Assembly: GCF_963921235.1 (NCBI RefSeq)
Contig: NC_086097.1
Span: 7,254,001-7,318,000 of the forward strand
Origin: Mobula hypostoma
Lineage: Eukaryota
Direction: 5' to 3'
Length of the DNA: 64,000 nt
This document shows, piece by piece, positions 1 to 64,000 of the stretch. The notes beneath the pieces were generated by a model. It saw only the letters and a list, made by a program, of their open reading frames with translations. It was not told the DNA's origin and made no database searches. The position numbers and the translations under genes are program-made. Position 1 is the first letter of the stretch; each line of letters opens with the position of its first letter.

Positions 1-329
1 GCTATGTTTATGGTCTTATGGCCTTATGGTCCTGAGGCTCCTGGGCCTTTAGTGAGAAGAGAGTAGGCCCTGTGTGGTGGGGGTCCATGATAATGGATGT
101 TGCTTTCCTCTGACGACACTTCAAGTAGATCTTCTCAATGGTGTGGAGGTCTTTACCCATAATGGACAGGACCATATCCAATACATTTTATAGGGTTTTC
201 CATTCAAGGACATTGGTATTTCCATACCAAGCTGTGATGAGACAGTCATTATACTCTCCATTATGCATCTATAAAAGTTTGTCAGAGCTCGCAAGTGCTG
301 TCACATTTCTACTGCCAACATATATCCAT

Positions 330-415
330 ATCTAACTAATCCTGACTGTATGCCTTTGGGATGGGGGAAGAACCTGGAGCACCTAGAGGAAACTGCATCA
401 TCACAGGGCAAGTGT
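330..415 (-). mobile_element. V-SINE core fragment
   Basis: The reverse complement of the V-SINE core (..TTTCCTCTAGGTGCTCCAGGTTCTTCCCCCATCCCAAAGGC..) is homologous to 865-922. Confidence 0.65.
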
Positions 416-707
416 ACTAGCTTCCTATAGACAGCAATGATTTTGTACCTTTATGACTCCTTGAAAATATGCCATCCACACATAGCTTACAAGGATGCAA
501 GAGAAGCTGTGACCCTAGAGGTTCTTCGTAGAGAGGATCTCGGCTATAATGGTATGTAGACCCAAACTGCAACAAGTGATTGGTCATACGAATCAGCACC
601 TTTAGTTTGACCCAGGAATCTCAAACACATCTGATGCTGGATTGCATTGGAAATCGTAATGCTGGCAGTGAGGCCAGAATCAGGGACCTGGAAACCTAGC
701 ACCCATA

Positions 708-1180
708 GACACAAGAGATTCTACAGGTGCTGGGAATCCAGAACAACACACAGAAAATGCAGGAGGAACTTGGGCGGCCCATTAGCGTAGTGGTTAGCGC
801 AATGCTTTACAGTACCAGTGACCCAGTTCCATTCCCACTGCTGTCAGTTAGGAGTTTATAAGTTCTCCCGTGACCGTGTGGATTTCCTCTGGGTGCTCTG
901 GTTTCCACCCACAGTCCAAAGATATACCGGTTAATAAGTTAATTAGTCATTATAAATTGTCCCATCTATAGGCTATGATTAAATCAGCTTGGTGTGGCCC
1001 AAAGGGCCGGAAGGGCATATTCTGTGCTGCATCTCAATGAATAAATACGCTCAGCAGGTCAGGCAGCACCTGTGGAAATGAATAAACAGTCGATATTTCA
1101 GACTGAGATCTCTCATCAGGACTGGAAAGGAAAGGGGGAAGATGCCGCGGTAGGAAGTGATAGGTGAAGCCAGGTGAAAC
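708..1180 (-). mobile_element. Penelope-like terminal (pLTR) fragment interrupted by a SINE
   Basis: AAAATGCAGGAGGAACT (to 770) resumes as CTCAGCAGGTCAGGCAGC at 1050. It is homologous to the termini of the Penelope at 23204-24343. Confidence 0.75.
771..1047 (+). mobile_element. tRNA-derived V-SINE (HE1-like), full length
   Basis: A-box-like TAGCGTAGTGG, a V-domain core (TTCTCCCGTGACCGTGTGGATTTCCTCTGGGTGCTCTGGTTTCC..CCACAGTCCAAAGA), and a CR1-like 3' tail GGGCCGGAAGGGC..TCTGTGCTGCATCTC ending in AATAAATA. Confidence 0.8.
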
Positions 1181-1699
1181 CTCGTACCCATTCTGCTTTT
1201 CCACAGATTTCTACAGAGCCAGCTGAATGATGTGCTTTTGAACTCCCTGTTTCAAAGCTTTAACAGGGTCTCTTTACGTGGCATCTGAATGGACATCAAT
1301 GTATTGATTTTTTTCTCTCTCATTTTAAATCTGCTATCAAATGTAAGATCCTGGGAACCTTGCAACTGTGCCACCATTACTTAGGGGAATCAATGAATTT
1401 CAGAATCGTTTGGCCAGCTTCCCAACCTGTTCCTTTTTCTTCTTAAATGGCATTTTAGTTTGAGTATCCATTTAGTTCTCGAAGTACATTTAGATCACTC
1501 TTTCAGCTCATGACAAACTGAACTGGGTTGCAATCAAATCATTGCAGAATATTTGAAAATCTCTAACTTCATTCAGCTACAGATGAACTCATTAGCAACA
1601 TTTGGTCTCTTTAGTGTAGAATTTCTACACAGTAATGAGTTTGTGTTAATTGGTCTTGTGTCTGCTCAGATACTGCTATCGAATTTCTCCTTCCAGTGC

Positions 1700-2080
1700 T
1701 TTTCCTTTCCTCTTTCCTTCTTCTTCTATTCCACACTCTGGCCTCTTACCTCTTCTCCTCACCAGCCTATCATCTCCCCCTCCTCCTTCCCTTTCTCCCA
1801 TGGTCCAATCTCTTCTCCTATCAGATTCCTTCTTCTCCAGCCCTTTACCTTTTCCAACTTATCACCTCCAAGTTTCTTACTTCATCTCCTCTTTTCCATC
1901 CACCAGGTTTCTTCTATCACATTCTAGATATCCTTCTACACCTTGCCCCACCCTTTTTTTCTGGCATCTTCCCCCTTCCTTTCCAGTGGTAAAGGGACAG
2001 GCTGAAACACCGACTGTTCATTCATTTCCATAGATGCTGCCTGACCTGCTGAGTTCCTCCAGCATTTTGTGTGTGTTGCA
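1700..2080 (+). mobile_element. Penelope-like pyrimidine-rich 3' region/pLTR, decayed
   Basis: C/T-rich tract followed by GAAACACCGACTG..GATGCTGCCTGACCTGCTGAGTTCCTCCAGCA; homologous to 23957-24343. Confidence 0.75.
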
Positions 2081-2269
2081 CCACCATCCCTGTCTTTTTG
2101 CATCCCAAGCATCCTTAAATGTTCCTTGTTCCCCCCACGTGGTTCTCATTTTGGGCTGAAGACTTATAGAACCTTTGTGCTTTCTCGCACGGCTTTGATG
2201 GACAGTTTATCTGTCAGTGTGTTTCTTCTTCCTCCAGTCTCCTGACTTTTAAAATCTATGTTTCAAAAA

Positions 2270-2770
2270 ACAGCCCAGACCATCATGATTAAACCCTTCC
2301 CACCACTGAGCACTTTTACAAGGAGCGTTGTTACAGGAAAATAGCATCCATCATCAGGGTCTCCCACACCCAGATCATGCTCTCTACTCACTGTTGCCAT
2401 CAGGAAGAAGGTACATGAGCTTTAAGTCCTGCACCACTTGGCTCAGCAACATTTATTACCCCTCAATCATCAGGCTTCTGAACCAAATGAAATAATTTCA
2501 CTCAAATTCACTCGCCCTATCATTGAAATATTTGCACACCCTATGGACTCACTTTCAAGGACTCTAAATCTCCTGTTCTCGATATTTATTGTTTATTTAT
2601 TACTATTATTCTGTTTTGTATTTGTAGTTTGTATTCTTTTTGCACATTAATTGCTTGTCCATCTTCGTTGTGTGTGGGTTTTCATTGATTCTATTGTGTT
2701 TCTTTGTAGTTACTGTGAATGCCCACGAGACACACGTGAGTACTTTGGTAATATTTTATTTTGGAACTTA
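2270..2770 (+). mobile_element. Rex1/Babar-like LINE 3' fragment
   Basis: Decayed SIIxD..HP..LLPSGRRY-type C-terminus followed by a T-rich 3' UTR. Similar fragments recur near 4240-4590, 17330-17790, 27740-28250, 38910-39370, 39725-40620, 41645-41945 and 44160-44770. Confidence 0.65.
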
Positions 2771-2897
2771 GAACATATGAGTGTCATCACTTCTCCATCA
2801 CTGCTTTTTCATTTATCCAAATATTTCAGCCATTCTTTTCAAGTTTATTCCATCCACTGTTCATTTGGACATATCAGTTTATTTTTTTAAAACATTC

Positions 2898-3401
2898 TGT
2901 CAGGGCGCTGAAGCAGGGATCCAATCGCAGACCCAGTACTGTGCGTACTGTGATATTTACTGAGCAGCAGATCCAGGGGGGCAACATCAAAGTTCAGGCA
3001 GAGATCAAAATATGCAGAGAAATCCAAAAACCAGAATCGGGGAAACAGGCAGAGTCAATATTCAGACGGACAGAGTAGAGATACAAATGCTGGAAAGGCT
3101 CAGGAAAACTCACTGGCACAATCTGGCAACGAACAGGTGAAAACACAGGACTGAACTACACTGAGCAATAAACGGAGAGGCAGATGATAGGTGGAGCACA
3201 ATGAGACACAGGTGGCAGCAATACAGGTAATAATGAGAAACAGGTGAGAGACGGAGTACTTGGTAATACAGGGGCCAGAGTAGAGCAGGAGTGGGGACAG
3301 GAACACTTGGGGCATGAAAATAAACAAGAGCAAATGGCAATACAAAACCACAGACTGACAGCTAGGGGGAAAGTACACAAAAAGACAAAGTTCAACTGAC
3401 A
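2898..3401. mobile_element. Solo LTR (504 bp) with 5-bp TSD
   Basis: It starts TGTCAG and ends CTGACA (inverted termini, TG..CA) and is flanked by CATTC at 2893-2897 and 3402-3406. Confidence 0.85.
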
Positions 3402-3802
3402 CATTCTTAGGTCATAATTTGTCACTCACTCAAAAATGAGAATGAGAGTGCTGGTCATAACTAATCACATACAGGAAAACTTCATCATTTGCATAATGTT
3501 TGTCATCAAGACATGAACTACGGTAACACTGAGTAGAGTCAGTGCACGAAGGTCCACTGAATCAATGGTAACTCTTGGTAGAATGATCCATTCAGAGTCA
3601 TTCCTCTGTTTTTTTCTCTTGAGTTATTTCCATTTTCCTTTTGAAAGCTCTGCTTGGATCTGTTTTGATGACCCTCCAGTATAGTGATTTCCATTTTGTA
3701 ACCGGTTTCTCTGTCATTAAAAAAAAAATAGGCTCACACATACATCAACATACCCTCAATAATGGGAACAGCTTCTCTTCAGCTCTGAATCCTAACCTCC
3801 AA

Positions 3803-4218
3803 GAGTACCACAATCTTGTAGGGTTTGGAGGCTTGCATGCCTTAATGACCTGGAAAGCGATGTTGGCTGGAGTCAGGGCGTTATGTTTTGGTTCTTGGTA
3901 AGGTCTCACATGCCAAACAGGTCAAAGGGCAGAGGCCAGACTAGGAATGGTCCACCAGTCCTCCAGGTGCAGAGGTTTAGCTCAGGGCTAACGACCCTGA
4001 CTGGTAAATTACAATTGCGGAAATTACGGAAACAGCAATGAAGAATACTTCTGCATCTGATTTTGGTGGTATTCCTGAGTCTCCACCCAGGACCTGCATG
4101 ACTAACAGTAGTGAAAACCATGATGCTACTGAGATGATAAAGAAAACCCTGAACATCACCAGAGGTGGAGGACCTTCATTGTTGCTCAAAACACCAGCAG
4201 TGTAATAGGCAGTAAGTA
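3803..4218 (+). mobile_element. Non-autonomous RTE-derived element (5' UTR joined to 3' tail), copy 1
   Basis: RTE/Expander-type 5' UTR (..CATGCCAAACAGGTCAAAGGGCAGAGGCCAGACTA..) joined to the 3' end GGAGGACCTTCATTG..GGCAGTAAGTAG. A second copy lies at 28497-28812. Confidence 0.6.
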
Positions 4219-5480
4219 GTAATCGCAGTATCATACCTAAATCCATCAGCATGGTGTACGCCTCCATCAAATATTCTCTCAGCCATCAGGCACTCGAACA
4301 AGAGGGGATAATCTCACTCATTTTCATTCACCCCATCACTGAACTATTCCCACAACCTATGGACTCACTTTTATTTATTTGTTTGTTTCTTTCTTTCTTT
4401 GTTAATTAATTAATTGATTATTACTTTTTTTGGTATTTGCACAGTTTTTTGTTTTTTGCACATTGGTTGTTTGTTCATCATATTGGGGATGGTCTTTCTT
4501 GTATTATGTTTCTTGTATTTACTGTGAATACCCACAAAAAATGATTCTCAGGTTTGTACATGGTGACATATACGTACTTTGAGCTTTGAAACTTTCACAC
4601 TCTAAGAACAGCCCAACTCTTCCAGTCTCACCTTACAAATTTCCTGGAACCATTCCTGTAAATAGATTCTGCACCCTCTCTAGGATCTCCACATCCTTCA
4701 CTCAAGAGTTTGGCTGGAATTCCTTGATCTACAGTAGTATCTAACGGAGGTCCACGTTAGCCAATACATTTGTTGGTCAACAACAATAGAAAGGTTTAAT
4801 AGAAAATAAAGAGTGATTTCCAGAAAACAATCTTTTCATGATTAAATGTCAGCATAAACAGAAAGCAGCTTCATTGGCATGTGAATGCCAAGCTGCCCAA
4901 ATTTGAGAAAGTATTTCATATTGTAGTCATTGCCACCTACGCATGCAGTATTGCTCTGCTGTGTATAGTGCTGCTTCTTCAGACAATGAGGTTGTTCAGC
5001 TAAACTGGATATTCTATTTGTGCTATCTGTGGGAAACGTTTCACTGAGCAGTGATTGAAGTGAATGTAGCAACGTCCTCTGATGAAGATCAAATCCGAGC
5101 AACAATTTTACAGTGCAATTTTAATGTACTAATGTAATTTATAGTTCACAAACTAACACTAAATTAAAATGTGTTTATTTGAGAACATCATACAAATATC
5201 TCACTCCTGTAAGACCATAGATTTCTCTGTTATTTACACAAAGCAGTAAACCTGGAAAAGTCATATGAATGCAAAAAACTTGCTATTGCTTATGAGTTAC
5301 ATGATTAAAAATAAACCTTAGGGAAAGTAACGAGTAAATTAAAACTATAATTTTCTTTCTATCATTGAGCTTAAGCTGCTGAAAATCATAACTGCCACGT
5401 CGGGTCATCAAAACTACCCAATGCATCACTGGCACCAGCCTACCCGTCTTCAAGGACATATACATGGAGATGGTCAGGCG

Positions 5481-6110
5481 GGAGGAGAAGATAGCAGCAC
5501 GACGCAGCGCGTGCAGCTCTCCGGTGAAATGATATCGTATCTGTTAAATAGGGGCCGTGGATAATTCTGATTCGATGGAGACAGACGTGAGAAGCAGTGG
5601 AACATCTGGAGAAATTTCTGAAACACCCAGTTCACTGCTGCTGTTACTGTGCAATTGAGAATCTTCTAGAGGGAAGGCCCCAAATTCCCCGGCTTTGCCT
5701 GCTGCTGGCGACCAAGGCTGAGGTCGATAGAGATGGTGCTCGGTACTTGGTGTCGGGGGGCTGATCAGAGGCTTGAACTTTTCGGACGAGTCAGAGTTGG
5801 ACTGTGGTCGGGCATGGCAGGGAGAGTTTTCTTCCTTCTCCTGTCTGCGTGAGATGTGGGACTTTTTTAGAGACTTTGAACTTTTTTACTGTGCCATGGC
5901 CTGTTCTTCATCAAGTTATGGTATTGTTGCACTGTTGTAACTATATGTTATAGTTATGTGGTTTTTGTTAGTTTTTCAGTCTTGGTCTGTCCTGTGTTTC
6001 TCTGATATCACACCGGAGGAATATTGTATTATTTCTTAATGCATGCATTACTAAATGACAATAAAAGAGGACCACGTGACCTCATAAACTATTCTAATAA
6101 TCTAATCTAA
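5481..6110 (+). mobile_element. Non-autonomous retroposon (630-700 bp family), copy 1
   Basis: Starts GGAGGAGAAGATAGCAGC and ends AATAAAAGAGGAC..(TAATC)n; homologous to 18669-19350 and 50458-51137. Confidence 0.8.
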
Positions 6111-6315
6111 TACGTAGAAAGGACCAGTAATATCATGAAGGGTCCTGTTCTTCATGATACCCTGCTCATGGACTGCCCGTCCCACTCCCATCAGGGAGAA
6201 GGCTACGCATCTTCCACACCAGGACCACCATACTCAAAAACAGTTACTATCCCCAAGCAGTATGGCTGATCAACACCTCCACCCATTAACCCACCACACT
6301 ACTTTATCATCTGTT

Positions 6316-7150
6316 AGACCACAAGACCATAAGATACAGGTGCAGAAGTAGGCCATTTGGCCCATTGAGTCTGCTCCACCATTCAATCATGGGCTGATTC
6401 AATTCTCCCAGTCATCCCCTGCCTTCTCCCCATACCCTTTGATGCCCTGGCTAATCAAAAACCTATCCATCTCTGCTTTCACCCAATGACTTGGCCTCCA
6501 CAGCCACTCGTGGCAACAAATTCTACAGGTTTTCCACTCTCTGACTAAAACAATTTATCCGCATCTCAGTTCTAAAAGGACGTCTTTCAATCCTGAAGTT
6601 GTGCCCTCCTGTTCTAGAACCCCCTACCATGGGAAATAACTTTGCCTTATCTAATCTGTTCAGGCCTTTTAACATTCAGAATGTTTCTATGAGATCCCCC
6701 CTTATTATCCTGAACTCCTGGGAATACAGCCCAAGGGCTGCCAGACATTCCTCATATGGTAACCCTTACATTCCTGGAATCTTTTTTGTGAATCTTCTCT
6801 GAACCCTCTCCAAAGTCAGCATATCCATTCTAAGATACGGAACCCAAAATTGCACACAATACTTCAAGTGTGGTCTCACGAGTACCTTATAGAGCCTCAA
6901 CATCACATCCCTCTTCTTATATTCTATACCTCTAGAAATGAATGCCAACATTGCATTCACCTTCTTCACAACCGACTCAACCTGGAGGTTAATCTTTAGG
7001 GAGGCCTGCATAAGAACTCCCAATTCCCATTGCATCTCTGCATTTTGAATTCTCTCCCCATCTGAATAATAGTCTGCCTGTTTATTCCTTCCACCAACGT
7101 ACATGACCATACACTTTCCAACATCACATTTCATTTGCATTTTTCCTTCC
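6316..7150 (-). mobile_element. CR1 LINE, 5'-truncated (ORF2 C-terminus + 3' UTR)
   Basis: ORF 6766-7152 reads LRLYKVLVRPHLKYCVQFW..LERVQRRFTK, followed by the CR1 3' stem and (TCTTATGG)n tail. Same subfamily as 53550-56303. Confidence 0.9.
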
Positions 7151-7506
7151 AATCACCTTAAGCACAGACACTCCTGTACCTAATGTCAATTCATGGACAC
7201 ACTATCAACCTGTATATATTATGTATTTATATTTATTGTGTATTTTCTATTAGTTGTGTTTTATATCTTATTGTGTATTTTTTCTGCTGCATTAGATTGA
7301 GAATTACAACTATTTCATTCTCCTTTACACTTGTGTACTGGGAATGAAATCAAAAAATTTTGAATTTAATTATCTAAGTCAACTTTCTCAGCTAGTCATG
7401 TGTCACTTCTCTTTGATTTTTATTACATAATATTTCATACAACTTTTGCATTGTACTTAACAGTCAAGAAAGTGTCATATTAATGCCTCCTGCAGGGTGT
7501 TCCTTT

Positions 7507-8240
7507 CATAGAAACATAGAAAACCTACAGCACAATACAGGCCCTTCAGCCCACAAAACTGTGCTGAATATGTCCTTACCTTAGAAATTACCTAGGGTTA
7601 CCCACAGCCCTCTATTTTTCTGAGCTCCATGTACCTGTCCAAGAGTCTCTTAAAAGACCTTATCGCATCCACCTCCATCAGCGTCACTGGCAGTCCATTC
7701 CATGCACTCACACTCTCTACGTAAAAAACTTACCCCCAAAATCTAGTTTGTACCTACTTCCAAGCACTTTAAAACTGTGCCCTCTCATGCTAGCTATTTC
7801 AGCCCTGGGAAAAAGCCTCTGACTATCCACATGATCAATGCCTCTCATCATCGTATACACCTCTACCAGGTTACCCCTCATCCTCCGTCACTCCAAGGAA
7901 AAAAGGCAGAGTTCACTCAACCTATTCTCATAAGGCATGCTCCCCAATCCAGGCAACATCCTTGTAAGTACCTTCTGCACCCTTTCTATGACTTCCACAT
8001 CCTTCCTGTAGTAAGGTGACCAGAACTGAGCAAAGTACTCCAAGTGGGGTCAGACCAGGGTCCTATATAGCTGCAACATTACCTCTCAGCTCCGAAACAG
8101 AATCCCACAATTGATGAAGGTCAATGCACCGTATGCTTTCTTAACCATAGAGTCAACCTGCGCAGCAGCTTTGAGTGTCCTATGGACTCAGACCCCAAGA
8201 TCCCTTTGATCCTCCACAATGGCATACTACCATTACCCAA
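7507..8240 (-). mobile_element. CR1 LINE 3' fragment
   Basis: Reverse-complement tail CATAGAAACATAGAAA plus GGCCCTTCAGCCC, with the ORF2 C-terminus on the minus strand. Confidence 0.85.
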
Positions 8241-8249
8241 TCCCCCACT

Positions 8250-8825
8250 TCCTCATGGCATGGGATCCAAGGTGACATTGCTTTGTGGATCCAGAACTGG
8301 CTTGCCCATAGAAGCAAAGAGTGATTGTAGATGGGTCATATTCTGCATGGAAGCCGGTGACTGGTGGTATGCCTCAGGGATCTGTTCTGGGACACCCTAC
8401 TCTTTGTGATTTTTATAAATGACCTGGATGAGGAAGTGGAAGGATGGATTAGTAAATTTGCTGATTACACAAAGGTTGAGGTGTTGTGGATAGTGTGGAG
8501 GGCTGTCAGAGGTTACAGCGGGACATTGATGGGATGCAAAACTGGGCTGAGAAGTGGCAGATGGAGTTCAACCCAGATAAGTGTGAGGTGGTTCATTTTG
8601 GTAGGTCAAATATGATGGCAAAATATAGCATTAATGGTAAGACTCTTGGCAGTGTGAAGGATCAGAGGGATCTTGGGGTCCAAGTTCATAGGACACTCAA
8701 AGTTGCTTCGCAGGTTGACTCTGTGGTTAAGAGTGCATACGGTGCATTGACCTTCATCAATCGCGGGATTGAGTTCAAGAGCCGAAAGGTAATGTTGCAG
8801 GACCCTATGTTTCTATGTTTCTATG
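8250..8825 (+). mobile_element. CR1 RT fragment ending in (TTTCTATG)n
   Basis: Translations FVIFINDLD..ISKFADYTK and LQRDID..WAEKWQMEFNPDKC (ORFs 8364 and 8486). Confidence 0.85.
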
Positions 8826-10724
8826 TTAATAAGAGAGGTCAGAGAAGAATGGCCCAATACATTTCAAGGTGACAGTAGTTCAAATAACCAGGCATTACAA
8901 CAGTAACAAAGGAACATCTCTGATTGCACAACATGTTAATCCTTGAAGTAGATTGGCTATAGCCACAGAAAACCATGAACATTTTATTATCTACTGGAGA
9001 TATTGTACCTGAGAAAATGGTTTTTGCAGAGTAGAAGAAAAAGGAGTGATAGGAGTGATTCCTAGAAAATAATCTCTTCTTGATTAAATGTCTCTATAAA
9101 TGTGTTGGTCTTTATTCTCTGCATTGCAGGTTTGAATAAAGCAATATATAACTCATATTCATGATTTTTTTATTTATCACCACTGCAAGAACTATTTACT
9201 TTTTATAAAGGGAAAGGAAATGGTGATTTATTCTCTGTGAAAAAGTGGGGTTTGTGTCTAGAATTGCATTTCCAGAGAGGTTGAAGACACTATCACAGAA
9301 TCTTTGTGGTGGCACACTTATTCAATGCTTGCTAGAAGGAAGACATATTCCCTTCCATGGATGGCTTGAGTAAAGAAGCACCACAATGAACTAGGTAAAA
9401 GACCCAAAACTTTAAAATAATATCCAACACCTTGGATTCTTTTCTTCAAACTCTTAATCATGCCAATTTTCTTTTTGTGGATATAGAAGCACAGGACAGA
9501 CATTTCTGAGCAACACACACAAAATGCTGGAGGAACTCAGCAGGCCAGGCAGCATCTATGGAAAATAGCACAGTCGACGTTTCCAAGAGACACTTCTATT
9601 ATTTACTTGTGTAATTCACTCAGTATTCCACCATAATGTATAATCTTTTCTTTCAACTGGCCTACCTCTCTTTAGCCAGTGTTGTGAATGGGTGGCATTC
9701 ACTGCCACAGATGGCTGGGGGTATATTTAACGCAGGGGATCTTGATTACTAAGGGCATCAAAGGTTAAGGGGAGAAAGCTGGATAATGGGGTTGAGAGGG
9801 TCAATAAGTCAGCCATGATGGAATGGTGAAGCAGACTTGATGGGCCAAATGGCCTTATTCTGCTCCTATGTCTTATGTCTTATGTACTCCTGTTAATGAG
9901 TCTTTCATGCGGCTGTGCATTAACAGAATGCTTACCCTTACACATGTGCTTGTGATTTCTATTTTACAGACTGGATGGGCCGAATGGCCCTTTCTCTGTG
10001 CTGTACTTTTCTATGATTCTATGTGCTTCCCTCCTTATCTCATCTGGTCCCAAGTGAGGACTGCTCTCTCTCTTCCATTCACAAGGCTTGACCATCTAGA
10101 TGCAGGGAGTATGCATCTCCCTTGCTGAGAGGTTTAGAACCAGAGGTCAATACAGAACAAATTCTCAAGATACAGAAAAAGGCATTTAGGAGTGAGATGA
10201 AGAGAAATGTCTACATTAAAATAGATTTAAACCAATGATATTCTCTTAAGACAAAAGGCTGTGGAGGCCAAAAAAGCTGAATTAAATTTATGTAAGAGAC
10301 AGACAGGCTTCCGGTTGGGTGCACTTCAGGGTGAGTGATTGGGATCAGTTAGGATCTATTGAATGGAGTGATGGATTGAAAGCTCTACTCTTGCCCTTAT
10401 CATTCAATGTTTTTGCTTCATCTTATGTGAAGTCCTGGTGAACCCACGATGGTAGGGTAGACACACCTCCCACACTCCATCTCTGTTGCTCTCCTGCTAT
10501 TCGAACACATGCTCAACTTGACTTGTTACTCCTGAGTTCTGCATTTGTGGACCAATCTGTGCTTTACGACATTTCCAAAAATAAACATGGATGACGGTAC
10601 CCACACACAATTCTTCAATACTCAAGAGAGTTTTCCAGGATAGTGCATCCAATCCTGGCATTTTCCAACATCTGGGGTCACTTGAAGGAGGAGTGGAGTG
10701 CCTCCCTCCCCAAATAAGAAGGCA

Positions 10725-11284
10725 CTAAAGTGCCTCCACTTCCTGTTGAGATTGAAGTAAGTGAGGATCCCCCCCCCACCATCTTAACTGAATTTTACAG
10801 GGACACCTTTGAGAGCATCCTGACAAGCTGCATAACCATCTTCTATGGGAGCGGCGAGCGTCAGACTGGACGTCCCTCCAAAGGACTGTGAGAACAGCCG
10901 AGAGAATCACAGGGGTTTCCCTAACATCCATCAGGGACATTGATCAGGAACACTGTGTACACAGGACCCTCAGTGTTATCAAGGAACCCACACATCCATC
11001 CAGCATCCTCTTTGACTTCTTACCATCAGGCAGGAGACTCTGATGCATAAAAACAAGAACGGTCAGGATGAGAAACAGCTTCTTCCCCCAGGCCATGAAG
11101 ATTCTGAGCCCCCCCTGCCACATCGCATTCAAAGTGTTACTGGATAATTTGTACAATATTAAATTTCTGGGTTTTTACTTTGTTTACCTATACATAATTC
11201 ATTTGTAGATTTAATTCTAACTTTCCTAAGTTATTGTGTGTTATACATGTGTGATGTGTTTCTCCTGGTCCGGAGAAAAGTTGT
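10725..11284 (+). mobile_element. Rex1/Babar-like LINE 3' fragment
   Basis: Decayed ESILTSCIT..W..LQRTVRTAERITG..HPS..LLPSGRR..SFFPQA coding remnant followed by the 3' UTR. Confidence 0.75.
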
Positions 11285-12215
11285 CAGAATCAGAATCAGG
11301 TTTAAAATTATCGGCATATGTCATGAAATTTGTTAACTTTGTGGCAGTAGCACAATGCAATATATGCTAATATAGAAAAAAATGTGAATTACAGTAAATA
11401 TAGATATTATAGTTAAATTAAATAACTGGTGCAAAGACAGAAATAAAAAAGCATTGCGGTAGTGTTCATGGGGTCAATGTCCTTTCAGAAATCAAATGGC
11501 AGAGGGGAAGAAGCTGTGTCTTGTTGAGACAAATCCCCTTGAAGATGCCTTCGATGCTACAGTGCTATTGCCCGTGATGGAGCTGACTAATTTTACAACT
11601 CTCTGCAGTTTACTTTGATCCTGTGCAGTAGACCCCCCTCCTCCCCACCCCACCCCCCGCATACCAGACAGTGACGCAGCCAGTTAGAATGCTCTTCACG
11701 GTACAGGTAGGAATTTGCGTTTTAGGTTACATACCAAATCTCCTCAAACTGCAAATGAAATATAGCCGCTGTCTTGCCTTCTTTATAGCTGTGTCGATAT
11801 GTTGGGCCCAGATTAGATCTTCAGAAATATTGACAGCAAAGATCTTGAAACTGCTCACTCTCTCCACTTCTGATCTACTGGTGTGGGCTCCCTCGTCTTA
11901 CGCTTGCTGCAGTCCACGATCAGCTCTTTGGTCTTACTGACGTTGAGAGCAAGGTTGTAGCTGCCACACCACACAACCAGCTAGTATATCTTGCTCTCAT
12001 ATGAGCTCTTGTCATCGTCAGCCAATAATAATTGTATCATCAGCAGATTTATAGATGGCATTTGAACTGTGCCTGGCCACACAGGCATGACCATAGAGAG
12101 AGTAGAGCAGTGGGCTAAGCACAGATCCATGAGGTGCACCAGTGTTGATTGTCAGTGTGGGGGAGATGTTATTTCCAGTCTGCACAGATTGTGGTCTTCT
12201 GGTTAAGAAGTATCT
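11285..12215 (-). mobile_element. Rex1/Babar-like LINE fragment
   Basis: ORF 12018-12287 reads TGAPHGSVLSPLLYSLY..IYKSADDT (RT); reverse-complement (ATTCTG)n tail at 11285. Similar minus-strand fragments lie at 15540-16410, 36195-36560 and 42190-42720. Confidence 0.8.
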
Positions 12216-13227
12216 CATTTGACAGCATACATGTATATAGTTAAATAACAATAAAATGACTTGACTTGAGTGCTCAATTCTAGGCATATCAGCATTGTAC
12301 TTGATGGTAACTTTATGACATCACGTGCTTCATTTTCATCAAATAACAACCCCATTTTCATAGAACAATGTTGCAGAACATTTTAACTATAGCATCTTAA
12401 TTTTGAAGCTAGAAAGAAGCTGAAATGTAATAAAGCTAATAGATGTCATTACAGAATAACATTTTCAAATTGCAGTTTAATTTAAGCATTTGCAAGAGTA
12501 TAAGGCTAGATTGTTCTGGCTTCTCTTTTACAATTTATAGTGTTATTTAAATCTCTTAGTTCCATTACCATGTACATTGCAATCTCTCCCAGTTGTCCAC
12601 TGAATAAAGGCTAAATTATTAGAGCTGTAATGCTTACTGACACCGATGCTATCAAGAGCCACCTATATGACATAGATCTTTATGATTACTGTCCAAAAGC
12701 CACCAATAACATCGCTGACTTCGCTATTTTCTGGAAAGAGCACAGGTAGCACTCAGAGCTGTTATACTGTAGGTTTAATCCAATGTCCTTTTAAAGCAGT
12801 TGTGCCTTTAGGAGATCCACAGTGTAAAAAAATACTGAAAGCTGCAACAAATTGCCGTAGTTTCAGACGCAACCCATCCCCATTTGGAAATCAAATGGGA
12901 AAAATTTGCCTCTGTACATTATGCTGAGGCTAAAGGTTCCCTTTGTATTTATCTTAAGCTGAATCAAATCTGCTTTCACTTCCTGCTTGCAAGAGTGTTA
13001 TGTTGAGGCTTTATAAAGTGCTGGTGATCTGTTGTTTGTTTGCTGGAGTCAGTGCCAGTTGGAGTTAATGCTTCTGCTACTTCTTTGAAGGGTGGGTATT
13101 CAGGGCTTTGATGTTCTATCATTTATTCTGTGGGGTCTCTAGTTTTGTGGATGACTGTGAAGAGTATGAATTTCCGGTTGTAGACTGAATACATTCTCTG
13201 ACATTGAAGGAACTTAAAATCTAAATC

Positions 13228-14165
13228 CGTCTAAGAAAGGATGTGCTGACATTGGAGAGGGTTCAAAGGAGGTTCACGAAAATGATTCCAGTATTGAAAG
13301 GCTGACCATATGAAGAGTAACCAGGTTCTGCGTAACTGAGCCAGAAAGATGGGATCCCAGAATCGTCCCAAGAATCTCTGCCTAATATCTGCTGTGGCCT
13401 CAGCAATTTCCCTATACGTCTTCTGACCTTCCAGTCTAGTCACACCTACCAAAAGATGTGTTGACATTGGAAATTAATGAGAACGATTCTGGTTAACATA
13501 TGAAGAACAGTTGACAGTTTTGGGCCTGGACTTGCTGGAGTTCAGAAGAATGAGGGGGGAATCTTATTGAAACCAATCGAATGTTGAAAGCGCAAACAAC
13601 AGGAATTCTGCAGATGCTGGAATTTCAAGCAACACACGTGAAAGTTGCTGGTGAACGCAGCAGGCCAGGCAGCATCTCTAGGAATAGGTGCAGTCAACGT
13701 TTCAGGCCGAAACCCTTCGTCAGGATCTGAAACGTCGACTGCACCTCTTCCTAGAGATGCTGCCTGGCCTGCTGCGTTCACCAGCAACTTTGATGAATGT
13801 TGAAAGGCCTTGATAGAGTGGATGTGAAGAGGATGTTTCCTATGGTGGGGGAATGTAACACCAGAGGATGCAGCCTCAGAATAGAGGGGCATCTACTTAA
13901 AACAGTGAGAGAGTGGAATTTTTTTAGCCAGAGAGTGGTGAATCTGTGAACTCATTGCCACAGGCAGCTGTGGAGGCCCAGTCATTGGGCATACTTCAGG
14001 CAGGGGCTGATTGATTCTTGATTAATCAGGGCATGAAGGGACTCGGGGAGAAGGCGGGAGATTGGGGCTGAGAAAGAACTGAATCAGTCATGATGAAATG
14101 AGGAGAAAACTTGATGGGCCAAATGGCCTAATTCTGTTCTTATATTTTACGGTCTTACGGTCTTA
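13228..14165 (+). mobile_element. CR1 3' fragment(s) hosting a Penelope insertion
   Basis: LERVQRRFTKMIP..LEFRRMRGNLIET remnant, with the 3' stem GGGCCAAATGGCC and (GGTCTTAC)n tail. Confidence 0.8.
13591..13794 (-). mobile_element. Penelope-derived fold-back mini-element with hammerhead-like core, 12-bp TSD
   Basis: TSD GAATGTTGAAAG at 13579-13590 and 13795-13806; inverted arms about 13640-13705 and 13728-13791; minus-strand CTGACGAAGGGTTTCGGCCTGAAACGTTGACTG. Confidence 0.85.
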
Positions 14166-14671
14166 TAAAAGACTAAAATGTTTAGGCACGTGTGCTTTTG
14201 GGTGGGTGACGAATGAGCTCTCAGTGCTAATACACTAGCAGATCTCTGAAGTCAAGCCATGAATACTGTCTGATGCGAGGGCACCTCCTACGTGCAGCAC
14301 CGGAAGGCTGAGAGAAAGTTGAGTGCCCAAAATTCACACTCTGCATGGCCACATTTCTGAAGAAAAAGATCTGAATGCTTATTGACAGTTGAATTCATTG
14401 TGATTATTAATATTGTGCCTTAATATGGATTTTAATTACATGTAGGAATACTAGAATTAACGGCACATTATTATTATCATCATCATTATCACCAGCAGAG
14501 GAAATTGTTATAGACCCGATAATAGAATGGCTTCTATTTAGCAAGAAGATGCATTGAAAGTCAATACTACTGCTTAATGGATTTTGTTGATGAAGGTACC
14601 AAAAGACATTTTTCAGGAATTATCAAATTGCTGAACTTGTATTGATACATGCTGAAGATGAATATAGCATA

Positions 14672-15049
14672 CAGGTCGACCTTCACTAATCTGACTACCT
14701 ATAATCCGGTTCCTTCGGTAATCCGGCACTAATTTCAAATTCTCCGGGCCACCGTACCAATCTGCTGTGCACTGTTTTGGTTGCGCTAGATCTGTTCACG
14801 TGTTGGTGCGCTCTTGTAAGCACAGACAGGCGATTCCTGCTTGTTTTCCTGCATTTATTAATATCATCTGCGTGAGGCGTGGCAGCCCGGCACCCGCCCG
14901 TCTCACCCGCAAGCGGCAGGGGAGCTGGCGCACACTGGGTCGGTCCGTCTTCTCGCCCGACAGCCGGCAGTCACGCACTGCCCTCCAGCGTCGCCTGGCC
15001 GGCGCTCCGTTCTCTTCTGCCTATGACCTCAGATCAGACGTGGTGACCT

Positions 15050-15083
<34 letters not shown>

Positions 15084-15381
15084 TAAACTAACGAGGATTC
15101 CCTCAGTAACTGCGAGTGAAGAGGGAAGTTAATTCCTGTACATTTACCTGCACCCTTTATTTTATCTGTGCCTGTATAGTATATTACAATTAAAATTTCA
15201 CTTTTGACTCATTTAATATTTCTGTTTCATTATTAACTAACTTGTACTGATTTACATGATATTTTAAAGGTATGATGAGGCGGTCAGCTATTGCTTAATG
15301 TGATCCTTCTGTAATTCGGCATTTTCCCTAATCCGGCACTCCTCAGGTCCCAGTGGTGCCGGATTATAGAAGGTCGACCTG
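14672..15381. mobile_element. pogo/Tigger-like MITE (Tc1/mariner superfamily), 710 bp, TA TSD
   Basis: TA|CAGGTCGACCTTC..GAAGGTCGACCTG|TA (13-bp perfect TIR, extendable imperfectly to about 22 bp), repeated subterminal TAATCCGGCA motifs, no transposase. Confidence 0.9.
14868..15128 (+). pseudogene. rDNA fragment: putative ITS2 3' end plus first ~105 nt of 28S rRNA
   Basis: 15022-15128 reads GACCTCAGATCAGACGTGGTGACCTGCTGAATTTAAGCATATTACTAAGCGGAGGAAAATAAACTAACGAGGATTCCCTCAGTAACTGCGAGTGAAGAGGGAAG, the conserved 5' end of eukaryotic 28S with CpG-to-TpG changes. The upstream GC-rich tract is inferred to be ITS2 by position. Confidence 0.9.
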
Positions 15382-15408
15382 TAGTACATTTATGTTCCCT
15401 TCCAGCAT

Positions 15409-15539
15409 ACACTCAGTGGCCACTTTATTAGGTACATTTCTAGACCTGCCCTTTAATTCAAATACCTAATTATCCAATCTTGCGGCTGCAACTCAATACT
15501 TAAAGCATGCAGACATGGTCAAGAGGTTCAGTTGCTGTT
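15409..15539 (+). mobile_element. Tc1-like transposon left end
   Basis: TA|CACTCAGTGGCCACTTTATTAGGTAC terminus; the downstream sequence overlaps the copy at 24390-24830. Confidence 0.7.
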
Positions 15540-18149
15540 AGTGAAATGTTGTGAAATTTGTTGCTTTACAGCAGAAGTACATAACAACAACAGCCTATAA
15601 ATTGCAATAAAATATATACATAATTTAAGTAAGTAGTGCAAAACAGAGAAATAAGATAATCAGACACTGTTGATGGGTTCATTGTCCATTCAGAGATCTG
15701 ATTTTGGGGTGGAAGAGGCTCGGATTAAGTTGGCATTTGCTGGGCGGTTCATAGGGCCTGTTCCAGAATCGGGCTTACTGTCACCGGCATATGTCATGAA
15801 ATGTGTTGAGTCTGCGGCAGCTGTACGCTGCAATACACAACAGAAAAAAAAATATGAATTCCAGTTAGATATCTCAAGCCTTCACAATTTCAATAGCTAT
15901 GTCAGGCCTCCATTGTTTTACTCCCCATAAATCCTAGGTCCTCCAAAACAGAATCAGAATCAGAATCAGGCTTAATATCACTGACATGTGTCATGAAATT
16001 TGTTGTTTGTGGCAGCAGTACATACAATACATAATAATAGAAAAAAAAACATGCTCCATGTGCTTTCCTGCTTCTGTACCTCCTCCCTGATGGTAACAAT
16101 GAGAGCAAAGCATATCCTAGGGATGGGGATCCTTAATGATGGATGCTGCCTTTTTGAGGCACCGCTCCTTGAAGGTGTTCGGGATACTACGGAGGCTGGT
16201 GCTCATGATAGAGCTGACTAAGTTTACAACTCTCTGCAGCTTATTTTGATCCCGTGCAAGAGGTTCTCCCCTCCAACACCAGACGGTAATGCAGCCAGTT
16301 AGTATGCTCCCCACGGTACATCAGTAGAAATTTTCAAGTGTTTTTGGTGACATACCAAATCTCTTCAAATTCCTCATGAAATAGAGATGCCTTTGTGCCT
16401 TCTTTGCAGCTGCATCTGCGCTGTATCTAAATAAATAAATAGATAGATAGATAGATAGATAAATAAATAAAACTGTTCCTAAAAGGCTGAGTGTGCCTTT
16501 TGGATCCTTTACCTTCTCCTTCATTCATGCTCCTTCTTTTCCTACACATTGTTCTGTTTGAGAACCTTTGCTCGAGATCTCTGCGTGAATCAACTTAACA
16601 GTTCAGAGATAGCTAAGCATGTCACTTTACTGGCGGCCACTTCACTGAAAGAAAAATCTATACCTCAGTGTCTTTCTCTCGATGCCAATAACCAACGAGA
16701 ACCTCCCCATATCACACAGTCATTTCAATTGATTTGGATTTCACTGGTTTTGAAGTTCTTACTGAGTCCACTGTATGAACAAAACTCTCTGGCTTAACCT
16801 CTGTATCACCAGCATTCAGCAGTAAACCTGATCGAGTCTGTGCTGCAGAGTAAAGCACTGTGAAGCTGACAAGCTCATGCATGTGTCAACACTGAAAAAC
16901 TGTTTCAACAACACACTCACTCTATTAACATTTTGAAAGATTTGTGCTTCTCTTGCTTGGCTACTGCCTGCAGCCCTGACCCTGGGAGTGGCATTTGAAT
17001 CTAAATGGCTTCAAAACTGACCGAATATTCAGAACACGCGAGGGTTACATGCAGTATCCTGTCCCTTGATTATCAATAAGACTTGTGCCGTTTCTGTGTT
17101 CACATTGATTAGTCCAGGGACAAACACTCTTCTCTATAAATAAATAAATTAAAAATAGCCACAAATGTAGAAATTCTGTATCAAATGCCGGCGGGCCATG
17201 CTGGGAGTATGTAACAGGTCAGTCAACACCTTTTCAGGTCAGCTCTGCAGAATCCCTTCTACTGTAGCTGTGTCATTCCAACAGTTTTGATTTAATTTCA
17301 CAGAATTATAATATTTTTAGTGTCTATAGATGCACAGTGAAGAGTATACTGACTGGTTGCATCATGGCCTACTATGGAAACACCAGTGCCCTTGAACAGA
17401 AAAGTTTCCAAATATTAGTGGATGTGGCACAGTCCATCACAGGTAAGGCCTTCCTCACTTTTGAGCTCATCTACAAAGAGCAGTGTGGTAGGAAACCAGT
17501 ATCTATCATCAAGGGCTCCCATAATCCAGACATGCTCTCTCCTTGCTGCTGCCATCAGGAAGAAGGTACAGGAGCCTCAGGACCCACACCATCAGGTTGA
17601 GAAACAGTTATCACTCTTCAAACATCAGGCTCTTGAACTAGAAAGGATAATTTCCTCAATTTCAATCACTCCAACACTATGTTCTCGCAACCTGTGGACT
17701 CACTTACTAGGACTCTTCGTCTCATGTTCTCGATATTTATTGCTTTATTTTTATTATTATTATTGTCTAATGTTTTCCTATTGTTGCACAGTACTGTGCA
17801 TTTGTCAATTCAGAGCGGAGAGCAAGTTTGTAAATCTGGTGGAAGCAAAGAATGTTGTGACTGGCAAGGGTGGAGTGCCGCAGGAGGGGTATAGGACAGA
17901 TGGCAGAGACAAAATGCCAGGGGTGGTGAGTGGCATGGGTACAGTCACCCAGCCCTGAGAAACCAGCAAGGTCATTTGATTGCAAACAATTGGTTTATTG
18001 ATCCTTACAGAATATCTTTCTGGAGCTTCCCACACTCTCCCTTCTCTCTTTCCCTTTTCTCAGCCATGATTTGCATCACCTCTTGCTAATCCTTTCCCAC
18101 TCTCAGTCCACAATAGAGACCCATATCAGAATCAGATTTATCATCATTC

Positions 18150-21100
18150 ACACATTGGATATTGAAGCACAAGTAAATGTTCTTGCAGAATCTGAGTTGA
18201 ATACATTAAAGCCAAGACCAAAGTTACATCAGACAAATATAAAAGTGACTGGGTATTCAGGTGCAGACATTCCAGTTAAAGGAACATGTGTGGTAAAAGT
18301 ATCACACAAAAATATGGTGCACACGCTTTCATTTGTGGTCGTGCCGAAGAATGTACAGTCAGTACTTGGTTTATCTGCCTGTGAGAGACTGAATTTGGGG
18401 AAAAGAGTCTTAGTCCTGGATAGTGACACAGAGTGACTTGATGAAAGAGTATGAGGACTTGTTCAAAGGGCTTGGCTGTCTTCCAGGAGAGCACACAATT
18501 AAAATTGACAATGCAGTCACCCGTAGTAAATCAATGTAGAAAAGTACCTTTCGCTTTACGTGATAAGCTTGACAGAATGGAACGGTTCGGAGTCATACAA
18601 AAAATTGATAAACTGACTGAATAGGTCAATTCGTTTGTTTTTGTTGATAAGAAAAGTGGAAAACGGAGGATTAGATTATGAGAACACTCAGTCCTCTTTT
18701 ACTGTCATTTAGAAATGCATACATGCATTAAGAAATGATACAATATTTCTCCGGAGTGATATCACAGAAAACTGGACAAACCAAAGACTAACACTGACAG
18801 AACCACATAATTATAACGTATAGTTACAACAGTGCAAGACATTACCATAATTTGATGAAGAACAAACTATGGGCACAGTAAATAAGGTCTCAAAAGTCCC
18901 CGAGTCGATCGACTCCTGAGTCCCCGATAGCAGGCGGCAAAAAGGAGAAACTCCCTGCCATAAACCTCCAGGCACCGTCAACTTGCCGATGCCTTGGAAG
19001 CAGCCGACCACAGCCGACACTGAGACCATCCATCCGAAAATTTCGAGGTTCCTACCAGCCCCTCCGATACAGCCTCCCGAGCGCCATCCTCTGCCGAGCG
19101 CCTTCGACCTCGCCCCGGCCGCTGAAACAAGCAATGCCGAGGATTCGGGGCCTTCAGCTCCAGAGATTCCGGTTACCACACAGTAGCAGCGGCAGCGAAG
19201 CGGGCACTTCAGAAGTTTTCCAGATGTTTCTCCGTACTCTCACGTCTGTCGCAACCGAATCAGAATTGTGCATGGTCCCCTACTTGACAGATAACAGACA
19301 ACACCACCGAAGTGGCCGCGCATGCTGCCGTCGCGCCGCCATCTTCTCCTTGGCTTTGCTTAGATCCAAGAGCCCTGAATCGAGCCATTAAAAAAGAGCA
19401 TTTCAAATTGCCTACTCGTGAAGAAAATATGTCACAGTTTGCTAATGCAAAGTACTTTACTAAATTAGATGCATCCTCTGGATTCTGGCAACTTAAACTA
19501 GATAAACTGAGTTCAAAGTTGTGTACCTTTAACACTCCTTTTGCCAGATACTCTTTTCTTAGGCTTCCATTTGGAATTGCATCAGCTCCTGAAGTGTACC
19601 ATAAAACCATTCACATGCTACATGAGCACATTGAGAGCGTGGATACCTCCATGGACGATATTATTGTTTGGGGAGGGGATCATCTAAACAAGAGCATGAC
19701 GCCAGACTCAGACAAGTCTTAGAGGGAACACGCAAGGCAAACCTGAAATTGAATAAAGACAAATGTCAGCTAGGAGTGACTGAACTTACCTTCGTGGATG
19801 ATATCATCAGCAATGAGGGTGTGCGTCCTGATCCATTGAAGGTTTCTGCTATTGAGAACGTGTCAAGACCGCAATGTAAAAAGGATGTTCAAAGGTTTAT
19901 GGGAACGGTCAACTACATGGGAAAATTCATACCCAATCTTTCGGAACAACTTGCTCCATTGAGGCAGATAACAGAAAAGAAAAACGGATGGAGCTGGGAT
20001 CATGAACAGGAGAAGGCATGGCAAAACGAAAAGAAAGTGCTCACCAGAGAACCTGTGTTGAAATTCTATGATGCTGAGAGACCCATCAAAATCTCATGTG
20101 ATGCACCTCAAGCAGGCTTAGGGGCAGTATTACTCCAGAAACATGATCAGGAATGGCTACCAGTTGCATAGGCATCTCCTTCATTATCTGATCCAGAAAC
20201 AAGGTATGCCCAAATTGAAAAAGAGTTGCTCAGCATTATGTTTGCCTGTGAGAGATTTCATCAGTTTGTGTCAGGGTAATGTATTGATGTTGAAACCGAT
20301 CATGACATTGCATTGTTTAACAAACCTTCAAGTGACTGTCCTTTGCGAATTCAGTGAATGATTATCAAATTGCAAAGATATGCGTTGAATGTGTCATACA
20401 CACCTGGAAAATTCATGTACACAGCTGACACGTTTTCCAGAGCTGTGGATCCAACAACAGAAGACAGTCACAGGAACGTTATTGATGTTCAGGTATTTAT
20501 TGATATGGTTATAGAAACTGTACCCATTGCTCCTAAGAAGTTGTAACTGCTGCGTCTCGAGACAGAGAAGGACAAAGTTCCCAGTCAGGTAATACAAGTG
20601 GTGATGGATGGGTGGGCAGATAATAAGCATGACTGTACCTCAGAAGTACAAGAATATCGGAACCACAGATCAGAACTTTCTGCTGTGGATGAGACATTGT
20701 ACAAAGGTAGCAGAATTGTAATTCCTAAAAGTCTCCAAAAAGAAGTGCTTGGAAAAATTCATGAAGTCCTCCTAGGTAATGAAAAGTATGAGAAGGGCAC
20801 GGAAAGTGATGCTTTGGCCCAGGATGAATCAAGAAATTGCAGAATTGGTGTCTTCTTGTCAAATAAGTTTTAAATACCAACCTAGCAACCCTAAGGAGCC
20901 ACTGCATCCACATCATAGTCCTCAGAGACCTTATCAGAACATTGATCTGTTTGTAACTGACAACAAAGATTATCTATTAATAACAGATTACTACTCCTTG
21001 TATCCTGAAGTGTGTAGTTTTGGCAGAACAACAGCAGAGAATGTAATTACATGCATGAAATCAGTTTTTTCCAGGCATGGTGTACCTGATGAAATTTTCA

Positions 21101-22008
21101 TAGACAATGGTCCACAATTCAATGGTGAATGCATGAGACATTTTGCTCAGGAATGGGGCTTTGTTCATACAACATCTAGTCCGTTTTCCCTCAGTCCAAT
21201 GGATTAATTGAGAAGTCGGTAGGAATTATCAAGAAACTGATGCACAAAGCAAAAGATAGTGGAGGTGATTTTTATAAAGCTTTGTTCGCCTATCGCAGTA
21301 CTCCACTTGAATGTGGATTTTCACCTGCTCAGCTCTTGATGGGGTGCCATTTGAGATCCAATCTGCCAATAAATGAGAGCCTCCTGAGAACAGAGGAAGG
21401 TGAACAAGTGAAAAGATGGAAAGATGAACACAAAGAAAAGCAGAAAACATACTTTGACAGCTGTTCTCATCCATTACCTGAACTGCACCAAGGAGATGAA
21501 GTAAGGATACAAGACAAAATGAACACATGGACACAGAAAGCTACAGTACTTGAAAAAGTACAACCCAGATCATACATGGTCCAAACAGAGGAGGGAGAAG
21601 TGTGAAGAAGAAATCGCAAAGACCTCAAGAAAGAGCCAACTTCGAAGTTTCAGTTAACTGATGCAGACCAGTCAAAACATGGAAATAACAACGAAACGCA
21701 AGAACTGTGTGAACCACTTAGAAGGCCTACTTGTGTTTGTAAACCCCCAGCGAGACTGATAGAGACATGTTAAATTCTGCATTTGTTTTGATTAATGTTG
21801 CTAATTGTTTTTCTTTTTAAGGAAAGGAAGATGTGGTGATATCATGTGTCATGTGACAGAGTTTAGAGCATGCGCAGAACTGACAGAATGATTGAGAAGC
21901 TTGTATGTTAGACGTGGTTGCTGTTTACTGATAATTAAAAGTTCTAGTTATGTTCTTCCAGAATATGTGTCTTTATGAGTAACCCATGGTACGTATAAAG
22001 AACACAAC
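18150..22008 (+). mobile_element. Decayed Gypsy LTR retrotransposon (protease-RT-RNase H-integrase, PPT, 3' LTR); 5' LTR and gag missing
   Basis: Protease-like LDIEAQVNVL; RT FTKLDASSGFWQ..RLPFG..SMDDII; RNase H ISCDA..GLGAVLLQ; integrase FSRHGVPDEIFIDNGPQF; many stops and frameshifts. PPT AAGGAAAGGAAGA at 21819-21831, then an LTR from TGTGG (21832) to about 22008 (..AACA). Confidence 0.9.
18669..19350 (-). mobile_element. Non-autonomous retroposon family, copy 2, inserted in the Gypsy RT
   Basis: It interrupts the GK(L)R|xCLDP motif. The minus-strand 5' end is AGGAGAAGATGGCGGCGCGACG, with a (TAATC)n tail. Confidence 0.85.
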
Positions 22009-23203
22009 ACTGTGCAAAGGTCTGAGGCTCCCTAGCTATATGTATATGCCCAAGACTCTTGCACAGTACTGTGTTTGCATAGTGTACCTTCGTTTGCACA
22101 CTTTGTTTGTCTGTCTTTGTTATGTCTGCTTTTTCATTGATTCTATTGTGTTTCTTTGTAGTTACTGTGAATGCCAGCAAGAAAATGAATTTCAGCATAA
22201 TATATACACTTGGATAATACATTTTGAACTTTGAACTTTGAATCTAGCTTTTAACAAAGGAATGATGGAGAAGAGCAAAGGCAATAGATCAATTTTCTCT
22301 CATCAGCAAGTTAGTGTCTTCTGCTAAAATATGCTTATAATTTTTTCCAAAATACATTGTTTCACAAATCTAATGGGCAGAAGTAGATGAGAAGGAGGAG
22401 ATCGATTATAATGCCTTTACAGTTAGCTAAGCGTTCAAATGAAAACAAAGCCCAAAACAAACTATTGAGGCATATCTTAGAATTACACCTCTTTTTCATG
22501 TTTGGGGACTGTATCTTACAATCAGATTAACTCAGCTGTGGTTGAAGGAAATGCTTGAGGTGCAGGATGATCTGTCTATCAAGTGGATTACATTCTCCTG
22601 GATGGTACTGAGTTTTCTAAAGTTGCCAAGGCTGAATATGTTCAGCCACCAAGGCATTACCCCTCTCACGGTGGTATTTGGCTTCTACACTCCGGGCCCA
22701 CTTGGAGGAGCTGTTGGGGTCAATTCCTTGCCTTTGTAATGGCCATTGGGTTTGAGTCACTCTCCTTGGAAAGGCGATTGGGTTCAAGCGGTTGTTCTCC
22801 CCGATGGTCTCAAGAGATGTTATCGAAATTCTGAGATTTATGCATTGGACTGTAGTTCAAACTATCTGTAGTTCATATTGGCCTCTTTCAGTGTTATTTT
22901 ACCTTCATGTTCTCACCAGCCTTTCCTGTTGCCAATTGACGGGCTACGAGTTCTTGTAGCTGTTTCTCCATGAGTGTGAGCTATTATTTTTTTGTGCAAG
23001 AGAGAGGTTTGGGGCTTGCAAGTTTTTGTTTCTTTTTTCTTTTCATTTGGGGTGGGGGATTGATGTCTTTTCTTTCAACTATTTCTACAGTTCTTCTGTA
23101 TTTTAAGTCTGTCTGGAGAAGATTACTTTCAGAGTTGTATTCTACATACATACTTACATAATAAAATGAACCTTCCAACCTTTGACTAGGTTTGAGATCA
23201 GAG

Positions 23204-24343
23204 CAACACTCACAACACACTGGAGGAACTCAGCAGGTCAGGCAGCATCCGTGGAAACGATCAGTCGACGTTTCGGTCCAGAACCCTTCGTCAGAACTGT
23301 AGAGGGAAGGGGCAGAGGCCCTATAAAGAAGGTAGGGGGAGGGTGGGAAGGAGAAGGCTGGTAGGTTCCAGGTGAAAAACCAGTAAGGGGAAAGATAAAG
23401 GGGTGGGGGAGGGGAAACAGGGAGGGGATAGGCAGGAAAGGTGAAGAAGGAATAGGGGAAAACACAATGGGTAGTAGAAGGAGGTGGAACCATTAGGGAG
23501 GTGATAGGCAGCTGGGGGAGGGGGCAGAGTGAAATAGAGATAGGGGAAGGGAGGGGGAGGGAACTACTGGAAGTTGGAGAATTCTATGTTCATACCAAGG
23601 GGCTGAAGACTACCTAGATGGTATATAAGGTGTTGCTCCTCCAACCTGAGTTTAGCCTCATCATGGCAGTAGAGGAGGCCATGTATGGACATATCCGAAT
23701 GGGAGTGGGAAGCAGAGCTGAAGTGGGTGGCTACCTGGAGATCCTGTCTGTTGTGGCGGACGGAGCAGAGGGACAGGATCTCCCGGTACCCACCCACTTC
23801 AACTTTGCTTCCCACTCCCATTCAGATATGTCCATACATGGCCTCCTCTACTGCCATGATGAGGCTAAACTCAGGTTGGAGGAGCAACACCTCATATACC
23901 GTCTAGGTAGTCTCCAGCCCCTTGGTATGTACATAGAATTCTCCAACTTCCGGTAATTCCCTTCCCCTCCCTTCCCCTATCTCTATTTCACTCTGCCCCC
24001 TCCCCCAGCTGCCTTTCACCTCCCTCATGGTTCCGCCTCTTTCTACTACCCATTGTGTTTTCCCCTATTCCTTCACCTTTCCTGTCTATCACCTCCCTGC
24101 CTCCCTTCCCCCACTCCTTTATCTTTCCCCTTACTGGTTTTTCACCTGGAACCTACCAGCCTTCTCCTTCCCACCCTCTCCCCACCTTCTTTATAGGGCC
24201 CCTGCCCCCTCCCTCTACAGTCCTGACGAAGGGCTCCGGCCCGAAATGTTGACTGATCATTTGCACGGATGCTGCCCTACCTGCTGAGTTCCTCTAGCGT
24301 GTTGTGAGTGTTGCTTTGATCCCACATCTGCAGGTTATTTTGT
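23204..24343 (+). mobile_element. Penelope-like element: GIY-YIG C-terminus + pLTR preceded by an inverted copy; 14-bp TSD
   Basis: QDLPVPTHFNFASHSHSDMSIHGL..RLEEQHLIYRLGSLQPLGM on both strands (ORFs 23618+ and 23564-); about 560-bp inverted arms; TSD GTTTGAGATCAGAG at 23190-23203 and 24344-24357. Confidence 0.92.
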
Positions 24344-24389
24344 GTTTGAGATCAGAGTTTTCCTCCTCTTCGATAAGCTGCCAACCCAA

Positions 24390-24830
24390 TTCTGCTCATG
24401 AATGCAAATATCTAACCATGAGGCAGCAACTTAATACAAAACAAAACGTGCGGACGTAGACAAGACGTTCAGGTGTTGTTCAGACCAGACCTCAGAATGG
24501 GAAGGAAATGTGATCTAAGTGACTTAGATGGTTGGTGCCAGAAAGGGTGGTTTGAGTAACTCAGAAACTGCTGATCTCCTGGAATTTTCATACACAACAG
24601 TCTCCAGAGTTTACAGATAACAGTGAAAAACATAAAACCATTCAGTGAGTGGCAGTTCTGTGAGTGAAAACACCTTGTTAATGAGAGAAGTCAGAGGAGA
24701 ATGGCCCAGACTATTTCAGGCAGATAGGAAAGTAACTCATCTAACCAGGCATTTGGACAGTGGTGTGCAGAAGAGAGTCTCTGAACACACAACATGTTGA
24801 ATTGTGTGGATGGGCTATGACCATGAACAC
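24390..24830 (+). mobile_element. Tc1-like transposase N-terminal (HTH) relic
   Basis: From 24497 the decayed translation MGRKCDLSD..MVGARKGGLSNSETADLLEFSYTTVSRVYR is a Tc1 paired-like HTH. Confidence 0.8.
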
Positions 24831-24984
24831 TTCATTTTAGATGGAACACAGTAACATTACACATCTTGCAGAGTAGCTGATGAGTTTATTGGAAATAGGG
24901 AAGCAAGGCAGCATTAAGTGTAAAGGAAGTTCTGGAAACAGAACTAAGTGTGCATTAGAGAGCATGGGAAACATTAGACCCTCC

Positions 24985-25545
24985 TTTAGTTGTGGTTGAC
25001 CATGGATGTTGTATGTCAGCTGTCTAGGTGATACACAAGCCAGGGCAGTATGAGAGCAAGCTGTTGCCTATGTAGCAGGCTCCCTCTCTCCACACAGCCG
25101 ATGAATCCAAAGGAATGGAAGAGACCAATACAGTTTGGTACCAGCAGGGAGTTGTCAGGCTGCGATGAACTCAACGTAGGATGGCCTTATTGACTCCAGC
25201 TCCAGAATTTTCTTTTGGGTTTACTCATGAAGCCTTCCCCATGAGTGGGTATAGCCACAAGGCAGCGTAGATTTGAGATCAGAGTTTTCCTTCTCCTCGA
25301 TGAGCTGCCAATCACAGTTGATAAGTTTCGCCTGCCCGAAGCAACTGACTTTAAGGTGCCATTAGCTCACCTTTGCTCCTTCTGCTGTCGGTAGAAACAG
25401 TTTCATTGGGCTCAGTAGCTAAGCCACACATGAAGGCCAGGAACTGGACTTCGTTGTCAGAGGCTGTTTTAGACAAAAGCCAATGGGAGTATTTAATAGA
25501 GAGTGGGAGCTTGTCCCCACTACCAACTCTGGCTATCATAACCTT
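24985..25545 (-). mobile_element. Non-autonomous RTE-like element, second family
   Basis: Minus-strand GGCAGCTCATC(G/T)AGGAGAAGGAAAACTCTGATCTCAAA motif resembling RTE 5' UTRs; a homologous copy lies at 34655-35085 and a fragment at 24344-24390. Confidence 0.6.
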
Positions 25546-27089
25546 CAAGAATAATAGGAAACGTTACAAGTGGAGTTTCAAGGGAATGTAGGAAGCTGGT
25601 TTCCAGTGAGGAACCTGGTCCTAGTTGTATGAGAGGAAATGCAGATAGTTAGGCTCAGCTCCAGTATGTCAGAAAGAGCATGAGCATCTTTTGCATAAGC
25701 CTGTTTAAACAGGTGGGGACTTAGAATTTTAAAGAAATCTCTCTAAGACTGCCACAGCCAATGGTGGGTCACCCCTCCAAAGCTGAAACTGAGTGCGTTG
25801 TAAATTCTCAGCAAGTCAGTTCACATTTCAGGTCAATGGTTTTCATTAGAAATGGGATAATATAGATATTGAAACAACTGGCACTATGCTGGACAACAAA
25901 CAACTTTCTGGAGGAACTCACGGAGCCAGGCAGCATCTGTGGAGGGAAATGGGCAGTCGATATTTCAAGTCAGTACCTTTCTTCTGGACTGTACTTTATA
26001 AGAACAGACTGTATAACACTGAACATTACAATGCAGCAAGGCCTTTCAGCCCACAATGTTGTGCTGACCTTTTAACATACTCTGAGTTTAATCTAACCCT
26101 TCCCTCCTACATAGCCCTCCATTTTTGTCTGGCCCATGTGTTTCTCTGAGCCACTGAAATATAGAATAAAAAATACTTGTTTTAGTTATGTGTTCAATGC
26201 AATAACATGACTTGTAAAGGAGGAAATTTGATGTAATAGGAACACATAAAGCTTTTGAAGAAGCATTTGTAATCACACACTTGGCTATTTTCAGTGCTGT
26301 AGTATTGATGAGTGTAGGGACTCATTTTAAGGCTTATAACACCAAATTCAGTCCAGATACATCAAATAAAGACTTCTATAAATATAGTTGTCATTACCAA
26401 ATGGACATTGAATGGAATTATGCGTCTTCTCAGACATGTGCCTGATGGCAAATTGGAAAAAGTAGATTCTGTTTGAACATTGTGTTATTCAAATCAAACA
26501 CACATATGAATCAATTGTGATTGAATTAGTTTCCCAAATGGCTCAAGGTCACTTTCCTTAATGTACAAAACATGTGCAGCACATTTTGACAAAACTATTC
26601 TAGGTTGGGAATCAACTGCTTTGCTCTGAACTTATTTGGCGTTTAAAGTGTTGTCACAGCTGGGGGAAATTTGCACAATGTTCAAAAGTGCTGGAGTCGT
26701 CAAAAGTGAAGAGGAAAACAAATTTAATTAAGGAGGAAGGAGATTGCATTATCACGTTCTTTATGGATAAGGAAGCCTTTTTATGTGACAAAGTTAAAAA
26801 TAAGATGCTATTGGGAATCAGAAATATTGTAGGAACTTCATATCTCTGTAAAGTTAGTTTAGTCTTAACGAAATCAATATGTATACATATTTTAATACAC
26901 AAAGATCTTTTCAGGTCCAAGGAAGTTCTGGTAGCCATTTTGGAACCTTTTCAAACCACGTACTGTAACTTGAGAAAATGTGAGAAATATTAAAACTACC
27001 ATTATTTTGATAACAGCTTTCCACAACTAAGTTAAATGTAAAACACATTAACATTGTTAAAGATATTTTTTATTAAGTCTTGAACTTCT

Positions 27090-27530
27090 TTGGCAGCTTT
27101 GGGCCTGTACTCACTGGAATTGAGAGGAATGCGGGGAGATCTCATTGAAACGTACCGAATGTCGAACGGATTAAGTAGGGTGGATGTGAAGAGGATGTTT
27201 CCTATGGTGGGGATATCCAAAACTGGAGGGCACAGCACGAAATTTAGTGGCGACCCTTTAAAACAGAAGTAAGGAGGATTTTTTTAGCCAGAGAGTAGTA
27301 AATCTGTGGAATGCTCTGTCACATTCTGCGGTGAAGGCCAAGTCCATGTGTATATTTAGACAGAAGTTGATTGCTTCCTGATCGGTCAGGGCATCAAAGG
27401 ATGTGGCGAGAAGGCAGGTGTATGGGGTTGAGTGGGATCTGGGATCAGCCATAATAGAATGGCAGAGCAGGCTCAATGGGCTGAATAGCTTAATTCTGCT
27501 CCTATGTCTTATGGTCTTATGGTCTTATGG
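27090..27530 (+). mobile_element. CR1 3' fragment
   Basis: AALGLYSLELRGMRGDLIETY followed by a (GTCTTATG)n tail. Confidence 0.85.
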
Positions 27531-28496
27531 TTCTCTTCCTTCATTCACATTAAGTTCTTCAATCACCAATCTGATTCTTGGGATGGTGAGTTTGCTGTAC
27601 GAGGAGAAACTGAGAGGACCATGATTATATTGACCTTAGGACAAGAGGAGATCCATGGAAACAGACCTTATTATTGTTTTTCCCCTTGTCCTAGCCATCC
27701 ATTCCCCAGTCTTCCTGAAACATAAAAACAACTTTCCAGTTCTGACAAAGACTCTGAATATTTTGTCCCAGCAAAGGGTTGCAAGGACTACTGAGAGGAT
27801 CTTTGGGTTTCCCTTCCTTCCGTATGAGAAATTTATCAGGAGGAGGGTCTTAGCATTGTCAATGACTCCTCCCATAAGTCTAACAATCTCTTTGTCACCG
27901 CCGGCCCCCCGCCACCACTATCACCACCGCTCCAACTATCTGGCAGAAGCATTAGCAAGAACTGATAGGATGGGAAGCAGTTTCTTCTCCCAAGCCGGAA
28001 GACTACTGAACTCCCTGTTGCCACCCAGGTATCATCGCATATGAAGTGTCAGTAGTGTTATACTGTTTACTTCTTAACTTGTGCCACAAATACACATTAC
28101 TAATTGCAAATTTATGAGTGATAATATAACTTTATGTGCTCTGAGTGAGTCATTTGTACTGTGTTGTGCACTTTGGTCTGGAGGAATAATGTTTCATTTG
28201 GTGGTATAAATATATACAGTTGAATGACAATGAACTTGAACTTGAAAGTGAGTCCCTGACATTGAACTCATTATAAAAGCTTGCAGCACTGTGACTGAAA
28301 TTAATGTGAACATCAAAGTTTGTTACAGTAAATCCAAGCCAATTCATCACCCAGGTTTGTGACCTCTACCACTAAAAAGAGCAACAATGTCACAGGAGCT
28401 TTACAAAATATACATTTTCTTCAAAGTCACATGGTTTCCTGAAGGGATAGCACTACCCTTTCATTTTTATATGTTTGAGTAATGACTTTGCTCTGT

Positions 28497-28812
28497 GAGG
28501 ACCACAGCCTTGTCATAAGGTTTGGAGGCTTGTGTGCCTCAAAGACCCAGAGAGCTATGCTGGCTGAAGTCTGGGCCTTGAGCTTTGGCTCTTGCTAGGG
28601 TCACCCATGCCAAACAGGTCAAAGGGTAGAGGCTAAACTAAGAGCAGTCCACCGGTCCTCCAGGTTCAGGGATTCAGCTCAGGGCTAACAACCCTGACTG
28701 GTCAAAGTAAATTGTTACGGAAACAGCAATGAATAATCTTTCTTTATCTGTGTATAAGGAGATGGAGGACCTTCATTGCTGCCCTAAGTGCTAGGAGCAT
28801 AACAGGCAGTTA
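28497..28812 (+). mobile_element. Non-autonomous RTE-derived element, copy 2
   Basis: Collinear with 3803-4218, with an internal deletion. Confidence 0.65.
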
Positions 28813-29290
28813 GATGTACCGTGAAGACACGGCCACTGGGGGAGTACTATTGTCACAATACGGCATGTTTGAGGAAGAAACTCCACCCTCACGGAAGATC
28901 TTGTAGCCATTTTAAACCTTTTCTACTCATGTACTGTAACTTGAGAACAAATAAGAAATATCAAAATTACCATTATTTTATAACAGCTTTTCACAGCTAA
29001 GTTAAATATAAAACACATTACCATTGTAACTTGAGGGCACCTTACACCTCTCCAGTTCTCTCCAATTCAACCAGGTGCCATATGCATGCCATGACAGAAA
29101 ATGCAATGGCCTTTTTGATTCCATTGCATTAAGCCACCAAGTATACTTCATGCTGATGAAATTAAAACCTTTCAATTTCTAGTAGTTAACTTCATTTGAT
29201 GAAAGTGCATGTATTATTACTCAATGAGTGTGGGAAATCAATGTGTTCTTCATAAACACAAAAAAATCTTCAGATGCTGGAAATCCAAGC

Positions 29291-29291
<1 letters not shown>

Positions 29292-29384
<93 letters not shown>
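29292..29384 (+). repeat. (CA)n microsatellite, about 46 units, inside a Penelope terminal fragment (about 29255-29470, minus strand)
   Basis: Read directly. It is an expansion of the native GCAACACACACAAAATGCTGG tract. Confidence 0.95.
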
Positions 29385-29386
<2 letters not shown>

Positions 29387-30748
29387 GCTGGAGGAAATCC
29401 GCAGGCCGCGCGGCATCTATGCCAAGGAGTAAACGGTCAATGTTTTGGGCCAAGATCATTCATCAGGACTGATGGATCAGGCTTCTGAATAAAAAGGGTT
29501 AAGTACATTCACTTGCCCCACTATTGAAATGTTCCTACAACCAACGAGTTCACTTTAAGGACTCTTTATCTCCTGTTTTCAGTATTCATTGCTATTTATT
29601 AATATTTGCATTTGCACAGTTTGTTGTCTTCTGTGTTCTGGTTGATCTTCCACTGATAACTGTTATAGTTACCATTCCATACATTTGTTGAGTATGCCCG
29701 CAAAAAAATGATTCTCAAGGTTGTATATGGTGACATACTGTATATGTACTCCGATAATAAAATATACTTGGACTTTGAGCATACAGAAAGTTATGGTTTA
29801 CAATATCCTTGGTCCTGGGTGACAATGGACAACAGAAATAGATCTGTTTTAAATACCACTGTTGTTTCTGCTCAATGGCCAATGCCAATCAAAGAGACAA
29901 GTAGCATATTTATGAGAGCAAGGGTGAAATTTGGAGGCTTTAGAAGGCTTTAGTCACTTGGAGTATCGTGAGCAGTTTTTAGCCCCTTATCTATGAAATG
30001 TGTACTAGCATTGGAGTGGGTCCAGAGGAGGTTTATGAGAATGTTCCCAGAAATGGATCAGAAATTTGGTAACACCTGCCTTATATGTTAATCCTTTCAA
30101 GAAAGGCAGGTGTTATCAGATTTTTACAGCATGGGACCGTGGACCCCAGGTTGGAAATCTTTGGTATAAGGAGGGTTTGATGGCTTATACTCATTGGAGT
30201 TTTGTAGCGGTGTGCTACACACAGCGCTAGAATAACCACACAGAGTCGGTGAGTTAGAGTTGCGATGAAAGAGATTTATTCAAACTTCGCGGCCTGCTTT
30301 AAAGCCTTCCCGTTCCCGCCCTCCCTGGGCGGGATTGCTGTGGGGAATGCATATTCCCAGACCCTTTCTGCGCGCGGGATTTTCCCCCTGCTGGTGAAGA
30401 TGGCCTGGCGCCCTTTTTGGGGCCGGCCCTCTGCCTGCGCGCGCTGTTGTGAGCCGGTTCGTGTGTGCCAGAAAGTGGGTCACCACATAACCCCCCCCCC
30501 CCAGAACCGGCGATACCTCCCCCAATGTCCACACTCTGGATCGGCCTCTGTTTGGGAGGTCTGCCCCTGCGCCGCGGTGCCTGAGCCTGGACCGGTTGCA
30601 CCAAGTCCACATGGGCCGGTTTGAGTCGGTCCACCGTGAAAACCTCCTCTCTCCCCCCAATGTCCAGCACGAACGTGGACTCATTGTTCCTGATCACCTT
30701 AAACGGCCCCTCGTAGGGCCGCTGTAGCGGTGCCCGGTGTCCGCCCCG

Positions 30749-31759
30749 TCATACAAAAAGAAACTTACAGTTCTGCAGGTCTTTGGGTACGCAGGTCGGG
30801 CTCTGTTCGTGCTGTGAAGTGGGGATGGGGGCCAGGTTACCGAGCCTCTCCCGTAGTCTGTCCAGGACTGCTGTGGGTTCTTCCTCTTGCCCCCTTGGGG
30901 CTGGTATGAACTCTCCTGGGACGACCAGGGGCGCGCCGTACACCAACTTGGCCGACGAGGTGTGCAGATCCTCTTTGGGCGCTGTGCGGATTCCGAGCAG
31001 GACCCAGGGAAGCTCGTCCACCCAGTTAGGCCCCTCCAGGCGGGCCATGAGAGCCGACTTCAGGTGACGGTGGAAGTGCTCCAATAGTCCGTTCGACTGT
31101 GGGTGGTAGGCAGTTGTGTGGTGTAGCTGTGTTCCTAAAAGTCTGGCCATAGCCGACCACAGGCTGGAGGTGAACTGGGCGCCCCTGTCGGAGGTAATGT
31201 GGGCTGGTACACCGAAGCGGGCTACCCAGGTTGCGATCAGTGCTCGAGCACAGGATTCGGAGGTGGTGTCGGTGAGTGGGACTGCCTCTGGCCATCTGGT
31301 GAAGCGGTCTACCATCGTTAGGAGGTACCGCACTCCTCGCAACATTGGCAGGGGCCCCACGATATCCACATGGATGTGGTCGAACCTCCAGCGGGTGGGT
31401 TCGAACCGCTGCGGCGGAGCCTTGGTGTGCCGCTGCACCTTGGCTGTTTGGCACTGCATACACGTTTTGGCCCATTCACTGACGGGTTTACAAAGTCCAT
31501 GCCACGTGAACCTGTTGGCGACCAGCCAGACGGTTGTCCTGATGGAGGGGTGCACTAAGTTGTGAATGGACTCGAAAACCCGCCGGCGCCAGGCTGCTGG
31601 GACGACGGGGCGGGGTTGGCCGGTAGCTACGTCACATAGTAGTGTCTTCTCACCTGGGCCTACAGGGAGGTCTTGAAGCTGTAAACCGGAGACTGCAGTC
31701 CTGTAACTGGGGATCTCAGTGTCTGCCTGCTGTGCCTCTGTCAGCGCTGTATAGTCCAC
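30749..31759 (-). pseudogene. Gypsy integrase (HHCC + DDE); frameshifted before the GPY/F region
   Basis: HNLVH..CMQC, HVDIVGP, TSDRGAQF and HPQSNGLLE motifs; downstream, in another frame, PLQRPYEGPFK. Confidence 0.9.
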
Positions 31760-31944
31760 CCACGGGACAGGGCCTGTATGGTAGGTCTGGAAAGTGCATC
31801 CGCCATGATGTTGTTCTTTCCAGAGACATGCCGGATGTCCGTCGTGTACTCGGAGATGTAGGACAGATGTCGCTGCTGGCGGGACGACCAGGAGTCGGAC
31901 ACCTTAGTGAACGCAAAGGTAAGCGGTTTGTGGTCTGTGAACGG

Positions 31945-32452
31945 ATGCCCCTCTCTCTTTCCTGGCATTCCACAGCACATCTGCTCGGGCCGCCACCTCC
32001 CGGGGGTTGCTGAAATCTGCGTCGGACAGCAGCAGGCATATGTCCTCAGGCAGTTGCTCTAGGAACGCCTGCTCAAACATGAGGCAGGGTTTGTGTCCTT
32101 CAGCCAGGGCCAGAATCTCGTTCATTAGTGCTGATGGCGGCCTGTCTCCCAAACCATCCAGGTGCAGTAAGCGGCGTGCTCGTTCGCGCCGTGAGAGTCC
32201 GAAAGTCCTTATGAGCAGGGCTTTGAATGCTGTGTATTTGCCGTCCTCCGGGGGCGACTGTATAAACTCCTCAACTTGTGCAGCTGTCTCCTGGTCGAGG
32301 GAGCTCAGCACGTAGTAGTAGCGAGTGGACTCCGAGGTTATCTGCCGAATGTGGAATTGTGCTTCTGCTTGTTCGAACCATAATTGGGGTCGCAGCGTCC
32401 AGAAGTTTGGCAGTTTTAACGAAACTGCGTGAGCAGATGCAGCGTCGGTCAT
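31945..32452 (-). pseudogene. Gypsy gag N-terminal part, truncated by an internal deletion
   Basis: MTDAASAHAVSLKLPNFWTLRPQLWFEQAEAQFHIRQIT..LGDRPPSALMNE, fused out of frame to the RNase H tail FTDHKPL. Confidence 0.85.
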
Positions 32453-34269
32453 CTCTGGTCCAAATATCGTTTGGGCCGTCGGGGTCACCAATTGTAGCAG
32501 TGTGCTACACACAGCACTAGAATAACCACACGGAGTCGGTGAGTTAGAGTTGCGATTAAAGAGATTTATTCAAACTTCGCGGCCTGCTTTTAAAACCTTC
32601 CCATTCCCGCCCTCCCTGGGGCGGGATTGCTGTGGGGAATGCATATTCCCAGACGCTTTCTGCGCGCGGGATTTTCCCCCTGCTGGTGAAGATGGCCTGG
32701 CGCCCTTTTTGGGGCTGGCCCTCTGCCTGCGCGCGCTGTTGTGAGCCGGTTCGTGTGTGCCAGAAAGTGGGTCGCCACAATTTAGAAGAATGAGGGGTGG
32801 GGGGAATCTCACGGAAATCTATAGAATATTGAAAACCCTAGATGGAGTCAAAGTGGAGAGACTGTTTCCTATAGCGGGGTGGTCCAGGACCAGAGGGCAC
32901 AATCTTAGAATAGAACGATGTTCCTTTTGAACAGAGCTGCAGAGGGAATTCTTGAGTCAGAGGGTGGTGAATAGAGGAATTCATTGCCACAGACGGCCGT
33001 GGAGTCCAAGTCATTGGGTTTAGTTAAAGTGGAGGCTGCTATATTCTTGATTAGTCAGGACATCAAAGTTTATGGGAAGAAGTGAGGAGAATGGAATTGA
33101 GAGGGATAATAAATAAGCCATGGTGGAATGGGGGATCAGACTTGATGGGCCAAATGGCCTAACGGTCTTACAGTTCATGACATTTAAGTCAGCTGTGTCC
33201 TTGACAGTTACGGAGAATATTACACTTAGTTTTGTAGTTCTTTAGATCTGCTAGTCTTTCAGACAGGTCAAAACAGCAGCACAAACGTTGATACTCAAGT
33301 GCTCCAGCACTATTGCAGAAATAACATTCTTAGAAGCAACAACACTGGCTCCAGTGTCTTTTACCGCTGCTGGCTGTATAATTACAAGATAATTTATGCC
33401 ACGTTGGAACAAGTACATTTAATTTTCTTGTAATCATGGCTTTTAAAGGATTTATTTAATGTAATTTTAACAAATCCTCATTCTCTCTAAAAGGTCTCCT
33501 AATCCAGACGATTTCAGCACTCCTTGATGCTGTCTCCTTAACATCTGGGGTATCATTATACACATAAATATTTATTAGTCTTATTGCAAGTCATAGATGA
33601 AACGGTTATGTTATTGGACACCAAGAGATGGTTTTTAAAGAGAAAAAATGTTGTTTCAAATATTTGCTTCTGTCACATTGATGGGGATAGATCACATTAC
33701 TAATAACCATTGCCTTTAGAAAGAACTTCACTGGCAGGAAGGTCAGAAACCAGGGTCCATATAGGATAATTAGTAATAGAAGTTGTGGGGCCTTTATTCA
33801 AACAGTGGATTGTTATGTCTACCAGAAAGTTGGTGGGGAGTGAATGGGGGGAGAGGGGTGGGGGTGGTGGGGGAGCGGGGTGTTGTGAACAGAAGAAATC
33901 ATAACTTTCTGAATTAAACTGTATATTTGAAAAGAGGGAAGAGTCAAAGAGACAATAAAAGTTCAGTGGGCAGAATGGCCTCTTTTCTTTCCAGTAGGTC
34001 CTTTCTCAGAATGAGAAAATGTTAGCTATTACATCTCAGGCCTTTGCTGATTAAGGTCAAAGTTCAAAGGATATTTTTTATCAAAGTGTGTATACAATAT
34101 ACAACCTTGAGAATCTTCTGCTTGCAGAAACCCAAAAGAATCCATGAAAGAAAAGGCTATCAAACACCCAATGTGCAGAGAGAAGATAAAACAAATTGTG
34201 CAAACAATAAAAGTAAGCAATAGCATTTAGAACAAAAGTGAGTCCTCAAACATGAGAAAGGAACAAAAC

Positions 34270-34655
34270 TGGCCTGATTGTCAGCTCTGGTCCCAACACC
34301 TTACCGTGGATCAAAAAGGGTCACCTGACTGTCACCTCTGGTCCCAACACCTTACCATGAATCGAAAAGGGTCACCCGACTGTCACCTCTGGTCCCAACA
34401 CCTCACCATGGATTGAAAAGGGTCACCCGACTGTCACCTCTGGTCCTAACACCTTACCATGGATTGAAAAGGGTCACCTGACTGTCACCTCTGGTCCCAA
34501 CACCTTACCATGGATCAAAAAGGGTCACCTGACTGTCACCTCTGGTCCCAACACCTTACCATGGATTGAAAAGGGTCACCTTACCGTGGATCAAAAAGGG
34601 TCACCTGACTGTCACCTCTGGTCCCAACGCCTTACCGTGGATTGAAAAGGGTCGA
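34270..34655 (+). repeat. 51-bp minisatellite, about 7.5 units
   Basis: Unit CTGTCACCTCTGGTCCCAACACCTTACCATGGATTGAAAAGGGTCACCTGA starts at 34329, 34380, 34431, 34482 and 34533, with a half unit near 34580. Confidence 0.95.
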
Positions 34656-37329
34656 CAATGGATGTTGCACCCCATTTGCCTGGATATGCAAGTCAGTGGA
34701 GCATGTACAGATATGGAGAGCAAGCTGTTGTCCCTGTAGCAGACTCTTCACCTCCACACAGCTGATATATCCAACCGAAAAAATAGGGACCAGTACTGTT
34801 TGGCACCCGCAACGTCGCAGGAGTTGCCCATCAGCGTTGAATTCAATTTACCGCCTTAGGGACTCCAGCTACAGATTTTTCCCCCAGGGTTTACTCCCAA
34901 AGCATCTCCCATGAATGGATACAGCCACAAGGCAGCGGAGGTTTGAGATCAAAGTTTTCCTTCTCCTAGATGAGCTGCCAACCTGGCTGATAGGCCCCAT
35001 CTGCCTGAAGCGACTGGTTTTAAGGTGCCAATAACCCACCTTTGCCCCTTCTCCTATCAGTAGAATCGGCTCCGCTGGATGCACTCCATTGGGAGAATTT
35101 AGCCGTAACTGGTTTTATGACTTTAGTTGTGATAAAACATGAAATCCGCAGTGGACCCACAATGAACACACTGTGGGAATGAGACTTTGTGACTAATTTG
35201 TGAATGTAGAACAGTGAGAGGAGATTTGTTTGAGGAGTACAAAATTATGAGGGGTATAGATAGGGTAAATGTAAGCTGACTTTTCCCACTGACATTGGGT
35301 GGGACTACAACCAGAGATCATGGGTTGAGAGTGAGAGGTGAGAAGTTTAAGGGGAACATGAGCGGAAACTTCTTCCCTCAGAGAATCGTGAGAGTGTGGA
35401 ATGAGTTGGCAATACAACTGGTGCGTGCGAGCTCGATTTCAATTTTTAAGAGAAATTTGGGTATGCACGTGGATGGGAACAATGGGAGCCATCTCACAGC
35501 CTCAGCGTCACGGAGAGAGAAGTAAATGTCATGGAGGAGCAAGCAGACTTCGTCCAACCCTCAACTCCAGTCCTGACACCTTGCCTTTTCTGTCTATCTG
35601 GGCTGGTGCTTAAATTGTCCAAACACTGGGTTGTCCCCCGCACTAGGACCTGGGCCTCGCCGCAAAGATACGCAGGTTGGATCTTTCATGATGTTATTTT
35701 CTCTTTTCTAGCACCTTTCCATATCTGTGTCCTTGATGGCAGGTAGGCTGATGCGGGTGATGTGTGGGTAGTTGTGACTACCGAGTGTAGAGACTTCTTA
35801 TCCTCCGCAGTGTTCCAAAGCATGTGAGTTAAACCGCGTATGTATTGAAGCTATTCTCAATGCTGTAAAGCTCCACCAGCAGGAATTCTGGCTTTCAATG
35901 ACAAAAATCACAGGAGGGAAAATAGCTTCAAGTCTTGTTATAGAATTCCAGCTGTTGGATATTAAGGCACAGACTTTCAGGTGGTTACTGGGAACTTAAC
36001 ATCAATTTCAGCCTATAATGTATTGCAGCTGTACATGGTAACTTGCAAACAATAGAAGAATGGGAAATGGGTGCTCCTTAGTTATAATAAGATTTTCACC
36101 TGCTTGTGTTTAAATTATGTTTAATGTTGAGAACAAAGTCATGGGTACAGTACAATCTAAAGCTTGAAGAGTACAATCCCTCTGAAAATAGTCAATAAGT
36201 TCAAGTTTATTGTTACATGACTGTACATATAAAGTACTGTGCAAAAGTCTTATATATATAACTAGGATTCATTAGTCTCATAGCCTGAGGGATGAAGCTA
36301 TTACCCAGTCTGGCAGTACTGGTCCTGATGCTCCTGTACCTCCTTCCTGATGGTAGTGGCACAGAGAGACTGATAAGGATCCTCAACAATGCTTTGGGCC
36401 CTTTGTCTATAACTCTCCTGGTAAACGTCACAAATAGAGGAGAAGGAGACCCCCGGAATCCTCTCGGTGTGTTTACTATCCTCTTCAAGGTCTTGCAGTC
36501 CAATGCCTTGCAGCTTTTGTACCACGCAATGATGCAGACAGACAGGACAATCAATGAATTAGGGACTCTTCCTTCATGAGTAACACTATGCAGTAGCATA
36601 CTTGAAGTATTATTACTATATCATCATTACCACTGTCTATTCATTCACTCCTTGCCTGTTGATCCTTTAAATAATGAAATGGGGTTGCTTTGTGTATGCA
36701 TTGACAGTTCTCTGAACAACAAATATATGAGCAACCTTGAAGCTGAATGGTGGAATTATTAAATGTTCCTCACTGAAATGCAGATAACAAAAAGTAAAAA
36801 CATGTTCGATTTTGCTATCTTCTGTATTTATATTCATTGTGCCTTTTTAAAATTTTTATTGTGTTTTTTTTGTGCTGCATCAGATTGGAAGTAACAATTA
36901 TTTCATTCTCCTTTACAAATGTGTACTGGAAATGACATTAAACAATCTTTGATCTTGAACATTTACTAATTCTGATAAAAAGTCAATCAACCCACAACAG
37001 CTTTTCTCACAGCTACATTAAATGCTTTCAATTCAGATGTTCAAATCAATACACTGACAATTCCATAGCCCTGCCCTCCACTCTGTCCTATCCCAGCTGG
37101 AAGATAGGGTCTCGTATGCCAAACTGCTGTTTATAGATTTCAGTTCAGTATTTAACACCATGATACCCCAGAAACTGGTGTGGAAGTGTATGACAGTGCT
37201 TTACACCCTGGGCTGGAGAAACAATGTCTCATTAGACAGTGTACATGTATATAGTTAAATGACAATAAACTTGACTTGATTTAACTTGATTTGAATATAT
37301 TTTCTGTTGTCATGACATTGACTTGCTCT

Positions 37330-37880
37330 TCCACAACTATTGCCTCTATCCCCACTTATCTGGCTAGGAGTCCTCACTGTGAACTTCCTACCCATCTTCA
37401 GAATTCACTGTTGACGTGGAGCCCATTTTCTGGCCTCTTACCCATTCTAGATCTAATCACCACTAAATGCTGATGTAATGCTTTTTTTTTTGCTTTTCTG
37501 ACCTTTGTCCATCTGAACCCAATGCTCCTTTCACAGAGGATCAACTCCTAAAACGTTGTCTTCAAAATTGACAAGGGCAGTGCTGGTGTCGTTTGGCTAA
37601 TTGACCTCCACCTTGCAGAGCTGGATGTCAGAATGCAGGCATCTCCTTTCATCTCTCTGTGAACCATGACCATAATGTTGCCTGTTAGGCTATTGTCTTC
37701 GAGGCACTCCTTGGCCTAATTTTCTTGGGTGATACTCCTTCCGCGGGCACCTGCCTCATAGTCTCCCAATTATTCATAGTCCACTGCTGCCTCGATCCTA
37801 CTATCCACAAGCAGGACTGTCCTGGTAGTCCCATCGTTTGGCTGTTCGTGTCCCACAAAACGTATTTTGTTCTACTTAGA
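37330..37880 (+). mobile_element. Highly decayed Penelope RT fragment
   Basis: Remnants (I)DKGSAGVVWLIDLHLAE near 37565 and IHKQDCPGSPIV near 37803 match the PLE motifs ADKGG and PKIHK..RPIVS. Confidence 0.7.
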
Positions 37881-39744
37881 ACATAGCACAGTACAACCCC
37901 TTTGGCCCACGATGTTGTGCTGACATTTTAACCTACTTCAAGATAAGTCTAACCCTTCCGTCCTGCACAGCCCTGCAATTTTCTTTCATCCATGTGCCTT
38001 TCTAAGAGATTCCTAAATGTCCCTAATGTGTCTGCCTCTAGCACAGGCTGAGCATTGTTCTCTCCTCCTCTTTTTCATCTCTGCAAATTAACATATGCTT
38101 GATTTCTAATTTTCCCTGGTTCTGTTGAAAGGTCATCAAGCTGAAATATTAACTCAGTCCCATAGGTAAAAATGCTGCTTCACCTATATCCAGCAATTTC
38201 TGTGTTTAGTTTGGATCTGGTAGCTTTAGTGCTGAGGACACACTTCATTTATTGCCTGATCTTCTCCTTTCAGTGGGAAGCTTTGACATCTTACACTTAT
38301 ATTGCAGCAAAGCAGGCAATCTTTATCTCAGAGATAAGAAATCAGGCAAACATGAGAACATCTGCAGATGCTGGAAATGCAAGCAACACACACAAAATGC
38401 TGGTGAACGCAGCAGGCCAGACAGCATCTATAGGAATAAGTACAGTTGACGTTTTGGGCTGATACCCATGGTAAGCTTGATAAGAAATCAATTTCAAATT
38501 GTTCTTTTAACACACATGCCCCACTATTCCACATGGCTGATTTATTATCCCTCGCAACCCCATTCTCTTGCCTTCTCCATGAAACCTTTGACGCCTTGAA
38601 TAATGAAGAACCTATCAACCTCCTTGTTAAATATACCCAATGACCTGGTCTTCACAGCCACCTGTGTCAATGAATTCCACAGATTCACCACTTCTGGTGA
38701 AAAAAATTCCTTCTAATTCTGTTCTAAATGAACACCCCTCTAACTGGACAATGTTCCATCTGGCCCTGGACTCCTCCACTATTGGAAGTGTTAATAAATA
38801 AAGTTTTGAAATACTTAAGTCACATTTATAAATTTTGCATAGAGAATATTGTTATTTATAGATTGATAGTTTGTTAAAAAATTACAACTCATTACATCAC
38901 CTCATCTGGACCACTATCGCCAGAAAGCAGCTTCCATCATCATGGACCCCCATCACCCAAGTCATGCTGCCATCAGGAAGAAGGTACAAGAGCTTCAAGA
39001 CCCACACCACCAGATTCAGAAAGTTTATTACCCCTCAACAATCGCACCCTTGCATAAGAAGGGTTAACTTGACTCAACTTCACTCACCCCAACACTAAAA
39101 TGTTCCAACATCCTACGGATTCACTTTCAAGGACTCTTCATCTCACATTCTTGATACTCATTGCTTATTTATTTACAATTATTATTTTGGTTTTCCTTTG
39201 CTCTTTCATATTTGGATAGCTTGTTGTCTTTTGAATATTGTCTATTTGTCACATCTTAGTTGTGTATGGCTTTTTGTTGATTCTATTTTGTTTCTTTGTA
39301 TTGTGAATGCCTGCAAAAATGAATCTCAGGGGTGTTTATGGTGACATACATGTACTTTAATAAAATTATTTACTACTTATATTTATATACTATCTCAAGA
39401 TTTGTTTTCTTGCTGGGATTTACAGGAAAATAAAGAGGTACATTAGAATTTATAAAAAACTATAAATAAGAACAACTGCCAAATAAGCAATGTCCAATTA
39501 AGACACATTGTGCAAATAATTTAAAAAAGCACATAAAGCTGTAGAGCCCTTGAAAGTGAGTCAGTAGGTTGGGAATCAGTTCAGTGATGGGATTCGTGAA
39601 GTTTTCCAAGCTGACTCAAGAGCTTGATGGAAGCAATGTTCCTGAACTTAGTGGCATGGCTTGTGAAAGCATGCCAGCAGGAACTAATTAAGAATTCAAC
39701 TATCAATGGAAGAATATTGGGAAACCATGGAGAGCTTTCAAACT

Positions 39745-39860
39745 CAAACAACAGGAATTCTGCAGATGCTGGAAATTCAAGCAACACACATAAAAGTTGC
39801 TGGTGAACGCAGCAGGCCAGGCAGCATCTCTAGGAAGAGGTGCAGTCGACGTTTCAGGCT
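39745..39860 (-). mobile_element. Short Penelope 3'-end insertion, 15-bp TSD (1 mismatch)
   Basis: GAGAGCTTTCAAACT at 39730-39744 and GAGAGCTTTCTAACT at 39861-39875; near-identical to 13593-13707. Confidence 0.85.
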
Positions 39861-40202
39861 GAGAGCTTTCTAACTAATTGCATCACCATCTGGTCTGGAG
39901 GGGCCACTGCACAAGATGAGAAAACGCTGCAGAAAGTTGTCAACTCATCCAGTTCCATCATGAACACTAGCCTCCCCAGCATCTGGGATGTCTTGATAAG
40001 GTGGTGCCTCAAAGTCAGCATCCATCATTAAGTAACCCATAAGCTGGGACATGCCTCTTTCTCAGGGAGGAGGTACAGCAGCCTGAATTTTTCAGGAACA
40101 GTTTCTTCCTGAATGGACAATGAACCCACGAACACTATCTCATTGTTTTCTTTTGCTCTCTTTTTGCACTACTTACTTAATTTAATTTTTACATTTACTT
40201 AT

Positions 40203-40503
40203 TGGCCAAGTGGTTAAGGCGTTCGACTAGTGATCTGAAGGTCGTGAGTTCGAGCCCCAGCCGAGGCAACGTGTTGTGTCCTTGACGAAGGCACTTAATC
40301 GCGCAGTGCTCTGCGATGACACTGGTGCCAAGCTGTATGGGTCCTAATGCCCTTCCCTTGGACAACATTGGTGTCATGGAGAGGGGAGACTTGCAGCGTG
40401 GGCAACTGCCAGTCTTCCATACAACCTTGCCCAGGCCTGCGCCCTGGAGAGTGAAGACTTTCCAGGCACAGATCCATGGCCTCGCAAGACTAACGGATGC
40501 CCT
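40203..40503 (+). mobile_element. tRNA-derived SINE (distinct from V-SINE)
   Basis: A box TGGCCAAGTGG, B box GAGTTCGAGCC, central GTGTCCTTGACGAAGGCACTTAA motif; inserted in a Rex-type 3' UTR. Confidence 0.8.
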
Positions 40504-42315
40504 TAAATTGTAATTTATAGTATTTTTATTATTGCATTTGTATTTTTATGAATTGCATTGTTCTGCTGCTGCAAAGCAATAAATTTCATGACATATGCCA
40601 GTGATACTAAACCTGATTCTGACTGGAGAGCTTTACCCAATAAAGATAGCCCATTTCATCATCAGTACTGCTGCAAAATGTGGGCATGGGTTTAATGGGT
40701 AGGAAGAAAACAGTTGATACATTAAGGATAACTCCTATGTGAGGTTCTCATTGAAATGTAATATTCATCCTTTCCACTTTCCACAAACATGGTCTGAACT
40801 GCTGAGTATTTCCAGCATTTTCTGTTTTACTTTTCAACCTTGTTCCAGCCCGGCCAATTCTAAATAGTTGGCCAGGGCTCTGTAGTTCATGTAGAGCTTG
40901 TTGAAAACTTATTTCCTCTGCCAATGTCATCCATCAACTTCCCTTTGATTTTCTTCAGAAAGTTTTGCTTTCAAAAATGGTGCCTTTAAAATAAAGAATT
41001 TTAATTATTGAGAGTGTTATTTGGGTAGTTATCCGGCATTATTAAAATTAGCTTGAACTATGCCTACAGCAGTCTTGGTTAATGGTAGAAATGGTAAGAA
41101 AAGTCTCTGCTGTTATTATATTTCATTGTCTAAATTTCTCTCAGATGAATGTCATCTTGGCGGTCTGACTTGTCAGACTAATCAGCAAATCTTAGGACTA
41201 AGTTCTCATTAGTTCTGGCAGTTAAATCAATGACACCAAAAGAAATAGTTAGCCTCTGATTACTACATATATAACTCAACAGACTCAGCTTAAAAAGTAG
41301 AGCCAAATGTGCTTTATTAAGCTTGGAACTAATGACATTCAATGGTAGTTGTGGACTGGTCCATATGTCATGGAGTATGGCCTTATTGGGAGTGTGGGAT
41401 TAAAATGAATGCTGGAGAAGCCCTTTGATGGAAGAGAAGCATGAAGACATAGATCCAATTCATTTACCCTGTAACGTGCGATAGATCCAGGGACAGGTAC
41501 TTAATAGCATCACCAGCTTCTTTTTATTTAACGCCTTCATAGGAGACAGCTCACCGGTTGCAGAACCAAAACTGACGCTGGCCACATTTCACAGTTCATG
41601 ATGTAAAGCTTAGGAAAGGTGTTATGGGACTTTTTAAAGGAGAAACACATCATCATTACGGACCCCATCACCCAGGACGTGCCCCCTTCCCATTGCTACC
41701 ATCAGGAAGGAGGTACAGGAGCCTGAAGACTCAATGATTCAGGAACAGCTTCTTCCCCTCTGCCATCAAATTTCAGAATAGACATTGAACCTATGTACAC
41801 GACATCACTACTTATTTAATTTAACTTGTATATCTTTCTTACTGTACCTTGCAATTATATTATGTACTGCACTGTACTACTGCCACAAACAACAAGTTTC
41901 GTGGCACTTGCTGTTGAAATTAAACCCAATTCAGATTCTGATTTTGAGAAGGGTGAGAAGGAAAGTATAGGGCAGAAATTTGGGAATTTAGGAGCCTGTC
42001 ATCAGACAACATGGCCAGTTTCAGAAATTAAATTCGGGAGTGAGAGAAGGCCATCAATTAGAAGAGATTGTCTAGTCAGATGGTGATAGGGTGAGAGGGA
42101 GTTAATGTTCAATATGTAACGGCATTTGCGGTACAGTGTAAACGAGAATGGAATAATTGTTACTCGGGTGCAGCACAAACAAAAAAACAATAATTTTAAA
42201 TACACAAGATAGCTTACTGATTGATGATAAAGCATAGATTGATTATATATCCATAAAGTGACTCTAGGCACAGGAGTGTCTGTACGTAAGGTGACTGACA
42301 GGAAATGATAAAGTG

Positions 42316-42476
42316 GTGAGGAGGGGTGAGGGGGAGTGAGGGGGAGTGAGGGGGAGTGAGGGGGAGTGAGGGGGTGAGGGAGGGGTGGGGGGGTGAGGGA
42401 GGGGTGGGGGGGTGAGGGAGGGGTGAGAGGGTGAGGGAGGGGTGAGGGGGGTGAGGAGGAGTGGAGAGTGAGTGGG
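42316..42476 (+). repeat. G-rich low-complexity repeat (GGGGGAGTGA/GGGGTGAGGGA), G-quadruplex-prone
   Basis: Read directly; it lies inside a Rex-type 3' UTR. Confidence 0.85.
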
Positions 42477-43044
42477 GATGTTGATCAGCCTTACTGCTTG
42501 GGGAAAGTAACTGTTTTTTTGAGTCTAATGATCCTGCTGTGGATGCTACATAGCCTCCTTCTCGATGGGAGTGGGACAAACCGGTGCCAGAGATTCGCTG
42601 GTCAGTTTTGATGACCATTGCAGAGCCTCCCTGTGCACCACAGAGCAGTTTCTGTACCATGCAGTGATGCATCTTGCTGGGATGCTCTCTACTGCGCATC
42701 TGCAGAGGTACGTGCGTATTGATGTGGGTTATGTGGACAGTATTGTACAATGGTCAATGTATTCGGCAATGTGGATGAGAACTTTAAAATCTATATGTTA
42801 CTTACATAAAATGTAATAAAAAGCAGCAGGCACAGGGAAGAGAGGTGAGTGGGGTTAGGAGTATTGTAGGACATGGGTAATGGAATATTGAAAGCCTATG
42901 AGTTTTGAAAGAATAGAATGCAGGAGATCAAACGAGAATCTGTTGAAAGTTTAGTGGTACCCAAGGGCTGGATGAGGGTTTCTGCAGTGAGTGAACTAAG
43001 GCTACAACAGAGGATGGTGAGGATGTGATCGTGGGATGAATGTT

Positions 43045-43381
43045 TTTATTTATTTAAAGATACAGTGTAGAACAGGCCCTTCTATACCAATAAGCCGCAC
43101 CGCCCAGCAACCCGCTGATTTAAATAGCTTAATCACAGACCAGGATTATCCACCATGGCACATTATAATGATGAATCACAGGACAATTTACAATAACCAA
43201 TTAACCTACTGATCTGTACATCTTTGGAATGTGGGAGGAAACTGGAGTACCCTGAGGAAAGCCAGGCTTCATGAGGAGAACATACAAACTCCTTACAGAA
43301 TAGCACCAGAATTGAACTCCAAAACCCAGAACACCCCAAGCTGCCATAGTGCCACACTAACTGCTACACCACCCATTGCCC
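43045..43381 (-). mobile_element. V-SINE, full length, with a 35-bp nested insertion
   Basis: Reverse-complement homologue of 771-1047; AATCACAG is duplicated around an insert at about 43139-43173. Confidence 0.8.
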
Positions 43382-43827
43382 AGCGTATGACAATGACCGG
43401 AACTGCTGCCTGAACAATGCCACAGACTTGTGGCCTAAAGCTCAACTAGGAGTTATTCATGGCATCACCTTTGCAGTAATTCTGGTTCAGTTTCTGAAAA
43501 AAACAGCAGGAAGAGGGAAGGGGTCTGTGGCTAGGGAACATATTGTCACAACTGGAGAAAATAAACACTGACTTTCAAGAAGAGCCTTAGCCCAAAGCAC
43601 TGTCTGTTTGTTCATTTCAGTAGATGCTGCCTGACCTGCTGAGTTCCTCCAGCCTCTTGCTTGTGTTGCACCAGACTTAAGGATCAATGCAACTGATAAA
43701 GGACTAGAAATTGCACTGTTCTGAATGATGCTTTAAAATGGTGCTTTCTGTACTATTCTTGCCAGTTCTTTTACAACATTCCCTGCCACTAATATTGGAA
43801 CGTTTGAAAAACTCATAGCAAGGATAG

Positions 43828-44060
43828 CAACACACATCAAAGTTGCTGGTGAACGTAGCAGGCCAGGCAGCATCTCTAGGAAGAGGTACAGTCGACGTTT
43901 CAGGCCAAGACCCTTCGTCAGGAGGGTCTGATGAAGGGTCTTGGCCTGAAACATCGACTGTACCTCTTCCTAGAGATGCTGCCTGGCCTGCTGCGTTCAC
44001 CAGCAACTTTGATGTGTGTTGCTTGAATTTCCAGCATCTGCAGAATTCCTCGTGTTTGCG
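43828..44060 (+). mobile_element. Penelope-derived fold-back mini-element with two back-to-back hammerhead-like cores, 15-bp TSD
   Basis: TSD TCATAGCAAGGATAG at 43813-43827 and 44061-44075; about 94-bp near-perfect inverted arms; CTGA(C/T)GAAGGGTCTTGGCCTGAAAC on both strands. Confidence 0.9.
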
Positions 44061-45049
44061 TCATAGCAAGGATAGGCCTGATAAGAAGGAGCTGTGGGAA
44101 TTGGGCCATAATGTCACAGGCTCTTGGGCCCAATCGTCCATGTCAACCAAGTTATGTAAAAGAGATCGTCCCATGGCCTGCATTGCCCATTGAGGCCATG
44201 CTCTGTTCTCACTACTGCCATCAGGGAGGAGGTAGAGAAGCACTAGGATCCACGCTGTCAGCTTCAGGAACAGTTATTACTCCTCAAACATCATGCTTTT
44301 GAACTAGGGGGCATAACTTCATTCTTTTTTGCTTACCTCAACACTGAACTACTCCCCCAGTCTATGGACTTACTTTAAAGCACTACAACTCATGTTCAAA
44401 AATTCAAAGTATATTTACTATCGCAGTATAGACAGTATGCAGTATACAACCCTGAAATTCATATTCCCCACAGAGTCACAAAACAAAGAACCATCGAACC
44501 AACCCAGTCAAAGGAAAACATCAAACCCCATTCACCCCCTACACAAAAAAAATCATGCAAGTGGCAACAAAAGAAATGAACAGAATACAAAACACAACAT
44601 GTAAAGGCATATTTCAGTTCACATTTTTTTTGCTTAGTTATTTATTATTATCTTGTTTTTTCTCTCTTTTTTGTATTTGTACAGTTAGTTGTCTTTGGCA
44701 TGTTGGTTGTTTGTCTTTGTTGTGTGCAGTTTTTCATTGATTCTGTTCTGTTTCTTTGTATTTACTGTAAATGCACACATATGCTGGAGGACGTCAGCAG
44801 GTCAGGCAACATCTAAGAAAAGTGTAGAGTTGATGTTTCGGGCAAGGGTGACGAAGACTTTCACACAATACTGTATTTGTCAATGTGGAGCAAGTGTGAG
44901 GTTGTAAATCTGGCAGAAGCAAAGGATGTTGAGAAAGGCAACATGGAGCATCATATATGTGTCTAAGACTTTTTCACAGTATGCTATATGTCACCATATA
45001 CTACCATGAGATTCATTTTCTTGCAGGCCAACACTAAAGCCAAGGTGTC

Positions 45050-45418
45050 AGCATGGAGATACGTACATTTCTACCAAAGGAGGTACAAGGTGACCCTTCC
45101 CTCTGCTAGCCTGCAGATCACCTTTGGGCCAGGTGCAGCACCTGCTTAGCTCCCCAATCAGGGTCATGTGAAGCCATGGGAGCAGATGGTGGACGGTCGT
45201 ACGATCAGCTGGTGCAGATGACATGTCCTGGTTATGTGACCACTGACGCCAGAGAGACGAGCGCTGAAGAGTATCGATAATTACTGGGGTCACCCGTCTT
45301 GTAAAAACTCTGCCCACAAGAAAGCAATGGCAAACCACTTCTGCAGAAAACATCGCCAAGAACAAGCATGGTTAGGGATAGACCATGATCACCTATGTCA
45401 CATAATGAGTGAATGAAC
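45050..45418 (+). mobile_element. RTE/BovB-related non-autonomous element, third family
   Basis: GCAATGGCAAACCACTTCTG..GCCAAGAA motif resembling BovB-type UTR sequence. Confidence 0.5.
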
Positions 45419-45805
45419 AGTAAGGCTGCCCTCAACTTTATGATTCTGTTCTGCTCTAATCAACTTTTCTCTGAGCATAATCTCACTGCCCAGTGGTTGC
45501 CATGAAGAAATGGGTTATGTCGACTTGGAACAGAAAGCCAGAACTTCACTAGTAAAGCATCGGCCTCCATGGTACTTAGACAATGAGGATTAATGCAAAA
45601 TCAGAAAAACAGAAAATAATTAAAAAGGGGAGAATGAATAGTGGCTGAATAATTGTGATTAACACTGTTTTCCTTGATTCAAAGTTCAAAGTATAATTAT
45701 TATCAATGTATGTATAAATTATACAACCTTGAAATTCTTCTCCTTACAAGCAGCCACAAAACCAGAAACCCAATGGAACCTAATTTAAAAAGGAAATAAT
45801 CAAAA

Positions 45806-45964
45806 AGAGAGACAGAGAGACAGAGAGACAGAGAGACAGAGAGACAGAGAGACAGAGAGACAGAGAGACAGAGAGACAGAGAGACAGAGAGACAGAGAGA
45901 CAGAGAGACAGAGAGACAGAGAGACAGAGAGACAGAGAGACAGAGAGACAGAGAGACAGAGAGA
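45806..45964 (+). repeat. (GAGACAGA)n octamer microsatellite, about 19-20 units
   Basis: Read directly; it explains the SLSLCLSV pseudo-ORFs. Confidence 0.95.
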
Positions 45965-48519
45965 ACAATAAAAACAAGCAACAGTATTCAGCACAAAAGT
46001 GAGTCCACAGACACAAGGCCCGGAGCAGCCAGAAGAGGCCCATAACCTCAGCCTCAGTTCATCACACAGCAGAACAAATGTTATGGAACTCACAGATAAA
46101 AAGCCTGAAGCAGGCCCACATTCTCAGCCTCAGTGCCACGCAGAGCGGAGTAAATGTTGCAGAGTAACGAGTGGAAGCGGCCTGACTCTTGCCTCTCATC
46201 CCAGCACCCTGTCATTTCAATCCATCTTGCCCGGTGTTTAAGTGTCCCAGAACCAGGTTGTCCCGCATTCTACCACCGGGCCATGTCACACTGATACGCT
46301 CTGGACCTGGATCTTACCACCACGTTTCGGCCTGAACCCAACCTTACATCGATCCACCTTTAGGTGGACGGGCTCTGAAACTCCTCCACTTCACACGCCC
46401 CAACTCTGTTTTGACCATTGTTTGATCTTGCATCATACCCACACGCCACAGCCCTCAAGTCAGCCTCGCCTTCACTCGACTCTTCATTGTTTGTGGTGAT
46501 TGTATTCTACAATTTTCCACAGGAAAAGTGCTATTAATAAATTTCCATGGAAAGTAAATGTTAAATTAATCTTGGCTGAATGTGCAAACTCTAACTTAAA
46601 TGTACTTTTAGTTACTTGTTGATTTTTTTTAAAACAAAACACTTTTATAAGAAGAAACTCTCTGTGCAAAGTAACTGTGTAAAAAAGTAAAAGTTCAAGT
46701 TTAATGGTCAATTCAAACATACCATGAATACAGCCAAACAAAACAGTCTTCCTCCAGGGCCAAGGTGCAAAGCACAGATCCGACAGTCACACACAGCACA
46801 TACGGTATAATTATGATCGCTGACAAACAGGCACACATCAGCAAAAATATATATATAGCCCAGGACACTGAGTATCATGGGCACAGCATTCTTGTCACGC
46901 ACTAGTGCATCCACTGATAAATTCAATCCAACTCCTCTCCCATCAAGCGAATACTAAAAGCTGGAGCTGAGGAATTTGAAGATAACGACAGACATGCAGA
47001 CAAACTGAAGTGGAAAGTAAGTCACGAATCCTTGTATGCTCTGTAGTCTGGCACTCTGCACCCTCAGCCACCTCTCCTCCAGACTCCTGCTGGCCTGAGC
47101 TCCTTTTGGCACTCCATCCTCTTTGCTTACCAATTTGTTTTTTTTTTGGTCTAGATTGTGCTGCGCCAACAAAAAGTGGCAATCAATATAAAAAGTTGGC
47201 AGCGCTAAGTTGGCTGTTTGATCTCAGCACAGAACAACAAATCTACATGGCTGTTATTGCTGTAACACTTCATCTTTGTCAGATCCTCCAGCTTCCCAAT
47301 GACTGCACCCTTTCTACTGTGTATGTGTTACATGCTCTCAGATAATTCAAGCAGAAGTTTTGCAGACCATCAGGAGTGTGTTATTCTTGCTACTATTTGG
47401 ACTTGCTCTCATGACATCTGGAATAGTTCAGGAATGTTCCAGTGCTAAAGATATCCAGTCCTAATGGCATAATTTTTTTTCTCTTAATTCCCCACTCCTT
47501 TAATCCTGACAGTTATAATCATGAGTTGTGAATTATTTGCTCTGGAATATTCCAAACTCCACTATTTAAATTCTAAATCTTGTAAGAATATCTCAAAGTA
47601 CTTGCTCTATAACCTGCAGAAGGATCAACAACTGGAAGGTGTAAGATTCCTACTGTAATGAAAAACAGGATACAGGCTGTTCTTTCCCCCTTAATTAATG
47701 ACCTGCTAACAAAACTGACAGAATGTGTGGCTTTGAAATGTATAAATTTGGAGGATGCAGTTTCACTGGCAGGACATGAATTCAGGAGAAAGACAACCAG
47801 CCCTTCTCCTGTTTATTGTTATAAATACAAATTTAAGCATCTGATCTCATGCTCAGAAAGCATCAAATAATCCAAGTGAGGAATAGCAAGGGAATATCCT
47901 ACCAGCTTTTACATTAAAATATACATTTATACTCTACATAATATCTCCCATGGTTCAATCCCCTCTCCTGTCAGTTTCCTTCCTCTCCAGCCCTTCATTT
48001 TTCCCACCCTGTAGTTTTACCTATTACTTTCTAGCTATCCTTCTTCCCCTTCCCGTTATATTATGTACCATATATATTAAGTATATTTTAAGTAGTATCA
48101 AAAGATGACAATATAAAAATTTCTCCTGTTCCAAGGTAAGGCCACCCTCAGGAGAGGAGTAACCCCTCATATTCCGTCTAGGTAGCGACCAACCTAATGG
48201 TATAAACATTAATTTCTCCTTCTGGTATAAAAAAATCCATTCCCCTTCCGTCTCCTCTATTCCTCACTCTGCCTTCTCACCTGCCTATCACCTCCCTGCA
48301 GATCCTCTTTCTCCTATGGTCCACTCTCCTATCAGATTCCTTCCTCTCTAGCCCTTTACCTTTCTCACCCACCTGGTTTCATTAACTATCTTCAGCTGGC
48401 CTTCTTCACCTCCCCCATCTATTTATTCTGGCACCTTCCCTCTTCCTTTCCAGTCCTGAACAAGAGTATCAGCCCGAAACGCCGAATGTTAATACATTTC
48501 CATAGATGCTGCCTGACCT

Positions 48520-49785
48520 ATGGTCAGGCCACACTTAGATCTCCTCCAGTTTGCCTACCAGCCCCGACTAGGAGTTGAGGATGCCATCGTCAACCTGCTG
48601 AACCGTGTCTACGCCCACCTGGACAAGCCAGTGCGCACTGTGAGGGTCATATTTGTGGACTTCTCCAGTGTGTTCAACACCATCTGCCTTGCTCTGCTGG
48701 AGGAGAAGCTGACAGCGATGAAGGTGGATGCTTTCCTGGTGTCATGGATTCTTGATTACCTGACTGGCAGACCACAGTACGTGAGCTTGCAACACTGTGT
48801 GTCCAACAGAGTGATCAGCAGCACTGGGGCTCCACAGGGGACTGTCTTGTCTCCCTTTCTCTTCACCATTTACACCTCGGACTTCAACTACTGCACAGAG
48901 TCTTGTCATCTTCAGAAGTTTTCTGATGACTCTGCCATAGTTGGATGCATCAGCAAGGGAGATGAGGCTGAGTACAGGGCTACGGTAGGAAACTTTGTCA
49001 CATGGTGTGAGCAGAATTATCTGCAGCTTAATGTGAAAAGTACTAAGGAGCTGGTGGTAAAACTGAGGAGAGCTAAGGTACCGGTGACCCCCGTTTCCAT
49101 CCAGGGGGTCAGTGTGAACATGGTGGAGGATTACAAATACTTGGGGATACGAATTGACAATAAACTGGTCTGGTCAAAGAACACTGAGGCTGTCTACAAG
49201 AAGGGTCAGAGCCGTCTCTGTTTCCTGAGGAGACTGAGGTCCTTTAACATCTGCCGGACAATGCTGAGGATGTCCTACGAGTCTGTGGTGGCCAGTGCTA
49301 TCATGTTTGCTGTTGTGTGCTGGGGCAGCAGGCTGAGGGTGGCAGACACCAAAAGAATCAAAAACTCATTCGTAAGGCCAGTGATGTTGTGGGGATGGAA
49401 CTGGACTCTCTGACGGTGGTGTCTGAAAAGAGGATGCTGTCCAAGTTACATGTCATCTTGGACAATGTCTCCCATCCACTACATAATGTACTGGTTGGGC
49501 ACAGGAGTACATTCAGCCAGAGACTCATTCCACCGAGATGCAACACAGAGCGTCATAGGAAGTCATTCCTGTCTGTGGCCATCAAACTTTACAACTCCTC
49601 CCGTGGAGGGTCAAACGCTCTGAGCCAATAGGCTGGTTCTGGACTTATTTCCTGGCATAATTTACATATTACTATTTAATTACTTATGGTTTTATTACTA
49701 TTTAATTATTTATGGGGCAACTGCAACAAAAACCAATTTCCTCCAGGATCAATAAAGTCTGACTATGTCTATGACTATATGACTA
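48520..49785 (+). mobile_element. Rex1-type LINE, 5'-truncated, young (RT + 3' UTR), inserted in a Penelope pLTR
   Basis: The 297-aa ORF reads LQFAY..FVDFSSVFNTI..GAPQGTVLSPFLF..KFSDD..YKYLG, with one frameshift near 49360 and an AATAAAG + (GACTAT)n tail. The host GATGCTGCCTGACCT|GCTGAG is split. Confidence 0.92.
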
Positions 49786-50457
49786 CCTGCTGAGATCCTC
49801 CAGCAAACTGTGTGTGTTGTGTTGGTATGAAAAGTGAGGTATGCTTACAGAGTGAAAGAGCAGACAAAACCTGTGCAATATTTATATACGATTTCAGTTT
49901 CTACCACACAGGAAACCAAGTGCAGAACAACCGTGAAACATTTTGAGTCACACTTCCGAGCATTTTGCAAGCATGGAAGAGCTACTAATGAAGCAGGTAA
50001 TGCACCAGAAACACCTAGCTGAGTGCTACAATAAACACTGACTTAACGCTTCAGGAAAATGTTCGAATGCCTCATGGGGAAATGTGTACAAATGTGTCTA
50101 GGTTTACTTTCAGCCTGGGATCTCCCTACCCACTGTTTATGACATTTACTGGGAGCAATGTACAAAGGGCCCAAAGCATTTTTGGAGATCCTTGCCACTC
50201 ATACCACAACCTCTTTGACCCACGAGGAGGCACAGGAGCATCTGCATCACTGTTTGGTATGGAGAGGGGTCTACTGTACAAGATCGAAATAAGCTCTAGA
50301 GACTTGTAAACATAGTTTGCTCCACCATGGGCATTAGCCTCCATAGTATCCTGGACATCTTCAAGGTGCAATGCCTCAAAAAGACACTGTCCACCATTAC
50401 GGGCCCCCATCATCCAGGCAATGCCTTGATCTCATTGCTACCATCATGGAGGAGGTA

Positions 50458-51137
50458 GATTAGATTAGATTATGAGGACACTCAATCCTCATTTATTGTC
50501 ATTTAGAAATACACGCATGCATTAAGAAATGATACAATGTTCCTCCTGAGTGATATCACAAAAAAAAGGACAAACCAAAGACTAACACTGACAAGACCAC
50601 ATAATTATAACATATAGTTACAGCAGTGCAAAACAATACCATAAGTTGATAAAGAGCAGACCATGGGAATGGTAAAAAAAGTCTCAAAGTTCCGTTCGAC
50701 TCCTGATAGTCCCCGACAGCAAGCAGCAGAAGGGAGAAACTCTCTCTGCCATAAACCTCCAGGCACCGACAACTGTCGATGCATTGGAAGCACCCGACCA
50801 CAGCTGACTCTGAGTCTATCCGAAAACTTCGAGCCTCCGACCAGCCCTTCGATACCAAGCACCGAGCACCACCTCTGCCGAACGCTTCAACTCCATCCCG
50901 GCTGCCGAGCAACAAGTAAAGCCGAGGACTCAGGGCCTTCCCCTCCGGAGATTCTGGCCACACAGTAGCAGCAGCAGTGAAAAAGACATTTCAGAAGTTT
51001 CTCCAGATGTTCCTCCATTCTCTCACATCTGTCTCCATCAAATCAGGATTGTGCACGGCACCCTACTTGACAGATTACAGATTTCATTCACCGGAGTGGC
51101 CGTGCAAACTGCGTCGTCCTGCCATCTTCTGCTCCTT
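50458..51137 (-). mobile_element. Non-autonomous retroposon family, copy 3
   Basis: Collinear with 18669-19350; AGGTA is duplicated at 50453-50457 and 51139-51143 in the host Rex fragment. Confidence 0.85.
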
Positions 51138-51824
51138 TAGGTACAGAAGCCTAAAGCCACGTACTCGGCGATTCAGGACCAGCTTCTGAATGGACATTGA
51201 TTTTTGAAAGGACATTGAACCCATGAACACTAACTCACTCTCACTACTTTTTATTTCTATTTTTGCACTACACCCACACACTTACTGTGGTTCAGTTTTT
51301 TTCTCTGTTATTATGTATTGCACGGTATTACTCCTGCAAAGACAACAAATTTCACAACATATGCGGTGTTTTATTAAACCTGATTCTGAGGACTCGGATT
51401 GCTAGCCTGGAGGCGATGAAACTGATGAATACCCTACTACCACCAAGGTCTCATCACTAGGACACCAAGCTATTTACCATTTACTCTACCATTGAGTGGT
51501 TACCTGTGCTGTGCACTACATGCACTTTAAATTATACATTATTAACTTGTTTGTGCTAATTGTTTGTTTGTGTGGTATATGTATTGTGGGTGCGCCATGT
51601 TCCGGAGGAATGCCATTTCATTTAGCTGTATACATCAGTGGTGGAGGCAGATACACTAGTGAAGTTTAACAAACTACTAGACAGGTATATGGAGGAATTT
51701 AAGGTGGGGGCTTATATGGGAGGCAGGGTTTGAGGGTCGGCACAACATTGTGGGCAGAAAGGCCTGTACTGTGCTGTACTATTCTATGTTCTATGTACAG
51801 TCAGATGACAATGAAATTTAAGTT

Positions 51825-52325
51825 AAAGAAAGGATGTGCTGACATTGGAGAGAGTTTAAAGGAGGTTCTCAAAGATGATCTGGGAATGAAAGGCTTATCA
51901 TATGAGGAGCATTTGATGGCTCTGGGCTTCTACTCACAGGAACTCAGAAGAATGAAGGAGGATCTTATTGAAACCTATTGAATGCTGGAAGGTCTTGATA
52001 GAGTAGATGTAGAGAGGAAGTCTATGGTGTCTAAGACCAGAGAACACAGCCTCAGAATAGAGGGATATGCTTTTAGGATGGAAATGTGGAGGAATTTCTT
52101 TAGTCAGAGATTGGTGTCTCTGTGGAATTCATTGCCGCAGGTGGCTCTGGAAGCCAAGTCATGGGGTATATTTAAGGCAGAGGTTGATAGGTTCTTGATT
52201 GTTCAGGGCATTAAGGGATGAAAGCAGTCAATTGGGGTTGAGAGGGAAAGTGATGTAATGGCAGAGCAGACTCAATGGGCCAAATGGCCTAATTCTGATC
52301 TTATATCTTAGTGTTATGGTCTTAT
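51825..52325 (+). mobile_element. CR1 3' fragment
   Basis: GMKGLSYEEHLMALG..NFFSQRLVSLWNSLP followed by the 3' stem and tail. Confidence 0.85.
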
Positions 52326-53549
52326 GTGGATATATCTAATAGATAAAAAGGAAGACCACAGGTAAAAAGATGTGTTTATTCAAATATGTGCCATCTGTGG
52401 TATAGATTATTTGAAATGTGTTCATTGAAAGTGAAATTAGGCCTAATAACAAAAAGATATTATTGATAGGAAAAATCTAATAAATTATATTAAGTAAGTA
52501 GGAAGATAATGAAATATTTTCATCTGCCCACAATTAACAATTAGAAAAGTGTCTTGCTCTTGAGCAGGATGAACAAGTTATTCTAACTGTTTTAATAGAG
52601 ACCTTATTTCACTGATAGTCTCTTTTAATACTGATTTAACTGCATTCAATGTAACCCGTCAGTCTGAGAAACACAGCATGGAGCCAAACTATTTCATGTT
52701 AAATGCAAGCATAATATTGCCACCTCTACTAATAAAAGTAATTTCAGAAATGTACTCTCGGTAATGAACTCAGTCTTTTCAAATGAAGAGTCCTAATTCA
52801 ATCAGTGGAGGAATTTTTCAGTTTGGTGAGCAGTGTAAAATAAACGATATTAATTCACTTAGTCAGTCATTAAACATCCCTCATGGCTTTCAATTCTGTT
52901 GACATCAATTGAACTTTAAAAAAATAGCAAATGTAGAAAAATGAAGATCTCTGAATTAAATCTGAAAATGTACTATTGTGTTATGATTTTCCAAGGATAC
53001 TGCACTGGAGCAAAGATTCAAAGACTCAAAATATATTTCTAATCAAAGTACATATGCAATATACAACCCTGAGATTTGTCTTCCTGCAGACGGTCACGAA
53101 ACAAAGAAACATGATGGAACCCATACAAAGAAAGCACCAAATACCCAACGTGCAAAAAAAAAAGAACAAATCACACAAGTGAACTAAATTGAGTGAGCAA
53201 CGCGCAGAATATTAAATATCAAACCACGGAGTCCTTGACACAGTCTAGGAATGTTCAATTTGGTGCTGTGTCGTTTGTTGACTGCAGGCTGCAGAGCAAG
53301 TCTGCCCCGATCAAAGATTGCACAAAATAGCAGTAGAAAAGGAGTAACAAGAAACAGAACATAACATGAACTGTAGAGTCCAATCCATAAAATGTGTCAA
53401 TTAAACCTTGGGCAAGGCCCAAGATGTCTGCAACTTCCTCCGGCAGCAAAGAGCAAGAGGGACAGAGAACAATATAGAGCCGTAGAGTCACAGGAAAGTG
53501 TAGCCCAGAAACAGGCCCTTCAGTTTTTCTAGTTTGGAGGGAACTTGGC

Positions 53550-56303
53550 TAAAGAATGGCTGCCATTGGGAGCTGAACGTCCAAGGTATACGGTGCATCA
53601 GACAGATAGGTTAGTAGGCAGAGGGGATGGTGTGGCTCTGTGTGTAAGTAGTAATATTAAATCATTTGAAAGAGATGTTGAGTCTCTATGGGTTGAGTTA
53701 GGAAATGGCAAGGGTAAAAGGAACCTAACGGCATTTGTATACAGGCCCCCAGGATGTGAATTACAAATTACAGCAGGAGATAGAAAAGACGTGTCAGAAA
53801 GTCAACGTCATGATAATCGTTGGGGATTTTAACATGAAAGTGGATTGGGAAAACTAGGTCAAGTACTGGACCTCAAGAGACAGAAGTTGTAGAATCTCCG
53901 AGGGATGGCTTTTTAGAACAGCTTGTTGTTGACCCCACCAGGGGATCAGCTGTGCTGGATTGGATGTTGTGCAATGATCTGGAGGTGATAAGAGAGCTTA
54001 AGGTTAAGGAACCCTCAGTGATCAGTGATCACAATATGACCGAGTTCACATTGAAATTTGAGAAGGCAAAAATAAAATCCAATGTGTCGGTATTTCAGTG
54101 GAATAAAGGAAATTACAATGGCATGAGAGGGGAACTGACTGGAGTTGGCTGGAAAGGGACATTTGCAGGAAGGACAGCACAGCAGTAATGGCTGGAGTTT
54201 CTGCGAAAAATGAGGGAAGTGCAAGACAGATATATTCCAAAATTAGAAGATATTTTCAAAGGGAAGAAGGATACTACCATGGCTGACAAGTGAAGTCAGA
54301 TCAAAAATAAAAGCAAAGAGAGGGCATACAAGGAAGCCAGAGCTAGTGGGAAAGTAGAGGATTGCGAATCTTTTAAAAACTTACACAAGGAAACTAAGAA
54401 GGTCATTAGGAAGGAAAAGATGAATCATGAAAGGAAGCTGGCGACTAATATCAAAGAACTAAAAGCTTTTTTAAGTATATAAAGGGTAAAAGAGAGTCGC
54501 AGGAAGATATAGGACCAATACAAAATGACACTGGAGATATTGTAATGAGAGATGCAGAGAAGGCAGAGGAACTGAATGCGAATTTTGCATCAGTCTTCGC
54601 AGTGGAAGACGTCTGCAGTATACTGGACATTCAAGAGTGTCAGGGAAGTGAAGCTTGTATAGTGAAAGTTATGACTGAGAAGGTGCTCAGGAAGCTGAAT
54701 GGTCTGAGGGTGGATAACTCTCCTGGACTGATGGAATGCATCCTCAGGTTACGAAGGAAGTAGCTAGAGAGATTGCGGAGGCATTAACGATGATCTTTCA
54801 AGAATCAATAGATTCTGGCATTTTACTGGATGACTGAGAAATTACAAGTGTTGCTCCGCTATTTAAGAGGCGTGGGAAGCAGCAGAAAGGAAACTGTAGA
54901 CCTGTTAGCCTGACATCAGTGGTTGGGAAGTTGTTGGAATCAATTGTTAGGGATGAGATTACGGAGTACCTGGTGGCACATGACAAGATAGGCCTGAGCC
55001 AGCATGGTTTCCTGAAAGGAAAATCCTGCCTGACAAACCTACTGCAATTTTTTGAGGAACTTACAAGCAGGGTAGACAAAGAAGATGCAGTAGACGTGGT
55101 GTACTTGAATTTTCAGAAGGCCTTTGATAAGGTGCCACACACGAGGCTGCTTAGCAAGATAAGAGCTCATGGAATTACTGGGAAGTTACTAGCATGGGTG
55201 GAGTATTGGCTGGTCGGCAGAAAACAGGAAGTGGGAGTAAAGGAATCCTATTCTGGCTGGCTGCCGGTTACCAGTGGAGTTCCACAGGGGTCGGTGTTGG
55301 GACCGCTGCTTTTTAGAATGCATGTCAATAATTTGGCCGATGGTATTAATGGTTTTGTGGCTAAATTTTGCCGTTGATTCAAAGATAGGCAGAGGAGCGG
55401 GTAGTGTTGCGGAAACAGAGAGCCTACAGAGAGACTTAGATAGTTTAGGGGACTGGGCAAAGAAGTGGCAAATGAAATACAATGTTATAAAGTGTATGGT
55501 CATGCACTTTGCTGGAAGAATAAATGGGCAGACTATTATTTAGATGGGGAGAGAATTCAAAATGCAGAGAAGCAAAGGGTCTTAGGAGCCCTTGTGCAAG
55601 ACAACCTAAAGGTTAACCTCCAGGTTGAGTCAGTTGTGAAGAAGATGAATGCAATATTGACATTCATTTCTAGAGGTATAGAATATAATAGCAGGGATGT
55701 AATGTTGAGGTTCTATAAGGCACTCGTGAGACTACACTTGGAATATTGTGCACAGTTTTAGGCTCCTTATTTTAGAAAGGATGGACTGACATTGGAGAGG
55801 GTTCAGAGGAGATTCATGAGAATGATTCCAGGAATGAAAGGGTTACCGTATGAGGAACGTCTGGCAGCTCTTGGGCTGTATTCCCTGGAGTTCAGCAGAA
55901 TGAGGAGGGGATCTCATAGAAATATTCCGAATGTTATAAGGCCTGAACAGATCAGATGTGGCAAAGTTATTTCCCATGGTAGGGGATTCTAGGACAAGAG
56001 GGCACGACTTTAGGACTGAAGGACATCCTTTTAGATCTGAGATGCGGAGAAATTACTTTCGTCAGAGGGTGTTAACTTTATGGAATTTGTTGCCATGAGT
56101 AGCTGTGGAGGCCAAGTCACTGGGTGTATTTAACGCAGAGATAGATAGGTTCTTTATTAGCCAGGGCATCAAAGGCTATGGGGTGAAGGCGGGGGAGTGG
56201 GGATGACTGGAGGAATCAGATCAGCCCATGATTGAATGGCGGAGCAGACTCGATAGGCCGAATGGCCTACTTCTGCTCCTACATCTTATGGTTATGATCT
56301 TAT
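53550..56303 (+). mobile_element. CR1 LINE ORF2 (endonuclease-RT) + 3' UTR, decayed
   Basis: APE motifs (VYRPP, SDHN), RT motifs (QHGFLKGKSCLTNL, FQKAFDKVPH, GVPQGSVLGP), multiple stops and frameshifts, and a tail. Confidence 0.92.
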
Positions 56304-57065
56304 TTAAACTACCTACTCACATTGAACTGCAATGGGACTGTTGCCCTCCATACCCTTACCATCCATGTACCTATCCAAACTTCTCTTAAACATTGAAATT
56401 TAGCTTGCATACTCTGGCAGCTCATTCCACAATTTCACAACCCTCTGAATGAAGAAGGTTCCCCTCATGTTTCACTTAAACTTTTCACCTTTCACCCTTA
56501 ACCCATGACCTTTGGTTGTAGTTTCACCCAACTTCAATGGCAAATGCCTAATTGCATTTATTCCGTCTGTACCCTGCATTATTTTGTATACTCACTTAAT
56601 CATCTATTAAGTATCAACTAATGTTCTTAAAACAAATCCAATGTTCTCCATCTCATGCTGAAATTAATTCCTCACCAGCTAAAACCTAGTTTCTGGAAAA
56701 GCTTTTTTTTTAACTTATTATCTTCAGACTGCCATCTGAAGCAAAACTATATATTAAGACTGCCTGCAATCTTGATACCATTGGGAGACAAGGGTCATCT
56801 ACAAGTTTAACTCAATGCAGAAGCTAAACAATTTGGAATAAGTAGGACGGAAAAGCAAAAAAATATGTTGAACCCACCTGAAGAGGTTGAAAATAATATA
56901 GTAGGTTACCAAAAAAAAAATCACAATAACACAAGGTTTTATATGCATTTCCCATACCTGCAAATTAGGAATTTGTTCCATTACTGACTCTGTCTTTCAA
57001 TTATTAAAGGTGATGAGATAATTTACTGTGCTTTTTAAATATCATTCACAATTTTCATTTATATT

Positions 57066-57457
57066 CACTCAGTGGTCACTACGTCCGTGGTCTTCTGCGG
57101 CTGTAGACCATCCTCTTCAAAGTTCATCATGTTCTGCATTCAGAGATGCTTTTCTGCACACCACCAAAGTAAAACATGGTTATTTGGGTTACTGTCATCT
57201 TCCTGTCAGCTTGAACCATTCTGGTCATTCTCCTCTGACCTCTCTCATTAACAAGGCATTTTCAACCTCAGAACTGATACTCACTGGGTGTGCTTTTGCT
57301 TATCGCATCATTTTTGTAAACTCAGAGATTGCTGTGTGTGAAAATCCCAGATCAGAGACTCTCAAATCACCCCATCTGGTATCACCAATCATTCCATGGT
57401 CACTTAGATCATATTTCTTCCCCATTCTGATGTCTGGTCTGAACAACAACTAAACCC
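57066..57457 (-). mobile_element. Tc1-like relic truncated by the Nimb-like insertion
   Basis: Reverse-complement homologue of 24470-24820; begins CACTCAGTGGTCACT. Confidence 0.75.
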
Positions 57458-58349
57458 CTTCTTCTTCTATTTCCGGCTGTTTAGACGCATCTAGGCGTAT
57501 TACAGCCCTCTGCAGGATGTATAATTAATTATAGAACTTCAAGGAACTCAAATTCTTGAATACAACCTAGTCTCGCGTATAAACTGAATAATAGTCTTCA
57601 ATCAGATATTGATTCTCTTGATGGCCAAACAAAGATCTAATAGAAAATCAAAATAAATTTAAGCCAGATCGCCTCTTGAACAACATGCTTCTTTCAATTT
57701 TGTATCGATTACAGCTCAGTAAAACATGCTGGACTGTCTCTGAACTACCACAGTCACATAATCCAGTAGGATGTTTTCCTATTATCTTGAAATAGTAGTT
57801 TAGCCCACAATGCCCCAACCTAAGTCTTGTAAATTTCACCATATCTCTACGACTTAAAGGTAACAGTCTGAGACCTTTTTAACTAGTGGGTAACTAGAAA
57901 AATAATGGCTGCCCCTTAATTCATTTTTCCAATCCTCCTGCTACTTCTTCTCTATATCTTTTTTAATCCTACTTCTCAATTCTGCTCTGCCTAGGGGAAC
58001 TCTAATTTCTACTTGCCTGCTCTGTAAGGAAGACTTTGTAATGCCATCCACAATTTCATTTCCTTCCACCCCAGCATGCCCAGGTATCCATGAAAGTCTA
58101 ACTGCACAACCCATCTTCCCTACTCTAAACACTAAGAGAATCTCAATAACTATGTCAGGACGAGCTTTTGATTTACTCCCTTTTATAGACTCTGAGGCAG
58201 CAGCAGAATCCGAACAGATGATAACCCTACGTGGTCGAGAGTCTTCTATCCTCCATAAGGCCCAGAGGATTGCTAATAATTCTGTTGCAAAGACAGAAAC
58301 ACCATCTGAAACCCGGTGATCAATCTTAACTCCAAGTTGAGACACATAC

Positions 58350-58409
58350 GGACTAGAAGGGCCGAGATGGCCTGTTTCCGTGCTGTAATTGTTATATGGT
58401 TATATGGTT
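58350..58409 (+). mobile_element. 60-bp CR1 3' tail insertion in the Nimb RNase H
   Basis: GGGCCGAGATGGCCTGTTTCCGTGCTGT followed by (GTTATATG)n; TSD ACATAC at 58344-58349 and 58410-58415. Confidence 0.85.
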
Positions 58410-58949
58410 ACATACATCCCAAATCCTGCCCTACTGCTCTCTGGGTCCACTGAGCCATCAGTAAAAATATTCAGATAAGACCCTCCAATTCTTATTTAAA
58501 TAATCATTTGTGATCAATGCTGATGAAATTGCACTGCTTCCTTTAAGCTGAAAAAGGTGGAACAGGTCTATTTCTGGTTCTGGAAAGAGCCAAAAAGGGA
58601 TGGGTGGCAAGCAAATTTGGTCAACTCTGTCTTCCTCAGTCAGTTTCAATTTCATAGCCCAGTTATTAACCAAATCTAAAAGTGGGTATCTTTTAATTTT
58701 ACCTTGGCACTCCGACTTCCCCTGCGAAAGACACTTTGGCGGACAGCTGTGATTGAATCCATTTAGTTTTACCCAATACTGCAGGCCCAACTGAATTCAT
58801 CTTAAATGCAGAGGCATTTCTCCCATCTCCACACATAATGCTGCGACTGATGTTGTTCTAAAAGCTCCACAACAGAGTCTAAGTGCTTTGGACTGCACAG
58901 TGTCTAGTTTTCCAAGCACTGCCGTATCAGCGGAACCATAAGCAATACA

Positions 58950-61900
58950 TAGAAACATAGAAAATAGGTGCAGGAGTAGGCCATTCGGCCCTTCAAGCCT
59001 GCACCGCCATTTATTATGATCATGGCTGATCATCCAACTCAGAACCCTGCATCAGCCTTCCCTCCATACCCTCTGATCCCCCTAGCCACAAGGGCCATAT
59101 CTAACTCCCTCTTAAATATAGCCAATGAACTGGCCTCAACTGTTTCCTGTGGCAGAGAATTCCACAGATTCACCACTCTCTGTGTGAAGAAGTTTTTCCT
59201 AATCTCGGTCCTAAAAGGCTTCCCCTTTATCCTCAAACTGTGACCCCTTATTCTGGACTTCCCCAACATCGGGAACAATCTTCCTGCATCTAGCCTGTCC
59301 AATCCCTTTAGGATCTTATACGTTTCAATCAGATCCCCCCTCAATCTTCTAAATTCCAACGAGTACAAGCCCAGTTCATCTAGTCTTTCTTCATATGAAA
59401 GTCCTGCCATCCCAGGAATCAATCTGGTGAACCTTCTTTGTACTCCCTCTATGGCAAGGATATCTTTCCTCAGATTAGGGGACCAAAACTGCACACAATA
59501 CTCCAGGTGTGGTCTCACCAAGGCCTTGTACAACTGCAGTAGTACCTCCCTGCTCCTGTACTCGAATCCTCTCACTATAAATGCCAGCATACCATTCGCC
59601 TTTTTCACCGCCTGCTGTACCTGCATGCCCACTTTCAATGACTGGTGTATAATGACACTCAGGTCTCATTGCACCTCCCCTTTTCCTAATCGGCCACCAT
59701 TCAGATAATAATCTGTTTTCCTATTTTTGCCACCAAAGTGGATAACTTCACATTTATCCACATTAAATTGCATCTGCCATGAATTTGCCCACTCACCCAA
59801 CCTATCCAAGTCACTCTGCATCCTCTTAGCATCCTCCTCACAGCTAACACTGCCACCCAGCTTCATGTCATCCGCAAACTTGGAGATGCTGCATTTAATT
59901 CCCTCATCCAAGTCATTAATATATATTGTAAACAACTGGGGTCCCAGCACTGAGCCTTGCGGTACCCCACTAGTCACCGCCTGCCATTCTGAAAAGGTCC
60001 CGTTTATTCCCACTCTTTGCTTCCTGTCTGCTAACCAATTCTCTATCCACATCAATACCTTACCCCCAATACCGTGTGCTTTAAGTTTGCACACTAATCT
60101 CCGGTGTGGGACCTTGTCAAAAGCCTTTTGAAAATCCAAATATACCACATCCACTGGTTCTCCCCTATCCACTCTACTAGTTACATCCTCAAAAAATTCT
60201 ATGAGATTCGTCAGACATGATTTTCCTTTTACAAATCCATGCTGACTTTGTCCGATCATTTCACCGCTTTCCAAATGTGCTGTTATCACATCTTTGATAA
60301 CTGACTCCAGCAGTTTCCCCACCACCGACGTTAGGCTAACCGGTCTATAATTCCCCGGTTTCTCTCTCCCTCCTGTTTTAAAAAGTGGGGTTACATTAGC
60401 CACCCTCCAATCCTCAGGAACTAGTCCAAATTCTAACGAGTTTTGAAAAATTATCGCTAATGCATCCACTATTTCTTGGGCTACTTCCTTAAGCACTCTA
60501 GGATGCAGACCATCTGGCCCTTGGGATTTATCTGCCTTCAATCCCTTAAATTTACCTAACACCACTTCCCTACTAACATGTATTTCCCTCAGTTCCTCCA
60601 TCTCACTGGACCCTCTGTCCCCTACTATTTCGGGAAGATTATTTATGTCCTCCTTAGTGAAGACAGAACCAAAGTAATTATTCAATTGGTCTGCCATGTC
60701 CTTGCTCCCCATAATCAATTCACCTGTTTCTGTCTGTAGGGGACCTACATTTGTCTTTACCAGTCTTTTCCTTTTTACATATCTATAAAAGCTTTTACAG
60801 TCCATTTTTATGTTCCCTGCCAGTTTTCTCTCATAATCTTTTTTCCCCTTCATAATTAAGCCCTTTGTCCTCCTCTGCTGAACTCTGAATTTCTCCCAGT
60901 CCTCAGGTGAGCCACTTTCTCTGGCTAATTTGTATGCTTCTTCTTTGGAATTGATACTATCCCTAATTTCTCTTGTCAGCCACAGGTGCATTACCTTCCT
61001 TGATTTATCCTTTTGCCAAACTGGGATGAACAATTGTTGTAGTTCATCCATGCGATCTTTAAATGCTTGCCATTGCATATCCACCGTCAATCCTTTAAGT
61101 GTCATTTGTCAGTCTATCTTAGCTAATTCACGTCTCATACCTTCAAAGTTACCCCTCTTTAAGTTCAGAACCTTTGTTTCTGAATTAACTATGTCACTCT
61201 CCATCTTAATGAAGAATTCCACCATATTATGGTCACTCTTACCCAAGGGGCCTCTCACGACAAGATTGCTAATTAACCCTTCCTCATTGCTCAAAACCCA
61301 GTCCAGAATAGCCTGCTCTCTAGTTGGTTCCTCAACATGTTGGTTCTAAAAACCATCCCGCATATATTCCAAGAAATCCTCTTCCTCAGCACCTTTACCA
61401 ATTTGGTTCACCCAATCTACATGTAGATTGAAGTCACCCATTATAACTGCTGTTCCTTTATTGCACACATTTCTAATTTCCTGTTTAATACCATCTCCGA
61501 CCTCACTACTACTGTTAGGTGGCCTGTACACAACTCCCACCAGCGTCTTCTGCCCCTTAGTGTTACGCAGCTCTACCCATATCGATTCCACATCTTCCCG
61601 GCTTATGTCCTTCCTTTCTATTGCGTTAATCTCTTCTTTAACCAGCAACGCCACCCCACCTCCCCTTCCTTCATGTCTATCCCTCCTGAATATTGAATAT
61701 CCCTTAATGTTGAGCTCCCATCCTTGGTCACCCTGGAACCATGTCTCTGTGATCCCAACTATATCATAATCATTAATAACAATCTGCACTTTCAATTCAT
61801 CCACCTTATTACGAATGCTCCTTGCATTGACACACAAAGCCTTCAGGATTTATCCTCCACCTCATCGCATTCCTACTCTCACTGTCGCGTGGCACAGGCA

Positions 61901-62129
61901 GTAATCCCGAGATTACTACCTTTGAGGTCCTTTTTCTCAACTCCCTTCCTAGCTCCCTATATTCTCTTTTCAGGACCTCATCCCTTTTCCTACCTATGTC
62001 ATTGGTACCTATATGTACCACGACCTCTGGCTCCTCACCCTCCCACTTCAGGATATCTTGGACACGATCAGAAATATCCCGGACCCTGGCACCAGGGAGG
62101 CAAACTACCATCCGGGCAATACCAGGGAG
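58950..62129 (-). mobile_element. Young CR1 LINE: partial ORF1 (SGNH esterase-like) + whole ORF2 with about 3 frameshifts; 8-bp TSD
   Basis: ORF1 CLPGARV..VVVHIGTND; ORF2 CVNARSI..GDFN..SDHN..DFQKAFD..PQGSVLGP..FADD. TSD GCAATACA at 58942-58949 and 62130-62137 splits the Nimb DYGCIA|YGS. Confidence 0.95.
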
Positions 62130-64000
62130 GCAATACAACCATAATCTATAACCGATCTAATCATAGCTAGATATATTAAGTACATAGTTTCCCATCCTGC
62201 TCTCCAGTCGCATCCAGCAATACTTCTCATAACATTTAAAACTTTCTGACACTTTTCAGTTGTTTTATCTTCATGAACCCTCCAAGTAAGTCTTTCATCA
62301 AACCAGACACCTAAAAACTTGAATACCTTAATTCTTTCTAGCGGAGAATCATATAGACACAATTCACAATCAGGAATCTTTCTTCTAAAGCCAAAAATCA
62401 TATATTTGGACTTAGAAGCAGAAATCCTGAAACCCCATTCATTAGCCCAGTTTTCAAATGATCTTAAAGCCTTTTGTACCTGCCTTAATATATACTTGAT
62501 GATTCTTCCTCTTTTCCAGATTGCACCATCGTCTGCAAACAATGATTTGCCAAATCTTGTCCCTACCTGATCAAAGATATCATTTATCATGACATTAAAA
62601 AGAACTGGACTAATGATGCTTCCTTGAGGGGTACCATTACCTATTTTAACTGACTTGGAGCTTGTTTCGCCTATTCTTACTTGAATTGTCCTTTCCTTAA
62701 GGAAATCTTTGATCCAATTAAACATTCCATCTCTAATTCCCGCATCATAGTTTAATTCATAAACCATCCTTCCATCGTGATTCATATGCTCTTTCAATAT
62801 CTAGAAATACACTTACCATTACTTCTCTATTTTGAAATGCTTTTTTAATATCATGATCTAAAAGGGCAACAGATTCCATTGTTGATCTTCCAGTTCTAAA
62901 ACGATTTTGATAGGCAGCAAAATGTCCCTTATTTTCCAAAAAATATACAAGTCTGTTGGTGACCATTCATTCCATAGTTTTACAAAGCACTGACATTAAA
63001 GCTGTAGGCCGATACGAACTAGGACTAGACGCGTCCTTACCTGGCTTTAAAACTGGAACAACCACTGCATGCTTCCATTCAACTGGTAATTTTCCTTCTT
63101 TCCACACTGAATTAAACAATGCTAGAATCTCTATTAATACAGAGACGTCTAAATGCTTAAGCAATTCATAAAACAGTCCATCCCTACCAGGAGAAGTGTT
63201 TGAACCTGATTGGACAGGTTCCTGCAATTCCTGAAGGGAGAAAAACAAATTTATGGAGCTATTATCATCCAAACTCCTGTCCAATTTCCAACTTTCCTTT
63301 AACATAATTTCCTTTCTCAAATTACCTAACTCTCCAGAACTGTGTAATGCTTGGAACACCTCTACAAACATATCAGCCTTTTCCTCATTGGTTACAACTT
63401 CAATATCTCCTTCCAGCAAAGCTGGGATAGATGGCTTCCTATACATCCCTGACATTCTGCGAATGATCATCCATGGCTGTTTTATAGGTGTCTCAGGGCT
63501 CAGGGTTCCACAAAATCTTCTCCAACTATCCCTCTTTGGATTTTTAATTACTTTCCTTGCTACTGCTCTTTCCTTTTTATACTCCATAACATTATCTAAT
63601 ACTGGGTACTTTCTTAATTTCCTGCAAGCTTTATTTCTGTTTCTCACAGCTATATCACAATTTTTATTCCACCACAGAACTAATGCTTGAGCCTTGAGTA
63701 CATTCCGTAGCGGAATAGTCAACTGAGCAACTTTATGAATTATAGAACAGAGGGATTCATTCCAGTCATCTATGGAGCCCTTGCTATTAATCTCTTTTAT
63801 TATATCCACAGCTTTCTCCTGGTACCCATCCCAATGGGCCAAAAAAAATTGTACCTAGCAGACCTCTCCTCAACTTCTACTATCAAATTTCTACCAAATC
63901 TACATAATATAGGATAATGATCACTTCCTAGTGTGTATCTGTCCATAACATCCCATTCCCCAACCCTAGCTAAGTTTGAGGAAGTGATAGACAAGTCTAA

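Follow-up and report, generated by a model that had tools for sequence, protein, structure and literature searches.

A putative pogo/Tigger-type MITE family carrying an ITS2-28S ribosomal DNA fragment in Mobula hypostoma

A 2024 review of rDNA inside transposable elements gives Pokey/mPok, which carries spacer repeats, as the sole DNA-transposon entry of its Table 2 (PMC10946416). The other rDNA-derived elements treated there are 5S-based SINEs, Cassandra/Ajax, and SINE28 (PMC10946416). Pokey/mPok, of the piggyBac superfamily in Daphnia, resembles the family described here in combining a DNA transposon with MITEs whose interior derives from rDNA, but as outlined in the review it contains intergenic-spacer repeats, is of piggyBac type, uses TTAA sites, and targets the 28S gene itself (PMC10946416). 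The present family, of putative pogo/Tigger type, sits at TA sites and holds the ITS2-28S junction; no copy was seen within rDNA. SINE28, the 5S-derived SINEs, and Cassandra also disperse rRNA-gene sequence genome-wide by means of a mobile element; in the review's summary they are retroelements, and the 5S cases use the rDNA promoter for transcription (PMC10946416). By contrast, the family reported here is of the cut-and-paste kind, and no use of its cargo is evident.

Non-autonomous elements of related types have been described with and without foreign cargo. The Tigger-derived MER6 of mammals has likewise spread a foreign module by its own burst, but as described it carries the conserved 'V' domain of SINEs instead of host rDNA, and its host lineage is another one (PMC6887750). 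The Gnome, Elf, and Goblin MITEs of Aedes, derived from the Tc1/mariner element Ozma, also comprise several forms from one identified parent, and abortive gap repair or template switching has been invoked for them; as presented, they differ in having arisen by pure deletion and rearrangement, with 6-8-nt microhomologies and no foreign cargo (PMC3814204).

With Pack-MULEs and other Pack-TIR elements, the present family shares terminal inverted repeats (TIRs), target-site duplications (TSDs), and captured host DNA that was amplified after capture. Pack-MULEs, treated by Jiang et al. in 2004, are reportedly Mutator-type elements, mostly of plants, that hold fragments of protein-coding genes, often several, from many independent captures. 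Here there appears to have been one capture, of non-coding rDNA, by a pogo/Tigger-type carrier. In the wide sense the family is of the Pack-TIR kind, with a host fragment between TIRs and the same junctions at different TSD-flanked sites; it lies outside the strict Pack-MULE class, defined by a protein-coding gene fragment and chimeric transcripts, as its cargo consists of ITS2 and 28S. No description of the family was found in the openly searchable literature. We see it as a further, clear instance of a process already known, and not as a novel type of element. We consider it highly probable that this is a non-autonomous pogo/Tigger-type family with a single ancestral rDNA capture, most likely of gap-repair origin; the chimera would have been mobilised in trans, its cargo is a passenger, and the family now appears inactive.

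The element and its ribosomal cargo

The window, a 64-kb stretch of the genome, contains one copy of the element. A sequence-only reading had proposed a complete TA-flanked element with TIRs and several subterminal motifs. The ends were confirmed by direct reading of 14670-15383, and four matches to the motif TAATCCGGCA, with at most one mismatch, lie inside the element. Its features, in window coordinates, are as follows.

14670-14671 (unstranded): left TA target-site duplication, read directly
14672-15381: whole element, 710 bp, with TA on both sides and perfect 13-nt TIRs
14672-14684 (+): 5' terminal inverted repeat CAGGTCGACCTTC, perfect reverse complement of 15369-15381
14672-14869 (+): 5' arm, approximately the first 205 bp of the putative pogo/Tigger-type parent, upstream of the transposase start
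14702-14711: variant of TAATCCGGCA in the 5' arm
14719-14728: subterminal motif TAATCCGGCA in the 5' arm
14870-15023 (+): captured ITS2 fragment, the 3' end of host ITS2; 154 nt present of a 187-nt host segment
15024-15128 (+): captured 5' end of the 28S rRNA gene, nt 1-105, from Rfam and alignment to host 28S
15129-15381 (+): 3' arm, approximately the last 255 bp of the parent
15312-15321: subterminal motif TAATTCGGCA in the 3' arm
15329-15338: subterminal motif TAATCCGGCA in the 3' arm
15357-15366: inverted TAATCCGGCA in the 3' arm
15369-15381 (+): 3' terminal inverted repeat GAAGGTCGACCTG, pairing with 14672-14684
15382-15383 (unstranded): right TA target-site duplication, read directly

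The inverted repeat can be followed over 22 nt, with 91% identity. When up to two mismatches are allowed, the sole matches to the TIR 13-mer in the 64 kb are the two element ends, a bare count that is within chance (0.98 expected; two or more in 23 of 100 shuffles). TAATCCGGCA has five matches in the window at up to one mismatch, of which four are in the element (at 14719, 15312, 15329, and, inverted, 15357); 1.84 are expected per window, and five were reached in 3 of 100 shuffles. The 5' arm is 88% identical to L064:556-758 and the 3' arm 93% identical to L064:2700-2957, the locus that holds the parental element considered below. The 710 bp are wholly explained by parental arms plus rDNA, and the 28S part has the orientation of the parent's transposase. 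An imperfect direct repeat around the cargo (14833-14853 and 15132-15152, 16 of 21 positions) lies within the parental arms and is probably due to chance.

The only Rfam match at gathering level in the window is to LSU_rRNA_eukarya (15047-15126; 89.3 bits; E 1.1e-19; model positions 24-103 of 3401). We located the host rDNA array on contig C50. In one host unit (locus L067) the 28S gene starts at 4659 and the 5.8S gene occupies 5632-5785, both on the minus strand, with an ITS2 of 972 nt. Element positions 199-457 (window 14870-15128) align in order to L067:4846-4555, with identity in 235 of 292 columns and with 33 gap columns, which correspond to stretches of 3 nt and 30 nt present in the rDNA and absent from the element. 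The cargo thus comprises 154 nt retained from the last 187 nt of ITS2, followed by 28S nt 1-105, with the boundary at approximately 15023/15024. It measures 259 bp, where about 260 bp ending in 105 nt of 28S had been read from the sequence, and the suggested comparison of 14868-15021 with the species' ITS2 gives an ordered alignment to host rDNA between 5.8S and 28S. The cargo derives from the host's own ITS2-28S junction, in agreement with the earlier view that its source was rDNA or pre-rRNA, not mature 28S.

As the sequence-only reading had also noted, the cargo has neither poly(A) nor an obvious TSD of its own: no poly(A) or A-tract and no duplication were found at its borders, either in the window sequence or in the comparison of junctions. 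A retrocopy of mature 28S is excluded because ITS2 is included, without an A-tract or border duplication. An rRNA retro-pseudogene or rRNA-derived SINE (e.g., SINE28) was rejected on the 154 nt of ITS2, the lack of a tail, and the lack of a border duplication. No 5.8S was found in the element, which, with 28S nt 1-105 alone, is neither a functional rDNA unit nor an orphan rRNA gene.

Copies, parent, and derived forms

We searched the 3.48-Gb assembly (200 contigs). The cargo was present in all 40 scored matches to the 710-bp element (from 1680 rough first-look candidates). With the 5' arm alone as query, the 40 scored matches were 86-100% identical, the window's own copy included, and the cargo followed the arm in 25 of 30 fetched loci and was absent from five. 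Short patterns from the junctions, the 5' arm, and the 3' terminus were counted with up to three mismatches, and the reversed control gave zero matches for each.

Junction of 5' arm and ITS2, 30-mer: 234 genome matches, 42 of them perfect; 48 of 52 best-conserved copies recovered
Arm 30-mer just upstream, common to the parent: 329 genome matches; 52 of 52 recovered
Form A junction of 28S nt 105 and 3' arm: 13 genome matches; 10 of 13 recovered
Form C junction: 149 genome matches; 29 of 34 recovered
3'-terminal 27-mer: 975 genome matches

As the sensitivities were measured on the best-conserved copies, these counts are floors, and the true numbers are higher. They are preferred to the first-look candidate counts (1680, 1080, and 3895), which are rough, mutually inconsistent, and far above the pattern counts. 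Counting copies with and without the cargo, and with identical junctions, had been suggested as the way to establish whether the cargo travels with the MITE genome-wide, and it does so.

After removal of duplicates, 56 distinct copies were compared: 34 of Form C, 13 of Form A (the form in the window), five of Form B, and four free of cargo. Locus L053, the 3' end of which lies outside the locus, was excluded. TA is present at both ends in 39 of the 56 copies and at one end in 16 more, and the flanking DNA is unrelated between copies. Rfam 28S matches end at the same model position in seven of eight loci tested; the eighth, L026, fell below threshold. The same junction at unrelated TA-flanked sites implies one capture that was then amplified, and from these comparisons a single capture would explain the common junctions, gaps, and diagnostic positions. 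The family has the properties of MITEs, namely a TA TSD, TIRs common to a transposase-encoding element, short length, no coding capacity, and multiple copies (234-329 pattern matches).

An element of 2402 bp (L064:556-2957) has the same 5' arm as the cargo-bearing forms, and its last ~440 bp are also common to them. Its interior contains frame-broken pieces that match three Pfam families, all above curated cut-offs: CENP-B_N (29.2 bits; 7.4e-07), HTH_Tnp_Tc5 (41.7 bits; 1.1e-10), and, in two pieces, DDE_1 (55.1 and 53.1 bits; 9.4e-15 and 3.8e-14). Judged by these profile matches, the set confirms a parent of pogo/Tigger type. The predicted pogo partner with the same ends was thus found, in decayed form. 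The five cargo-free loci among the 30 derive from one longer element by nested deletions. At seventeen further places, read from the arm and transposase match lists together, a perfect 5'-arm 30-mer lies ~85-710 bp from transposase remains; where the match begins at the N-terminus of the query, this distance is ~200-250 bp.

A 193-aa transposase query gave 152 matches (150 scored of 3350 candidates). Same-family matches, which are ~70-88% identical in amino acids, have open frames of limited length or are interrupted by internal stops. Because none of the 150 scored matches showed an intact transposase frame, extinction of the family is probable. Overall, it is modest in size, old, and apparently dead. 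One match of a different kind, at C9:97328675-97329178 (+), belongs to a 607-aa stop-free open frame that is just 39% identical to the parent's transposase piece and may belong to another Tigger lineage or be a host gene domesticated from a Tigger element.

Three cargo-bearing forms were distinguished. Form B, of ~990-1030 bp, carries ITS2 and 28S nt 1-178 and has the longest parental 3' part. Its rDNA sits exactly in place of parental ~206-1963, that is, all of the transposase-coding sequence. At the 5' capture junction there is no microhomology, and at the 3' junction rDNA and parent overlap by 2 nt (AC). Form A equals Form B minus ~280-290 bp, with both breakpoints ending in AAG. In Form C the cargo runs to 28S nt ~95 and is followed by a module of 281-295 bp and then by the last 125 bp. 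The module (for example L026:1220-1500, minus strand) is the same in the 34 sampled Form C copies, and all eight sampled genome matches to it are Form C elements. Comparison with the parent and with 27 kb of rDNA, a length exceeding one complete 20.7-kb unit, gave no match that would reveal its source. It may represent a second capture.

With the longest cargo and the longest parental 3' part, Form B is nearest to the parent and is the probable founder. The order from B to A and to C would follow by parsimony. Compared with the CAGGTCGACC start of Forms A and C, three of the five Form B copies (L018, L021, and L042) are one G shorter, beginning with CAGTCGACC or a variant. Three of the four cargo-free copies (L041, L049, and L055) also lack that G, two beginning CAGTC[G/A]ACC and one CAATCGACC. 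The missing 5' G in both sets fits the placement of Form B closest to the parent.

Joints between 14730 and 15292, in which the first ~60 bp are joined directly to the last ~90 bp, were seen in sequencing runs X5 and X11. These joints, and the 975 matches to the 3' end versus 329 to the arm, suggest a larger pool of mini-MITEs with the same ends.

The junction of arm and ITS2 is bridged, with more than 31 nt on each side, by contigs carrying three other organism labels: organism B (run X5, records 17 and 18), organism C (run X11, records 2-6), and organism D (run X12, records 10-12). A further organism C contig (record 7) bridges the 3' junction of Form A. The chimera and Form A are therefore common to at least four labels. 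No contig bridging either end of the window element was found among those listed for other organisms. One organism D contig from the flank differs from the window at 28 of 359 positions (92% identity), and one tracks the left flank as far as 14661 before diverging. As a sign of transcription we considered an exact 155-nt contig (14900-15054) and a 200-nt right-flank contig; that the run holding them is of RNA is a guess, and they were therefore set aside as no evidence.

Origin and fate of the captured rDNA

Potentially explaining these forms, a 2.4-kb parent that encoded a CENP-B_N/HTH_Tnp_Tc5/DDE_1 transposase would have lost ~206-1963 and gained in its place 332 bp of rDNA-array sequence spanning the ITS2-28S junction, made up of the terminal 187 nt of ITS2, less 33 nt, and of 28S nt 1-178. 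The likely setting is repair of the double-strand gap left by excision: synthesis off a sister element may have aborted, switched template to rDNA, and rejoined near the 3' end of the element. The chimera would have retained the inverted ends and the subterminal TAATCCGGCA motifs, so the parent's transposase could mobilise it in trans into TA sites. Both this mobilisation and the proposed role of TAATCCGGCA as a transposase binding site are suggested by the shared ends. Form A may then have arisen from Form B by a ~280-290-bp deletion between two AAG triplets, and Form C, the commonest, by replacement of the 3' interior with the 281-295-bp module.

Of the earlier proposal of Pack-TIR-style capture, for example by gap repair, the capture itself stands, with the same junctions at TSD-flanked sites, and the anatomy is as expected; the route is what we infer as most likely. 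Foreign DNA in place of the transposase between intact ends is described as an outcome of abortive gap repair with template switching in a study that cites Rubin and Levy 1997 for this process, as far as its discussion extends (PMC3814204). Alternatively, a free rDNA fragment or a cDNA of pre-rRNA could have been ligated by end-joining into a break or deletion in the parent and then amplified. Microhomology of 0 nt at the 5' junction and 2 nt at the 3' junction would suit classical end-joining, and pre-rRNA also spans ITS2-28S, which is compatible with an RNA origin. With so little homology, these junctions alone cannot separate template switching from end-joining. However, the cargo exactly replaces the transposase region with both arms kept, the usual outcome of abortive gap repair as that study presents it (PMC3814204), and the marks of reverse transcription that a cDNA might have left were looked for at the cargo borders and not found. 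We regard end-joining as a serious but less probable alternative, and template switching during gap repair as the most likely route.

Divergence speaks to the fate of the cargo. Copies differ from the consensus of their form at 3.6-4.3% of non-CpG bases and 20-22% of CpG bases. By segment, non-CpG divergence is 2.6-6.2% throughout and CpG divergence 16-25%; in Form C, the best-sampled (32 copies), the non-CpG values are 3.5% for ITS2 and 3.3% for 28S. The window copy differs from its subfamily consensus at 12 of 100 CpG bases, all by transitions, and at 21 of 610 other bases. CpG-to-TpG decay had been read from the window sequence, and all three examples cited belong to these differences and are visible in the alignment to host rDNA. 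From these values the cargo appears to be a neutral passenger, under no detectable constraint and not homogenised with the rDNA. At an assumed neutral rate of ~1e-9 per site per year, the burst would date to some tens of millions of years ago.

It is conceivable that the cargo was more than a passenger and helped the chimera to out-compete its cargo-free relatives, or that it has a host role. Possible routes are proximity to the nucleolus or open chromatin, a GC-rich structure, pairing of the 28S 5' end with 5.8S rRNA, and small RNAs that match rDNA. Cargo-bearing copies do form the majority of the elements that keep the 5'-arm interior (234 junction matches and 329 arm matches). Yet non-CpG divergence is equal in ITS2, 28S, and arms, and CpG sites have decayed as fast in the cargo as elsewhere. 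Moreover, the 28S part became shorter in the later forms (105 and ~95 nt, down from 178) with copy number undiminished, and the 3' terminus is common to ~975 elements, most of them without an rDNA interior. We thus think a useful cargo very improbable. Much the same slight weight attaches to the narrower idea that the passenger was non-neutral at the time of the burst, because a GC-rich, CpG-dense junction identical to a highly transcribed nucleolar locus gave the chimera an edge, whether by drawing it close to the rDNA array through homology or by letting it escape silencing, and that the ~240 copies may yield small RNAs or pair with 5.8S or pre-rRNA. Finally, a one-off event, in which an rDNA fragment or a 28S retrocopy landed in a single resident MITE copy, has nothing beyond the initial single-locus appearance in its favour and can be dismissed, given the 234 junction matches, the cargo in 40 of 40 scored full-element matches, the ITS2 part that rules out mature 28S, and the lack of poly(A).

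The cargo is a snapshot of the 3' end of ITS2 at the time of capture and could be used to study concerted evolution. The present ITS2 has a CTGCC-rich stretch of 30 nt and a stretch of 3 nt (within L067:4660-4846, minus strand) that are absent in more than 85% of 52 copies. Overall, five ITS2 substitutions, one 28S position, and two gaps separate nearly all 52 copies from present rDNA. At 28S nt 88, all 50 copies that cover the position have T and the host has G. These differences may be either changes in the rDNA since capture or marks of the founder. As a dated ITS2 'fossil', the family would allow the rate of ITS2 concerted evolution to be measured against a neutral clock in one genome. It is also a rare, well-resolved vertebrate case of an rDNA-carrying cut-and-paste family in which a putative parent, a probable founder chimera, and two derived forms are legible in one genome.

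Primer sites, annotation, and neighbouring repeats

The 31-mer at 15050-15080 may match the 28S reverse primer (FISH28SR) used in ITS2 species identification of sharks. The candidate primer string was absent from the openly searchable text of papers, and those that name FISH28SR give no sequence in the main text. The 31-mer has 249 genome matches with up to three mismatches (reversed control, zero), 53 perfect and 196 with one to three mismatches. Just nine of the 53 perfect matches are in the rDNA array (C50:1-146000). Their spacings are mostly ~19.4-20.7 kb, with others of 12.7 kb and 7.5 kb, and this unevenness suggests that some rDNA units are truncated or rearranged.

Since copies of the family have no 5.8S, exponential amplification from them is not expected with primers placed in 5.8S and 28S. 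ITS2 assays are exposed only if the forward primer lies within the last ~187 nt of ITS2. For annotation, the ~240 dispersed sites that resemble the 28S 5' end could be mistaken for rDNA loci or pseudogenes. A genome search with the Rfam family gave 1718 first-look candidates, and the three that were scored are all true rDNA units on C50. Tempering the enthusiasm of the sequence-only reading, we see the family as of moderate interest, with its value in annotation, ITS2 assays, and the ITS2 fossil.

The DNA immediately right of the element (15384-15574 and 15626-15727, which includes CAGTGGCCACTTTATTAGGTAC) is an extremely abundant repeat. Its summed contig depth reaches ~1.5 million in one run, and it shows many alternative joints at ~15430-15508. 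It is probably another high-copy transposon, beside which the MITE inserted. The window is also rich in retroelement remains, at 19635-20171 (+), 30749-32569 (-), 48517-49413 (+), 59666-61108 (-), and 62105-62800 (-). Their Pfam matches are to RT_RNaseH_2, to rve and Integrase_H2C2 adjoining DUF7041, and, in three pieces, to RVT_1.
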